A stretch of 57,583 nucleotides of DNA from Thelocarpon superellum (Eukaryota): assembly GCA_026025795.1 (NCBI GenBank), contig JAPEUG010000069.1:1-57583 (forward strand). Direction: 5' to 3'. Shown one piece after another: positions 1 through 57,583 of this stretch. Below the pieces are notes generated by a model. The model was not told the origin of the DNA. It ran no database searches and saw nothing but the letters and a program-made list of their open reading frames with translations. The stretch's first letter is position 1. Each line of letters opens with the position of its first letter. Both the position numbers and the translations under genes were made by a program.

Positions 1-1145
1 CGAGCGACGACGGACCGCGCCACACGCCGTAGGCTTACTGATCCTTTACCTACTTCGTTTATTGTCTCGCAAATCGTCCACCCTGGTCGTCGCTGAGTCT
101 CAAATCGCTCGTCCAATCCGCAGTGCCCATCTCCGCCACCTTTGCGATCACCCTGGACATATATTGGACAAATATTCAGTCGACGCGTTTAGGATTGATG
201 GTCGACCCCCATCGACTGGATTGATCGTGGCGTGCATGTTGGCCATTGCAGGTATCGTCCACCAGAAAAGCTGAGGAGAACGTCCCTCATGCAGGAGGAG
301 CGTCGAGTTGGTGCTGTGCCTCTTGTCTTACCCGCCACCAGCCCAACCAAGCCCTCGCATGACACAGCGCCACACAGCACGATCGGCAGGGCCCAGCCTA
401 GTGCAGGCGACCGATCGATCCATCGATCAGATTTCACGATCTCGACGATTGGCGAGGAGTAGTGCGTACATCGTACAGATACTATCTGTAATACCATGAT
501 CGTTTGAGAAAAGGCCGCCGCCTCATGACGTCTACCGGAGCCTCTGACTACTTATGACTAGTAGTCATACTATGACTTACTAGTAGTAGGTTACTGAAAA
601 GTTTACTGGTACTACTTAGTCTTACCGTACGCGTACTGGCGGCTCCTCTCGCTTGGTAAGAACCCACAGAGCACTCGTACAGTACGCTTCTGTTAGGCGT
701 GCCCCAGGCTGCACCTCGAAGAAGACGAAACAACCGGTACCTAGCACCTAAAAGTTGCTTCGAGTGACGAAACGGCGTCAGGTGGAAGCCTACCGTAACT
801 CCGCAGGGGGATCAGTCGGGCTGAGTAGTGACTCAGCCCGTCTCGGGGATGCAACTGCAGAGAACGTGGATCTGGCGCAACCTGCCAGCCTAGGCATTCT
901 CGTCGGAGTGTGTACAACCAGGCTTGTGCCCCTCTCAAAACTTCTCTTCCGTTCCCCTATCGAACGGTCTTTCTTTCTCCGTTCTCCTGCTTGCTCCGCA
1001 TGCATAGGTCCAATGAAAGACCTGAAGCGATGCATGGCTGCCTGCGATGCAATGGTCACGAGAGAAAAGGCTGCGCTTGCAGGTGCTCGGTTGAGATTGC
1101 GGGATGAGGATGATCATCATGACTCTGGTACGAATACACCGCGGA

Positions 1146-4100
1146 TCAGGGTGCGCCCGTCCCCGCATTGCTCAACAGCCGGTTTCGTCGGCGAATCTCC
1201 GTCCATCGCGAGAGACTGCCCAGCTCCAGCAGACTCATGCGCCGCATGCGACCGCTCGGATTGCCAATGATGACCGGCGTCCAATCCTCCTCCGGCAAGA
1301 CGACGTCGCTGGCCACCGGACGAGGAACCGGCACCACCTCGACCTCCCGATGTCGCCACAACACCAGCACCAGCAGGATCGTCAGCACCAGCAAGATCGC
1401 TGCCATCACGCCCGTCGCCACCTCCGTGCCCAGCCGTCGTTCCACCGTGCCACCGACCCCCGTCGCCGCGGCCGCGATCAGGAAGCCCCACGTCTCGGTG
1501 ATGGCCAGGCCGGCGCTGACGCGCGGGAAGCACGAGAAGTTGGTCCGTCGTGGATCGCGCACCGTCGACTCCGGCACGCTGCGCCGGCCCGTCATGCCCG
1601 GCTGCAGGTCGCACGTGTCGTAGGTCTCCATGATCAAGCCACATCCCTCGGCGATGGCCAGGCTCGAGAGGAATCCGATCAGCCCGGCGAAGAAGGTCGG
1701 CCACATAAAGGGCGTCGGCGGTCCGCCCGAGGAGAGGGTGTAGGCGAGGTCGGCAAACGGGAGCGCGATCATGAACACCGCCCGCCGCACCAGATGCGAA
1801 CTCCACGTCACCCGCTTCTGGAACGTCATGCTGTCCGTCCGCGGGGCGTTCTTGCGCGCCCGGCTGAAGAGGGAGGCTTTTTGAAAGGGCACCGCCGCCA
1901 GCGCCCCGATCGGGATCGCCGCCACGCAGAGGCCCACGTACGTAGACCGGAATTGGTAGTACCGCGATGTTAGCGCGCCCAGCAGCTGTCACCGCGTCAG
2001 CCCCCGTCCCATGCCAGTCGGAGGCTGGAGACGTACGATCATGACCATGACAATCTGGGCATACACCCAGCCCACGTAGAACGACAACACGGCAAATCCC
2101 GGCTGGCCGAGCATGCGGCCGCTGAGCACGAGGCCGGCCAGCACTTCTTCCCACCACCACTTGGGGCCGGTGGAGTAGACATGCATCTTGACCTCGCCGC
2201 GGGCCACGCGCCGCGCCACCTCGCTGCCCCGTCGCACCTCCGTCGTCGACCGCCGGTACGACGATCGACGCGTCTCCGGCATGATGACGTTGAGCAGCAG
2301 CACGGCCGTCGTCAGCATCACCGAGATCCAAAAGCCCCACGACGGATTCAGCGAGCTGATGACGAGCGCACCGAAGAAGAAGCCGACCCCGAGCGAGCCG
2401 ATGAAACACCAGGACCAGATGCCCAGCCAGATCCCCATGCCGCCACCATGCCGCCGATAGTCATGTTCCGGCACCACCTCCTGATGTGGGTTGCCGCTCT
2501 GCAGCGACGAGCCAAACAGGTCCAGCAGGATGCCCTTCAGGTTCATGTTGGCGAGCCCCAAGGCCAGGCCAGAGGCAAACCGAGACAACAAGAGCGCGAC
2601 CAGATATCCCACCTGGGACGGCAAACGTTCCGACATCACCACGATAGCTTGGGGCAATTGCAGCGGCAGGAATACGGAAAAGGCCACCAGCGTGTATGGC
2701 TTCCGCCCATGGAGGAGCGGAAGCGTCCAAAGGGAGATGGTGGGCACGGCGAGGCCAATGTACAAGAGGACGTTGCCCAGGATGACTCGATGGTGCTCAT
2801 CGACCACCTGATATTGAATGGCTGGCACCTCGCCCGCATATATGCCGATGATCAACCCAATCAGCGCCGTGTTGACACACGCCACCGCGGCCGCGCATCG
2901 CTTCCGCGCTGGATCCCAGTCGCGCGCGATCGGCTTTCGGCGGTGCGTGTGGCTCAGTCGGAAGCGCCGCGATTCCCGAATGTCCACGTGGTGTCGGTCG
3001 CGGAGACTGAAGGCGCGAAAAGGACTCAGACGCCCGCGTCGGCTGGCTGATTGTGCTTGGGGATCCACGCTGGCGGGCAGCACCGACAGCTCGATGTGGG
3101 ACGAGGGTGGAGGAGACTCGTGCTCCGGCGGACTCGCCAGGCCCATCGGTGGCGTCGCGCCCGCGCGGGCCGTCATATAGTCTGCACGCGGCCAGGTCTC
3201 GGCATGCGTGACCACTTCCTCGGACGATTGAGCGGCGGCCGGCGTTCGCGTCGGCCGCGTGGGCCGGCTGGATGCCGGCTGAGCAACGGCGTCAATCGAT
3301 TGGGTCGCGACATGGGCCAGAAGATCCTTGTCGTTCGGCTCCGAGGGTGCGTGTGATGGCAAGGGCCAGGATCCGCTCGGTCCTTCGCCCGCCTGCGAGT
3401 CCGACGTCCAGGGCACGCCACCTGCATCCATCCGGAGCGAGGCCGTCGAGTCTGCGCGCGAACCCCGTCGTGAAGAGACTCCACTGCGTGCCAGCGAAGT
3501 AACCCTCTTGGTCGGCAGGGCGACGATGAAAGTATCCCCAGATCGATCCGGAGACTTGCCCTTATCCTGGGAGGGTAAGGTGTCGCGCCCGGCGTCTTCC
3601 ACCGACCCGGGCGCCTCGGTGGACGCCCCGGCCGACGCCGACGCATTCCCATCCGTGGAGCTGAATAAACGGCCCAGGAAGCGACCCTTCTGCGTCGACG
3701 CCGTATCCTCCATCGGTGCCGCCGCATCGTCGCTGACCGGAGACGGCCGGGGTCCATGCGACGGAGAATCCGACATGGGACTCTGGTGAAGAACATGACC
3801 GATCCACTTCTCGATCTGGCCCCGTGTCGATATTTCCGACGGCTGCCTTTCTTCGGCTGTCCGGGCCGGAGTGATCGGCGGGGACGGTGCATTCTCGACG
3901 GCGTCCGGTTGTACGCTCGAGTCGCGCTGCGAGATGGTGGGCTCGTAGCAAGAGCTGGCGCATGAGTTGGACGCCACCACTCCCATCGTGTGGGGCGGCG
4001 GATGCTCCCCTATTCCCTGGTCACCGGTCATATTGTTGTCGTCCACCACGGGGTCCGCGATGGCCGTAGTCGGAAGAAGGCTGGGTGAGTCAATCACACC

Positions 4101-4715
4101 CGGAATGTCCGGTCTACCCTCATCGTGAGCCAAGGATGATTCGGAGACGTAGGTCCCTGAGGCATTTGAGATAGCAGGAGTCGATCCCGCTCTCGCGCGG
4201 TCGCTGGGTGTAGCTGCCGTACGTGAGGTAGGCAGTAAACCCGGAAAGCGTGCCCATGGCCGTGGACTTGGAAAGCCCAGGTGAGTGAAGGAATAGGTTG
4301 TGGCTTTGCGAGGCAATCTTGGGAACTGGGCTTCGGCCGTGTCACCCTCGACGCGTCTGGAGGCATCCAGGTCCGTGGCCTCTTCCCCGCCATCGACCGA
4401 ATCCGCCGGTCCGTCGACCTCCTGACCGGTGTTCGCCGGACTCTCTGGTCCACAGACCGCGGCGGCCTGACGCGGTCCGTGACCGACGACGTCGCGTGGG
4501 CGTGCGTTGCTTGGACCGCTCTCCACCGTCACGTCTCCCCCGTGCTGTGATGGGCTGGGCGATGGTGCATCACTGCGCAAGGCGAGCGTGCAGCAGATCC
4601 GAGCAAAGACGTCTTGCTCCAACTGCCGGAGGGAGAGGGCATCGGAGGTCCGACTGGAGCCGCGGCGGTGATGCACCTGCGGCTGCAACACGTCATCGGG
4701 GCGCAAGACCTCCAT
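1146..4715 (-). CDS. MFS transporter (DHA1/polyamine-transporter-like) with a long disordered N-terminus; intron 1986-2036
   Basis: ORFs 1989-4745 and 1146-1937 join in frame through a GTACGT...GCTGAC...CAG intron (VMI|LLGALTSRYY). Multiple TM segments (ACVNTALIGLIIGIYAGEVPAIQY, LPLLHGRKPY, GGGMGIWLGIWSWCF). First ATG at 4715 is assumed to be the start. Confidence 0.85.
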
Positions 4716-5097
4716 TCGGGGCAGATATCGTAGGAAGAGAAGCAACGACCGTGGCGAGGATGTTAGGAATAGGAGAAACCATGAACGAATGTCATCGGTG
4801 AAGGCAGAGGAGGGATAACGATGATACGTGACAGGGTGTCATAAGGATACAGAGCAGCAAGGAGCGTCGAGGGGCGAAAGTGACCGATACATTCGTGGGA
4901 TGGGACCAATGTATCCGTGGCCGCGAGCGTGACGCCCTCATAAGAGATGGCCGGGCAGGAGCGATGTCAATCCGAACCGCCGTCCACATCGACCCAGACA
5001 AAGGACGCGATTCATCTCCTACCTTTCACCTCTCCCCTCTGACCTCTCACGATTGGGCATCTAATCCCAACAACCGCACATGCCGACGTGGCACAGG

Positions 5098-6064
5098 ATG
5101 GCCGGTCTCCTCAAGAAGCCTGTCAAGGTTGCTTTGGTTCAGCTCGCCACCGGTCAGATGTGCTCTTGCGGAGTCGATGCGAGGACGATGGAGCAACCCC
5201 GCTGACCCTTGCCGTGCCGCCGTCGTAGGCCCGGATAAATCACAGAACCTCGCGCGGGCACGGCAAAAGGTGCTGGAGGCATCCGGTGCGGGCGCCTCCA
5301 TCGTCGTGCTCCCGGAATGTTTCAATTCGCCCTACGGCACGAAATACTTCCCGCAGTACGCCGAGACGCTGCTCCCCTCCCCGCCCACGGCCACCCAGTC
5401 CCCCTCCTTCCACGCCCTCTCCGCCCTGGCACGCGAGAGCCAGACCTACCTCATCGGCGGGAGCATCCCCGAGTATGATCCGGCGACGAAGAAACTGCAC
5501 AATACCTCCCTCACCTTCTCCAGCGCGGGTGAGCTGCTGGCCACGCACCGCAAGGTGCATCTCTTCGACATCGACATCCCCGGCAAGATCTCCTTCCATG
5601 AGAGCGAGGTGCTGTCGCCGGGAAACAAGGTGACCATCGTGGACCTACCGCCCTACGGCCGCGTTGCCATTGCCATCTGCTATGACGTGCGCTTCCCGGA
5701 GCTGGCCACGATCGCCGCCCGACGAGGCTGTTTCCTGCTCGTCTACCCCGGCGCCTTCAACCTGACCACGGGCGCCCTACACTGGAGCCTGCAGGCCCGT
5801 GCCCGCGCCATGGACAATCAAGTCTACGTGGCCCTGTGCAGTCCGGCGCGGTCGCTGGAGGCGGACTATCACGCCTGGGGCCACAGCATGGTGGTGGATC
5901 CCAACGCGCAGATCGTGGCCGAGGCGGCCGAGGAGGAGTCCATCGTATATGCCGACTTGAGCGAGACGGCCATCGAGGAGACCCGGAAGGGCATCCCGCT
6001 CTACTCGCAGCGTCGCTTCGATGTCTACCCCGATCTCAACGACGGACAGATCCGGGACCAGTGA
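5098..6064 (+). CDS. NIT3: Carbon-nitrogen hydrolase, omega-amidase of the Nit2/Nit3 type; intron 5153-5228
   Basis: Spliced N-terminus MAGLLKKPVKVALVQLATG|PDKSQNL. Nitrilase triad motifs VLPECFNSPYG, HRKVHLFDIDIPG and ICYDVRFPEL; also ARAMDNQVYV and AWGHSMVVDP. Confidence 0.92.
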
Positions 6065-6621
6065 GTCACGACCCTTGAGCCATCTCCAGGCAGAATCAGA
6101 TGTCTCGTGCTACCTATCGAGATCACTTTTCACCACATCGCCATCGGGACCGTATCAAGTAGAGATTCGCGTATCGAGGCAGTTCTAAGATCCATGCCTC
6201 TCCGCGTCGGTCGCCGCCAGTCCATGTGTGCCGCGGCCTCCGCGTGGGAGGGGCCCACCCGTCACGCCGCCCGCATGCTCGGTCGACCGGACCTAGAGAG
6301 CCAGAGCAACAGATGATGACCAGGTACAAATCGCACGCAATCAGAGTGTGCCGAGGATACTATCGCCCCGTGCCGTAGAGAAGTGCGCCGCCCGGCCCCG
6401 TCTATGTTCCGCCCATCTCCGCCGTGCGTTGGCCCACGCTCGTCGTATGCAAAGTCAAGCTGGAAGGAACCCGAATGGAAGAGAATGGGGACACCAGAAG
6501 GAATGGCCGGTGACGCAAAGTCAAAAGAAAGAGAAAACGAAGGTTGGTGTGCCGATGAAGCGGGGCGAGGGCGAGCGGCCATCGCAGGCCCAACGAGACC
6601 GTGATGATGACCGTCGACCGC

Positions 6622-9600
6622 TCACTTTCCAATGCCCACGACGATCATGCTGACCACGATGCCGATCACGGCTCCGACCGCAAGCGCCCACCCGGCGACC
6701 AGTGCCACCTTCTTCTCGCGCCGGCCCAAGCTGGTCACGTCGCCGCTCGTCAGGGAGGAGATCATGACGTCAAGCATGCCATAGCCATACAGGAGCAGGA
6801 GCGGCGGGAAGAGGAGGCACAGCGCGAGGATGGAGCGCGAGAGGATCCGTTTGCGATGGTACGTCGACGCGCGGGTCGACGATCCTTCTCGCGTCTGACG
6901 GTACAGGTGGTAGTCGAAGCCGAGGTAGGCCTCCGAGTCGCGTGGCGTCGGCAGGCGCGGCGTCGGATTGATGCAGAAGGGCTCGTACGACGGGAATTCG
7001 GTGAGACGCTTGGCCGCGGCCGGGGATGGATTCAGCAGGCTGCTGCGCAGGCTCAAGAACGAGAGAGGTCGGCCTCCACGGCGCGATGGCGGACGGGCAG
7101 GCGACGGCGTGAAGGCGCGAGGCAAGAGTCCTTCGGCCGCGAGGAGGTCACGATGTGCCCGGATCTGCTCGTACAACACTCCGGGCTGCTGCTTAGCGGG
7201 CGCCGCCGCTTCGTCGAGCTCGAGGTGTGCCGCGGGCGGCTGCGCCGGGGCCGCCTCGATCCGATCCAGAGTGGGGGTGGTGTCGTGGCCCGGGCTGCTG
7301 CTGCTCCACATGATCCCGGGACTGCTAGCGTCTGCCAGGCTGCTGCCCACCTGGCGCATCCCCGTGCCCTCGGGCGTACCGGTGATGTTGGCCTTGGGCC
7401 CCAGCAGCGTGACCTTGGCGAAGCTCCCGTTGGCCCCCGGCACGGCCGAGGAATCGGGCAGGTTACGGACCGACTCGCTGAAGGCGTCCATCCAGATCGA
7501 TGACGGGGACGATCCCGCCGCCCGGTAGGTGTTGGGATGATCGTTGGAGCCGTTGCGTAGGCGGAAGGCGCGTTCGTCGGCCGCCGCTCGCAGGGCGTCG
7601 TCAGAGCTCGAGCCGAATGGCCGGTACAGCTCGATCAACGACGACTCGGTCGCGCCCGCAGGACGACTTAGCCGGCTCGGCAGGCGGGAGGTCGGGTCAT
7701 AAGGGGGTGTGGAGGGGCGCAGCAGCGTCTGGGTCGATCCCATGACGACCGGGGGCGATGACTTGAACGGATGCACATGGTCCTGCGAGAGCGGGCTGGG
7801 GTGCCGGTAGAGCTTGTTCGATAGATGATGGGCCGGTGCAGGTTTGGTCAGGGTGTTGTAGTGCGGTAACAGCACTGGCGTGCCGTCGGGCATCGTCTCC
7901 TGCACCCGGTACACGTGCTCGTACTCGTTGTCCGCCGGGTGATGGGGGAAGAGTTGGCTGTCGCGCAAGAAACCCAATTCTCGCCCCTCCGGACCCAGGC
8001 TGGCATAGCTAGAGTAATTGGCCAGACTGCTCCCCGTCGTCCCGTGCGTCATTTCCATCCGCGTTCCGGCTCGACTGAGTCGGCCCTCGTCGATGGTCTC
8101 CCAATCCCCATCCTCGTCCTCGTGATGCGTCTCCGGCAGGGTGATGCTATGATCGGATCCCGATCCCGATCCCGATCCCGATCCCGACCTCGACCCTCTC
8201 GTTGACGGGAGTGAGGCCGCGAAGCTGCCCTTGTCAGTGATGGGTCGCCGCAGCGTCGCGGGTCGCGCTGGCGGCACTCCCGATTCTTCGTCGACGAAGC
8301 CTGACTCTGACGGACCATGGCCGCTGTCATCCGACACCATGCTTTCCAAGTGGCCGGACGAGTCACGGCTCGACGAGTGGTGGTCAGCACCGTGATCGGC
8401 GTTATTGGCGTTCTCGTTGTAGACGATGAGGCTGCTTCGCTGATGGAGGGCGGAGTTGAGTCCGGCAAAGCGGCGTAATTCCGAGTCGATCTCGGCATCA
8501 AGATGCCTCGTGGCCGCCACGCTCGCGGCATTGGTCAGGTTTCGAGTAATCCGCTCGACTTGGTGGCGCGGCGTGACGGTACGCGTGACCCGCGTCGGGA
8601 TTCCGTTGGAGCTTTGGCTAGAGTGGCCTCGCTGCAACTCGGGGCGACCCTTGAGGTACTGTGGAAAGGTGTTGGCCGGTGAGGGCCGGGGGACGTTGGT
8701 CGACCGCTCCCCTAACGGCGAGGCCTGGGGAAGACGTGGCAAGTCGCCCGTGGACGCCTCCGTATCCGAGTCCGTGGTCTTCGGTTCCGCAATCGTCGAC
8801 TGCGACGGAAGGTCGAGCAGGACACGCGTGTCGCCATACGACGAATGATGGGACAAGCCTTCGACCGAGGTCGAGTTGTGCCGGCTGAAGAGCACGGCGG
8901 GCCGGGGCGAGGACGAGGGCGGAGGGGGCGGCAGCGGTGAAGTGGGAGGTTGCCCTGACGGCGATGAGGGTGGGGCATGGCCACGCACAAGCGACGTCCG
9001 AGGACTGATGTTCATGGTCTCGCGCAGGCCGGGGCGGCGGAGGTCATGAGGCACAAGACCAAAGTCAAAGGTGCCTAGGCCCGTCTCGCCATCATGCACC
9101 GCTCCCGTGCGACTGTCTTCGCGCACACGGTGTTGTCCGTCAAAGCGTTTGGCGATATCTGCGTGGCTCGTGCTGAAGATGGCGCTGCTCTTGGGTGCCG
9201 GTGGACAGGAGGCGGTGTTCTCGTCATCATCAAAGTCGTCGTCCATGGGAGCGTCCACGAGGGCCACGCGAAATGGAGGCGTATCGTGGAGCTTTCCGGC
9301 GGGCCAGACGCTCGACGGAGTCTCATCCATGTCCTGTCGATGAGCTGTGGTCGCCATGAAGACGGCGCGCGTGGCCGTTTCTACGGACACGTCTGTCTCC
9401 TCTGCGTCGGTCGATGGAGCGCCAAAGAAGGCGTCGGCCAGCTCGGCCGGGGGTTGCAAGGGGAACGTCGGTGCTTCGGCCCGGTCTTCTGGGCTCTCGG
9501 CGGCGTCGAGCCACGAGCGGCCCGGGCCTGTGACAGCCGAGGCAGGGGATGACGGCAAATGCATCTTGTAGGGCTCGATGGTCTCGAGTGACTTTAGACG

Positions 9601-10545
9601 ACGCAGGCCCTGGGAACGGGTGGTGATGGAGGAGTGGGCGGTTGGGAGGTCGTGGAAGATGGCGCGTTGCGGTGTGCCCGGTCGGCTCCCCTCCGTGCTG
9701 GCGGACCCTGCCTCCTGCTGCAGACGAGGGAGCGGCGCGACGGGGGTGGCGATGCCCGCGCCTGAACCCAATTCCACGCGGCTGTCGGAGGAACGGCGTA
9801 GTCGGTTCTCATTCATCTGCCGCGGTGGATATTCGACGGACGCCCGCGGACTCACACTGTATACGGATGCACTAAAGCGATCCGCGGCCCAATCGGACTC
9901 CTTTGCGTGCGGGAAGCTGGCACGAGGAGGCGAGACTGGCGGCCCATGACGTGCTTGAGGGTGCGACAGAGAGGACGGGGCGCGACAAACATCGAGGTCC
10001 GGGGATGAGGACCATGGGGATTCGGCGATGACAAAGTCCGAGGTGGTCCATTGGCGCTGAGCGGGGCGGGAGGTCGCTTGAAAGGGTATTCGATCCATTG
10101 TGGCGGGCGGGGACGTATGCTCGATCGGCCTCGCCCGGGTCGGGGGAGGAAGATCGCTTCGTGTGGCCATGGTGGACGAGGGTCGGCGCGAAGACAGCGC
10201 GGAATTGGGTCGACTCCTTACTCGTCGGCTCGAAGCATCTCGCCGGACGGGCTCTGGCCAGGGCGCGGTGGTCACCGAGGCTCGCGGGAATCGCAGGACG
10301 GGTGTGGTGGCTTGATCTCGGTCGAGGCTCAGGCTCGCACTCGCCGCTTTTCTTTTGAGGCGCTTCAAGGGTCGGCGATCGCTCTTGATCAATGGACCGG
10401 CCGGGGATAGCTCTCCCAGCTCGCTGTCCCACAGTGGCGACGCGGTTGGTGGTAGAAGCGGTTTGCTGGGCGGATTGAGGACGGGAGCCAGCGGCGAGGT
10501 GGAGCTCTCGACCGGTGTTTGTTGACGTGCAGGTGAGACGTCCAT
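6622..10545 (-). CDS. 1307-aa Ser/Pro-rich, largely low-complexity protein with C-terminal hydrophobic segments; function unknown
   Basis: Single 3.9-kb ORF. C-terminal TM-like stretches SILALCLLFPPLLLLYGYG and VALVAGWALAVGAVIGIVVSMIVVG. Ordered-looking block FAKVTLLGPKANITGTPEGTGMRQVGSSLA. Confidence 0.8.
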   Translation of the reverse strand: MDVSPARQQTPVESSTSPLAPVLNPPSKPLLPPTASPLWDSELGELSPAGPLIKSDRRPLKRLKRKAASASLSLDRDQATTPVLRFPRASVTTAPWPEPVRRDASSRRVRSRPNSALSSRRPSSTMATRSDLPPPTRARPIEHTSPPATMDRIPFQATSRPAQRQWTTSDFVIAESPWSSSPDLDVCRAPSSLSHPQARHGPPVSPPRASFPHAKESDWAADRFSASVYSVSPRASVEYPPRQMNENRLRRSSDSRVELGSGAGIATPVAPLPRLQQEAGSASTEGSRPGTPQRAIFHDLPTAHSSITTRSQGLRRLKSLETIEPYKMHLPSSPASAVTGPGRSWLDAAESPEDRAEAPTFPLQPPAELADAFFGAPSTDAEETDVSVETATRAVFMATTAHRQDMDETPSSVWPAGKLHDTPPFRVALVDAPMDDDFDDDENTASCPPAPKSSAIFSTSHADIAKRFDGQHRVREDSRTGAVHDGETGLGTFDFGLVPHDLRRPGLRETMNISPRTSLVRGHAPPSSPSGQPPTSPLPPPPPSSSPRPAVLFSRHNSTSVEGLSHHSSYGDTRVLLDLPSQSTIAEPKTTDSDTEASTGDLPRLPQASPLGERSTNVPRPSPANTFPQYLKGRPELQRGHSSQSSNGIPTRVTRTVTPRHQVERITRNLTNAASVAATRHLDAEIDSELRRFAGLNSALHQRSSLIVYNENANNADHGADHHSSSRDSSGHLESMVSDDSGHGPSESGFVDEESGVPPARPATLRRPITDKGSFAASLPSTRGSRSGSGSGSGSGSDHSITLPETHHEDEDGDWETIDEGRLSRAGTRMEMTHGTTGSSLANYSSYASLGPEGRELGFLRDSQLFPHHPADNEYEHVYRVQETMPDGTPVLLPHYNTLTKPAPAHHLSNKLYRHPSPLSQDHVHPFKSSPPVVMGSTQTLLRPSTPPYDPTSRLPSRLSRPAGATESSLIELYRPFGSSSDDALRAAADERAFRLRNGSNDHPNTYRAAGSSPSSIWMDAFSESVRNLPDSSAVPGANGSFAKVTLLGPKANITGTPEGTGMRQVGSSLADASSPGIMWSSSSPGHDTTPTLDRIEAAPAQPPAAHLELDEAAAPAKQQPGVLYEQIRAHRDLLAAEGLLPRAFTPSPARPPSRRGGRPLSFLSLRSSLLNPSPAAAKRLTEFPSYEPFCINPTPRLPTPRDSEAYLGFDYHLYRQTREGSSTRASTYHRKRILSRSILALCLLFPPLLLLYGYGMLDVMISSLTSGDVTSLGRREKKVALVAGWALAVGAVIGIVVSMIVVGIGK

Positions 10546-13500
10546 GTTGACCTAGTCTGCGTAGCGACGATAGGCCCGACCTATCGCCACGACGATGGAG
10601 TGAATCGTTGGGGCCGTCGCGCGCGTGGTGATCGGGTGGACGCTGGGATGGGGAAGTTCCGGATGGCGTCGCACATGGTGAATGGCCTCCGGGAGATCCA
10701 ACGGGGCAAGCGCACGCAGCGCGTGTCGAGGGGAGTGAGCGGCGTAGTCTGCTTCATGACGACTCGGTCAGGTCCAGGTCAGGTCCAGGTCTCGGTCTGT
10801 GGAGGAGATTCCTGCCATGGGAGCATGCATGCACACGACAAACCGCCAGGGTTGAGCACGACAGGCCCGGAGATGACAACGGAAGGATGGACGGACAGAG
10901 ATACGGACGGGAGGGCGACTTACGCAATCAAACACTGATCCCAACCACAGCATCAGACATCACACATCAGACGGGTTACCATGCGCTTCACGACGGAACA
11001 TCATTGCCTCGCGAGCTGGACGTCGGCGGCATCGTGGCAGTGTTGAGGCAGAGGCACCAGCAGTCCGGCAGCACCGTACACGTCCACGGACGGAGGACGA
11101 GGGCCGGTACGCGACGGGGTGGCACAGGCGAGGCGGACGATGGAGGGGCACGTCGTTGGCAGCACGAGCGGCGGATTAGGGTTTGGCGGCGGCTATCGAG
11201 CCGGCGAGCACAACGACAGGGCGGATGACAGAGCGATGGCTCACCACGCTGGAGCGCTGGCGAACGAGCCTACTCAGTACCGCCAAGCACGCACGGGTCA
11301 GGACGAAGGACGAGGGGAGAAACACCCGGGCGATGGGCAATGGAGCTGGCGGTCAGGACACAATGGGAAATCACGACACTCGAGCCTCCAAGCTCCCTGA
11401 GCCCTCGGGGGGAGGCAGGCAGATTGGCGCATCACGTCGTCAGGGCTGGCGTCGGCAGTCCGTCCGGCTTGCGCGCAAGGCATGGCATGCGCTTTCTCAC
11501 TGGCCGAACCATCCCATACGAGATACACCATCACATATGAGCCCTCGCGCCGGGATGGCGGACGGGGACTAGAGGCGGGGAGGGACCAGGTAGAGCCACA
11601 GAGGGTTAGGGCCTTGCCCGAGTGGGGGATGGTGGCCAGGATCCCCATCGTGGCCGCGGGTCACTCGCATGTCACTCGCCTGGTGGAGCCAAGCGGAAGT
11701 GAAGTGACGTGACGTGGAGCGGCGTGGTCGAGAAACAGATAGCGTGGCGTGATGGGCGGACGTGTCGTGCGTGGTGTGTTGACTCGATGATTTCCTTTGT
11801 CGTCGTTAACGCGCTGCAGTGGGGCGGCGTCCGTGGCGGCGATAGTCGATCCAATCAATGCCGGGCCTCGTCCCCGTCTCGACCAGGGTGTTGGCGGCAA
11901 GCGAGAGCACCTTCGCGACTAAGAGCCACGAGCTTCCTTCGAACTCACGTACTCCAACTTCGTCCTCCTCCAAGCCTCATCTCCTAACAAATTCGGCGTG
12001 GGCCAGGACGTGGAAGGATGAGCAGCGCACTGCCGCATCCTCCCTTTGTTCCTCCGCTGGCCACGTTACGGGGGAGGTTCTCTTCGACCTGCCTCACGGC
12101 GAAGGGAGGAGTCTGGGTACGGCTCCTCGCTGTGGGTAAGCGTAAGGTGCGAAGTACCGTGTGTTTGGACATCGTGCAGCGGCCCAGGTTGGGGGCGTCG
12201 AATGGTCCATCATGGGAGGGCCAGTGGAGGCATCGCATGTCCGTCCCCGCCATTGCTCCCAAAGCTGCCTCCTACCAGGAGTAGCCCTCGCAGGGGTCGG
12301 TGGTCGCACGAGTTCCGGCACCTAGGCAGCCGCGCCGTGAGCTGGGGACGATGCAGAGTGACGCCATAGACGAGCCCAGCGGCGCGGGACGCGACATCGC
12401 GCAGGGCGCCGCGGGAGAGACCGCTCGGGCTTCGCGTCGTCCACGCAGGTACGCGAGAGGCAAACAAAAGCTGGCGCGGGGCTCCACCGCTCGTACTGCA
12501 GGGAGACGCTGAACGGCATCGGACGATGCCTCGACGTTGGACGAATGCCAAGACGACCCGGTCCTCTCTACCCTCCGACGGGCCAAGGTTGCCTGGTCCC
12601 GTCGCCCAGCGTGCCTTCCTTTGCGTCCGAGAGGGGTTGCTGGGGTTGGTGGGAAGGCGTCAGGTACTTTGTAATTTCTCCGCGAAGGATGGCCTTGTCG
12701 GCTGCGGCAGGGGCTCCTAGAGCCCCTGTGCTGGGCCACCACTTCCGGGTACGAATACGAGTCCCCCCATCTCCCTACTTTCATCCGACCGGCCGGGGCC
12801 TGTGACTACTGCAACTTCCTTGCTTTACGTCGGCCTGGTAGATGTGCAAGTATGCAAAGCTGAGAGCTGTCGGGCACCAGTCCGGCTCAGCATGTGCAGC
12901 TACCCATCGTCCCAGTGTGTTCTGATTAGATGTCTCAGTAGTGCCGGTCGCCGCACGATCTCTTCCGCCTGGATCTCAAACGCACTACGGCGGGGGACGC
13001 ATCCTACACGCCGCCCTGCACGCAGAAGTGTCGGAGCCATGCGTCCTAAAGAAGGTATAGAAGACGACCACGACGACTACGTTGCTCGAAGGAAGGACGC
13101 GATTGGTTGGGCGATTCTAGAGGCACCGTGCTTGTATTCACAGAAAAGGTGCGCTTTGATCCTCCGTGACGGTAAATTGCTCGGACGCTGGTCTGCCTCC
13201 AGGGAGGAGGAGGGTGGCAGCATCAATCTCGCTTCTCGAAGCCTGCCGCATGGAGCAAGTCCGTCGCATGGAGGCCACTGCCGTTGCTCGGTACAGCTGC
13301 CGTAAGGCAGGCCTCTCTTCGGAGGTGGTGCTCGCAACGGTACAAGATGCCGAGTGCCGTCGGTTGAGTCAATCAGCGGTATGGTGTTAAGCATCGCAAT
13401 AGCACGAGTCACTTTTGGCCGGTTGTTCCCGAGCGACGGACGAGGACGGGTCCGCCTCGTCGCTCCTGCAGAGGCCCAACAACGGACGATCACGCTGCGG

Positions 13501-14663
13501 CGACAGCTGTAGGCACGGCTACACCAACCCCAACTATGCGTCGTGACATGGCGGAGTTGACCCTCATCATTCTGATTTGCCCAGCAGGGTCTGACCGCTT
13601 CCATGTAGCTACCGTCAGATCTTCTGTAAACGTACTGGAGCCCATGCATGGACGGGACCAAGCCGGAGGTTCTGCATTTCGCGTCTCTAGTACGGGTACC
13701 CGTCCTCGTCCGGGTGCTCGTACTCGAACTGACCCCGGAACTGCGAACTGGCGTCCCGGGGCCCCGCACGCATCCACGCGTATGGCGCGTCCGGCCGACG
13801 CGTCGACGAACTCTGTGTTAGGAACCAGGTTACCCCACTTTCTACCACGATCAATACCAGAGACCTTGACCGAAGGGACATTTCCAAATCGAGCGTTGGA
13901 CGATGGACCATCTCCTTATGGGCGCTTGATCCATTCATGCACCTAAGAAGCCTCATGTTGTGAGCATCTCACATCCAGTTGCTCGCGAAGCACCCCCGGC
14001 CCTTCTGCAACCGCACAGATTTTTACGTAACCTTCGGCTGGGGGCCAAGTCATATTTTGGGGTTGCTCCTATGTTATTGAACCAAGCGATAGTTTTAATA
14101 ATAGTGACCCTTTTCTTTCCTGATTAAAAGACCCATATACCAGTCCAACTTCGAGGTCGACGAACTTGCGACGAAGATTGAAGAAGATCAGAAATCATTC
14201 AAGATTGAAGAGACTTGATGTGTGACCGGATACCCAAGTTTCAATGATCGAAGGCAGTACGCAAGAGAGCCGAGCGTCTAAACAATCATCACTGTCTGGT
14301 GCGGAGCTACGTGTAATGGTGGTTTGATCGGTTTCAGCGAATATCGAAGTGCGATTTACACCCTAGGGTGAAATGGCTCATGAAGCGTCAACCACGGAAT
14401 ACGGAGGATTCCAGCGCATGACCATCCGGGTGGGGCAGATGTGAACATTAGGGAGGATGAAACAAGAAGAATCGTTCCGTAGATACAACTCAATCTAGAT
14501 GCGCAAAGATACTCGATGCAATCATCCGCCGTCCCGGCAACGGGATGAATCCCGTCTCCTCCAACACCAGCGATGTTTCGTCAGAGAGACCGCCTTACCA
14601 TGCAACCAAACGATGCGTCGTATCAGTGTGGAACGAATCGAGCAGGCCAAGGAGTCCCCACGA

Positions 14664-16682
14664 TCAACGCTTCTTGTATTTCTATCCGCCCAGTCGCGTC
14701 AGCACGCACACACCATGTGGTTGAGGGGAAGGAGCACTCACATCCTCCATGCGGCGCCGGTGCTGCGGATCCAGCGCGTTGGTCGCGCCCATGAGCGTCT
14801 GCGAGATGGCTTTGGATGCGCCGATGGCCGGACGGAAGATGACCGTGGGCGCGCGCCGTAACACCGCCTTGGCCGCGCCTTGGGCGTTGCCGCTCTCGAG
14901 AATCTCGCCCGGCACGGCGACGATGGCGTCTCGCGTCGTGAGGAGATCACGCTCGAGGCTGGTGTAGGCACTGCGCAGGCCCTGCATCACCCCGACCGGC
15001 TGATCGGCATACAGGCTGATGGCCTTCTTCTTCTCCTCCTCATCCAGCTCCGTCTCGTCCCAGCCGGCGTCGCCGACGTGGGCGACGCCGCCGCCAGGAT
15101 TCACCAGAAACTCTTCCGCGCCTTGGAGCACCGTCTGCGTGCCGATGGCCAGCTTCGCCCCCAGCTTCACCAGCTCCGATGTCGTCGTCCGGGCAAAGGC
15201 GGCGGCGCCGCGCGAGAGGCTCCGCATCACCCGTCCATCCTTGCGATATTCTCGCATCGGCACCACCACCAGATCGCGCACGCCGCCGCCCACGTTAACG
15301 AGCGAGCGCACGGGGGCCAGGCCGGCCAGCACGCCGGGCAGCTGCGTCGAGCGGATGTCGGGCATCCACACGTCATTGAGCGTCTTGGACAGGCGGTCGA
15401 AGCCCGACACGCCATAGATGATGACGTGGCGGAGGATCAGGTCGGCCTGGTCGAGCACGAAGAAGTTCATAAATTCCGTCGTATGACCCGAGCGGAGCCC
15501 GGCGTAGTCGACCTTCTTGGGCTTGTAGTCCAATTTGACCTGGACCGACTGCACCTCGACGCGCTGTAGGAAGGGCACCTCGGCGCGCGAGGCGTGGATC
15601 GGCGCCGCCTCGTCCTTGAACTCGAAGAAGCGCGTGAGGAAGTCAAGCGCGTCTTGGTCGACGTGAAGCCGGAGTGGGAGCAGTCGCACCTGAACGACCA
15701 TCTCCGATGCGGCGAGCTCCGGGACTGGCTTCACGTGGAGCATCTCAAGCTCAACCATGCTGCTGCCGCTCTCGCGATCGCCCGCGTCGTGCATGTACGT
15801 CGCAAATTTCTTCCACGTCGATGATGGGACCAAATCGAAGATCTCCAGATCGCGCACCCGCACGCTCAGCGAGCTCTGCGTCTCGCCCACGCCTGGCGGG
15901 AAGACGATCCAGTCCATGGAGAGACCCTGGATCTCGAAGGCCATCTTGTGCTTTTTGCTGCGCGTGAGCCGGAGTTTTCGCCCGCGCGGCCGGGCGGACG
16001 CCACACCCGACGGTCGGCTCGGCGAGCGCGTCGCGGTGGAGGCCGCGTAGCTCTCCGTCTCGCTCGCCAGGTCGTCCACGTTGCGGTTGATCTGCTTGGC
16101 TAGGTCGCGCGGGTCCCGATTGGCGGGGATGCCGATGTAGATGGAGTTGAAGAGAAAATCGCCAATGACTGACTCGGCCTCGTCGTCCCCGTCCGAGCTG
16201 GCCTGTCGCTCCGCTCGCGCTCGCCGTTCCGTCGCCTTGATCTCGACCTCATGCACCACCCGAGCGATGGTGTCCCGCGTGCCTTGCCAGTCGTAGCCAT
16301 CGAACAGATTCCAGATGACGTGGACGTCGCGCACCCTAACCCGCATAGGGCTGTCGCGTAGGTGCTGGTGCGGGATCATGCCATACGCATCCTTGGCCGA
16401 GTCCCAGCGGTGCGCCGTTCCGTGCCGGATCGGCTCGGGCCCGAAGTGGTCATCAAGAAAGCGGAGCGGCTCGTCGGATGACACGTCGTACTGCTCGTGG
16501 AAGCTCTCCAGCATCCCGCGGTCTGCGCGGCCGGACCCGTCGTTGGACACGGCCACAGTCGAGTCTTCGATGGACACGCCGCGCAGCGGTTCCGGAGCCG
16601 GGCTGTAGTAGCTGGCGACGAAATCGAGATCCGGCGGCACGTCGTCGCCGACCATGTCTCCATCGCGGAATTCCAGGGGGGA

Positions 16683-16716
<34 letters not shown>

Positions 16717-19700
16717 TCGGGCGAGCCAGGGCTGAAGGCGTCACCGGGTAATGAGGCGAGCATGTCCTGCACTGGGATGATCTCCGTGCGATATTTGAGA
16801 TCGGGGCTGGGCGGCATCGGGGGCTTGAGGCCATTGAATAGGGCCAAGAGCGTCTGAGTTGAGTCGGCGCACGACTCCAGCACCAGCAGGTCATCTCTCA
16901 CTTCGAGATCAACGGTTCGTGCGCCGTGCGGGCCCGACTCGATCACCTGCAAGGTCGCCTTGGCCGATGAGATGTAGCTGACGGAGACATAACCAATCGC
17001 GCACAGCTCCGAGACCTGGCGGTCCGCTCGCGCGCTCGGAGCGCTCGGCGGCCGCGACTCCTCCCAAGGTTTGAGGTTGTGCCAGTCATCAATGATCAGA
17101 AGCGAGGCTTTATCAAGGCCCAAGGTGGCCTGAATCCGGCCGTCGTTAGGTATGACCCCGGTGAAGCGGGTCTCGGTCAGGACGAAGAGACCCCTACTCG
17201 CCGACTGCCATGGATGCAGGCTGACCATGCAATCGCGCAGGGCCACGTCAATCCTCGGTGGCTTGCCGGAGGAACTGGACCGCTCCTGCATCGACGACTG
17301 TCGGCGTGCCAGGGGCGCCGTGCGCGACGGCGGCGACCGACCGGTCAGGGTAGCTACCGACCCCACGAGGTCTGCCAGCGCTTCTTCGGCAGTTTGGTCA
17401 TCGGACAGGCCCATGAGCGCCATCATGGTCGGGACGGTGTATTCCGCGCGGACGTTGGACAGTTTCACGCGGACCGTCGGCTCCATCTCGTCACCAATCA
17501 TGCGTGCCATGACCATCGGCAGTGGCTGGTCCTGCGCAGCGTGCGCCGGCGCCAGCGCCAGCCCGAGTAGCTCCTCCGCCCCGTTCCGCGATACGCTGGC
17601 CGCTTCGATACTCAGCGCCAAGAGTGACGGCAGGCCAACCTGAGCAAGCTCGAGGTTCTTGGCCTCCAGCGACACACGGCCGATCCGCTCCGTGAGGTGC
17701 AGGTGGAGGCTCGATTGTCGAATGAGGAGGAGGACCATGACGCCGGGCCGATCGTCTTCGGGAAGATATTTGGTGACGGTGTTGACAGTCGACATTTTGG
17801 TCATCTCGTCGCCGAGTGCCACCAGATACTGCAGGTCGGCCCACGTGGTGAGGGTGCTGTCGACCTGTGCGACGGTCAGCCGCAAGACTGGACCCTGCTG
17901 CCGCTGACGAAGGAGGGTGTCGAGGAGAATGTCATCGTCGTCCCCGTAGCGATCGCGCGAGGGCGTTAGGAGACTGAGCAGGCGACCGAGATCGGCTTCC
18001 TTAGGGTGGGAGAGGAATTCGAAGCGGTTGTTCTTGAGCTCGATGGATAAGGCCGGCATTTCTCCCAGCCCCAGAACTGGACCGGTCAAGCGAACACGGT
18101 CCACCTGAGCGCCGATGCCTTCATCGCGGCTGACCAGCTTGACGGCCGTGGTGTCGAGCCGAATGGTACATTCCTTACCAATAAGCTCGACCACGAGGCC
18201 GCCGAGTCGTGCGTCCGCCTTGTTGGTGACGGCGGCAGGCACCACTGGCCTCTCCGTGGTACGGTCGGTAGTCGGCGACGGGGCAAAATGCACCCCCCGG
18301 GGTCGGTCCGTCCCCCTACCTGACATGGACACGGTTGCTGTGGCGGTCGAACTGGATGCGATGGAGCTCCCCAGCCCAAGGACGCTACTCACGCCGCCGA
18401 ACCAGCTGAAGGTGTCATCGAGTCGCTGAAGATCTAGCGAGAGATGCAATGGCAGCGTCACGAGACTCAGCTTCCGTGCCCGGGGCGTCTGCACCATGGT
18501 GAGGGACAGGTCCTTGTCTGTGGGCACTAAGCTATCTCGGGTCGAGGATCGCATCTTTAGGTCGGCGTCGAACGACATGATGTTGTCGCGCGCGTAGCCA
18601 AGTAGGGCCTTGTCGACGGAAATGTGCAAGGTCGATGAGCGTGGCGATGCGGTCCAGTCGACCTCCAATCCCCTGACGGTAGCGCGGAGCAAGACATCTG
18701 CGTCGGACGGCTTGTCCGGCACCGGCTCGGCGAAGGAGACCCTCGACGATGCGGGCGACGGGATCTGGGCGCCCGATAAGCGCTCGAGGAGCTTGCACGA
18801 GATCCGGGCGGCCGTTAGCCGGAATGCTCTCTCCTCATCCGGGGTCTCGGTCTCTTGCGACGGCCGCGGCGGTCCGGAGCTTGCAGCGAGACCGCCTAGC
18901 TGTTGGACCATCCGAGCCATGAGCCGTCCCATGGACACGTCTGCGTGCGCGTGCACGGTGCCAATCTCGACCTCGGTCGGTCGGGCGACCGGCTGATTGG
19001 CCGTGCCGGCCGCCGGCGGAAGGCCAGACGGCGACGAGAGCGGGGGAGACCGGCGTGAAGAGGGTAGTCGGGGTGAGGAACGCTCGGTTGCCGCATACGA
19101 TGAAAAGGCCCCGGGAAGATCGGGGAAGGTGGAATCGCTCACGGTGGGACTTGAGGGCGACCCTGGGAGCGTCCCTTGATGGCTCGCCTGCAGCAGGGGA
19201 TCATCCGTCGGACGGCCGTCGTCGGGCCCCGGTGACGGAAGCCAGATTGTCACATGATCCACATCGAAGACGTGTTTGGCTATCTTCGGGCTGGATACGG
19301 AGTTGGGTGAGGCGGTTCCGCTCGCTGGGCTATTTGGGCTCGGCGATGGGGGCGCCGGCGGGACGAAGTCGACCGGCGTCGGTGCTGCAGAAGTCTGGGC
19401 GACGTCGTCTGACGTTAGCGCCACGTCGTGCGACCCGGTGGCAATCATCAAGGGTGGAACGTTATCCCTTGCGGGACCCTGCCAACTCGCATCATCACTC
19501 TCGACGGTGGAGCCTTGACTGTGGGCGCTCATGTACATGCTCTGGTCGTCTTCGCGACTCAGGATGGTCGACGCAGCCAGGTCCTCGGCGAGAGGGTGGC
19601 CCTGCTGCTCATAGGGTCGTTTGTGGTGAGACTGGGCTGTCGACTCGGATGAGAGTGCGGCTCGTGGGACACTACGGTCAAGGATGGCTGAGGTTGAGGA

Positions 19701-21228
19701 CAGGGACGCATGTGGACGCGGGCTCGCCGTAGCCGCGAAACTGTGGGATAGGTCGTCATCTTCGATGTCACTGTCGTGGAGTTGACTCGCGCTCAATCGA
19801 TCGAGGTGCATGGAATCGTCCAGTATATTACCACCATAGATGCTCGGTAGAGTTCGAGGCGTGCCGGGATCGATTGGGCGATCGTCGGACTCCTCGACTG
19901 GGTCTGCGAAGCGTCCACCGTCGCTTGTGGCAATGGACGCGCCCACGCTCAATGTGCCTGAAGGGATGGTGGACGAGTGGCCGGCCGGCGCATTTGAGGC
20001 TGCCGACGCAACCCAGCTAGTGGGCGGAGGGGCCGCCGAAGACGAAGGGCCTGACGTTTCGACCGGGGCAGGGTAAGCATCGGTTTGGGACTGAGACGAC
20101 TTGGAGTCTCTATGGACGCTTGGTAGACTGGCATGTGTGGCGGACATGGATGGAGGATTCGATGGCCTCGAGAGACTCGTCAGCAAACTTACTTCTGAGA
20201 TGACCATGGCACGAATGTTCTTGAGGATGATCCGTCGCGACTGGGACTCGGATGGTGTGTTGGTGGCCGCCTCGGCCGTGGCCGCCTCGGCCGTGGCCGG
20301 CTTGAGTCCCGGACCGGACACAGCGCTCTGAAGATCGAGCTCATCGATATTCAGCAGGAGTCCAACCGGATCCGGGCGCGTCGAGACGGCGCCCAAGCTG
20401 GACAGGTCGGGACGCAGATCCAGATCGAGCATCACAGCGACGGCAGCCACGCGTACTTGTAGCCGGTCGCCCACGCCTTTCAAAAAGTTGGCCAAGAAGC
20501 TGGGTAAGGCGAGGCTGGTGCCCGTCCCTAGCGCGGGATCTTGACTGAGGTCATGGCTGGAGTCGGCGAGAATGGTGCCTAGAGAGTCTGAGCGCGAGGC
20601 AATGGCCGCCTCGAGCTGCACCCGCTCTTGCTGTGGCTCGTGCTGCAGGAAGGAGGCAGCAAGGTCGGCCGTGGTCGGTAATGGCTCGTCTTCGGCTTCA
20701 TCGTCCGCGCTGTCCTCCGGTATTGACGCGTGGATGCCCGCGGTATCCAGACCAGCTCCTTGCCCTTTTCGTGCACCTCGGGCGTCGGTGGACACGGCCC
20801 TTTGTGGGCCGGGGCGGGTCGGGGCATCGTTCACCTCCTTGCGCACGGCCGCAGCCTCGCTTTGCTCCCAGAGGCGGACATCCACCCCCTCGATGTCGAC
20901 AACGATGGCGCTGTTGTAGATGTCGGCGGGAATGGTGACTCGGAGCAGGAGAACGGTGGCCTTGGCAAGTCGCAGCTTGGGGGGAAGATGAAGCAGCGAG
21001 GACAATTTCTATGGATCTCAGGACAAGCTATGGATGACGCAGTGCGGACGGACGAGCTCATACCTTCAGCCGCAAGCCGACATCCCGCAGCTCGATGGTG
21101 CTCCGCTTGCCCCAGGCGATGTCCAGCTTCTCCAGGTCTAGAGCATCGGTGTCGAGAAGCTGCAGCTGAGAGAGAGCATAACGCAGCAGGCGTTTTTGGA
21201 GGGAGGAGGGTAAGAGGAACGAGGCCAT
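14664..21228 (-). CDS. ATG2: Autophagy-related lipid transfer protein Atg2; introns 21009-21063 and 14682-14741, last exon 18 nt (KYKKR*)
   Basis: N-terminus [22 protein letters not shown] (Chorein-N-like). Motifs [32 protein letters not shown] and [26 protein letters not shown], plus the ATG_C-like [14 protein letters not shown]. Confidence 0.96.
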
Positions 21229-21990
21229 GTTGAGGCAGGATGTGCTGCATGCCCCTCCTTGCCGTGGCGGGCGGGCCGGCGTAGGTGCGCACCGGAATGA
21301 GGTGCCCCACGATCATCGACGGCCCCACCGGCGGCCAACAAGAGACCCTTCACGGACCAGGTCACTGACTTGGCCATGCACCGGGGCGGGCGATGGCGCG
21401 GTGCCGATGCTCACGATAAATGCCATTGCTGGCCGGTCCCCGTCGTGCTAACGGGTGGAAGTGGGGCGGTGCGGTGAGGGCATCGCCAATGTGGGTCATG
21501 CTGGACTGGACTGGCTGGACCGGCTCCACTGGCTCCGTTGACGAGGCGAGTGCGAGAGCTTGGTGAAGGGGACGGACCTCTGCCATCCACCACCACCCGT
21601 TTCAAGGGTCTGCACGAGAAGTGTGGCAAGGGAAGCTGACGGGCACCAGTCATGACGCTGCTACTCATACGACTATCATCGGAGGAGTATAGTTGGCATC
21701 TCAGCCGTCGATCACGCTCTCTTGCCCCTCGTACCACGGTCATGGTGCAAGGTGCAGGATGCATGGGGCGTGGCCTCGCCTGCCTCCTCGATCACGAGCT
21801 CCTCCAGGCCATGTGCAGGAGAGCCCCCGGCGGATGCCTGGTACCTGCACTAGGACTCTCCCTCCTTACGACGCACGCAACGGCTTTGACGTGATCCCGG
21901 CTGACCAGGTGGTACCCGCCGCTCGAGGCGAAGTCAGTCGTGGGCGTTTCCGCCGCACGCAATATCCGCCGGATCTGCTGCATCTCCTTC

Positions 21991-23895
21991 CTACGGGATC
22001 AGGTCCACGTCCACTTCCTCGCCCTCGCTCCCGCCCTCAGTCCTAGCGCCCTCACCATATTCATCCACAATCCACTGACAGTATCGCTGCCACTCTAGAG
22101 CCCACTCGCGCATTCTCTTCGCGCGTACGCCCCGGCCCAGGCTGGCGTCCTTGATGTCGCGTACCCAGTCTTTGGCGCTCTGGTCCTCGAAGGCGGCCCA
22201 GCGCACACTGTTCTCCGCCAGGGCGCCGAGTCCGATCAGGCCCAGGTTCTCCCAGCCCTGCAGCGCCTGCCAAAAGTCATGGCTCATGCCGTTGGTGTCG
22301 TGTCCCAGGATGGCGGGATCGTCGTTGCAGAGGGCCACATGCACGCCGCGCGCCAAGAGCGCCGGCGCCGGATGAGCGCGGATGGAGCTGGTCAGGCGGA
22401 GAACCTCGTTGGAGATGGGGCAGCTCTCGACGAGGATACGCTTCTCCTTGACCATGTCAATCAGGAGCGGGTGCTTATACAGGGAGAAGCCGTGGCCGAT
22501 GCGGCGGGTGCCCAAGAGCAGGGCGTCGAAGAGGTTCTCATCCGTCTCGTCGCCGTCGCCCAAGGTCTCGCCGGCGTGGAAGAAGAAGGGGATCTCTAAT
22601 CCTTCCTCGACGCAGCGTTTGCGAAACCAGAAGAGCTCGCGGGTCAGGTCTTTCAGTGACCGACCGAGGTCCTCCTGCCCGACCAGATCAAAGCCGGCGA
22701 TCAGATGCGGATACCGCTTCTTGACCGCGATACACTGTTTCATGCCTGCACGCCGTCAGCCCGCTGCTCGCAAGTATCGCGGCCGGTGGGATGCGGCTGG
22801 CCACATACTCTCGACGATTTGTCGAGTATCCAGTTGCCGGACCGCCGTCCAGATCATGCGCGCACCCCAGAACGCTTGGCCTTCCTCGCTGGTCTTGAAG
22901 CGCTCGACCTCGTCGCCCAGGACGCGTACGACCTCCTCATACCCAGCCTCGGGCTGCTCGCACCCCTGCTTGCGGTATTGAAAGGCAAATGCGGCGCGCA
23001 GATCGATCCAGCGCACTCCATCTTCCAGCGCCTGCCGACAGATGCGATGCACGCAGGCGCGGAAGATGGGCTCGTAGAAGATGATGGAGCCAAGGATGAT
23101 GAAGGTCTCGCGGAACTTGCGCCAGATGTCGTTGAGGCCATGGTGGTGCGCCACCGACTCCGTCGACGTGATGGTGCAGCGACCCTTCACCCAGGCCACA
23201 AAGCCCTCCCGTCCGCCGTCGGGAAAGGTGTCGGCGGCATGGGTGAGGGCAACACGTGTCGCGGGCACGTAGTCCGCTCCCCACAGGGAGCTAGGGCTTG
23301 CCGGGGCCGATGGAGCGTAGACGAAGAGCATCGAGGCGGAGCGTAGCGCGGTCGGGGTGCAGAGGGGCTCACCCGCATAGAGATGCATGCCTTCGGTGTG
23401 CAGCGCTTGCTCCAGCAGCCAGGTGACATCGATCATGGCATCGAGGTGCGCGTGGAGGAGCGCGCCCTTGGGCATCCTCTGCACGATCTTCCAGAGGCGT
23501 GTTGCTTCGATGCGCTCTTTCGCCAGACAGAACATCATGCCCGGGTAGACGTGACCCGCCTCCCCGTGGGCGAGATTCTCCTTGTAGTCTGAGGTCCAAT
23601 GGGTCTGCCGTTCTTCCTCTCGGATCCGGGCGACGATGGCACTGGCCTCGGCCGCGGCAGGCGAGAGAGTCTGTCGAAAGGCATGGTCTACTACTTCCTC
23701 AGCCGGGCGTCACCGCTCTCGTCGATCGACGTACGAACCCGTCCGTTGCCGTTTCTCTTGCCCGATCAACGCATCCCGACCCTGAAAGTATTTCTGGATG
23801 AACTGATCGCTCTTTTGCGGGACACCCTCCTCGAGTTCGTCCCATGAGTCGTCCTCCGTGCTTGATGGGGGCTCGCAAGGCCTCTGGGTCGCCAT
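21991..23895 (-). CDS. Adenosine deaminase, ADGF/CECR1 (ADA2)-like family; introns 23688-23738 and 22746-22808
   Basis: Motifs MPKGALLHAHLDA, AGFDLVGQED, FFFHAGETLGDG, RRIGHGFSL, ESCPISNEVLRL and NDDPAILG. Exons join in frame. Confidence 0.92.
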
Positions 23896-25293
23896 GATGT
23901 TGTCGATGTCAAATCATGCGTAGTCCTGGACGATGGTGGACGCGATTGGTCACGTCAGCGGTTGGTGGTACCCCGCGATGTGGGGCCCTTTGATCCCGCG
24001 CTCGGAGTTGTGGCTACACAACATCACGGTGGAACGGTCGCTGGTGTGACTAGACGGGCGAAATCATGAGACTGTGATATGAAGGAGCTGTGCACATCCA
24101 CCGATCGATGCCAAACCATCTACGCCATTCCCCTTCACCGCCAAACTTCTCAGTCAAGCCCATTGTACCTGAGTGGTGGGGCCAGAACATGACCTGCATG
24201 GACCATCTGCAGCGCCGGCGATGCTGCAGATTGGTCCAGAAATAGTATGGTGCCCTTCTCATGCGGGTCATTGGCCCATCGCTTTCGCTGTGGTGTCGCC
24301 TTCCTCTTCAATCCATCTTCCCTTGGAGGTGACGTCCACCACGCTCAATACTCGTACCGGGCGACAGCGTGGCCAAGATCCCGACCGGAGGAACCGGTGG
24401 CGAATGTGGCAACTCGGTAAGGCGGAGGGCGCCGGCACCAGATCCGTAGTCATCTCACCCATCCCACTGAGGCAGATCGGCACATGTGCCCGTGTCTCCT
24501 CCTCCTACGGACGCACCACCCACCTGGATCGGTAGGAGGACAAGGGCGAGAAGCACCATTGTCCGTGCGCTGCAATTCAGGCTATCTGCATAGCCAAGGC
24601 CGCGGGAATCCCGTCGAGGTCTTGCAAGGGAGCAGCGCGCACGGCCACCGGTACGTCTTTCGCCGAGGTGGTCGCGCCGATCGCCAGATCTCCCGCCTTG
24701 TAATCATGCCGTGTCACTTTGTTCATGCGGGATAAATGTCGGGGAGGAGGAGGGATCCTGCTGCTGTCCCGGTGAACCCTTCCTGGTCCCTGAGCTCTGG
24801 CCGCTTCATGTCCTCTGCGTGAGATGAGATTCGTCCGATTCGTTCGCATCATCCATGGGCGTGGTCCAGATACACTTTCCCGTGCACCGAGGCTTTGCCC
24901 GAGCTGGTCCGGAGGAACAGCACCACGCCCATCGGGGGGAATGCCGAGCAAGCGCGACTTGCCCCACGCCCACATGGCCCGTGATGTGCCACTACCCTCC
25001 TCCAAGCCACCCCGTCTTACGGGACTGATAAGACCATCTCCGCTGTTGCTCTCGTTCCAGCAAAGTCGCGGTGCCTTAGCGCGTCGAGTGCTTGTGTTGG
25101 ACCACCGGCCTTCCTAGAAGGTCTCGCAGCTGCGGGCAATCTGCTCTCGAGCAGGTGGCTCGCCATGCGGACCGACGGAGGCGAGCGCTCGGTCGTGTAT
25201 CCCGGCCCTCAGGGTGGCTCGCTTTATTAGAGGCCAGAGATCCTCTCCGCCCCTGGACCGGGCGTTGGATCTCGTCAACACCTCACGCCCATC

Positions 25294-27478
25294 ATGTCAT
25301 TCCCGGATCAATACGCCAACATGGGGGACGCCGAGCGGCCGGAGGACGTGATGCACCATCGTGATCCGGCCTTGGACCCGGCACATCAACATCACCATGC
25401 GCACCTCCACCATGACGCCAACGCCGAACGGGGTCGGGTCGACGAGGTCGTCTACACCACGGGCACCACGTTTGAGCCCAGCATGATCCCGGACGAGAGT
25501 CCCCAGGACCACCACGTGCACCCACATCTACGCCAGCACCCAGCCTTTCAGCCGGACAGTACGGAGGGCAAAAACGACATGGTCATCCTTGATGCCGAGA
25601 AGGGTGCGGTGGAGACGATACAATCCACCACGGATACGTCAGACTCGCCCAACCACGCCAAGGCGCGCTTCTACGTGAAGTACCGCATCGTCTTCCACAT
25701 CATCGTCTTCCTTCTAGTGACGGCGTAGGACTTGCCCAGCCCCATGCGCTGGATCTCTACTGATGCTTCTCGTACAGATGGTGGGTGGCGAGCTTGATTC
25801 TCCATCGCGAGGACAAGAGCTGGGTGCTGCCCTTTCTCTTCTGGCTCTGTGTCACGCTGCGCCTGGTCTTCTTCCATGTGCCCATCACGGTGGTGACGAA
25901 GCCGATGCACTGGCTGTGGCATCAGACGGGGGTGAGGGCTGTCAATCTGGTCCCGGAGAAGCTCAGGCTGCCGGCCGGCGCGGCGCTCGTTATGGTGGTG
26001 ATCTTTGTGGGGTCCTTTGTGAGTCCCGAGACGGCGGACAACAGCCGGAGCAATCGGGCCGTCAGCCTCTTTGGTCTGTTGGTCTTCATCGGGGTTCTGT
26101 GGGCGACGTCGAAGGACCGCAAGGCCATCCAATGGCACACGGTCATCATGGGCATGTTTCTCCAATTCGTCATCGCCCTGTTTGTTCTCCGCACCCAGAC
26201 GGGCTACGACATCTTCAACGCCGTCAGTGACTTCTGTCGCAACCTGCTGGACAACGCGCAGGTCGGCACGGCGTTCTTGACGACACCGGAAACGGCGAAA
26301 TTGACCTGGTTCATCATCAGTGTGCTGCCGGCCATCATCTTCTTCGTGGGCTTGGTGCAATTGGTGGGTGTTTCCCGCTTTCCGTGTACCCAGGGATCAC
26401 GGCTGACCAGACCCCAGCTCTACTATTATGGATTCATCCAATGGTTCATCGGCAAGCTCGCCGTGTTCTTCTTCTGGTCGATGCGCGTGTCGGGTGCCGA
26501 GGCGGTGGTGGCGGCGGCGTCGCCATTCATCGGACAAGGAGAGTCGGCGATGTTGATCAAGCCCTTCGTGGCGCACCTCACGCTGGCGGAGCTGCACCAA
26601 GTCATGACGTCGGGCTTTGCCACCATCGCCGGGAGCGTGCTGGTGGCGTACATCGCGCTGGGCGTCAACCCACAAGCGCTGATCTCATCGTGCGTCATGA
26701 GCATCCCGGCCAGTCTGGCCATCAGCAAGCTTCGCTACCCCGAGACGGAGGACACGCTCACCTCGGGCCGGGTGGTGATTCCCGACGACGACGAGGACAA
26801 GGCGGCCAACGGGCTCCACGCCTTTGCCAACGGGGCCTGGCTGGGCTTGAAGATTGCGGGCATGATTCTCTCGACGCTCCTCTGCATCCTCGCGCTCCTC
26901 GCTTTCCTCGACTCCATCTTGACCTGGTTCGGGAACTACATCAACATCAACAGCCCGCCCCTGACCATCGAACTGGTGGTGGGATATCTCTGCTACCCGA
27001 TCGCCTTCCTCCTCGGGGTACCGCGCGACGACGACTTGCTGAAGGTGTCGAAACTGATCGGCACCAAGTTGATTGCCGTGAGTTTACTCTCCTCTAGTCT
27101 CCACATACCCCTCACACTCTCACCTCACATCTACTCCCACTCCGCCTCTCAAATCCACCCACACCTGGCTAACACGCAGTCCAGAACGAATTCGTAGCCT
27201 ACCACGCGCTCCAAACGGACCCCGAATACGCCAACATCTCGCCGCGGTCACGGCTCATCGCGACGTACGCCCTCTGCGGCTTCGCCAACCTCGGCTCGCT
27301 CGGGACCCAGATCGGCGTGCTCTCCCAGCTGGCCCCCGGACGAAGCGGCGACGTGTCCCGTCTGGCGCTGAGTGCGCTCCTCACGGGCGCCATCTCGACG
27401 TTCACCTCCGCCAGCGTCGCAGGCCTGTTGGTTACCAACCAGGCTCAGTTCTTCAGTCCCACCAAGGCCGCTTCGTGA
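25294..27478 (+). CDS. Concentrative (H+/Na+) nucleoside transporter, CNT family; introns 25725-25777, 26364-26417, 27078-27184
   Basis: Motifs SGAEAVVAAASPFIGQGE, HQVMTSGFATIAGSV, SCVMSIPASLAISK, KLIA|NEFVAY and TYALCGFANLGSLGTQIG. Confidence 0.95.
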
Positions 27479-27489
27479 TTTTAATGAAT

Positions 27490-27517
27490 GCGTGGCGTGG
27501 CGTGGCGTGGCGTGGCG
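27490..27517. repeat. (GCGTG)5+ microsatellite just after the CNT stop codon
   Basis: gcgtggcgtggcgtggcgtggcgtggcg read directly. Confidence 0.85.
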
Positions 27518-28359
27518 GCGCGTTGTGTTTCGGTAGTAGATACGACAGAAAAGTGATGAAACGGTTCACGGATAGCTGGATTTGGTTGATTCCTTGGTTG
27601 CTTGGTCGGTGGGTTGCTCGGTCGCGCTGAATGGTTGGGTAGATGGATAGATAGGGGATCGAAAGTAGGAGTGGGGGGAGTTGGGCAGTCACGACTTTGT
27701 TACTATAATAGTATTATCACCGCCACCGCCACCACCACCGCCACCGCCATCGTCTTCTCCCTCCCCCTCTCTTATTCACACACACACGACACACATTCTG
27801 CCCCTCCGCCTTCTGCTCACCCCTCTCTCGTCCCTCTCGACACCGTGATGAGGGGAGAATCCAACATTAGGTAACACATTAGACAGTATCAAGCAAGGAC
27901 AACACCCATTATAGGGTTGGAGATGGGCCATGGGCACGCCCTTTTTGCTCTTCCCTTTCCCGCTGCTTTTGTTCCCCGACTTTTGCTTTTTGTCTCCTCT
28001 CTTCTCCTCTCTTTTCCGTTCGTCATTTGGCTTTTGGTCTCCCACGGGGAAAGTCACGGGAGAGAAGCAAATAGCGCACAGATTCAGCGTGCGATGGGGC
28101 CAGCGGGATCCAAAGAACAGAAGAACAAGAAGGAATCGAGAAAGAGAAAACACGAGAAGTATATTCCACCCGTCAACCCCAGCATCCATCAATCACCGCC
28201 TCCTCCGCTCCCTGCCGGCTTGTATCAATTGGTTGCCTCCCCAGTCGCGCAGTGCAGTGCAGTACCATGCGTCTTCTTCTGCTTTCTTCTTTCCCTTACC
28301 CGCCTTCACCCGTGCACCTCACCGGTGTAGCCGTCTCCGGCATTGAATATATTGAGTGT

Positions 28360-30937
28360 TCATTGAAAATTCAATGGTACTCCATTGCCCGTCACCAACG
28401 CCCCTTCATACCCCTCACCAGCTCCTGCTGTAGCTCCTGCACCCATGCTGCCGACGCTCCTGTCATGGTGATTGCGCAGATCGTGGTGTTGAGGTTGTGT
28501 AGGGAGGTGGAGTGGGTGCTGCGAAGACGGCAGGTCGTGCGGATGCTGGTGCGGGTGCGAATGTGTCGGGGGCAAAGGATCTGGATGTTGCATGTGCGGT
28601 GGAAAGTGAAGCTGGTGAGACGGGTGATGGGTCTGCGACGCCGAAGCAGGCGGCGGTGCCGGAACGACGACATGTGAGGGAAAGTGGTGCTGGTGCGCCT
28701 CTGACAGATCCTCGGCGCTGAAGTTGAAGTGGCCAGCGAAGCTGTCTGCGCCGCCGCCATCGCCGTCATCACATTCCGAGAGACCGTTGCTGCCGCCTAG
28801 ATGATCCGCGAGGGACGGGAGCGCATATGCTTGCCAGGGCGTCGCGGAGCTGCTTCGTCCACTCGCGCTGCTGGTCGAGGCCTGGTAGCTGGACGGCTGA
28901 TGCGGGTGCTGCTGATGGCCTAGGTGGGCCTCTGACATGCCGTCGGAAGGCGGCAGGTACGATGATGCATCCACGTCGTTGGCGGTGACGGGCTCAAAGG
29001 CTTCAAGGAGAGAATCGGTAGGGGCCATGGGCTGATGGTGGTCTAGGTGCGACGCCTGGTGTTGTGCTTGACTCCGGGCTTGGTACAGATCTCCAAGTGT
29101 CTCGTCGACCAACGTGTGCAGACTCTCTTGCGTCATGTGTGAGGAAAAGGACGTGGAATAGAAGGACGGGTTGATCGGGCTGGCAGAGATGGTCCCCGAC
29201 GGGCTGCCGTCAAGCGGTTGGAAGGCCTGGGCTGGGAATCCATCGTCGTACATGTGAAGACCGTGGTTGGCTTGGTCCGAGGGCCACAGGACCTCTTCAG
29301 CTGGGGGGACCGGGGTGACCGACGGCTCCAGTGGTGGTTGTGCGGGAGATGTGGTCAGGATGCGCGACGGAGGTGGGATCAAGTTCCGCCACGTCGTCTT
29401 GCCGCTGATCTCGCTCGATCGCGTCTTGCTGAACTTCCACAGTACCAATGCCGCCCGTCGAGGGGCCGTGTCACCGCCGGGCGGCGTAGCGTACAGTTGC
29501 TGCACGGCTGACATTCGGCGCATCCGCGTCCGTGTTCGCTCCTCGGCCGCGCGGTGGTCGCCTCGCTCCTCCAAGTGATGGCGTTCCTTGTCCCACACCA
29601 CGAACCGGGGCGCCCAGAATCGAGGGAGCAGCGACGGCTGGAGCTTGACGCTGCCGTCCTCGAAACCCATGTCAACCGGATCGAGAGCGGCGGCATGGTC
29701 CTCCACGCGCTCGCCGGCCTCATAGATGGTCGTCGTGTATTGCCACGTATGGCCGGCAAAGGACGGCGCTGCCATGATCTCCAACGTCATCCCGAGCTCC
29801 CAGCCCTTGAACGACGCGGCTGGCGCGGTCATGTTGACGGTGGTCTCCATCAGGATGATCTCGCAATCCACGGCGCCGGTGTGATGAAGCGACGCCAGAC
29901 ACGGGAAGCTGTCTCGCCAGTTCCGGAGGCTTTCAAGGGGGACGGCGTGATGCGACGGCGTGCTGGAGAGGGTGGTGTAGATGTGCACGCTGCTGCTGAC
30001 GGATCGATGGTGGTTGGGCGGTTGCACCCACATGGTGAAGTTGATCGGTCGGATCGTGGTCGACGACGCGTATGAAGCACCGCCAAGTCGTGCCACGTTA
30101 CTGTGGGCGTATGCATCCTGTGACGTATGGCCCGACTTGTGCCGGGGGTGCAGCCGTTCGACGATCCGCTGCAACGTCTCGTCCGAGACGCGGTTGTCAT
30201 CGTTGGGCGTCACCAGTTTCATGACTGCTCCGTCAGTACACGCTCGTCGCTCGCTGCTCTCCCCCTCCGGCGCCACTCACAGCTGGGACAGTTCTTCAAG
30301 AAGCCCTTGAGCACCTGAATGTGGCTGGACACTTGTTTCCGCGTCCGCCGCGCCCCAGTATGCTTGTAGATGTAGTCGGCGATGAGTTCATTTCTCCCAC
30401 AGGGCTTGCCGTTCTGCGACAGCTTCCGACGTCCCATGCACTCGATGTCTTGAAGGGCTACACCGCTGTCAGTCCGCGTCCGGTGAGCCGGCGTTGTCTC
30501 CACGGACCTCGCTGAAAGGCCTCCTCGAGGTGATCCGGCCACACGGCGTCGCCATCGCCCGCATCCCGCCGTTGTCGCGCCCGATACTGTTGATAGGCGG
30601 TCGACTGCAGGGCCGTGAACGGCTGGATGCCACTGTCGCCGGCAGCCTTGTGAGCCTTGCGCTGCTCGAGCCGGGCCGTGATGGCTCGTCGATGATTGAC
30701 CGCCGCCGTGTTGGAGGCCTGCGTCGGCGGCTGCGTCACGGAGAAGCCGTGGTTGGCGCCGGAAGGGTACTTGCTCAAATCCTCGGCCGCCGTTGTCTCC
30801 AGCGCGGGGTTCTGTACGTTGCCCGTCGTCTCCTGGAGCGTGCCTTTGGGAATGACCAGCGGCGACGCCGAGGCCGTCTGCTCGACGTCCGTGGGATAAT
30901 TGGACGGCAGAATGTTGAGTGGCTGGCGAGGCTCCAT
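28360..30937 (-). CDS. abaA: TEA/ATTS-domain transcription factor AbaA; introns 30458-30507 and 30225-30280
   Basis: Spliced TEA domain [65 protein letters not shown]. Also LVLWKFS...[14 protein letters not shown] and a His/Gln-rich C-terminus. Confidence 0.9.
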
Positions 30938-30971
30938 GAGCGCCCAGCAACGGGGCACGCTCGTGGGGAAG

Positions 30972-31654
30972 AGAATGCCTCCAGGGGTAGTGACAAGAAT
31001 CACGGGGCGTGGGCGCCCGGCCTTCAGTGAGCGGGGCGGCGGCCAGCGATGAACGGAACGTACACAGAAATGTAGAGGCTGGGAAGGGTGGGTCGAGCAC
31101 GACGACGGTCGTGATTGATGAGAGAGAAAGATGGGATGGAGAATGTCGTGACGACGCGAGAATGAAGGAGCAGAGGCTCTGGTTTATAGGGCAGCACGAG
31201 GGCTGGGTCCTGCCAGGAGACAGGGTCCACTCAGGAGGGATCGACGCCGCGGACGCAGACGCATGCGCAGACGTAAACTCCTGAGTGGGCCGGGATGGGT
31301 TCAGGCACACGGGCACGACGTCAAGCAAGCCTCAACGTGATCGAGACAGGGATTCGCAGATTAGATTGTGCGGCCACCAGAGCGAGCGAATGGTGGCTCT
31401 GTGGCACCTAACGGTGCTTGGTCACCCCAAAACGCCCCGCTATCGCTGTCCATCCTTCTGTTTCTGGAAGAGCTATAGAAGCAAGGGCGACAAGTGCGAG
31501 GCGGGTGAAGCCGACTTGCTCGTCCCTCAACATACCTCCCGGCAAGCCAAGATCGGCTCCGCCATCAATCTCATTGCGAATGATGACCAGCGGGGGAGAG
31601 GGAGAGGAGGCGACCACGGTACGGCGGCGGAAGGGTCCGCCAGGCACGAGAATG
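30972..31654 (-). promoter_or_regulatory. Four same-orientation CATTCT (AbaA/TEA consensus CATTCY) sites upstream of abaA
   Basis: AGAATG on the + strand at 30972, 31140, 31159 and 31649. Confidence 0.5.
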
Positions 31655-32322
31655 TAACTTAAACCTCCTCGAGCGCGCATCGTTGCGATGCGTTGCACTC
31701 CAACCGCTGCCGTGGCGACGCGATTCACGAACGTCACTCGCTCGAGCAGGGTGAAATGAGCTTGACGCGTGGTGTGCTCATCGCCAACCGCGAGGAAGAG
31801 GCTCGAGGGACGGTGGCGACCGTAGCACCTCACAGCTTCCCACTGTCCTTGATCCTGCCAGATCCGGCGGCGCGCACTCGCACGTCCAGGAGCTGGCGGA
31901 GCGCGGGACGGGGGCATGGACGGATGGATGAATGGATGGATGGAGAGAGAGGCTCTTCCTTCTCACTTTCACTCTCACCTTCATCTGCACCCCCCTCTGG
32001 TGCCACGAGGGCCGCTCCGCGGCGGGGGGGAGGAGCTGTGAAGGTGAGCGGCAACATCACACGCGTCGCGCGCGGCCAGGGTCTCGACCGACGAAGAGCT
32101 CCGAGGCAGGGAGAGAAGTGGAGGAGGTGCCGTGCGGGGACGTGGCGGGTGGGAAGGGCCCTGCCTTCGAAGCGGCAGACGCGTTTGCTCCGAGCGCCGC
32201 CGGCCGCAATTTCGAAGGCAAGGGACGCGCCAAAAAGGGTCGCAGCAAGGCCACCACCACTCATTATCAATCCGGTGGATTTAGTGTGGCAAGGCACCGC
32301 CAGCGTCGTCGCCGCCGCCATT

Positions 32323-35175
32323 TCATTCACTGTCCTCCGCGCCCTCGACGGCGAATTTCTTACGGCCCGCGCCCGCAAGTCGTTGCAGGGCCACCTGATT
32401 GACCTGCCGCCCTACTTTCCGCTGCATCTTCTCAATTTCCTCTTCCGCGTCGACCGCGTCCTCGGCAGCGAATTCCAGCACCAATCGCCGGCCCAAAAGA
32501 TGAGTCTCGCCCAGTGCATCCATGGCGTTCTCCGCCTCCCTTGCACTGACAAAGTCGGCAAAGGCAAAGCCACGCGCCGAGCTGTCAAATTTCTTGGGCA
32601 CGCGCACCGAGCGCAGCTGCCCGTACGCTCCAAACAGGGCGCGCACCTCCTTCTTGGAGACCTCAAAGGGCAGGTTCTTGATGATGATCTTGGTCCGTCG
32701 TCCGGCCACCTGCTTGGCCCGCTCCTCTCGCCCTCGCTCCTCAGCGGCGTCCAGCGCCTTGTGCGATGCGCGTACAAGGAGCTGATGCCCGTCGAGACAG
32801 TAGTCATTCATGACGACCCTCGCCGCTTGTGCCTGCGCCGAGGTACGGAATTCCACAAAGCCAAAGCCCATGCTCAGTGTCTCGCCGGGTCGCTTGGGAT
32901 CTCGTTTGGTCTTGACGCGTGCGGACATGAATCCCTCGAGTGGGCGAAAGATCTCCTTCAGTCGCTCTGTAGTGGTTGAGAAGTTCAGATTGCGAACGAA
33001 CAGCGTGACCGCGTCCGTCGCCTGCGGCAGCCCGTCGCCGTCGAAAAGCAGTGCCGTCGATGCCTTCGGCTTGGACGTGACGCCGACGGCCTCCGCCAGA
33101 GCGCTCTGCTTGCCCTGTTCCTCAAAGACTCCCTTTGGTGCCTTCTCCAAGAACAAGATCGAGTCCTTGAATCGACGATAGGCCAGGTGCCCGAATGCGG
33201 CCCGCAAGTCGACGGCGTTGGGATATTGCACGATGGCAATCGTACCGGCAGGCGGCATGAGCACGCGTGACACCGAACCGTATGCTTCAAAGAGGCCCTT
33301 TAACTCGTCCGCCGTCGTACCGTATGGGAAGTTCTTGACTAGGATTGCGCCGTCGCCCCGCTCCTCATATCTGAACGCCTCCAGATTCACCCCATTTGCG
33401 GCGAAGTATGCCTTGGTCTCCTGGATGATATGTGTCTCGCTATGAGCTTGCTTCACCGCCGCATCCGAGGACGTCGAGTCGAGCAGCTCAGATTTGGCCA
33501 CGCCCAACCGATCGGCGACCGATGACATAACCGCGTTGGCCTAGAATGGCCAGATCAGCATTGGATCGTGTCGCGGATATCGCAGTACCCACGTTCATAT
33601 ACATGGCGTTCCAATTGAAGGTGGATGACGCCGCCTCCATCTTCTTCCTCACGTATCGTTGCTTCTTCAGTGGCAGTTGTGAGAGAGCAAACTCGTCTAC
33701 TTTGCTCTCTTTCTTGGGGACCGCAGGGATGATATGGATCAGCCGTCCTTGGAAGATTTCGCCGTCGAGAGCGCGATAGGCCTCGAGTGCATGCTTGGAG
33801 TCATCATACTGCACGTACGCAAAGCCTTTGCTCGAGCCAGAGCGGTCTCGGGGTAGGTGGACCTATTGACTTCATCAGCACCCTGACCATGCCCACGTCT
33901 GGCTGCAGGCTGGTTCGAGTGGAGAGTGAGAGGGTGTGCGGTGGCCACTCAGCAGAAAGAGATATCTACTAAAACACTCTTGCGGAAAACATCACCTGCA
34001 TTGCATCAGATGTCCCTATCAAGGTCTTCATCACCGTGGCCGCATGATGGGGGAGCGGAGGGGCGATGGGGATCAGATAAGCCAGAAGTAGCCAGAACAT
34101 TCACCACCTACCTCATGTAAGCTCCCGTAGGAGGAGAAATGTGCACGGAGATCTGCCTCGGATGCGCCATACGGCAAGTTGCGAAGGAAGAGCCTTCCGG
34201 TGCTTGTGATCGGGTCGATCTCCATCTCGTCCGCATCCTGTGGATCGGAGGCCTTCTCTGAGTCCTCATTGGGTTCGGCAGACCTTGTGTGGGTGTCGTG
34301 GCCTCCCTTCAGACTCGTTGTGAAGGCATCCGTGGTAGTGATCACAGAATTGCCCGAGTCGACACCAACCGCATCTCCGCCCAAACCAAGCCGTTGGTTG
34401 GTCCGTGAACGAAGCCACTCGGCGTCTGAGCTACCCGACACCGGAGGTGGAGCAGCAAGAGCTGTATCCGCATGCTCCAGGAGTAAAGACTCTGCCTGCA
34501 CGACGTCAAGAAGCTTCGAATCCGGCTCACAATCGAGGGTTTGGGGGTCGCCCCTCTTGGACCGCGGAAGCACATGGTCGAATGAATCGTCTTCCACATC
34601 GTCGGTCGCTCCGATGGACGGTCGCCGTTCAGATGGCTCTTCTTGCGGAAAGCGGTCGTCTGCCCACGTTCGTGATCGAGACGAGGGCTGCATCACGTCC
34701 AGAAACTCTTCCAGCTTCTCCTTCTCCGCCACCTTGAGAGAGCCGTCTCTCTTCCTCTTCACGCCTTGGCTAGCTCCCTCGGAAGCTTGATGCGAGTGTC
34801 TCCGTATCCCTTTATCGCTGTCTAGCGTGGAGAAGGACCGTCGTGCACGTACATCGGCAACCTGATCAAGACCCCGATCAGCATCGAGCGGGTACTGGGA
34901 TGGATACAAGGACCTACCGGACGGGCGACCTCCACCGCAATCCTCGACATGCGAATGAAGGACTTGTTGAAATACTTGACGGCTCTCATTGCATCTTCGG
35001 CAGTTTTGTAGCCCACATAGCCAATCCGGCGATGGGGGATCAGCTTGGCGTCGGTGACGGGCTGGTGGACGGCAAAATGTTTCCGAAAATCTTCATCCGA
35101 CAAGGTGGGGGGCAATCCGCGGATGAAGATACGGGACGACGCCGTGGCCGGCGCCTCTTGGATCGAGGCGGGCAT
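32323..35175 (-). CDS. MRD1: Multiple-RRM ribosome biogenesis protein Mrd1; introns 34862-34917, 33863-34111, 33541-33592
   Basis: Five RRMs: SSRIFIRGLP...RRIGYVGY, RLFLRNLPY...SKGFAYVQY, ILVKNFPYGT, TLFVRNLNF...SMGFGFVEF and KIIIKNLPF...RGFAFADF. Also the linker FNWNAMYMN|ANAV. Confidence 0.95.
33943..34041 (-). ncRNA. Intronic box C/D snoRNA, probably snR64/SNORD74-like (guides a large-subunit rRNA 2'-O-methylcytidine)
   Basis: Terminal stem GGCCAC/GTGGCC. Box C GTGATGA (34034-34028), D' CTGA (34009-34006), C' GTGATGT (33995-33989), D CTGA (33952-33949). Guide GATAGGGACA is complementary to the 25S rRNA sequence UGUCCCUAUC (rRNA sequence recalled, not searched). Confidence 0.85.
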
Positions 35176-35601
35176 GTTCTCCACCGAGCTGCCTAGCATA
35201 GGTATGCTACGAGGACACAGGTATGCCATTCATGATCGACGCATGCTGAGGTGTCTGCGTCTCAGGTGTAGCCCGCAATTTTTGATGTGCCCGTATCGTT
35301 TCCCCTCTAAACGGACGAGAGGCCCCTCTGCCGGACTCTAGCGAGACACCAGCGGACATGGTGAACTGGAGCGAGAACATCCATCTAAGCACATGTAACT
35401 AACATAGCGCAAAGCCCTACTACGGCCTCAATCGCAAGCATCCTTCAGTATTCTAGTGCGTTAACTCGTTGACAATGGCCGACGATCATCAGTATCCGAC
35501 ACCAACCGATGCCTTACACTCCGAAAATTGTCAACGGCATGAACGCCCCACCTACCAAGACGATGCGGACACGAAGGGCTGAGGCTCAAGCCCGACTAAG
35601 T

Positions 35602-37112
35602 TTACACGCCCCCAAGGAATTGGACATCCAACCGGTGGGCTTCGCGCAGCAAGCCGTCCAGGTCGTGCTTGTATCGCGACGTCTCCAGGGGAAAGAGGGT
35701 GCATCCGCGGTAGCACCACAGGCCTGGATCGAGATAGTCCCAGTGACAGGGCTCCGGCCAATCCTCCGCACCTGACATCCAGTGCGTCAGATTGGTGAAG
35801 TCGCGGCCGCCGTACTCTTTGCTGAACCGGATGCTTCCGTTGAACCAAAACGGTCGGCGGCGAGAGTCGGTGTGAGCGACGTTAGAGCTGCACACGCGGT
35901 CGCGGCCCTTGTCGTCCTGTTCCAGGAAGCCAATGTTCCCCGCGTAGTCGGGTTCGAAATAGTACGGGGTCCCCATGAGCTCGGCGGCAATCCAATAGCT
36001 CTCCTTGTCGCCTATGTGCCCTCTCGTCAGTCCAAGCCAGCTCGCCACGAGGAAGATGTGCCGAGCGCCCTACCATACGAGTGCGCATACAACTGAGGCT
36101 TGCCACCCTGGTCCGTGTTCATCCATGCGGCGAAGATCAAACTCATGAAGACGCCAGGCCGTCCTTTGTCGGCGCAAACCACCCCTGACTCCATCTCGCC
36201 GGAGAGGTCAGACTCCCAGAAGAGGCTCTGGCTCAACATCCGACTGGGCTCTCGTCCTCCCAGGAGGTCCAACACCCACTCCCGCCGATCTTCGGAGGGG
36301 CGACGTGCTTGGGCGCGATCATGCCAGAAGAGAGTCCCCGTCTCGATCAGGCCTGGCGACGTCTCAAAGATGTCGTCGGGCTTCTGGATGAAGATGATAT
36401 CGGCATCCATAAGGATGACGCGGTGGAAGTGGCTGGCGAGCATGGCGAAGGGCTTCAGGGCAAAGCCACCTTGATTGAGACCGATGTCTTGTCCATCGAA
36501 GACGGTCAGGAGGTCGAGGGTCTCAATCTCCTCGCCCAGACTGATGAGCTGGGCCCGCTGGGCTTGTGGTAAGTCGTCGTCGCCCGCGTATGCGATCTGG
36601 ATGGGTAAGGTCGAGCCCAGGACATTGCGCAAGGTGCCAATCAGGTGGGCGGCGTAGATGAAGGTCTTGGTGCCGACGCAGATGACGATGCCCGTTGCGG
36701 TCTCCTTGTCGTCATTCGCAGTGGGCGATGACCAGGGGAGATACATGGGCGGGCCGGGCCGGAGCCAAGGATAATCCCGCTGAAGCAAGTCTAAGAACGG
36801 ATGGCGGTCTAGGGATTGGTCGGCGTTGAGGACTTCGAGGAGGGAGGTGAAGAGAGCGCCGTGTTCGGCTTTGGCCGAGATGTTATGCTGGCTGCTGGGC
36901 TGATCCATCATCGCTTGCAGTCGACGTGCGGCCCCTTCGGCGGCCAAGGCCGACTGATGACCGGCGATGCCCTGCACCTTTCGATAGCCTGCGGCGGTGT
37001 AGGCCCCGCCATACACCGACTGATCCAAGACATAGACCCAGACGAGCGCAAGCCCGATGGACAACAGCACGAGCACCGGCCGCCGTGGGCGCATGGCGAA
37101 GAAGGACATCAT
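35602..37112 (-). CDS. GT71 (Mnn1-like) alpha-1,3-mannosyltransferase, type II membrane protein; intron 36012-36073
   Basis: N-terminal TM anchor; motifs GIVICVG, LPIQIAYAGDDDL, DxD motif LMDADIIF, GTLFWHDR, EMESGVV and spliced SYG|DKESYW. Confidence 0.9.
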
Positions 37113-38811
37113 GGCCGAGGGTGGGCGGGTGACGGTCACGGAGCGGTGAGCATGGTCGCACGCTCAGTCGAGTGGATCGGATGGCAGGATGCAATGATTC
37201 TGAAATATTCTCGATGGTAGGGTCGCATGCGCTGGCCGGTGCGGCTGTTCGAGCGTTGGCCTAGGACAAATATGAAGTACGGAGCAGGGAGCGTGATCAT
37301 CGCAGCCTCCGACACACCACAAATAGACTCCAGAACGTGGGTGTCTTCCGACTGCGACCGCTCCAACTCCGGTGCACGGTCGCTGGCGCAGGCGCGGGGG
37401 CTCACATCGGCCTTTGTCGCCAAGTCCCGGCCAAGTCGCGGCTGATTGGCGTGGGCGAATCGGATGTTACCCTTTACCATTCCTCGCACCCACGCCTACT
37501 AACATTATGTTACCATTTCCAAGAGCCCATCCGTCCTGGCGAGTGCGCGCACCGCGGGTCGGTTAGTGTCAGGTCGCCACATACTGCTGCCGCGGGCACC
37601 TCTCCCCGTCGTTCGTGTGCGTTTCATCTACCACGGAAACGGAAAGAGGAGGTGGTGAGACGGCGAAGAAGCATCAAGCACCTAATGCCCCTCACCCAGC
37701 CGGAGGCCACGACGGAACCGTGGCTGTGTCAGCTTGTCCCTGTCGAAATCGCCAACATCTTCCCCGAACCGCTCGCGTCCACATGGATGTGCGGAGAGAT
37801 CGACCCCCTAGTCTCCGCGTTGGCTCCAGGACTCCGCAGGCTTCCTGTAGAATGGCTGGCCCAGGTTGAGATCACACTGCACGCCGCACGGTAATCTCGG
37901 TGCCGGGAAAAGAGATCAGGTGTTGTGCTGTCGCTGCGGCGAAGGGAGGGAAGGTTTTTTATCTTCTCCCGACCTACAAGTATAGACTTGACGCTGGTTT
38001 CGCCGTGGTGGACGAGCGAAGCCAGAGAAGCAAGGGACGTTTGGTCTTCACCCATCCCTCATCAACGGATCGGAACGTTACGTGAGACCATAGCCCTACA
38101 AACTGGAATACAATCTATTGTGTGGAGATTCGGATCGCTTTGTGGTGCACAAACCCTCGTCACGCTTTAACTAATAGCCACTGTGTGAGGCCGGAAGAAG
38201 TACGGTGATAAGTTAAGGATGGGCGACACTTTGCTCGTCTCGTGTTAAACTACCAGCACAAGGTACGGCTTCACTTGTAGACCGCCAACCGAAGCTCTGG
38301 CCTGCCCGCGGCCAACACGAACCCGACCGACCCTGCTTGTACCACACTCGCCTGCGATACCGCTGATCATCTTTGAAATCTTAAAATTTGCGATCAGTGT
38401 CTCGTTAGAGATAGAGATTGCATACGCAGAATTAAATCCAATTCGCCTGATGTCTGGTGGCGTAGGAGGGGCCCAAGAGAGGTGAATGCATTCCCACGTG
38501 CCGGACTCTGCACTGGAACACGGATCAGAGCGAGTGGGAGCCTGGGACAAGTCGAGGCTCTGAAGATCATTGGAGGGTTGAGTCACGCGATGTAGGAAGT
38601 TTTGATGTCGGGCCCGTGGCCGACGGAGACATGGATTTCATTCTGGGCCGCCGCAATGTTTGGGTCCGGCTCATCTCCGATTCGGCTCACCTGCTGTCCT
38701 CGAGAAAGCTCTCCGCGACACACCTGCGACTGTCAACGCCGTCGACCAAACAAACGTATTTTTCGGTCTTCATATTACCATCTCCCATACATTCAGCCCT
38801 TACAGCCCAGA

Positions 38812-39472
38812 ATGTCGAACGAAAAGAGAGAGAAGCTGGAAGGTTTGTGGTCCTGGCTCTGCTAGAGTTCCTGCGGGCAACAGGATGAGGCTAAGAGGCG
38901 GCCAATACAGCCCAGATCAAGTCGGCAGACATGGTAGGCTCTGATGAACGTCACGTCAAGACTAGCGGTGCTGACATGAGTGTAGTCGGAGGACATGCAA
39001 CAGGAGGCCGTCGAAGTCGGTCCGTGTGCCACCGCCGACAAGTGTTCTCCAGACGCGTCAGGCTAACTGTCTTACGTCCGCGCAGCGACGGACGCCATGG
39101 TCAAGTTCCACATCGAAAAGGCTGGTGCCACCTGCACGACCGCCCCCTCGCCCGAGAGTTCATTACACTGACGGATCTCTTTGTAACAGGACATTGCCCA
39201 GTACATCAAGAAGGAGGTAGGCGTCTGATCAGTCCGGCCCCTCGGTCCATCTCTGTGCTCAACGCCGTATAGTTCGACCAACGCAAGGGAGCAACTTGGC
39301 ACTGCATCGTCGGGCGAAACTTTGGGAGTTTCGTGACGCATGGTACGCAACACTCCGTGGAAAGGGAATCTAATGTGGACGTGCTGACGTGTTGGTGCAC
39401 CTTGTAGAAACCAAGCACTTCATCTACTTCTACCTCGGCCACAATGCGATTCTGCTCTTCAAAACGCAGTAG
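38812..39472 (+). CDS. DYN2: Dynein light chain LC8, 94 aa, 7 exons (38812-38842, 38911-38933, 38986-39019, 39086-39120, 39190-39216, 39273-39342, 39408-39472)
   Basis: Manual splicing gives [94 protein letters not shown], the canonical LC8/NudG sequence. Absent from the ORF track. Confidence 0.96.
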
Positions 39473-39954
39473 GGCCGTGGAGGAATGGCGGCGACCTGAG
39501 CTCAATGTACAGCCGAGATTTCATATACCTCGTTGGCACGGCCGGGCGATATTGGGTTGTCTAATGAAGCGTGCAGCGCTGCGTACGAGCTGTCGATATG
39601 AATCAAGCCAGGCTGATTTGCGCTCGTCAACGGCGGGACATGGGTGTGACCGCCGATGGTCGTGGGTCTAACACAGATCACTTGTACAGCGTAACCGTAA
39701 TCAGATACTGCGTTGCGGGCGACTATGGGTATCAGTGCCTGTCCTGGAGGCTTGTGCTCGGCGATGGAGCGGTAGTTTGATCCTACGAGACCAAGATGCT
39801 CCATGAACTCAGCCACACTCGGCACTCAGAGACACGGGAGGTCAACATCGGCGCTATCCACGCTCCGTGCCACGCTCCGTGCACATTGCTCAACACCATC
39901 CAGGTTCCCTTCCACCTGCCATGAGAGGGCCGAAGACGTCTCACCTCAACGATC

Positions 39955-40859
39955 ATGTGTATCTTCTTTACAGTGGGAGCTCATGGTGAGTCGTGGATGT
40001 TACGATCTTGCACCCACGCTCGAAGTCACGACTACGCAAGTATGCCAAGGAGGGTCACGGAGCTGACGCGCGTCCGGTCCAGATTTCGTGTCGCCGCTGA
40101 AAGGTTACGAGGGAGTCACAGTGAGGCCGCTCTGGAGAGCCTTCAGCTACAATGACGGGCACTGATATGCCCGCCGCAGGCACAATGTAGGAACTGTGGA
40201 AACTATTCTGGTGAGCCCCTTGACCCGACACCGTCTCCGCGGCTCGATGCTGATAGTGTGTTGATTAGCGCACGTCGTACGACGATGGTAGGAGCGAGCT
40301 TCTTTCTGATTCTGCCGATCCGTCTCTGACACGAAATGACCTGCCTAGGCCGTGGTTCACCTTCTGCTTCGTCGTACGTCACCCTTATCCCATCTCTCGT
40401 TCCTGTTGAAGTCCCTAGCTAAGAGTCCCTCTGCAGCCCATCTTGCCACTCTCTCTTCATCCCTACGGAGTAAGTGAAGCTTGTTCGCCCCCCTGCCTAC
40501 CGCCGCATTTCCCCACCATCTGCAGATCCGTCTCTCCTCGTCATACGTGCTAAGACACAGCTCGTAGGAGGTGACATGCCAGATCTGTCGGTTCGAGCAA
40601 GACATCAGGTATGGCTCTTGTGCGCCGTTCCTGCCTCTCTTCCCTGGTATCCGGCGTTCCATCGTAGCCACCAGCGCTGACATGCCTGCCTTTCCGCAGC
40701 ACCCGGCCCGACATCCAAGCACAAGCGCCGAACGCACCGAACGAGCTCACGCCGCAGGGCTTCGGTGGCGGCGCCGACGCCGGATCTCTCCCACCACCCG
40801 GACGGGGCCCTCCTGCTGCTACCGCTCCGGCTCCTAGTCCTAGCATGCAGTATAAGTGA
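39955..40859 (+). CDS. Small zinc-ribbon protein (zinc_ribbon_15-like), 125 aa, 8 exons (39955-39985, 40083-40120, 40180-40210, 40269-40287, 40349-40373, 40437-40469, 40568-40608, 40700-40859)
   Basis: Seven GT-AG introns with branch sites splice to MCIFFTVGAHDFVSPLKGYEGVTAQCRNCGNYSAHVVRRWPWFTFCFVPILPLSLHPYGEVTCQICRFEQDISTRPDIQAQ...MQYK. Two CxxC pairs flank a WFTxCFVPxxP hydrophobic loop; Pro/Gly-rich tail. Confidence 0.85.
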
Positions 40860-41280
40860 GCGGGAGCGGATGTCTGCGAGACGCGACGCAGATGATATGG
40901 ATGACCAACTTTATTGTTCCATATGATTTTGGCCCACGGAACGGGACAAGCACACGGGCGAGGAACGTGGAACGTCTTGATATTGTGCGAGCGTGCGTGC
41001 ACGCTGCCATGGTACACTTCTAATTCGTTTCATGGGCTGGCGTCACTGTCATTGTATGATAGTGTATCTTCTATGGCCAGGGAGCACAACATGCCCTCCT
41101 TGGGCTATCATCATCCGTCCAATGCAACGCTGACGATATGCAAGATGCGCCGAAACGTAAGATGCGAAGAGTAAGCTCCAAACACGCGTGAACGTTCCTC
41201 TCGAGCCCAGCCCAGCCCAGCCTCGCCTCGATCTAGATTGTCAGCGCCCGAACTGCCCGCGTCCAGAGCGACCAGGGTCC

Positions 41281-43222
41281 TCAGGGTTGTTTGACCGGAG
41301 ATAACAAGCGGTAGAAGCCGACCCCAGAGTAAACGACGTACTGAGCGAGGCTCTTGGGACGGGTCGAGAGAATTCCAAAGCGTAGAAAGACCTCGGAGCA
41401 CGTCACGGCGATGGAGATGACGATGAGAATGATGATGATCCAAGTGATGCCTGCCATGTGATTCCCGATTAGTCGGGTTGGGCTCATAGTAGGAAGGATG
41501 AATATAGGAGGAGGGACGTACGAGACATCTTCTGGTCTGCAATCGAATCGGAGAGAATCTCGGTGAGATCAAGGAATACCCGACATCGCTCATTCAGCAC
41601 TTGAATTCGCGACTTGATTTCCAGATATTCTTGGGCGATCGTCAGCATGTTTGCATATGGCGGAACCGTTCGTCTGGAGGAGCCAGATCATCCTCACCTC
41701 GGACCGCAAAATAGAGCGGGTGAAGCGTTGGTTCCGACTCCCAGAAGAAGTTTGGTACGTCAAGCATATTACTGGCTGCGTGGCTGTCAGCGGGAGCCCG
41801 ACCGCGTCCTTAGACCGAGATGATACTCACAGAGGTTGACGTCGACCCGACTCATAAAGAGCCGGCCGAGGATGCGTACCAGATCTTCCCGCTGCATGCC
41901 TAGCCGGCCGGTGAGAGCCAGCTTGCGGGGGATGTTCTTTGCCTCGGCCATGTTGTGCGCCATTCGCTCCTCGAAGAAGGAGAGCTTCGTACTCTGGGCG
42001 ATGGCGTGCGACATGGCCAACTTGATCATGTGGTCGCCCGACCGTAGCGTGATCATGTCGTTGAAGACGCGCGGATGCGAGATATCGGGGGTGTATTCAA
42101 AGTGAAATTCCTCCGTCTCAAAGTCCATCTCCTGCTGGGGCCGCGATACCAGTGACACCCCAGTCTCCGTCTGCGAGAAGGTCAAGTCGGCCAACAGATC
42201 CTTCTCCTGCTTCTCCGTGAAGTTCCAGAAGACCACGACGCCATAGGAAAAGACGAACATCTCGGCAAAGTTGAGAAGGCTCGGAGCCATCCGAACGGGA
42301 GATTCGGGCCGTGGCCGCGGTGGCTCATCAGCATCGCCCTGGCCGGATCGGCCTCGCTCTCGTGCGGCACTCTCGCTGTCATTCTCGTTGCCGCGAACGC
42401 CAAACTCTTCGGAGTCACCAAAATAGCCCTCATGGTAGTCGCGCTGTTCGCTGCGTTCAATCTCTTCATCGAGGACCGCTTTACCCCCCGGGCTCTTGAG
42501 GACGGGACTACTGCGGATGCGATAGCCGGTCCATCCGGGGAGCAGGGGCAGATGGTAGACAGTGTATAGGCAATCGTCGTAGAGCTTGGTCTTGGCCCCG
42601 TGCTTGGCTTTGACGAAGGATGCCGTGGCCTTCATCTTGTAGGCCTCGGCAGTACAGTAGGCCGTAACCCGGGCGAGCTTTTCTGCCCGCCGGGCTTTAG
42701 GCAACCGCTCGGCGTAGGATTTGCCCGCTCGAAGTGTTTTGGGACTTCGGAGCGCCTCCTCGTCGTCCTTGATCGGGGCGATCTCGTTACCCTCATGAAA
42801 ATCGTCCTTGCCTTCGTCTTCCGCCTCCTCAATGGTCTCGGGGAGGAGGACGAGCTTCTCGGATAGCTTGGTCGTGCGCGCCGGCATATGCTGCGGAGCC
42901 AGACGGGCGACCAGCCGAGGATCTGCAGGACGAGGCTGGCTCATCAGCGGTCGTCGTCCGGGCGGGCCCCGCTGCTGCCCCGAGGGAATCTCGCTGGCGT
43001 ATTGAAGCACATTGTCGACGCTGATGAACCTGGTCGGTGTTCGGCGGTCGGCAGATTGTCGACGACGTCCTGATTGCCGAGCCTCATGTTCCCGTGAATC
43101 TGTCACCTGCAATGCTCACCACTATTAGATCCTTTTGGACTTTCACGTCGCCCCACTCTCGTTGGATCCCTCACCAAGACAGTTGGTCCCTTCTTATTGG
43201 CTGGCGTCAGTGGAAGCGGCAT
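41281..43222 (-). CDS. RMD8: DUF155-domain RMD1/RMD8-family protein (RMD8-like); introns 43107-43174, 41776-41830, 41630-41697, 41451-41521
   Basis: Motifs RVTAYCTAEAY, EMFVFSYGVVVFWNF, NDMITLRSGDHMIKLAMSHAIAQSTKLSFFE, spliced NL|SSNMLDVPNFFWESEPTLHPLY and R|EYLEIKSRIQVLNER; C-terminal TM ITWIIIILIVISI. Confidence 0.88.
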
Positions 43223-43506
43223 GATGTCAGAATGAGAAACGAATGGCAGCTATATGTGCCCAGTAGGACGCCGTCCCGACCGACTACAGTGCACATCGGC
43301 TCCTGAGGGCTTGGACGCGGTAGCTGTTGGCGATGTCCTGACCGATGGCATTATGATAGTGGTGAGCAGCTCAAGCAGCGGGACTTGCCCGAACTGGACG
43401 AATTACACTCGGGGCTTTTGTCGCATGCCGTGCTTTGCTGGCCCAGGACAATCCACACCCTTAAATTCTCCCGAGGTGCGTCACCGCAGGCCTCTCTCTT
43501 TCTTTC

Positions 43507-43956
43507 AAGCGTCGTCCCCACCAATGCTGCGTTTCTTTGCCACAAACAGACAGTGGCTCACTGTCAAGTCCCTCGGGTACTGCTGTACTTGTATGACCAT
43601 CCCCGCAAATGAGAAATTCGGAGCAATCTTCAACTCATCATACCGCGTCCTCGTCCCGCGAGGGTCGTGGACGTCGGTCTGCTCGTGAGGGCCTGGCGTG
43701 ACTTCACGTCTGCAGTTGGCATCAGAAAAGCAGGGCTGCCGCGAAGCTCATCGCTACTCTCTCGGGACGCGCGATGACTTCGGGCATACCCCTATGGAAG
43801 GGCCGCTGCGAAGATTGTGCGTGCCGCTGGCTACGGCCATGTGGGCATGGCACTTTAGTGCAATACGCAGCGTATCCGCCTCCCCACCGCCTGCCTTGGC
43901 CGACGGCGAGGGAGCGATATCATTCGATTCCGATTATTCTGGTGGGGACGACGCTT
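43507..43956 (+). ncRNA. RPR1: Nuclear RNase P RNA
   Basis: Perfect 17-bp P1 (AAGCGTCGTCCCCACCA 43507-43523 / TGGTGGGGACGACGCTT 43940-43956). P2 ATGCTGCGT/ACGCAGCGT. CR-I GAGAAATTCGGAG (43611), CR-II ATCAGAAAA (43721), CR-III ATGGAA (43794), CR-IV AGTGCAAT (43857), CR-V TTCGATTCCGATTA (43923). P4 pairing AAUUCGGA/UCCGAUU; P10/11 TGCAGTTGGC/GCCGCTGC. Confidence 0.93.
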
Positions 43957-43964
43957 CACCACCC

Positions 43965-43972
43965 TTTTTTTT
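43965..43972 (+). terminator. Pol III-type T8 terminator of the RNase P RNA gene
   Basis: Run of 8 T starting 9 nt after the end of the P1 3' strand. Confidence 0.7.
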
Positions 43973-44098
43973 GGTGAGTCTGCCCACTCCATGCCTTCTC
44001 GGGAGGATGCTAAGAAGGGTGAATGGATACTGCTAATCGTAACATTGCCCTCGATGAACACTTCCTGTTAAGGCCCATCGCCCAGGCCTCCGTAATCC

Positions 44099-44650
44099 TC
44101 ACAGTTCTTTGGCGGGGCCGCCGGAGTTAGAGCCCGCGGCGACGCTTGGCGGAGCCGCCCCGCCGTACGCGGCGAACTTCTTCAGGTCTTCCATCCTCAC
44201 ACTGTCCAATGCTTTTTGGTGTGTGGCGTGTAAGAAAACCCTGGGCCGGTCAGCGCGTGTGATCGTTGCAATGCACTGGAGTGCCAGGGACAATGACGCA
44301 CTTGGGCACGATGGGATCGTCGTCACTCTTTCGGGCCATGAACGCCTCCTTCCACCGTCCTGCACACAGACACCACTTGCACCCGCCCGTCAAGCCAATG
44401 GTGCGCAGATCGTTTCCGCGCGAGGCGCTGAAGGCAAGGAACTCATCCGTAACCTCAGCTAGATGGTCCCCTCTGGCGTCAGTGCCATTTCCCGGGAGGT
44501 TAAGCCGCTCGGGAAAGCTGCACCTGCTACGGCATGATTTCCTCCATCTTCAGGCCCCACATCGCAATAACCGTTCCGGTAGAATCCCGTCATGGGACTG
44601 GTCGAGAAGAGGCCAAGCGGTTTGTTGAGCACTGGCGGCAATGCCGTCAT
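44099..44650 (-). CDS. DUF2237-family protein; introns 44459-44523 and 44241-44301
   Basis: Spliced PMTGFYRNGYCDVGPEDGGNHAVA|AEVTDEFLAFSASRGNDLRTIGLTGGCKWCLCAGRWKEA...VPK|VFLHATHQKAL, matching the family pattern (TGFYRxGxC, H, WCLCAxRW, LxATH). Confidence 0.85.
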
Positions 44651-46165
44651 GTCAATTGCGGCACGGTGGTCGGGACGAAGCACGAATGGTGCTGCTTACC
44701 ACTGAGGCTGGTGGCCGAAGATCTCGAAGCCATGATGGAAATGGCAAGCAGTAGGAGAGACCCAAATGGAATGAAGTATCGGCAGATGCACATGTGTAAG
44801 CGGAGATGCATAGGAAGCCGGACGACTGCGGCAACCCGCTCAACAGCGATGTCACCGCTCGCGTGTGGGTGTGGTCCTCAGTATCTACCTTGGTACAGCA
44901 CGTCCGGCAGCGGCCAAAGCGCCTTAGTTAAGCAGATACCAGTCGACCGGCTCGCCCGCTCATCATGACGCAATGCCCGAGGGTCGATGGATGAGCAATG
45001 CTCTACGCTTGTAGCAGTCCTGTAGGTAAGTGATCGAAATGCTCCGTGCTCCGCGCTCCGCAAACGACTAGTCGAGGCATTGTTAGGGACAAGAGGTGGG
45101 CGAACACCATGGCCGACCACGCTCACCTCCAGTACGTTCTTATCAACCCGGCGGATCAAGGGTCGTCTAAAAGCCTTTGCATAGGTGAAGAGTATGCCCT
45201 TGGTCACAGTGGTTACAGGTCCCTTTTCCGTACCGCTTGCGGCTTGTACGTGGCTATGTAAGAGATTTCAGGCGGCTGGGTCAAGTTACGATTTTCGCCC
45301 ACTTTTGTCGTGTCACGAAACGGTGAGAATATCTGCCTACGCCGTGCGTATACTTAAGACCTGCTCCGTAGGAACGTGCTTGCACCGCGTGGTAGATTTT
45401 CCACAGACACTCTTCTCCAACGCCGTGCCGCCCTCGCAGACGGCGACATTGGGGCCCGTGCGGCAGACTTGATTGTGCCAGACATTTTGCTATCGTAGGT
45501 TTGATGAGGCCACACCTCCTTCCCTTCTCATAGCTAGCACCGGCTGAGCCTGAATCGCGACCACGCCTTTCATCGAGCCTTTTCGTACGTTGATGTCTCG
45601 CCACTACCGCATGGTTTGGAGGGAATGTCAGAAATCGCTCTGCCTGGCATCGGCATATCTCATCCGGCATAGTTCGATATAGGTACCATGCACTAGGATG
45701 AAAGAAATGCCATGTTGCCGGGCAACGTTCCGGCATCACGCGCGGTCGGCAAATCTTTCAGCCCTTGAATCCATCGGTGGACCCTCACCCCCCCGGACTT
45801 GCTGCGATGCACAGACCTTTGAGCTGTCCATGGCCTGACGCTGCCTTCCCCGCATTATTTCCAGGCACGCGGGCCCAAGATAACTCTCAATCCTGTGCTT
45901 CCCATCGGCTTGCGTAGATATCACGCATCGATGGCATTGATTCTCTTCGGCCGAGGATCGGTGCGATCAAGGTCAGGTGAGCTGGCCCGCAATGAGCATA
46001 AAGAACCCGATCCCAACGCTGCATTGCTGGCCTGGCCTCCGACGCCGCCAATGTATATCAGGCAACCGACTCTCTTGGCTCGCCACTTGATCACTCTACT
46101 TCCTGTGTTCCTTTCTAGAGAGTTGTCGGATTCTCTCAACGAGCTTCCACTGGTCCGGGCCGTGC

Positions 46166-47253
46166 ATGCTGGACCAGATGTGGAGTCCTTGTCGGACAAC
46201 CGCAGCTCTGCTCGTCTGGCTTTGCACCCTCTCGCGTGCCTCCAACATTCTGACGGCGCGGACCGGTCTCGCACGCGACTACGACGCTACTGACGATCTT
46301 GGGTTCGGAGACCTCCCCAACGCTCTCGATTTGGTACGTGTTCGGCGCAGGAACTCTCGGTGAATGACGCGATTAAGCTTTGGGCTGACACGTTGACGTC
46401 CGGGATGGAACAGATCTCCTGTACGGGGCCGCTACCAAGAGAAGGCTATCCAACGGAGTTCAGCGAAGAGGACTTCCAAGACCTCACACAGCTATGCGCA
46501 AAATGGAATGTGGGCTGCGAATGTGACCCCACTACCAAGACAGTGAAATGCCCCTCGGAAGAGGATCTCACGGGTCTCAATAATTTGGACCTTAGGAATT
46601 ATTGCCTCTCCAACACAGCGAACTGTGTGTGTCACAACGAGGACGAGGACGAGGACGAGCCAATGACGGTCCAACCAGTCAAGCACAGCTCACTCTTCCA
46701 CCACCCCCAACGCTTCGGGCCAAATGGCAAGCACTGGCAATTCGATGGCGGGGCAAGCGGCGAGGAGCAGCAACAGTGCCAGAGTAGTACGTGCTGGGAT
46801 CGAGATTCCTGCGGCGGTAATCATTGCGGCTGCGGTGCTCAAGGGATCGCGGCCATCGATAGCGGGACTCTGTTCCGCGCCTCGTGTCAGATGCTCACGG
46901 TCGTTGCTGCCGGTCTTGTGGCTCAATCGAAGGGTCACTCTCGGGGGCTGTCAGGGCTCGATAACGGCGTCGAAGGAAATACGACCCTTATGAACGGTAC
47001 CCTGCGCGACTCTGAACCCTCCCTGAACAACACTTTGCCCCCGGATCTGGCATGCCCCTGCAACTGTACCTACGTTTCCGTCGGATGCTGCAACGCGACC
47101 CTCAACCATGATGGCATTGTTTACGAGGCACCGTCGAAGAAGCTCGGCGTGCTTGAGCCCGACTCGGGTATGTGCTGCAACACCTCGTCCGGCGCGCTTC
47201 AGTCCGGTAACGCCAGTCTCACAAATGGCCGCGATTGCCTACCGGCTGACTAG
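46166..47253 (+). CDS. Putative secreted cysteine-rich glycoprotein, about 335 aa; intron 46334-46413
   Basis: Signal-peptide-like TTAALLVWLCTLSRA. A GTACGT...GCTGAC...CAG intron joins ORFs 46166-46363 and 46360-47253 in frame. Exon 2 has 22 Cys and several N-x-S/T sites; C-terminal CPCNCTYVSVGCC motif. Confidence 0.75.
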
Positions 47254-47918
47254 GGCGTGGTTGTGAGGGGAGACCTTGAGCATGGGCTGTAAGCGAAAGT
47301 CGGATTTCACGTGCTTCTCGTGTGAGGATATAACGTGCATCAGCATGAAAATCCATCCGCTTGCGAGTCACTGGTTCAGAGGTTAGCTCGTCGTACGAGG
47401 AGCCTTATCTCATGTCAACGACCACCTTGAAAGAGCACATGTCCTCCTGTAGTTGCACTTTTAGGAACACCATTGGTGCTGGCTTCTTGAGACGCTGATG
47501 CGGTTCATGTTTTCTTCATCTTCGTCCTCGTCCATTATCAAGGGTCCAGCGACGGAACGTTTAGGGTTCAGGCTACTAGCCCCGAGCGACGACCTGATAC
47601 CCGTCCGCCAAACATGCCCTTTCGGGAATGGCTCTGCCCCTCCCTCCACGATGGATGCGGCATAAAGCAATCAATTGCCGCGCCTTTTGTCCTCACGTAC
47701 GACTATGCGATACCGTGCTTATATCGTCCTATGTCACGATGTCGATGCTATCGCCACGCCAACTGCTTTGCTCCACGGATCCGTTGTTTCAATCATTCTG
47801 TCCCATTGACTAGATTGACTAGCGATTGAGCTCCCATTGATCTGCCCATCTATTGTCCAAGGTGAATACCACCATACGTCTGCGCCCCCGCAAGAACCGC
47901 CCCACTAGCTCAGGCACC

Positions 47919-48278
47919 ATGGCGGCCCTGTCTGCTCCCCTCCGCAGGATTCTGTACCGTACGTACAGCTTCATTGGCGGTCCTGTCTTTCATCGTCGCC
48001 CTCATCCGCGTCCCACACGATGCACCTGGCATCATCTGCACCACAGCTGCTACTAGTGGACCCATGGAACTGACGTATCTCGCTGGGGTCCAGCTCTACT
48101 CCTCACGCTGCTCCTCCTCTCCCCTCTCCTCGCCATGGCATCTCCAATCCCGGATCCAGTTCCGCTTCCGCGTCCGTTGCCAGGCCCAGACCCGGCCCCA
48201 ATGATCGAGATAGTGAACCCTGAAGAAGAGTCCAAATCTTCGTCGAGGAAGCCGGCGAACAACCAGATGGACTACTAG
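47919..48278 (+). CDS. Small secreted prepropeptide, 74 aa: signal peptide + (X-Pro)10 pro-region + 25-aa putative mature peptide; intron 47959-48093
   Basis: CACCATGG start context. GTACGT donor, ACTGAC branch (48069), CAG acceptor. Translation MAALSAPLRRILYPLLLTLLLLSPLLAMA|SPIPDPVPLPRPLPGPDPAP|MIEIVNPEEESKSSSRKPANNQMDY*. Confidence 0.7.
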
Positions 48279-49706
48279 ATTGGACCTGGCCGGATCACGT
48301 TCGAATGGAAATGGGAATTAGACCGTGGTGGGATATGGGCATCGGCGACCGGGACATGGGTGGGATAGATGGTGTTGGCGTGGAAGGACGAGGCTCTCTC
48401 AGGTTCGCTTCTAGACGTACACTATCAATCCAGTCGATAGCTTTGTGCCCGTATCGATCACGATCGGTACTCTACCGATGTATGGAGGCTCTGGGGCTAT
48501 TGGGCGTCGGCACTTGCTACTTTGTACCCGAAGACCGTGGTCCGATCGACCCGGAGTGGCACTATTGTGCCAAAATGATGCTCAACGCTGGACCTGGCCG
48601 CCGGCCACCGTCTCCTCGGCACGAGCAAGCTGTCCCGTTAGCTCCCGGTGTGTGGCGCAGGACGCTCTTATGCGACCACTCGACCTGTAGCAGAAGTAGA
48701 CGATGCGAACCACGTCGACATGCCACCGGAGTTCCTTGCTACCACTGCATGCTCTTGATCGCCACCTGATAGGCACGACAAGCAACTATACCGCCTGCTC
48801 GACGAGCACGTTCACTGCTCATGAGCACTTTCAACAAACACATCTCGGGGTGGCCTGTCTGCTCGCGATTGGCTCAAAGGTGTGGCTACCTGCTGCTGTC
48901 CTTGTCTCGTTGCTCTCTCTCCTGGGGCCTTGCCCTTACCAGCAGCGCTGACTCTACCATGCATGCAAGCTAACAGAGTGCGCATCACATGATAGTATAC
49001 TGCAGTGACACACACCGCAGGGACATTTGCGGACTTGGTGGGGTGGCACACCCTGGCTCAGATACCAGCCGTCCTCGTGAGCACCAGTCTCCTACACGGT
49101 CACTTGCCGTCACGTCAAGTCTTCCGGAAGACTCTCGTAGACATACATTGTCTCTCTCAGAGATAATTAGGGAGAGCCTCCAATACATATCCTCGCCTCG
49201 TGAATCTTCTAGGAAAGTGCCAACCGCTCTCACTATAACCCCTCAACATTACGGGGCCAATCCAAGGCCTCGGAACACCGAAGGATTGAAATTGGTTGGG
49301 AGCACCCCAGGTACTACCTGGAGCATGAAACATACAACAAGACCCTCGTATGATCCAATGCAAATTGTTACTTCAATATGCTACTATTCTGCTCTATCAT
49401 TGAAGGGTTCTCCGGTCATCGCGCTCGGGCTTACTATTCTTGTGGTGATGATCGTCATGTCATTCGAGACGGACTCCCGTCATAGTCTAGCTAATGCTAA
49501 GAGAATGAGAAGCATGTACAGGATGCACGCTATGCAATCAGGAGCTTCCCGGACAGCCAAAGGACAAGATTGAAACAAGTGTCACCATTTACCATGCTAA
49601 ACGGCCACTGCCGATGGCCTCATCGCATGGGAGGACCCCGGGCTCGAGCGACGCGCTTGAGCACGCGATGAGGCCAGCGACGGGAGCACCCCGGGATCGA
49701 GCGACT

Positions 49707-51415
49707 CTAGAAAGGGCTCCGGGCAATCTCCTCCTTGAGCCTGTGCAGGCGCTGGTGCATCTTCTGCACCTTGGCGACCTGCTCCGGTAGAGGACGGGAC
49801 TGCCGCATGAGCGCTCGATAGAGCCGCTCGTACTCGGGGTACTCCCGCTTGAACTTCTTCGCCTTCTCCAGGAGCGAAGATGAAGCAGCCGACGACGACC
49901 GTTTGCCCCGGGGCTCGCTGTCTTCGGCCTTGCGCTTGAGGCTCCCGGCCCCCGCCCGGACCTGAGACATCAGCGGCGTCGACGAAGACGACGACGAAGA
50001 CGACGAGCCCCGCACGTCTTCCATCTCGATCTCTGACGCGTTGGTCGGGGGCGAGGAGCCCAGCGGAGATGGAATGGGCGGTGACGTCTTCGCCGACTTC
50101 ACCGAGGTCGTACGTGGGGGGAGGGGGTGCGTCGAGCTAGGTGTGGGCTTCGGGGCGTCTTTGGTGATGCCGAGATCCACCGTGGCCGGGCCGGTCGCCG
50201 GAGCCAACCCACTGTCGGTGCGCTGGATCTTGATGGTGGGGGTGACCCCTCGGACCTGAGGTCCGTTTCGCAGCTGTAGCTTGGACAAGACGATGCCCTT
50301 GCCGCGAGAGCTTTGAGGGAGGAGCCCTTGCCACAGGGGGTCCTCCTTCGATAGCCGCAGTCGATCAAAGGCCGCCGCGGCATTGTCGACCGCAGTTTGC
50401 CGATCCTCCTGCGCGCGATAGGGGAAGTTCCACACGTCCAGGTCGCGGTAGCTCCGTTTATCTAGCATCCACGTGCCATCCTTGGCTCGCTCGCTGCACT
50501 TCCGAAGGAGCTCGAGGCACTCCTCCTTGGGACAGCAAAGCCTGTCCAGGACTTCCGCTTCCGTGGCGGGACGTAGGGCGAGCAGGTGGATGAGGGCCTT
50601 GCGGATGGCGTGGAGCCGAGCGGCCACTGGATTAGAAGGGGCCGTTGTCGATGATGGATGGTTCGACGACGGCTTGGGATATGGTGAGTGTGAGGGTCTC
50701 GTAGTAGGACTGTTGGTTATGGACTGGCCAGCACCAGAAGAGGCCCGGGAACGGCCGACCTGAAGATGAGAGGCCGCATGATTGTTCAGCCGTCCGCGTG
50801 CCGGTGTAGTCCCTGAGGGGGTGGGAGATGGTTGAGAGGCAGAGTCAGGAGGAAGTGGAGGCAATCTAGAGGCGTCCGGTAAGAATTTCGTTCTAGACGC
50901 GAAGGCCGTCAGCTGTGATACGAGAATAGGCATGAGGCCCGGAGGGCACGTACGTCCGAGCCTGTCGCTCCTGATTCAGGGCGGCCATGTTGCTTTGAAG
51001 GGCCAACAAGGCCGAGTCCGCTCCGGCCGTTCCGCCTGTGGGCCTTTGGACAACCAGTGTCGTGCTCAGACGCCCGGTGAAGAATCTCTCCGCGTCCTGT
51101 CCTGAAGGAGGAGTACGGTACAAGTCGTAGGGGAGATGCTCCGTGGCCGAGGTAATGGGGTACGAGTGACTTCCGACTTTGAGGCTCTATGAAGCTCGGT
51201 CAGCAGCGGTGACAGTAGCATGGACGGCCCGACCGGCATACCAACGCGTGCCCACAGCTGATCTGTAGTGGTTTCTTTTCTTTCTGAACAAGCTGCGCTA
51301 TTCCGTCGAGGACAGAGGCAGGAAGATACAGCTTCATAGCGCGGACGTTCTTGTTCTTGTTGGCGTTGGACCTGGATGGGCTCCAGCCAGCCGAGGGCGT
51401 CTCCATGCTAGGCAT
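49707..51415 (-). CDS. RNA polymerase II elongation factor ELL-like protein; introns 51187-51241 and 50893-50953
   Basis: Central winged-helix-like block IRKALIHLLALRP...WMLDKRSYRDLDVWNFPY. C-terminal occludin/ELL-like helices AKKFKREYPEYERLYRAL...KMHQRLHRLKEEI. Exons splice in frame. Confidence 0.75.
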
Positions 51416-53934
51416 GACAGCCAACCGCGGCGAGGGAGGTGGTGCCGGGGGACCGGTGAAGATTGAGATAGGATGTGGAAGGAGCAAGTTCTCGGAGAGG
51501 GTAGAGGTTCTAGCTGAGTCGTCCAAGGTCACGCCGGGTGGGCCTGGGAAGGTATGAGCGTGTGCTATGTCGAGGGGATCATGGCGAGCGTGAAGGTATG
51601 GGCGGAAGAGAGGTCGAGACAGAACTCGAGGTCGTGGATGGCTGCATTGAGTGGGCAACACTACGGACGAAGGACATGGACGGATAGACAATCAACAGAA
51701 AAAGGCTCGGCAAGTTGGGTGGGCGGAGAGAAGGAGGAGCAACGGAATGGATAGGAATGCAGAAGGTGGGGAGCGCAGTGCTTCGGTGCTCGGTGCTGAG
51801 GAATGTGATAGTGGAAGCGAAGCGTGGTGATTCGCACTAACTGGCAGGAACAACGGAGGGCGGCATGGTTAATACGGATTCCGGTACGAGTTTCAAGTCC
51901 TCTGCAGGGCAGCACAGCCTGGCAGTCTCTACCCAAGCCGACCGAACGAACGATTAACAAGGCTCGTCAATGGCGAGGCGGCGGAGATTGTGAGAACGTA
52001 TGGTGTCGGGTGCACTGGGCTTCGAGAGGGAAGGCGGCGGTCCGCTGTCAGCCATAGGCAGACCGAGAGGCGTGGGGCTGTCTGGCGCCAACCGCAGCGG
52101 ACATCGCCGCCCAATTCGCGATGCCTTGGTACTCTGTACGGTACATCCCCATGCCACACGGGCAACCACTGTTACTCGGCCACGAACCATCCTTTGTTCA
52201 AGGCGTAGTATGACACTACGATTGTTGCTTTTGTGTTGCCGCTCTACTGCTTGCCAGTCGGCTCCAAGCCAGGCCCTGTGATGAAGGGATCTGCTACCCG
52301 TTTCGATCTTCCTTGAGAGGTCTCTGGTGACATGCGGGGCGACGGTACCGGCGATACAGGTATGTTAGTAAGTGCGTGGTTGCTTTGACTCTGGCCCTGT
52401 GCCCGCATCCCAGCGTGGAAGGACGACGCGGCCAGACCCAGACATTCTAGCCGTCGTGTTCGAGCAGAGCGAGTAACCGCGCCCACACGCGGTACCTCTC
52501 TGCGACGAGATTCGGCCGTCTCACCGGCGCATGATGACGCCCCGCCACGCCCCCCCGTTATGTCCGGGCTCCGAATCATGGGCTCTATAATTGTCTCGGA
52601 GGCATGGACTAGAGGGGTCCAACGTGCCTCCTGCTGCACCGTTGGCTCGCAAAAGGCCAAGCAATACTTGGCCCGCAGTGCAGCGGAGTGTCGCCAACGT
52701 CATCGAGCTGGCCGCCTCGGTCTGACTTGCAGTATCAGCCTGGCCAGTGGTTGGTCAACGGATGGCCGGCGCGCCTTCTTGGGACCTTGGCGATCCCTCG
52801 CCGAGAAGGCCTGCGGATCCATAGTAGTCCGTCCCACCTTGAACGGATGGCGGGCGTGGGCTAGGATAAATGGAGGAACGCTGCCAGCCTTGGTCGAGCT
52901 AGGCTTGACTGGGAATGCGCCAGCCTCCATAGCGTTGTCCCAACCTGCGCGACTCGTCGAGAGCGGACAACCAGGAAAGCGGCAACCAGCACTTACTTGG
53001 TGGCCGGGGCGCGCCCGGCCAAAGCCACCGTCCGTACGAGTGCGTCCCCAGAGCCCGGCATGGCACCACGCGCTCCTGTGCATCCATGAAGATGATTATC
53101 GGGCGATGAAGGGGGAGCTCTGTCCTCCACCCATGTCGCTTCATTTCGCCGTGAGGTGTGATCCGTCTGCCTCGGAAGGATGTTGCCGTTGTGCTGTCGG
53201 TCCTTGGGGCGAAGCGTACGGCGGATGCTTTGTGGACGGCGTTCCAAGGACGTTTCACCAGGGCCGCTCATGGGTTTGATCGGGCCATGTAGTCTGGGTC
53301 GGCAAGGGTCGCTTGTCACCCGGGAGGCTCGCCAATGGTGTGGGACCAAAATGGAACGAGAAGTGGGCGGTCGGCAAAGCGGCCCTTCATTTCACGCGCC
53401 CTCAGAGATCCCCAGCTCGCCTGGCCGCGCCCCGGTGAAAGGGGAATCACAGAAGAATCCACCGCGCCGTGGTGAATAACGTGGGCACGTCGGCCACCAC
53501 CTCCCAGCGGTGACCATGGTAGATGTGCGTAGTGACGAGATGAATAGCATCAGTAACGACCGTCCTGGCCGGAGACGGCAGGTAGCCTTGTACGAAGCAC
53601 TTCCTTGTCCAAGCAGAGAGCCAATGGGTGTCCACAAGCCGTAGCGTTATGGCCACGGCCTAGTGCCACACCGTGCCCTTTCGTGCCATTTCTCCTCCTG
53701 AGACAGCGTCAATCGTGACCTTTCGTTCAAGCGTCGAATCTCCCGGTCCCATCGGTGGACTGTACTCCTTCCACCACTAGCCGTGAAACGTGCCTCAATT
53801 CATTCCGGTTCTGGTCTTCCGGTCGGCTCATTCGAGCATTGACGACAAGGCCGGCGACCGACGACCGACGACGTTTGTCCAGGCCCAGTGAGCTTACGGC
53901 ACGCGAACGCTCGGACGGGGCCATTGTCATCGCC

Positions 53935-55082
53935 ATGGCGACTCCATCACCAATGCCGGATTGGAATCGCAGTCACCTGCCTACGCTGTTCGAGGTGCTC
54001 AGCCGGCGGACCCTTCCGCCCGTCGACCTCTTCTCCTTCTATATCTACATGCGCGACCAGCAACGATCGGTCGACTATCTAGACTTCTGGCTCGATGTCG
54101 CGCAACACATATCGCTGTGCCGGCATTATGTCCGCGAGCTGCACCGCTCCGTCCTCCTCGAGACGCCCGACAACGAAAAGGTCGGCGGCAGCAAGCGCTC
54201 CTCCGACATCCTCGATGCCCTCGGCGATATGAACGACCCGGCTGGCCCGTCAATGCACCTCACGTTTGAAGAGAAGAACCACGACCAGCGATTGAGCGCC
54301 TTTCTCCGACATGAAGCCAACGGCGGGTCCCCAGCAGGGAGCTATGGCTCGCATCCCCAGGCCCGCGGCTCGCACGAGCGGCCACCGCGACCGAGCTATG
54401 GCCAGGAACATACGACGGACTCGACCACGCCCGCGCACACGGTGGAGCGTGCTGACATTCGCGCCTCGGCCGAGAAGATCCTCTACACTTTCCTCCTCCC
54501 CGGCAGCGAGCGGGAGATCGTACTACCCGACTCCATCACGGCCCGCATCACCCGCGCCATCGAGGACGAAGGACGGGATGATCCCGAGGTGTTTGACTCG
54601 GCCAAAGACTACGTCTTTCAGGCCATGGAACGCGATGCCTTTCCGGGCTTCCTCCGCACCAAGGCGCTCGGCAACCTGGTGCCCCCATCAATGATGCTCC
54701 GACTCATCCTCGGCCTCCTCAGCATGTTTGGTGGATTCTGGGCTGCCTTTGTCTTGATCTTCCTGAATTACGACCGCGACACGCGAGCCTGGGTAAGTCG
54801 TCTCCGTAACCCACATGATCGGAGACCCGTACTCATCCGACGTAGCTCATCCTTCCCTTCTCCATCGGCGTCTACGCCCTTGCGTCACATCAATATGCGC
54901 TGGATCCGATCATGGCCTTGGTCGGCTTCAGCGAGTACACCTTCATGTCCTTCTCGCGCATCCGGGAGCCATACGTCCGAAAACTGCTCAACAAGCGGGC
55001 CATGACGGTCCTGAGCATCACGATCCTCATCGTCACCGCCCTCGTCGTACTCTTCGTCTTCGTGCCGGGAAAGCGATTGTGA
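53935..55082 (+). CDS. RAX1: RGS-domain membrane protein Rax1 (RgsB-type); intron 54793-54845
   Basis: Motifs LPTLFEVLSRRTLPPVDLFSFYIYMRDQQRSVDYLDFWLDV and GRDDPEVFDSAKDYVFQAMERDAFPGFL; C-terminal TM segments ending FVFVPGKRL. Confidence 0.92.
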
Positions 55083-56032
55083 GAGCAGCGGCGTGACCAA
55101 CATTGGGTTTCTTCCTCTCGCTCCCGTCTATCTTGGGCAAGACGCATGAGGGAAATGCACAAGGCGGAAGTTGTCTGGATAGCTTGACTGGCTGTGCCTG
55201 CCTTCCAGTTTTGTACCCTCTGAGGAGGTGACAGGCCCGTGGGTCGAGGGAGAAATGGAAAGGAAGTTGGTGGTGGCGGCGGGACCAGGGGGACGGAGGT
55301 AGATGCGGTCCCCCGTCCTTTCATATTTCCCGTCTACTGGTTCTATGTCACGTTGCTGTTTCCTATTCGATACCATGGCGCCAAGGTGTGGATTCCTCTT
55401 GCGTCGCCTCGTCGACGCCGCTCGGTCGTGTGAACGGATGTACACGAGCGCCCAGGACGCACACACGAACGAACGGGCTAACAGATGGACGGACGGAAGT
55501 AAAGAGACGGGAAAAAGCACTCAAGGAAAGCAAAGGAACAGAGAAGTATGGGGGCGGATGAACGGATGGAGACGAGGCCAACGCAGGGCGTGGCCTTTTG
55601 GTGTTGCGTTTCCTTTGACCTTTCTTCTTTTTTTCTCTTTCCATTTCCTCTTCCCTGTCTCCTGTTCCTGGCCTTCTTCCTGTTCGGTTCCCACTCGTGT
55701 CTCCTTTGTCTCCTAGCGTCCGTCGACAATTTTGATCCTCGAGTCCTAATCGTCAATGCGCCTCTGATTATGTCTTCGACAGTTCCGTTGCCTGCAAGAG
55801 CACGTTACCCCCGTCTCTATTAGTAAGTAGTATTAGTAGAAAGTCTATCCTCGATGGTGTCATGTTGAGAGCCACAGTAGGGACCAGGAGGTTTACGACG
55901 CACTGGGCGGTCTCGAGGCATATCCATGTCGGACCAGGTCCGGAGACCAGGTGCACTTGACGCACCTTTCGAGGGAAGGACAGCTCGGGCGTGTTTGGTG
56001 TGAATTCATGGATACGTGCAAGTCTATCCGCT

Positions 56033-57003
56033 TCATCGTCTCCCTCCACTGCCGCCGCCACCGCCACCGACACCAAGAATGCGTGTCCGCGCATTCTTCC
56101 GCTGTGATCCACTCGCCGAACCACCAGGCCCGTTCCGACCACCGGTCGCATCGCCGCCTCCATCTACATCCATATATTCGCCGCCGAGGCTAACCTGCTC
56201 ACCGAGTCCGCCACCTTCTCGGTCCGCCGCGGCCCGCTTCCCGACGCCCTTGTCCGTGGCGCCGCCCCCGGTGCTCTGCACTGCTCGGTCGACGGCGGCG
56301 GCCAGCTCGACTTTGCGCCGTCGGCGGTCCGCAGCTCGCACGCGGATCTGCTTGATCTGCGACTCGAGGTCGGCGAGGATCGAGGTACATCGGCCGTCCC
56401 ACTCATCGAGCGCCGCTACCATGGTCGGCACGCTGCCGGGTCGAAGGTCCCGTAATGGCGAGGACGCGGAGACATGGATAACTTGCGTTGAAGGTGACAG
56501 TTTGGCCGTCAGGAGACCGGCGTATGTGGCGGATATGACGAGGTCTTCGAGTGCGCGTGGCGTGGGGAGGGACAGCGCCGTTTGGAGGTAGGTGTAGGTC
56601 AAGGGCTCGGACGTCGAACAGAGGGGTAGAAGAGAGAGGAGACGGAGTTTCTGTATTTGCGCTTCATTGAGCGACGGAAGACCCGGCGTGGCTGTGGGGA
56701 AGAGTCATCTCGTCATTAGCCGGCCATACCCCGCAATCGTGGAAGAGAATCCTTACCGGCATAGTCTTGACATGTACCCCACGCAAATATTTCCAGCAGT
56801 GTCAGCGATGAGGTAAATTCACCGCCGGCATGGCGAAGCGACTGGATATTTGGCGTCTCGAGCAGTTCAGCGAAGACATAAGTGTGGGGTGCTGATGTGG
56901 CACGAGTGATGAGTTCGCTCGCTGCACGAGCGGAGCTGGCAGACTTGGAGAGCGCGACAAACGGCTGCAGCGCGTCGATGGCGCGGGCTTGTAGCGGGTC
57001 CAT
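56033..57003 (-). CDS. CSN7: COP9 signalosome subunit 7 (PCI domain); intron 56692-56756
   Basis: Motifs ALQPFVALSKSA...ITRATSAPHTYVFAELL, LLEIFAWGT, QKLRLLSLL, RALEDLVISATYAGLLTAKL and PLRDLRP. Confidence 0.9.
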
Positions 57004-57204
57004 GACGATGTACGAGGAGGATCACGGACTGTATTCTGACGATGGGGGGACGTGTCAATGGTGCGTGGCCCAACCATGACAAGCTTGAGCTTGAAGGCCA
57101 CCCAGCGCACCCCGCCGCTAGGGCTGACGAAGTAAACGCCGAGCGACTTGTGACTTCCCACCTTAACCTGTCATACCTATGCCACCCCTGACGGGTAGAT
57201 GGTA

Positions 57205-57348
57205 CATTATCCATTATTCACGCATGTCCATTATCCATTATTCACGCATGTCCATTATCCATTATTCACGCATGTCCATTATCCATTATTCACGCATGTC
57301 CATTATCCATTATTCACGCATGTCCATTATCCATTATTCACGCATGTC
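57205..57348. repeat. Perfect minisatellite, 6 x 24 bp (CATTATCCATTATTCACGCATGTC)
   Basis: Six identical head-to-tail copies read directly, with no spacers. Confidence 0.97.
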
Positions 57349-57583
57349 AATGACAAGCACAAGAGCTATCTGTGAATTCCTCCCAGCTCTGGCGCATGAA
57401 ATTCGAAGAACGGCTACCCGGAGGTTCACGTGACCCTCTGGTGGTACTTCGTACCGTGAACGGATGGGCATTTGGCCAGGCCGTACACTGACGCCAGAAA
57501 TTTGTCGAATGGAGCCGACCTTTGGCCATTTCAAAATCATAGCGCATCTTCGATTGCCAATACTGTTGAGCACGATTTTCAGA

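Follow-up and report, generated by a model that had tools for sequence, protein, structure and literature searches.

The prepropeptides of melittin/aculeatoxin and of formicitoxin FRTX1 are matured by two enzymes only, signal peptidase and DPP-IV: Pro or Ala occupies alternate positions between the signal peptide and a single mature peptide, and a convertase site is absent (PMC13170668). Yeast Ste13 strips N-terminal X-Ala and X-Pro pairs stepwise, tolerates varied X and acts on foreign secreted proteins too (PMC6624476). Pairs of this kind form the spacers of ascomycete alpha-factor precursors. The alpha-factors of powdery mildews (Erysiphaceae) comprise a signal peptide and a single-copy peptide, with no KEX sites (PMC10569646). 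KEPs with STE13 signatures are non-pheromone fungal peptides behind X-Pro/X-Ala runs, some of them detected by mass spectrometry; the definition of a KEP is KEX2-flanked repeats, and surveys of fungal signalling peptides begin from such repeats in annotated proteomes (PMC6339444, PMC9769878). The Kex2 sites themselves are KR, RR and, less often, KK (PMC6339444). In the AEP and LIP2 leaders of Yarrowia lipolytica, finally, the signal peptide runs straight into an X-Ala/X-Pro stretch (PMC5959983).

The gene described here lies in the window (the whole stretch of DNA analysed, 57,583 bases), which is the complete contig C656 of a 19.2-Mb genome with 797 contigs and carries the fungal genes ATG2, TEA, DUF155, ELL and RGS. 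Its layout is that of the melittin and FRTX1 precursors; unlike those, which belong to animal venoms and yield toxic or antifungal products, it ends in an acidic, hydrophilic tail, and no sequence relationship was found. With the ascomycete alpha-factor precursors, including that of its own genome, it shares X-Pro/X-Ala spacers of varied X (the spacer of the first copy in the genome's own precursor also follows the signal peptide directly); unlike them, it has no repeats, no KR, Cys, Trp or GQ, and it occupies a different locus. Erysiphaceae alpha-factors carry a single putative STE13 pair, and their Cys/GQ core is 17-18 residues long (PMC10569646), whereas the window gene has ten pairs and no such core. 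It resembles the Yarrowia AEP and LIP2 leaders at the signal peptide, but there a pro-region comes next, then a KR site and finally a large enzyme (PMC5959983). Being single-copy and KR-free, it falls outside the definition of a KEP (PMC6339444, PMC9769878), and none of its motifs was found in four supplementary files of PMC6339444. Since it lacks the repeats and KR sites that define them, the gene belongs to neither the alpha-factor nor the KEP family.

Signal peptidase plus a DPP-type enzyme is thus a known layout; new are a fungal orphan with ten X-Pro pairs, in single copy and without KR, and a putative 25-mer without known relative in the collections searched. The literature searched, from which subscription papers and bioRxiv supplements largely fell outside, held no fungal precursor of just such layout, no MAT1-1-1-controlled non-pheromone Ste13 peptide and no report of the window gene. 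The earlier note on this DNA had raised the possibility of an undescribed peptide class. One orphan gene from so poorly sampled a lineage is no basis for such a judgement. The layout is known from melittin-type precursors, and the Kex2-free single-copy form from powdery mildews. Our preferred reading, to which we assign a probability of about 0.6, is a lineage-specific single-copy secreted prepropeptide that would be matured by signal peptidase and dipeptidyl aminopeptidase only.

A spliced gene between ELL and DUF2237

The gene starts with an ATG at 47919 on the forward strand (context CACCATGG). Coding exon 1 (47919-47958) holds the start codon and the basic n-region of the signal peptide; it is followed by an intron of 135 nt (47959-48093) with donor GTACGT, branch CTGAC at about 48070 and acceptor CAG, whose donor is the only canonical one within 47880-48450. 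Exon 2 opens with the Leu-rich h-region and the c-region (48094-48140), passes through ten X-Pro pairs (48141-48200) and a 25-residue tail running from Met-Ile to Asp-Tyr (48201-48275), and closes at a stop codon (48276-48278), giving a frame of 74 residues.

The earlier note had predicted exactly this hidden gene with one canonical intron, and had named reads over the 47958/48094 junction as its check. A 223-nt contig (depth 2.5) from run X1 bears the prediction out: it joins 47958 to 48094 and omits exactly the 135 nt GT..AG, with no mismatch to the window across 47818-47958 and three across 48094-48175. The splice support is one of three contigs from this one public run, whose RNA nature is a guess. 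Upstream, the contig covers a 5′ leader of at least 47818-47918, which contains an in-frame stop (about 47838) and lacks an ATG in all frames. As it ends within the X-Pro run, the tail and the stop codon are without read support, and the evidence for the tail of the frame is the assembly and codon usage. The latter is coding-like in the tail (CAI 0.61, GC3 0.76) and falls in the 29 codons past the stop (0.39 and 0.55); this is modest evidence, and the CAI is weak alone because 7% of 2,715 overlapping intergenic stretches reach the tail value. Stop-codon read-through was dropped in view of this fall, and an antisense gene because the splice joint reads GT..AG on the forward strand. No RNA data set is on record as containing the gene, and neighbouring genes have little or no cover in run X1; neither point has a bearing on expression. 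The gene is real, and it appears unannotated, since the exon-2 sequence is missing from the protein collection although that of its ELL neighbour is present.

The flanking genes are the anchors of a conserved block: a DUF2237 gene on the left (44253-44695, reverse strand) and an ELL-like elongation factor gene on the right (49707-51691, reverse strand, upper end approximate). DUF2237 adjoins ELL in the same orientation in 26 of 77 metagenome ELL loci; in the 18 that could be measured the gap is 657-1,014 bases (the other 8 had no match for the ELL C-terminus), and about ten of the loci are near-identical and so not independent. In the window the two anchors stand about 5 kb apart, and between them lie the gene and an upstream neighbour, a Cys-rich protein gene (46169-47253, forward strand, start approximate) with no Pfam family and, by eye, a signal-like N-terminus. 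By this comparison the two genes are a lineage-specific insertion into an old ELL-DUF2237 block. No comparable frame with a signal and an X-Pro run was seen in the 77 loci.

Two further observations concern these neighbours. The Cys-rich gene has no Pfam or Atlas match and 13 matches in its own genome, itself included; 10 of the own-genome matches listed cover a C-terminal Cys motif. ELL, DUF2237, DUF155, RGS, an RRM gene and the TEA gene (window 30219-55005) are neighbours, in shuffled order, in many metagenome loci (L055-L131).

Searches for homologues used the 60-residue exon-2 protein as query. In its own genome it matched itself and a chance His-Pro/Cys-Pro repeat (E 0.086). No candidate was found among proteins of 33-105 residues and none of 376 at E<=10 among those of 106-2000; the two matches among 1.84 billion representatives were both unrelated repeat proteins, the best Atlas match (0.79) was bacterial, none of 593 stretches of metagenome contigs matched, and Pfam returned only YnaL, at 19 bits below the cut-off of 27. 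The collections searched yielded no longer protein that contains the exon; the earlier note had named orthologs with the Pro-rich part as an ordinary linker of a longer known protein as refuting its idea. The comparison with related genomes that it had proposed gave no homologue in which to compare register or tail; synteny placed the gene in the insertion between ELL and DUF2237. Every no-homologue result is limited by the sampling of close relatives: the ELL query has 100% identity over 82% of its length to a protein assigned by its source to Thelocarpon superellum (a MAG; Pezizomycotina, order Thelocarpales), but the next matches are distant (66% over 30% of the query; 39% over 69%), so that close relatives are barely sampled.

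A dikaritin is unlikely, as contig C656 has no UstYa (DUF3328) match and all three in the genome are on contig C130. Those three (G000:C130:2593-6075) lie close together, probably represent two genes and suggest a likely dikaritin RiPP cluster.

The X-Pro run and the signal cut

The genome contains 3,216 matches to a pattern of six alternating Pro codons. Hexamer periodicity being so common, an X-Pro run would by itself mean little, and microsatellites are a fair null for it. Hexanucleotide microsatellites are abundant genome-wide (for example at window 8156-8190) and give pure X-Pro runs on translation.

The null sample consisted of 78 stretches of 10 kb (780 kb, 4% of the genome) from eight large contigs, not a random draw. 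Its six frames contain 54 X-Pro runs of at least five pairs, four of at least eight and two of at least ten. Both of the latter are microsatellites, with one and three distinct X and free-position identities of 1.0 and 0.89. The run of the window gene has eight distinct X among its ten pairs, no Pro-Pro and a free-position DNA identity of 0.32; none of the 54 sample runs has six or more distinct X, and the longer ones have at most four. The run is not a microsatellite: its pattern is held at the level of protein, not as a DNA repeat.

These data also bear on the possibility that the frame is young or non-functional and that, the genome being rich in repeats, a hexamer microsatellite in decay gave rise to it. 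The gene is an orphan, it sits in a lineage-specific insertion, and hexamer periodicity is common, all of which speak for such an origin. Yet the transcript is spliced at the predicted sites, the Pro-defining C positions are kept at 20/20 whereas only 19/40 free positions match the consensus, and coding-like codon usage ends at the stop; we regard this origin as very improbable.

The N-terminus of the frame, with its basic n-region and Leu-rich core, is signal-like. Among 18 positions tested, the (-3,-1) rule permits a cut at 3, of which one is within the hydrophobic core and the others follow residues 27 and 29. A cut after 27 leaves 11 pairs and a cut after 29 leaves 10, with the same Met-Ile end point both ways. 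The earlier note's claim that the prolines stand in dipeptide register with the signal cut thus holds for either position. From the predicted cut, where it begins, the X-Pro/X-Ala run continues unbroken for 10-11 STE13-type pairs to the start of the putative mature peptide, whose first pair fits neither pattern. Among the secreted proteins of fungi, short leaders of Ala-Pro are common. A crude single-exon scan for signal peptides in the 780-kb sample gave 42 candidates, of which 29, 10, 2 and 1 had 0, 1, 2 and 3 leading pairs, and none had more than three.

The enzyme that the earlier note had invoked is present. The genome has one DPPIV_N gene (L003; Pfam DPPIV_N and Peptidase_S9), whose product shows a cytosolic tail, one membrane segment and intact catalytic motifs (type II); membrane anchor and motifs together place it in the Ste13/Dap2 type. 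Its compartment may be the Golgi or the vacuole. Such an enzyme would clip N-terminal X-Pro from functional and non-functional products alike, so that trimming would be no proof of signalling.

Proposed maturation and the 25-residue tail

Transcription and splicing of the gene are documented by the one contig. The subsequent steps of the proposed pathway follow from sequence features: the product would enter the ER and be cut by signal peptidase after residue 27 or 29; a membrane-anchored enzyme of the Ste13/Dap2 type would then, along the secretory pathway, strip off X-Pro/X-Ala pairs, 10-11 in number, until it halts at Met-Ile. The stepwise trimming is proposed from the known specificity of the enzyme and from the genome's own alpha-factor spacers. 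The 25-mer that would be released is linear, acidic and hydrophilic, and trimming would newly expose its hydrophobic N-terminus; it could act as a diffusible cell-to-cell signal and receptor ligand. Splicing and the presence of the enzyme are directly in evidence; secretion, trimming and release of the 25-mer are predicted.

The tail has a pI of 4.6, a charge of about -2.5, a GRAVY of -1.3 and a monoisotopic mass of 2895.3 Da. It contains no Cys, Trp or KR/RR/KK, and the whole frame has no KEX2-flanked repeated cores and no KR/RR/KK site past the signal peptide. As it is neither cationic nor Cys-stabilised, a ligand with an N-terminus to unmask is likelier than a lytic peptide. On its chemistry, we put a diffusible signal, as opposed to a lytic or disulphide-stabilised antimicrobial, at somewhat short of an even chance. 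Mimicry of plant arabinogalactan-peptides or of sulphated Asp-Tyr peptides was also considered, and set aside because the tail lacks a hydrophobic C-terminus and ends with the Asp-Tyr itself.

A second cut is conceivable at the one Arg-Lys pair, which lies in the Ser-rich part of the tail, in a genome that has a Kex2-type P-domain gene; the precursor would be trimmed and the 25-mer cut again, so that the active species would be a shorter N- or C-terminal piece. The order is RK, however, with Pro next, as against the KR, RR and less often KK that Kex2 takes (PMC6339444), and we consider such a cut improbable.

A stronger alternative, but still an unlikely one, is that the whole 45-mer, with a mass of 4905.4 Da, works as a small secreted Pro-rich protein, the X-Pro run serving as a rigid, protease-resistant rod or a wall- or matrix-binding stalk that shows the charged tail. 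Alternating Pro gives extended rods; the run is all X-Pro, unlike the genome's own pheromone spacers, which are mostly X-Ala and acidic; and the gene adjoins that of another apparently secreted protein, the Cys-rich one. Against a rod, the start of the run coincides exactly with the predicted N-terminus, and its register is one that an exopeptidase of the genome would remove. It includes no Pro-Pro block, no residue shields it, and the protein lacks a hydrophobic anchor at its C-terminus.

The reading as a processed precursor is favoured by the exact splice, the Pro pattern held at protein level, the run that continues in register from the signal cut, the intact type II DPP, the alpha-pheromone spacers as an internal control and the rarity of leading runs. 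Counted against it are the lack of a homologue, the lack of reads on tail and stop, and the difference of the all-X-Pro run from the X-Ala-rich pheromone spacers. Should the 25-mer indeed be released, a set of fungal peptides missed so far would come within reach of a simple rule (signal peptide, long non-microsatellite X-Pro/X-Ala run, short tail): since KEP surveys require dibasic repeats, single-copy Kex2-free peptide hormones would escape them.

The alpha-pheromone gene and the upstream motif

A canonical alpha-pheromone precursor is encoded on another contig (G000:C701:5380-6800, L243; reverse strand). It has a signal peptide, four spaced copies of a CWRPGQSC core, KR sites and apparently one intron. 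Its four spacers comprise 6, 11, 14 and 12 X-Ala/X-Pro pairs; the first of them adjoins the signal peptide, and no dibasic site separates the two. Seven of the ten pairs of the window gene's run also occur in these spacers, a number not significant alone because 9 of the 19 X-Pro types are present there. Three earlier pattern searches for the pheromone gene had returned nothing (one among the 100 of 179 matches listed, with 2 inspected; one with 15 of 67 inspected). The four-copy gene shows that the window gene is not the alpha-factor, in keeping with the earlier note's statement that it is no canonical alpha-type pheromone. The genome also has STE2, STE3 and a MAT1-1-1 alpha box. The alpha-box gene lies at G000:C468:62636-63013 (L241).

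There remains the idea of a divergent alpha-type pheromone, similar to the single-copy Kex2-free precursors of powdery mildews, which provide the precedent (PMC10569646). The mating genes just listed are present, and motif matches lie upstream (see below). To set against this are the canonical precursor on C701 and the composition of the tail: the five mildew peptides in the supplement rows (12 of 14 files covered) keep a Cys pair and a GQ/PG turn, which the C701 gene has too and which the tail lacks. Nor does the window gene contain repeated 9-14-residue peptides flanked by KR/RR/KK, its product being one 25-residue tail. We give the idea hardly any weight.

In Aspergillus fumigatus the MAT1-1-1 consensus YYATTGAB is bound in the ppgA, preA and tomA promoters (PMC8022922). 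In the present genome exact matches occur upstream of STE3 (five), of the peptidase gene (two) and of the pheromone gene (one, at -194, in 701 bases examined), with none in about 1.4 kb upstream of STE2; the motif works as a marker at the first three. The STE3 promoter (L240:519-761) and the peptidase promoter (L003:227-268) show the Aspergillus/Penicillium motif conserved in a distant lineage.

Upstream of the window gene lies a cluster (47789-47857), noticed post hoc, of five ATTGA/TCAAT words (47789-47840) and one CTATTG, possible alpha-box sites. Two exact YYATTGAB matches, also noticed post hoc, stand at 47803 (-116) and 47834 (-85) relative to the ATG, so that the upstream motif may be the same as that of the alpha-factor gene. 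Of 5,148 bins of 150 bases, 4 contain at least two matches, as do 8 of 2,800 GC-matched overlapping bins and 1 of 181 promoter-like stretches. Against the ATTGA cluster, 73 of 955 bins contain a 5-mer with five copies or more, the cluster is in part a short duplication, and the 47834 site falls in the transcribed leader. Both sites are of a weaker form: neither reads YTATTGA, as 6 of the 7 STE3 and peptidase sites do (the pheromone site is without it too). We think it rather unlikely, on these words, that they are true MAT1-1-1 sites.

Equally doubtful is the further proposal of a second mating-type-specific signal, which would share MAT1-1-1 control with STE3, the peptidase and the alpha-factor, owe its maturation to Ste13 only and be unrelated in sequence to the alpha-factor, an example of single-copy Kex2-free hormones. 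Were the sites true, the mating programme of filamentous ascomycetes would gain one more peptide; should neither they nor the release of the 25-mer hold, the gene would be another orphan small secreted protein.

More paired MAT1-1-1-like sites, marking candidate targets, occur at G000:C273:3191, C167:16852, C216:8398, C101:64326, C38:23516, C423:10926 and C490:17756. The search for motif pairs also led to G000:C190:66000-67300 (L242), which we take to be the decayed remains of a Ty3/gypsy-like reverse transcriptase, whose in-frame stops suggest RIP; words similar to it are found at C190:71749 and C668:229.
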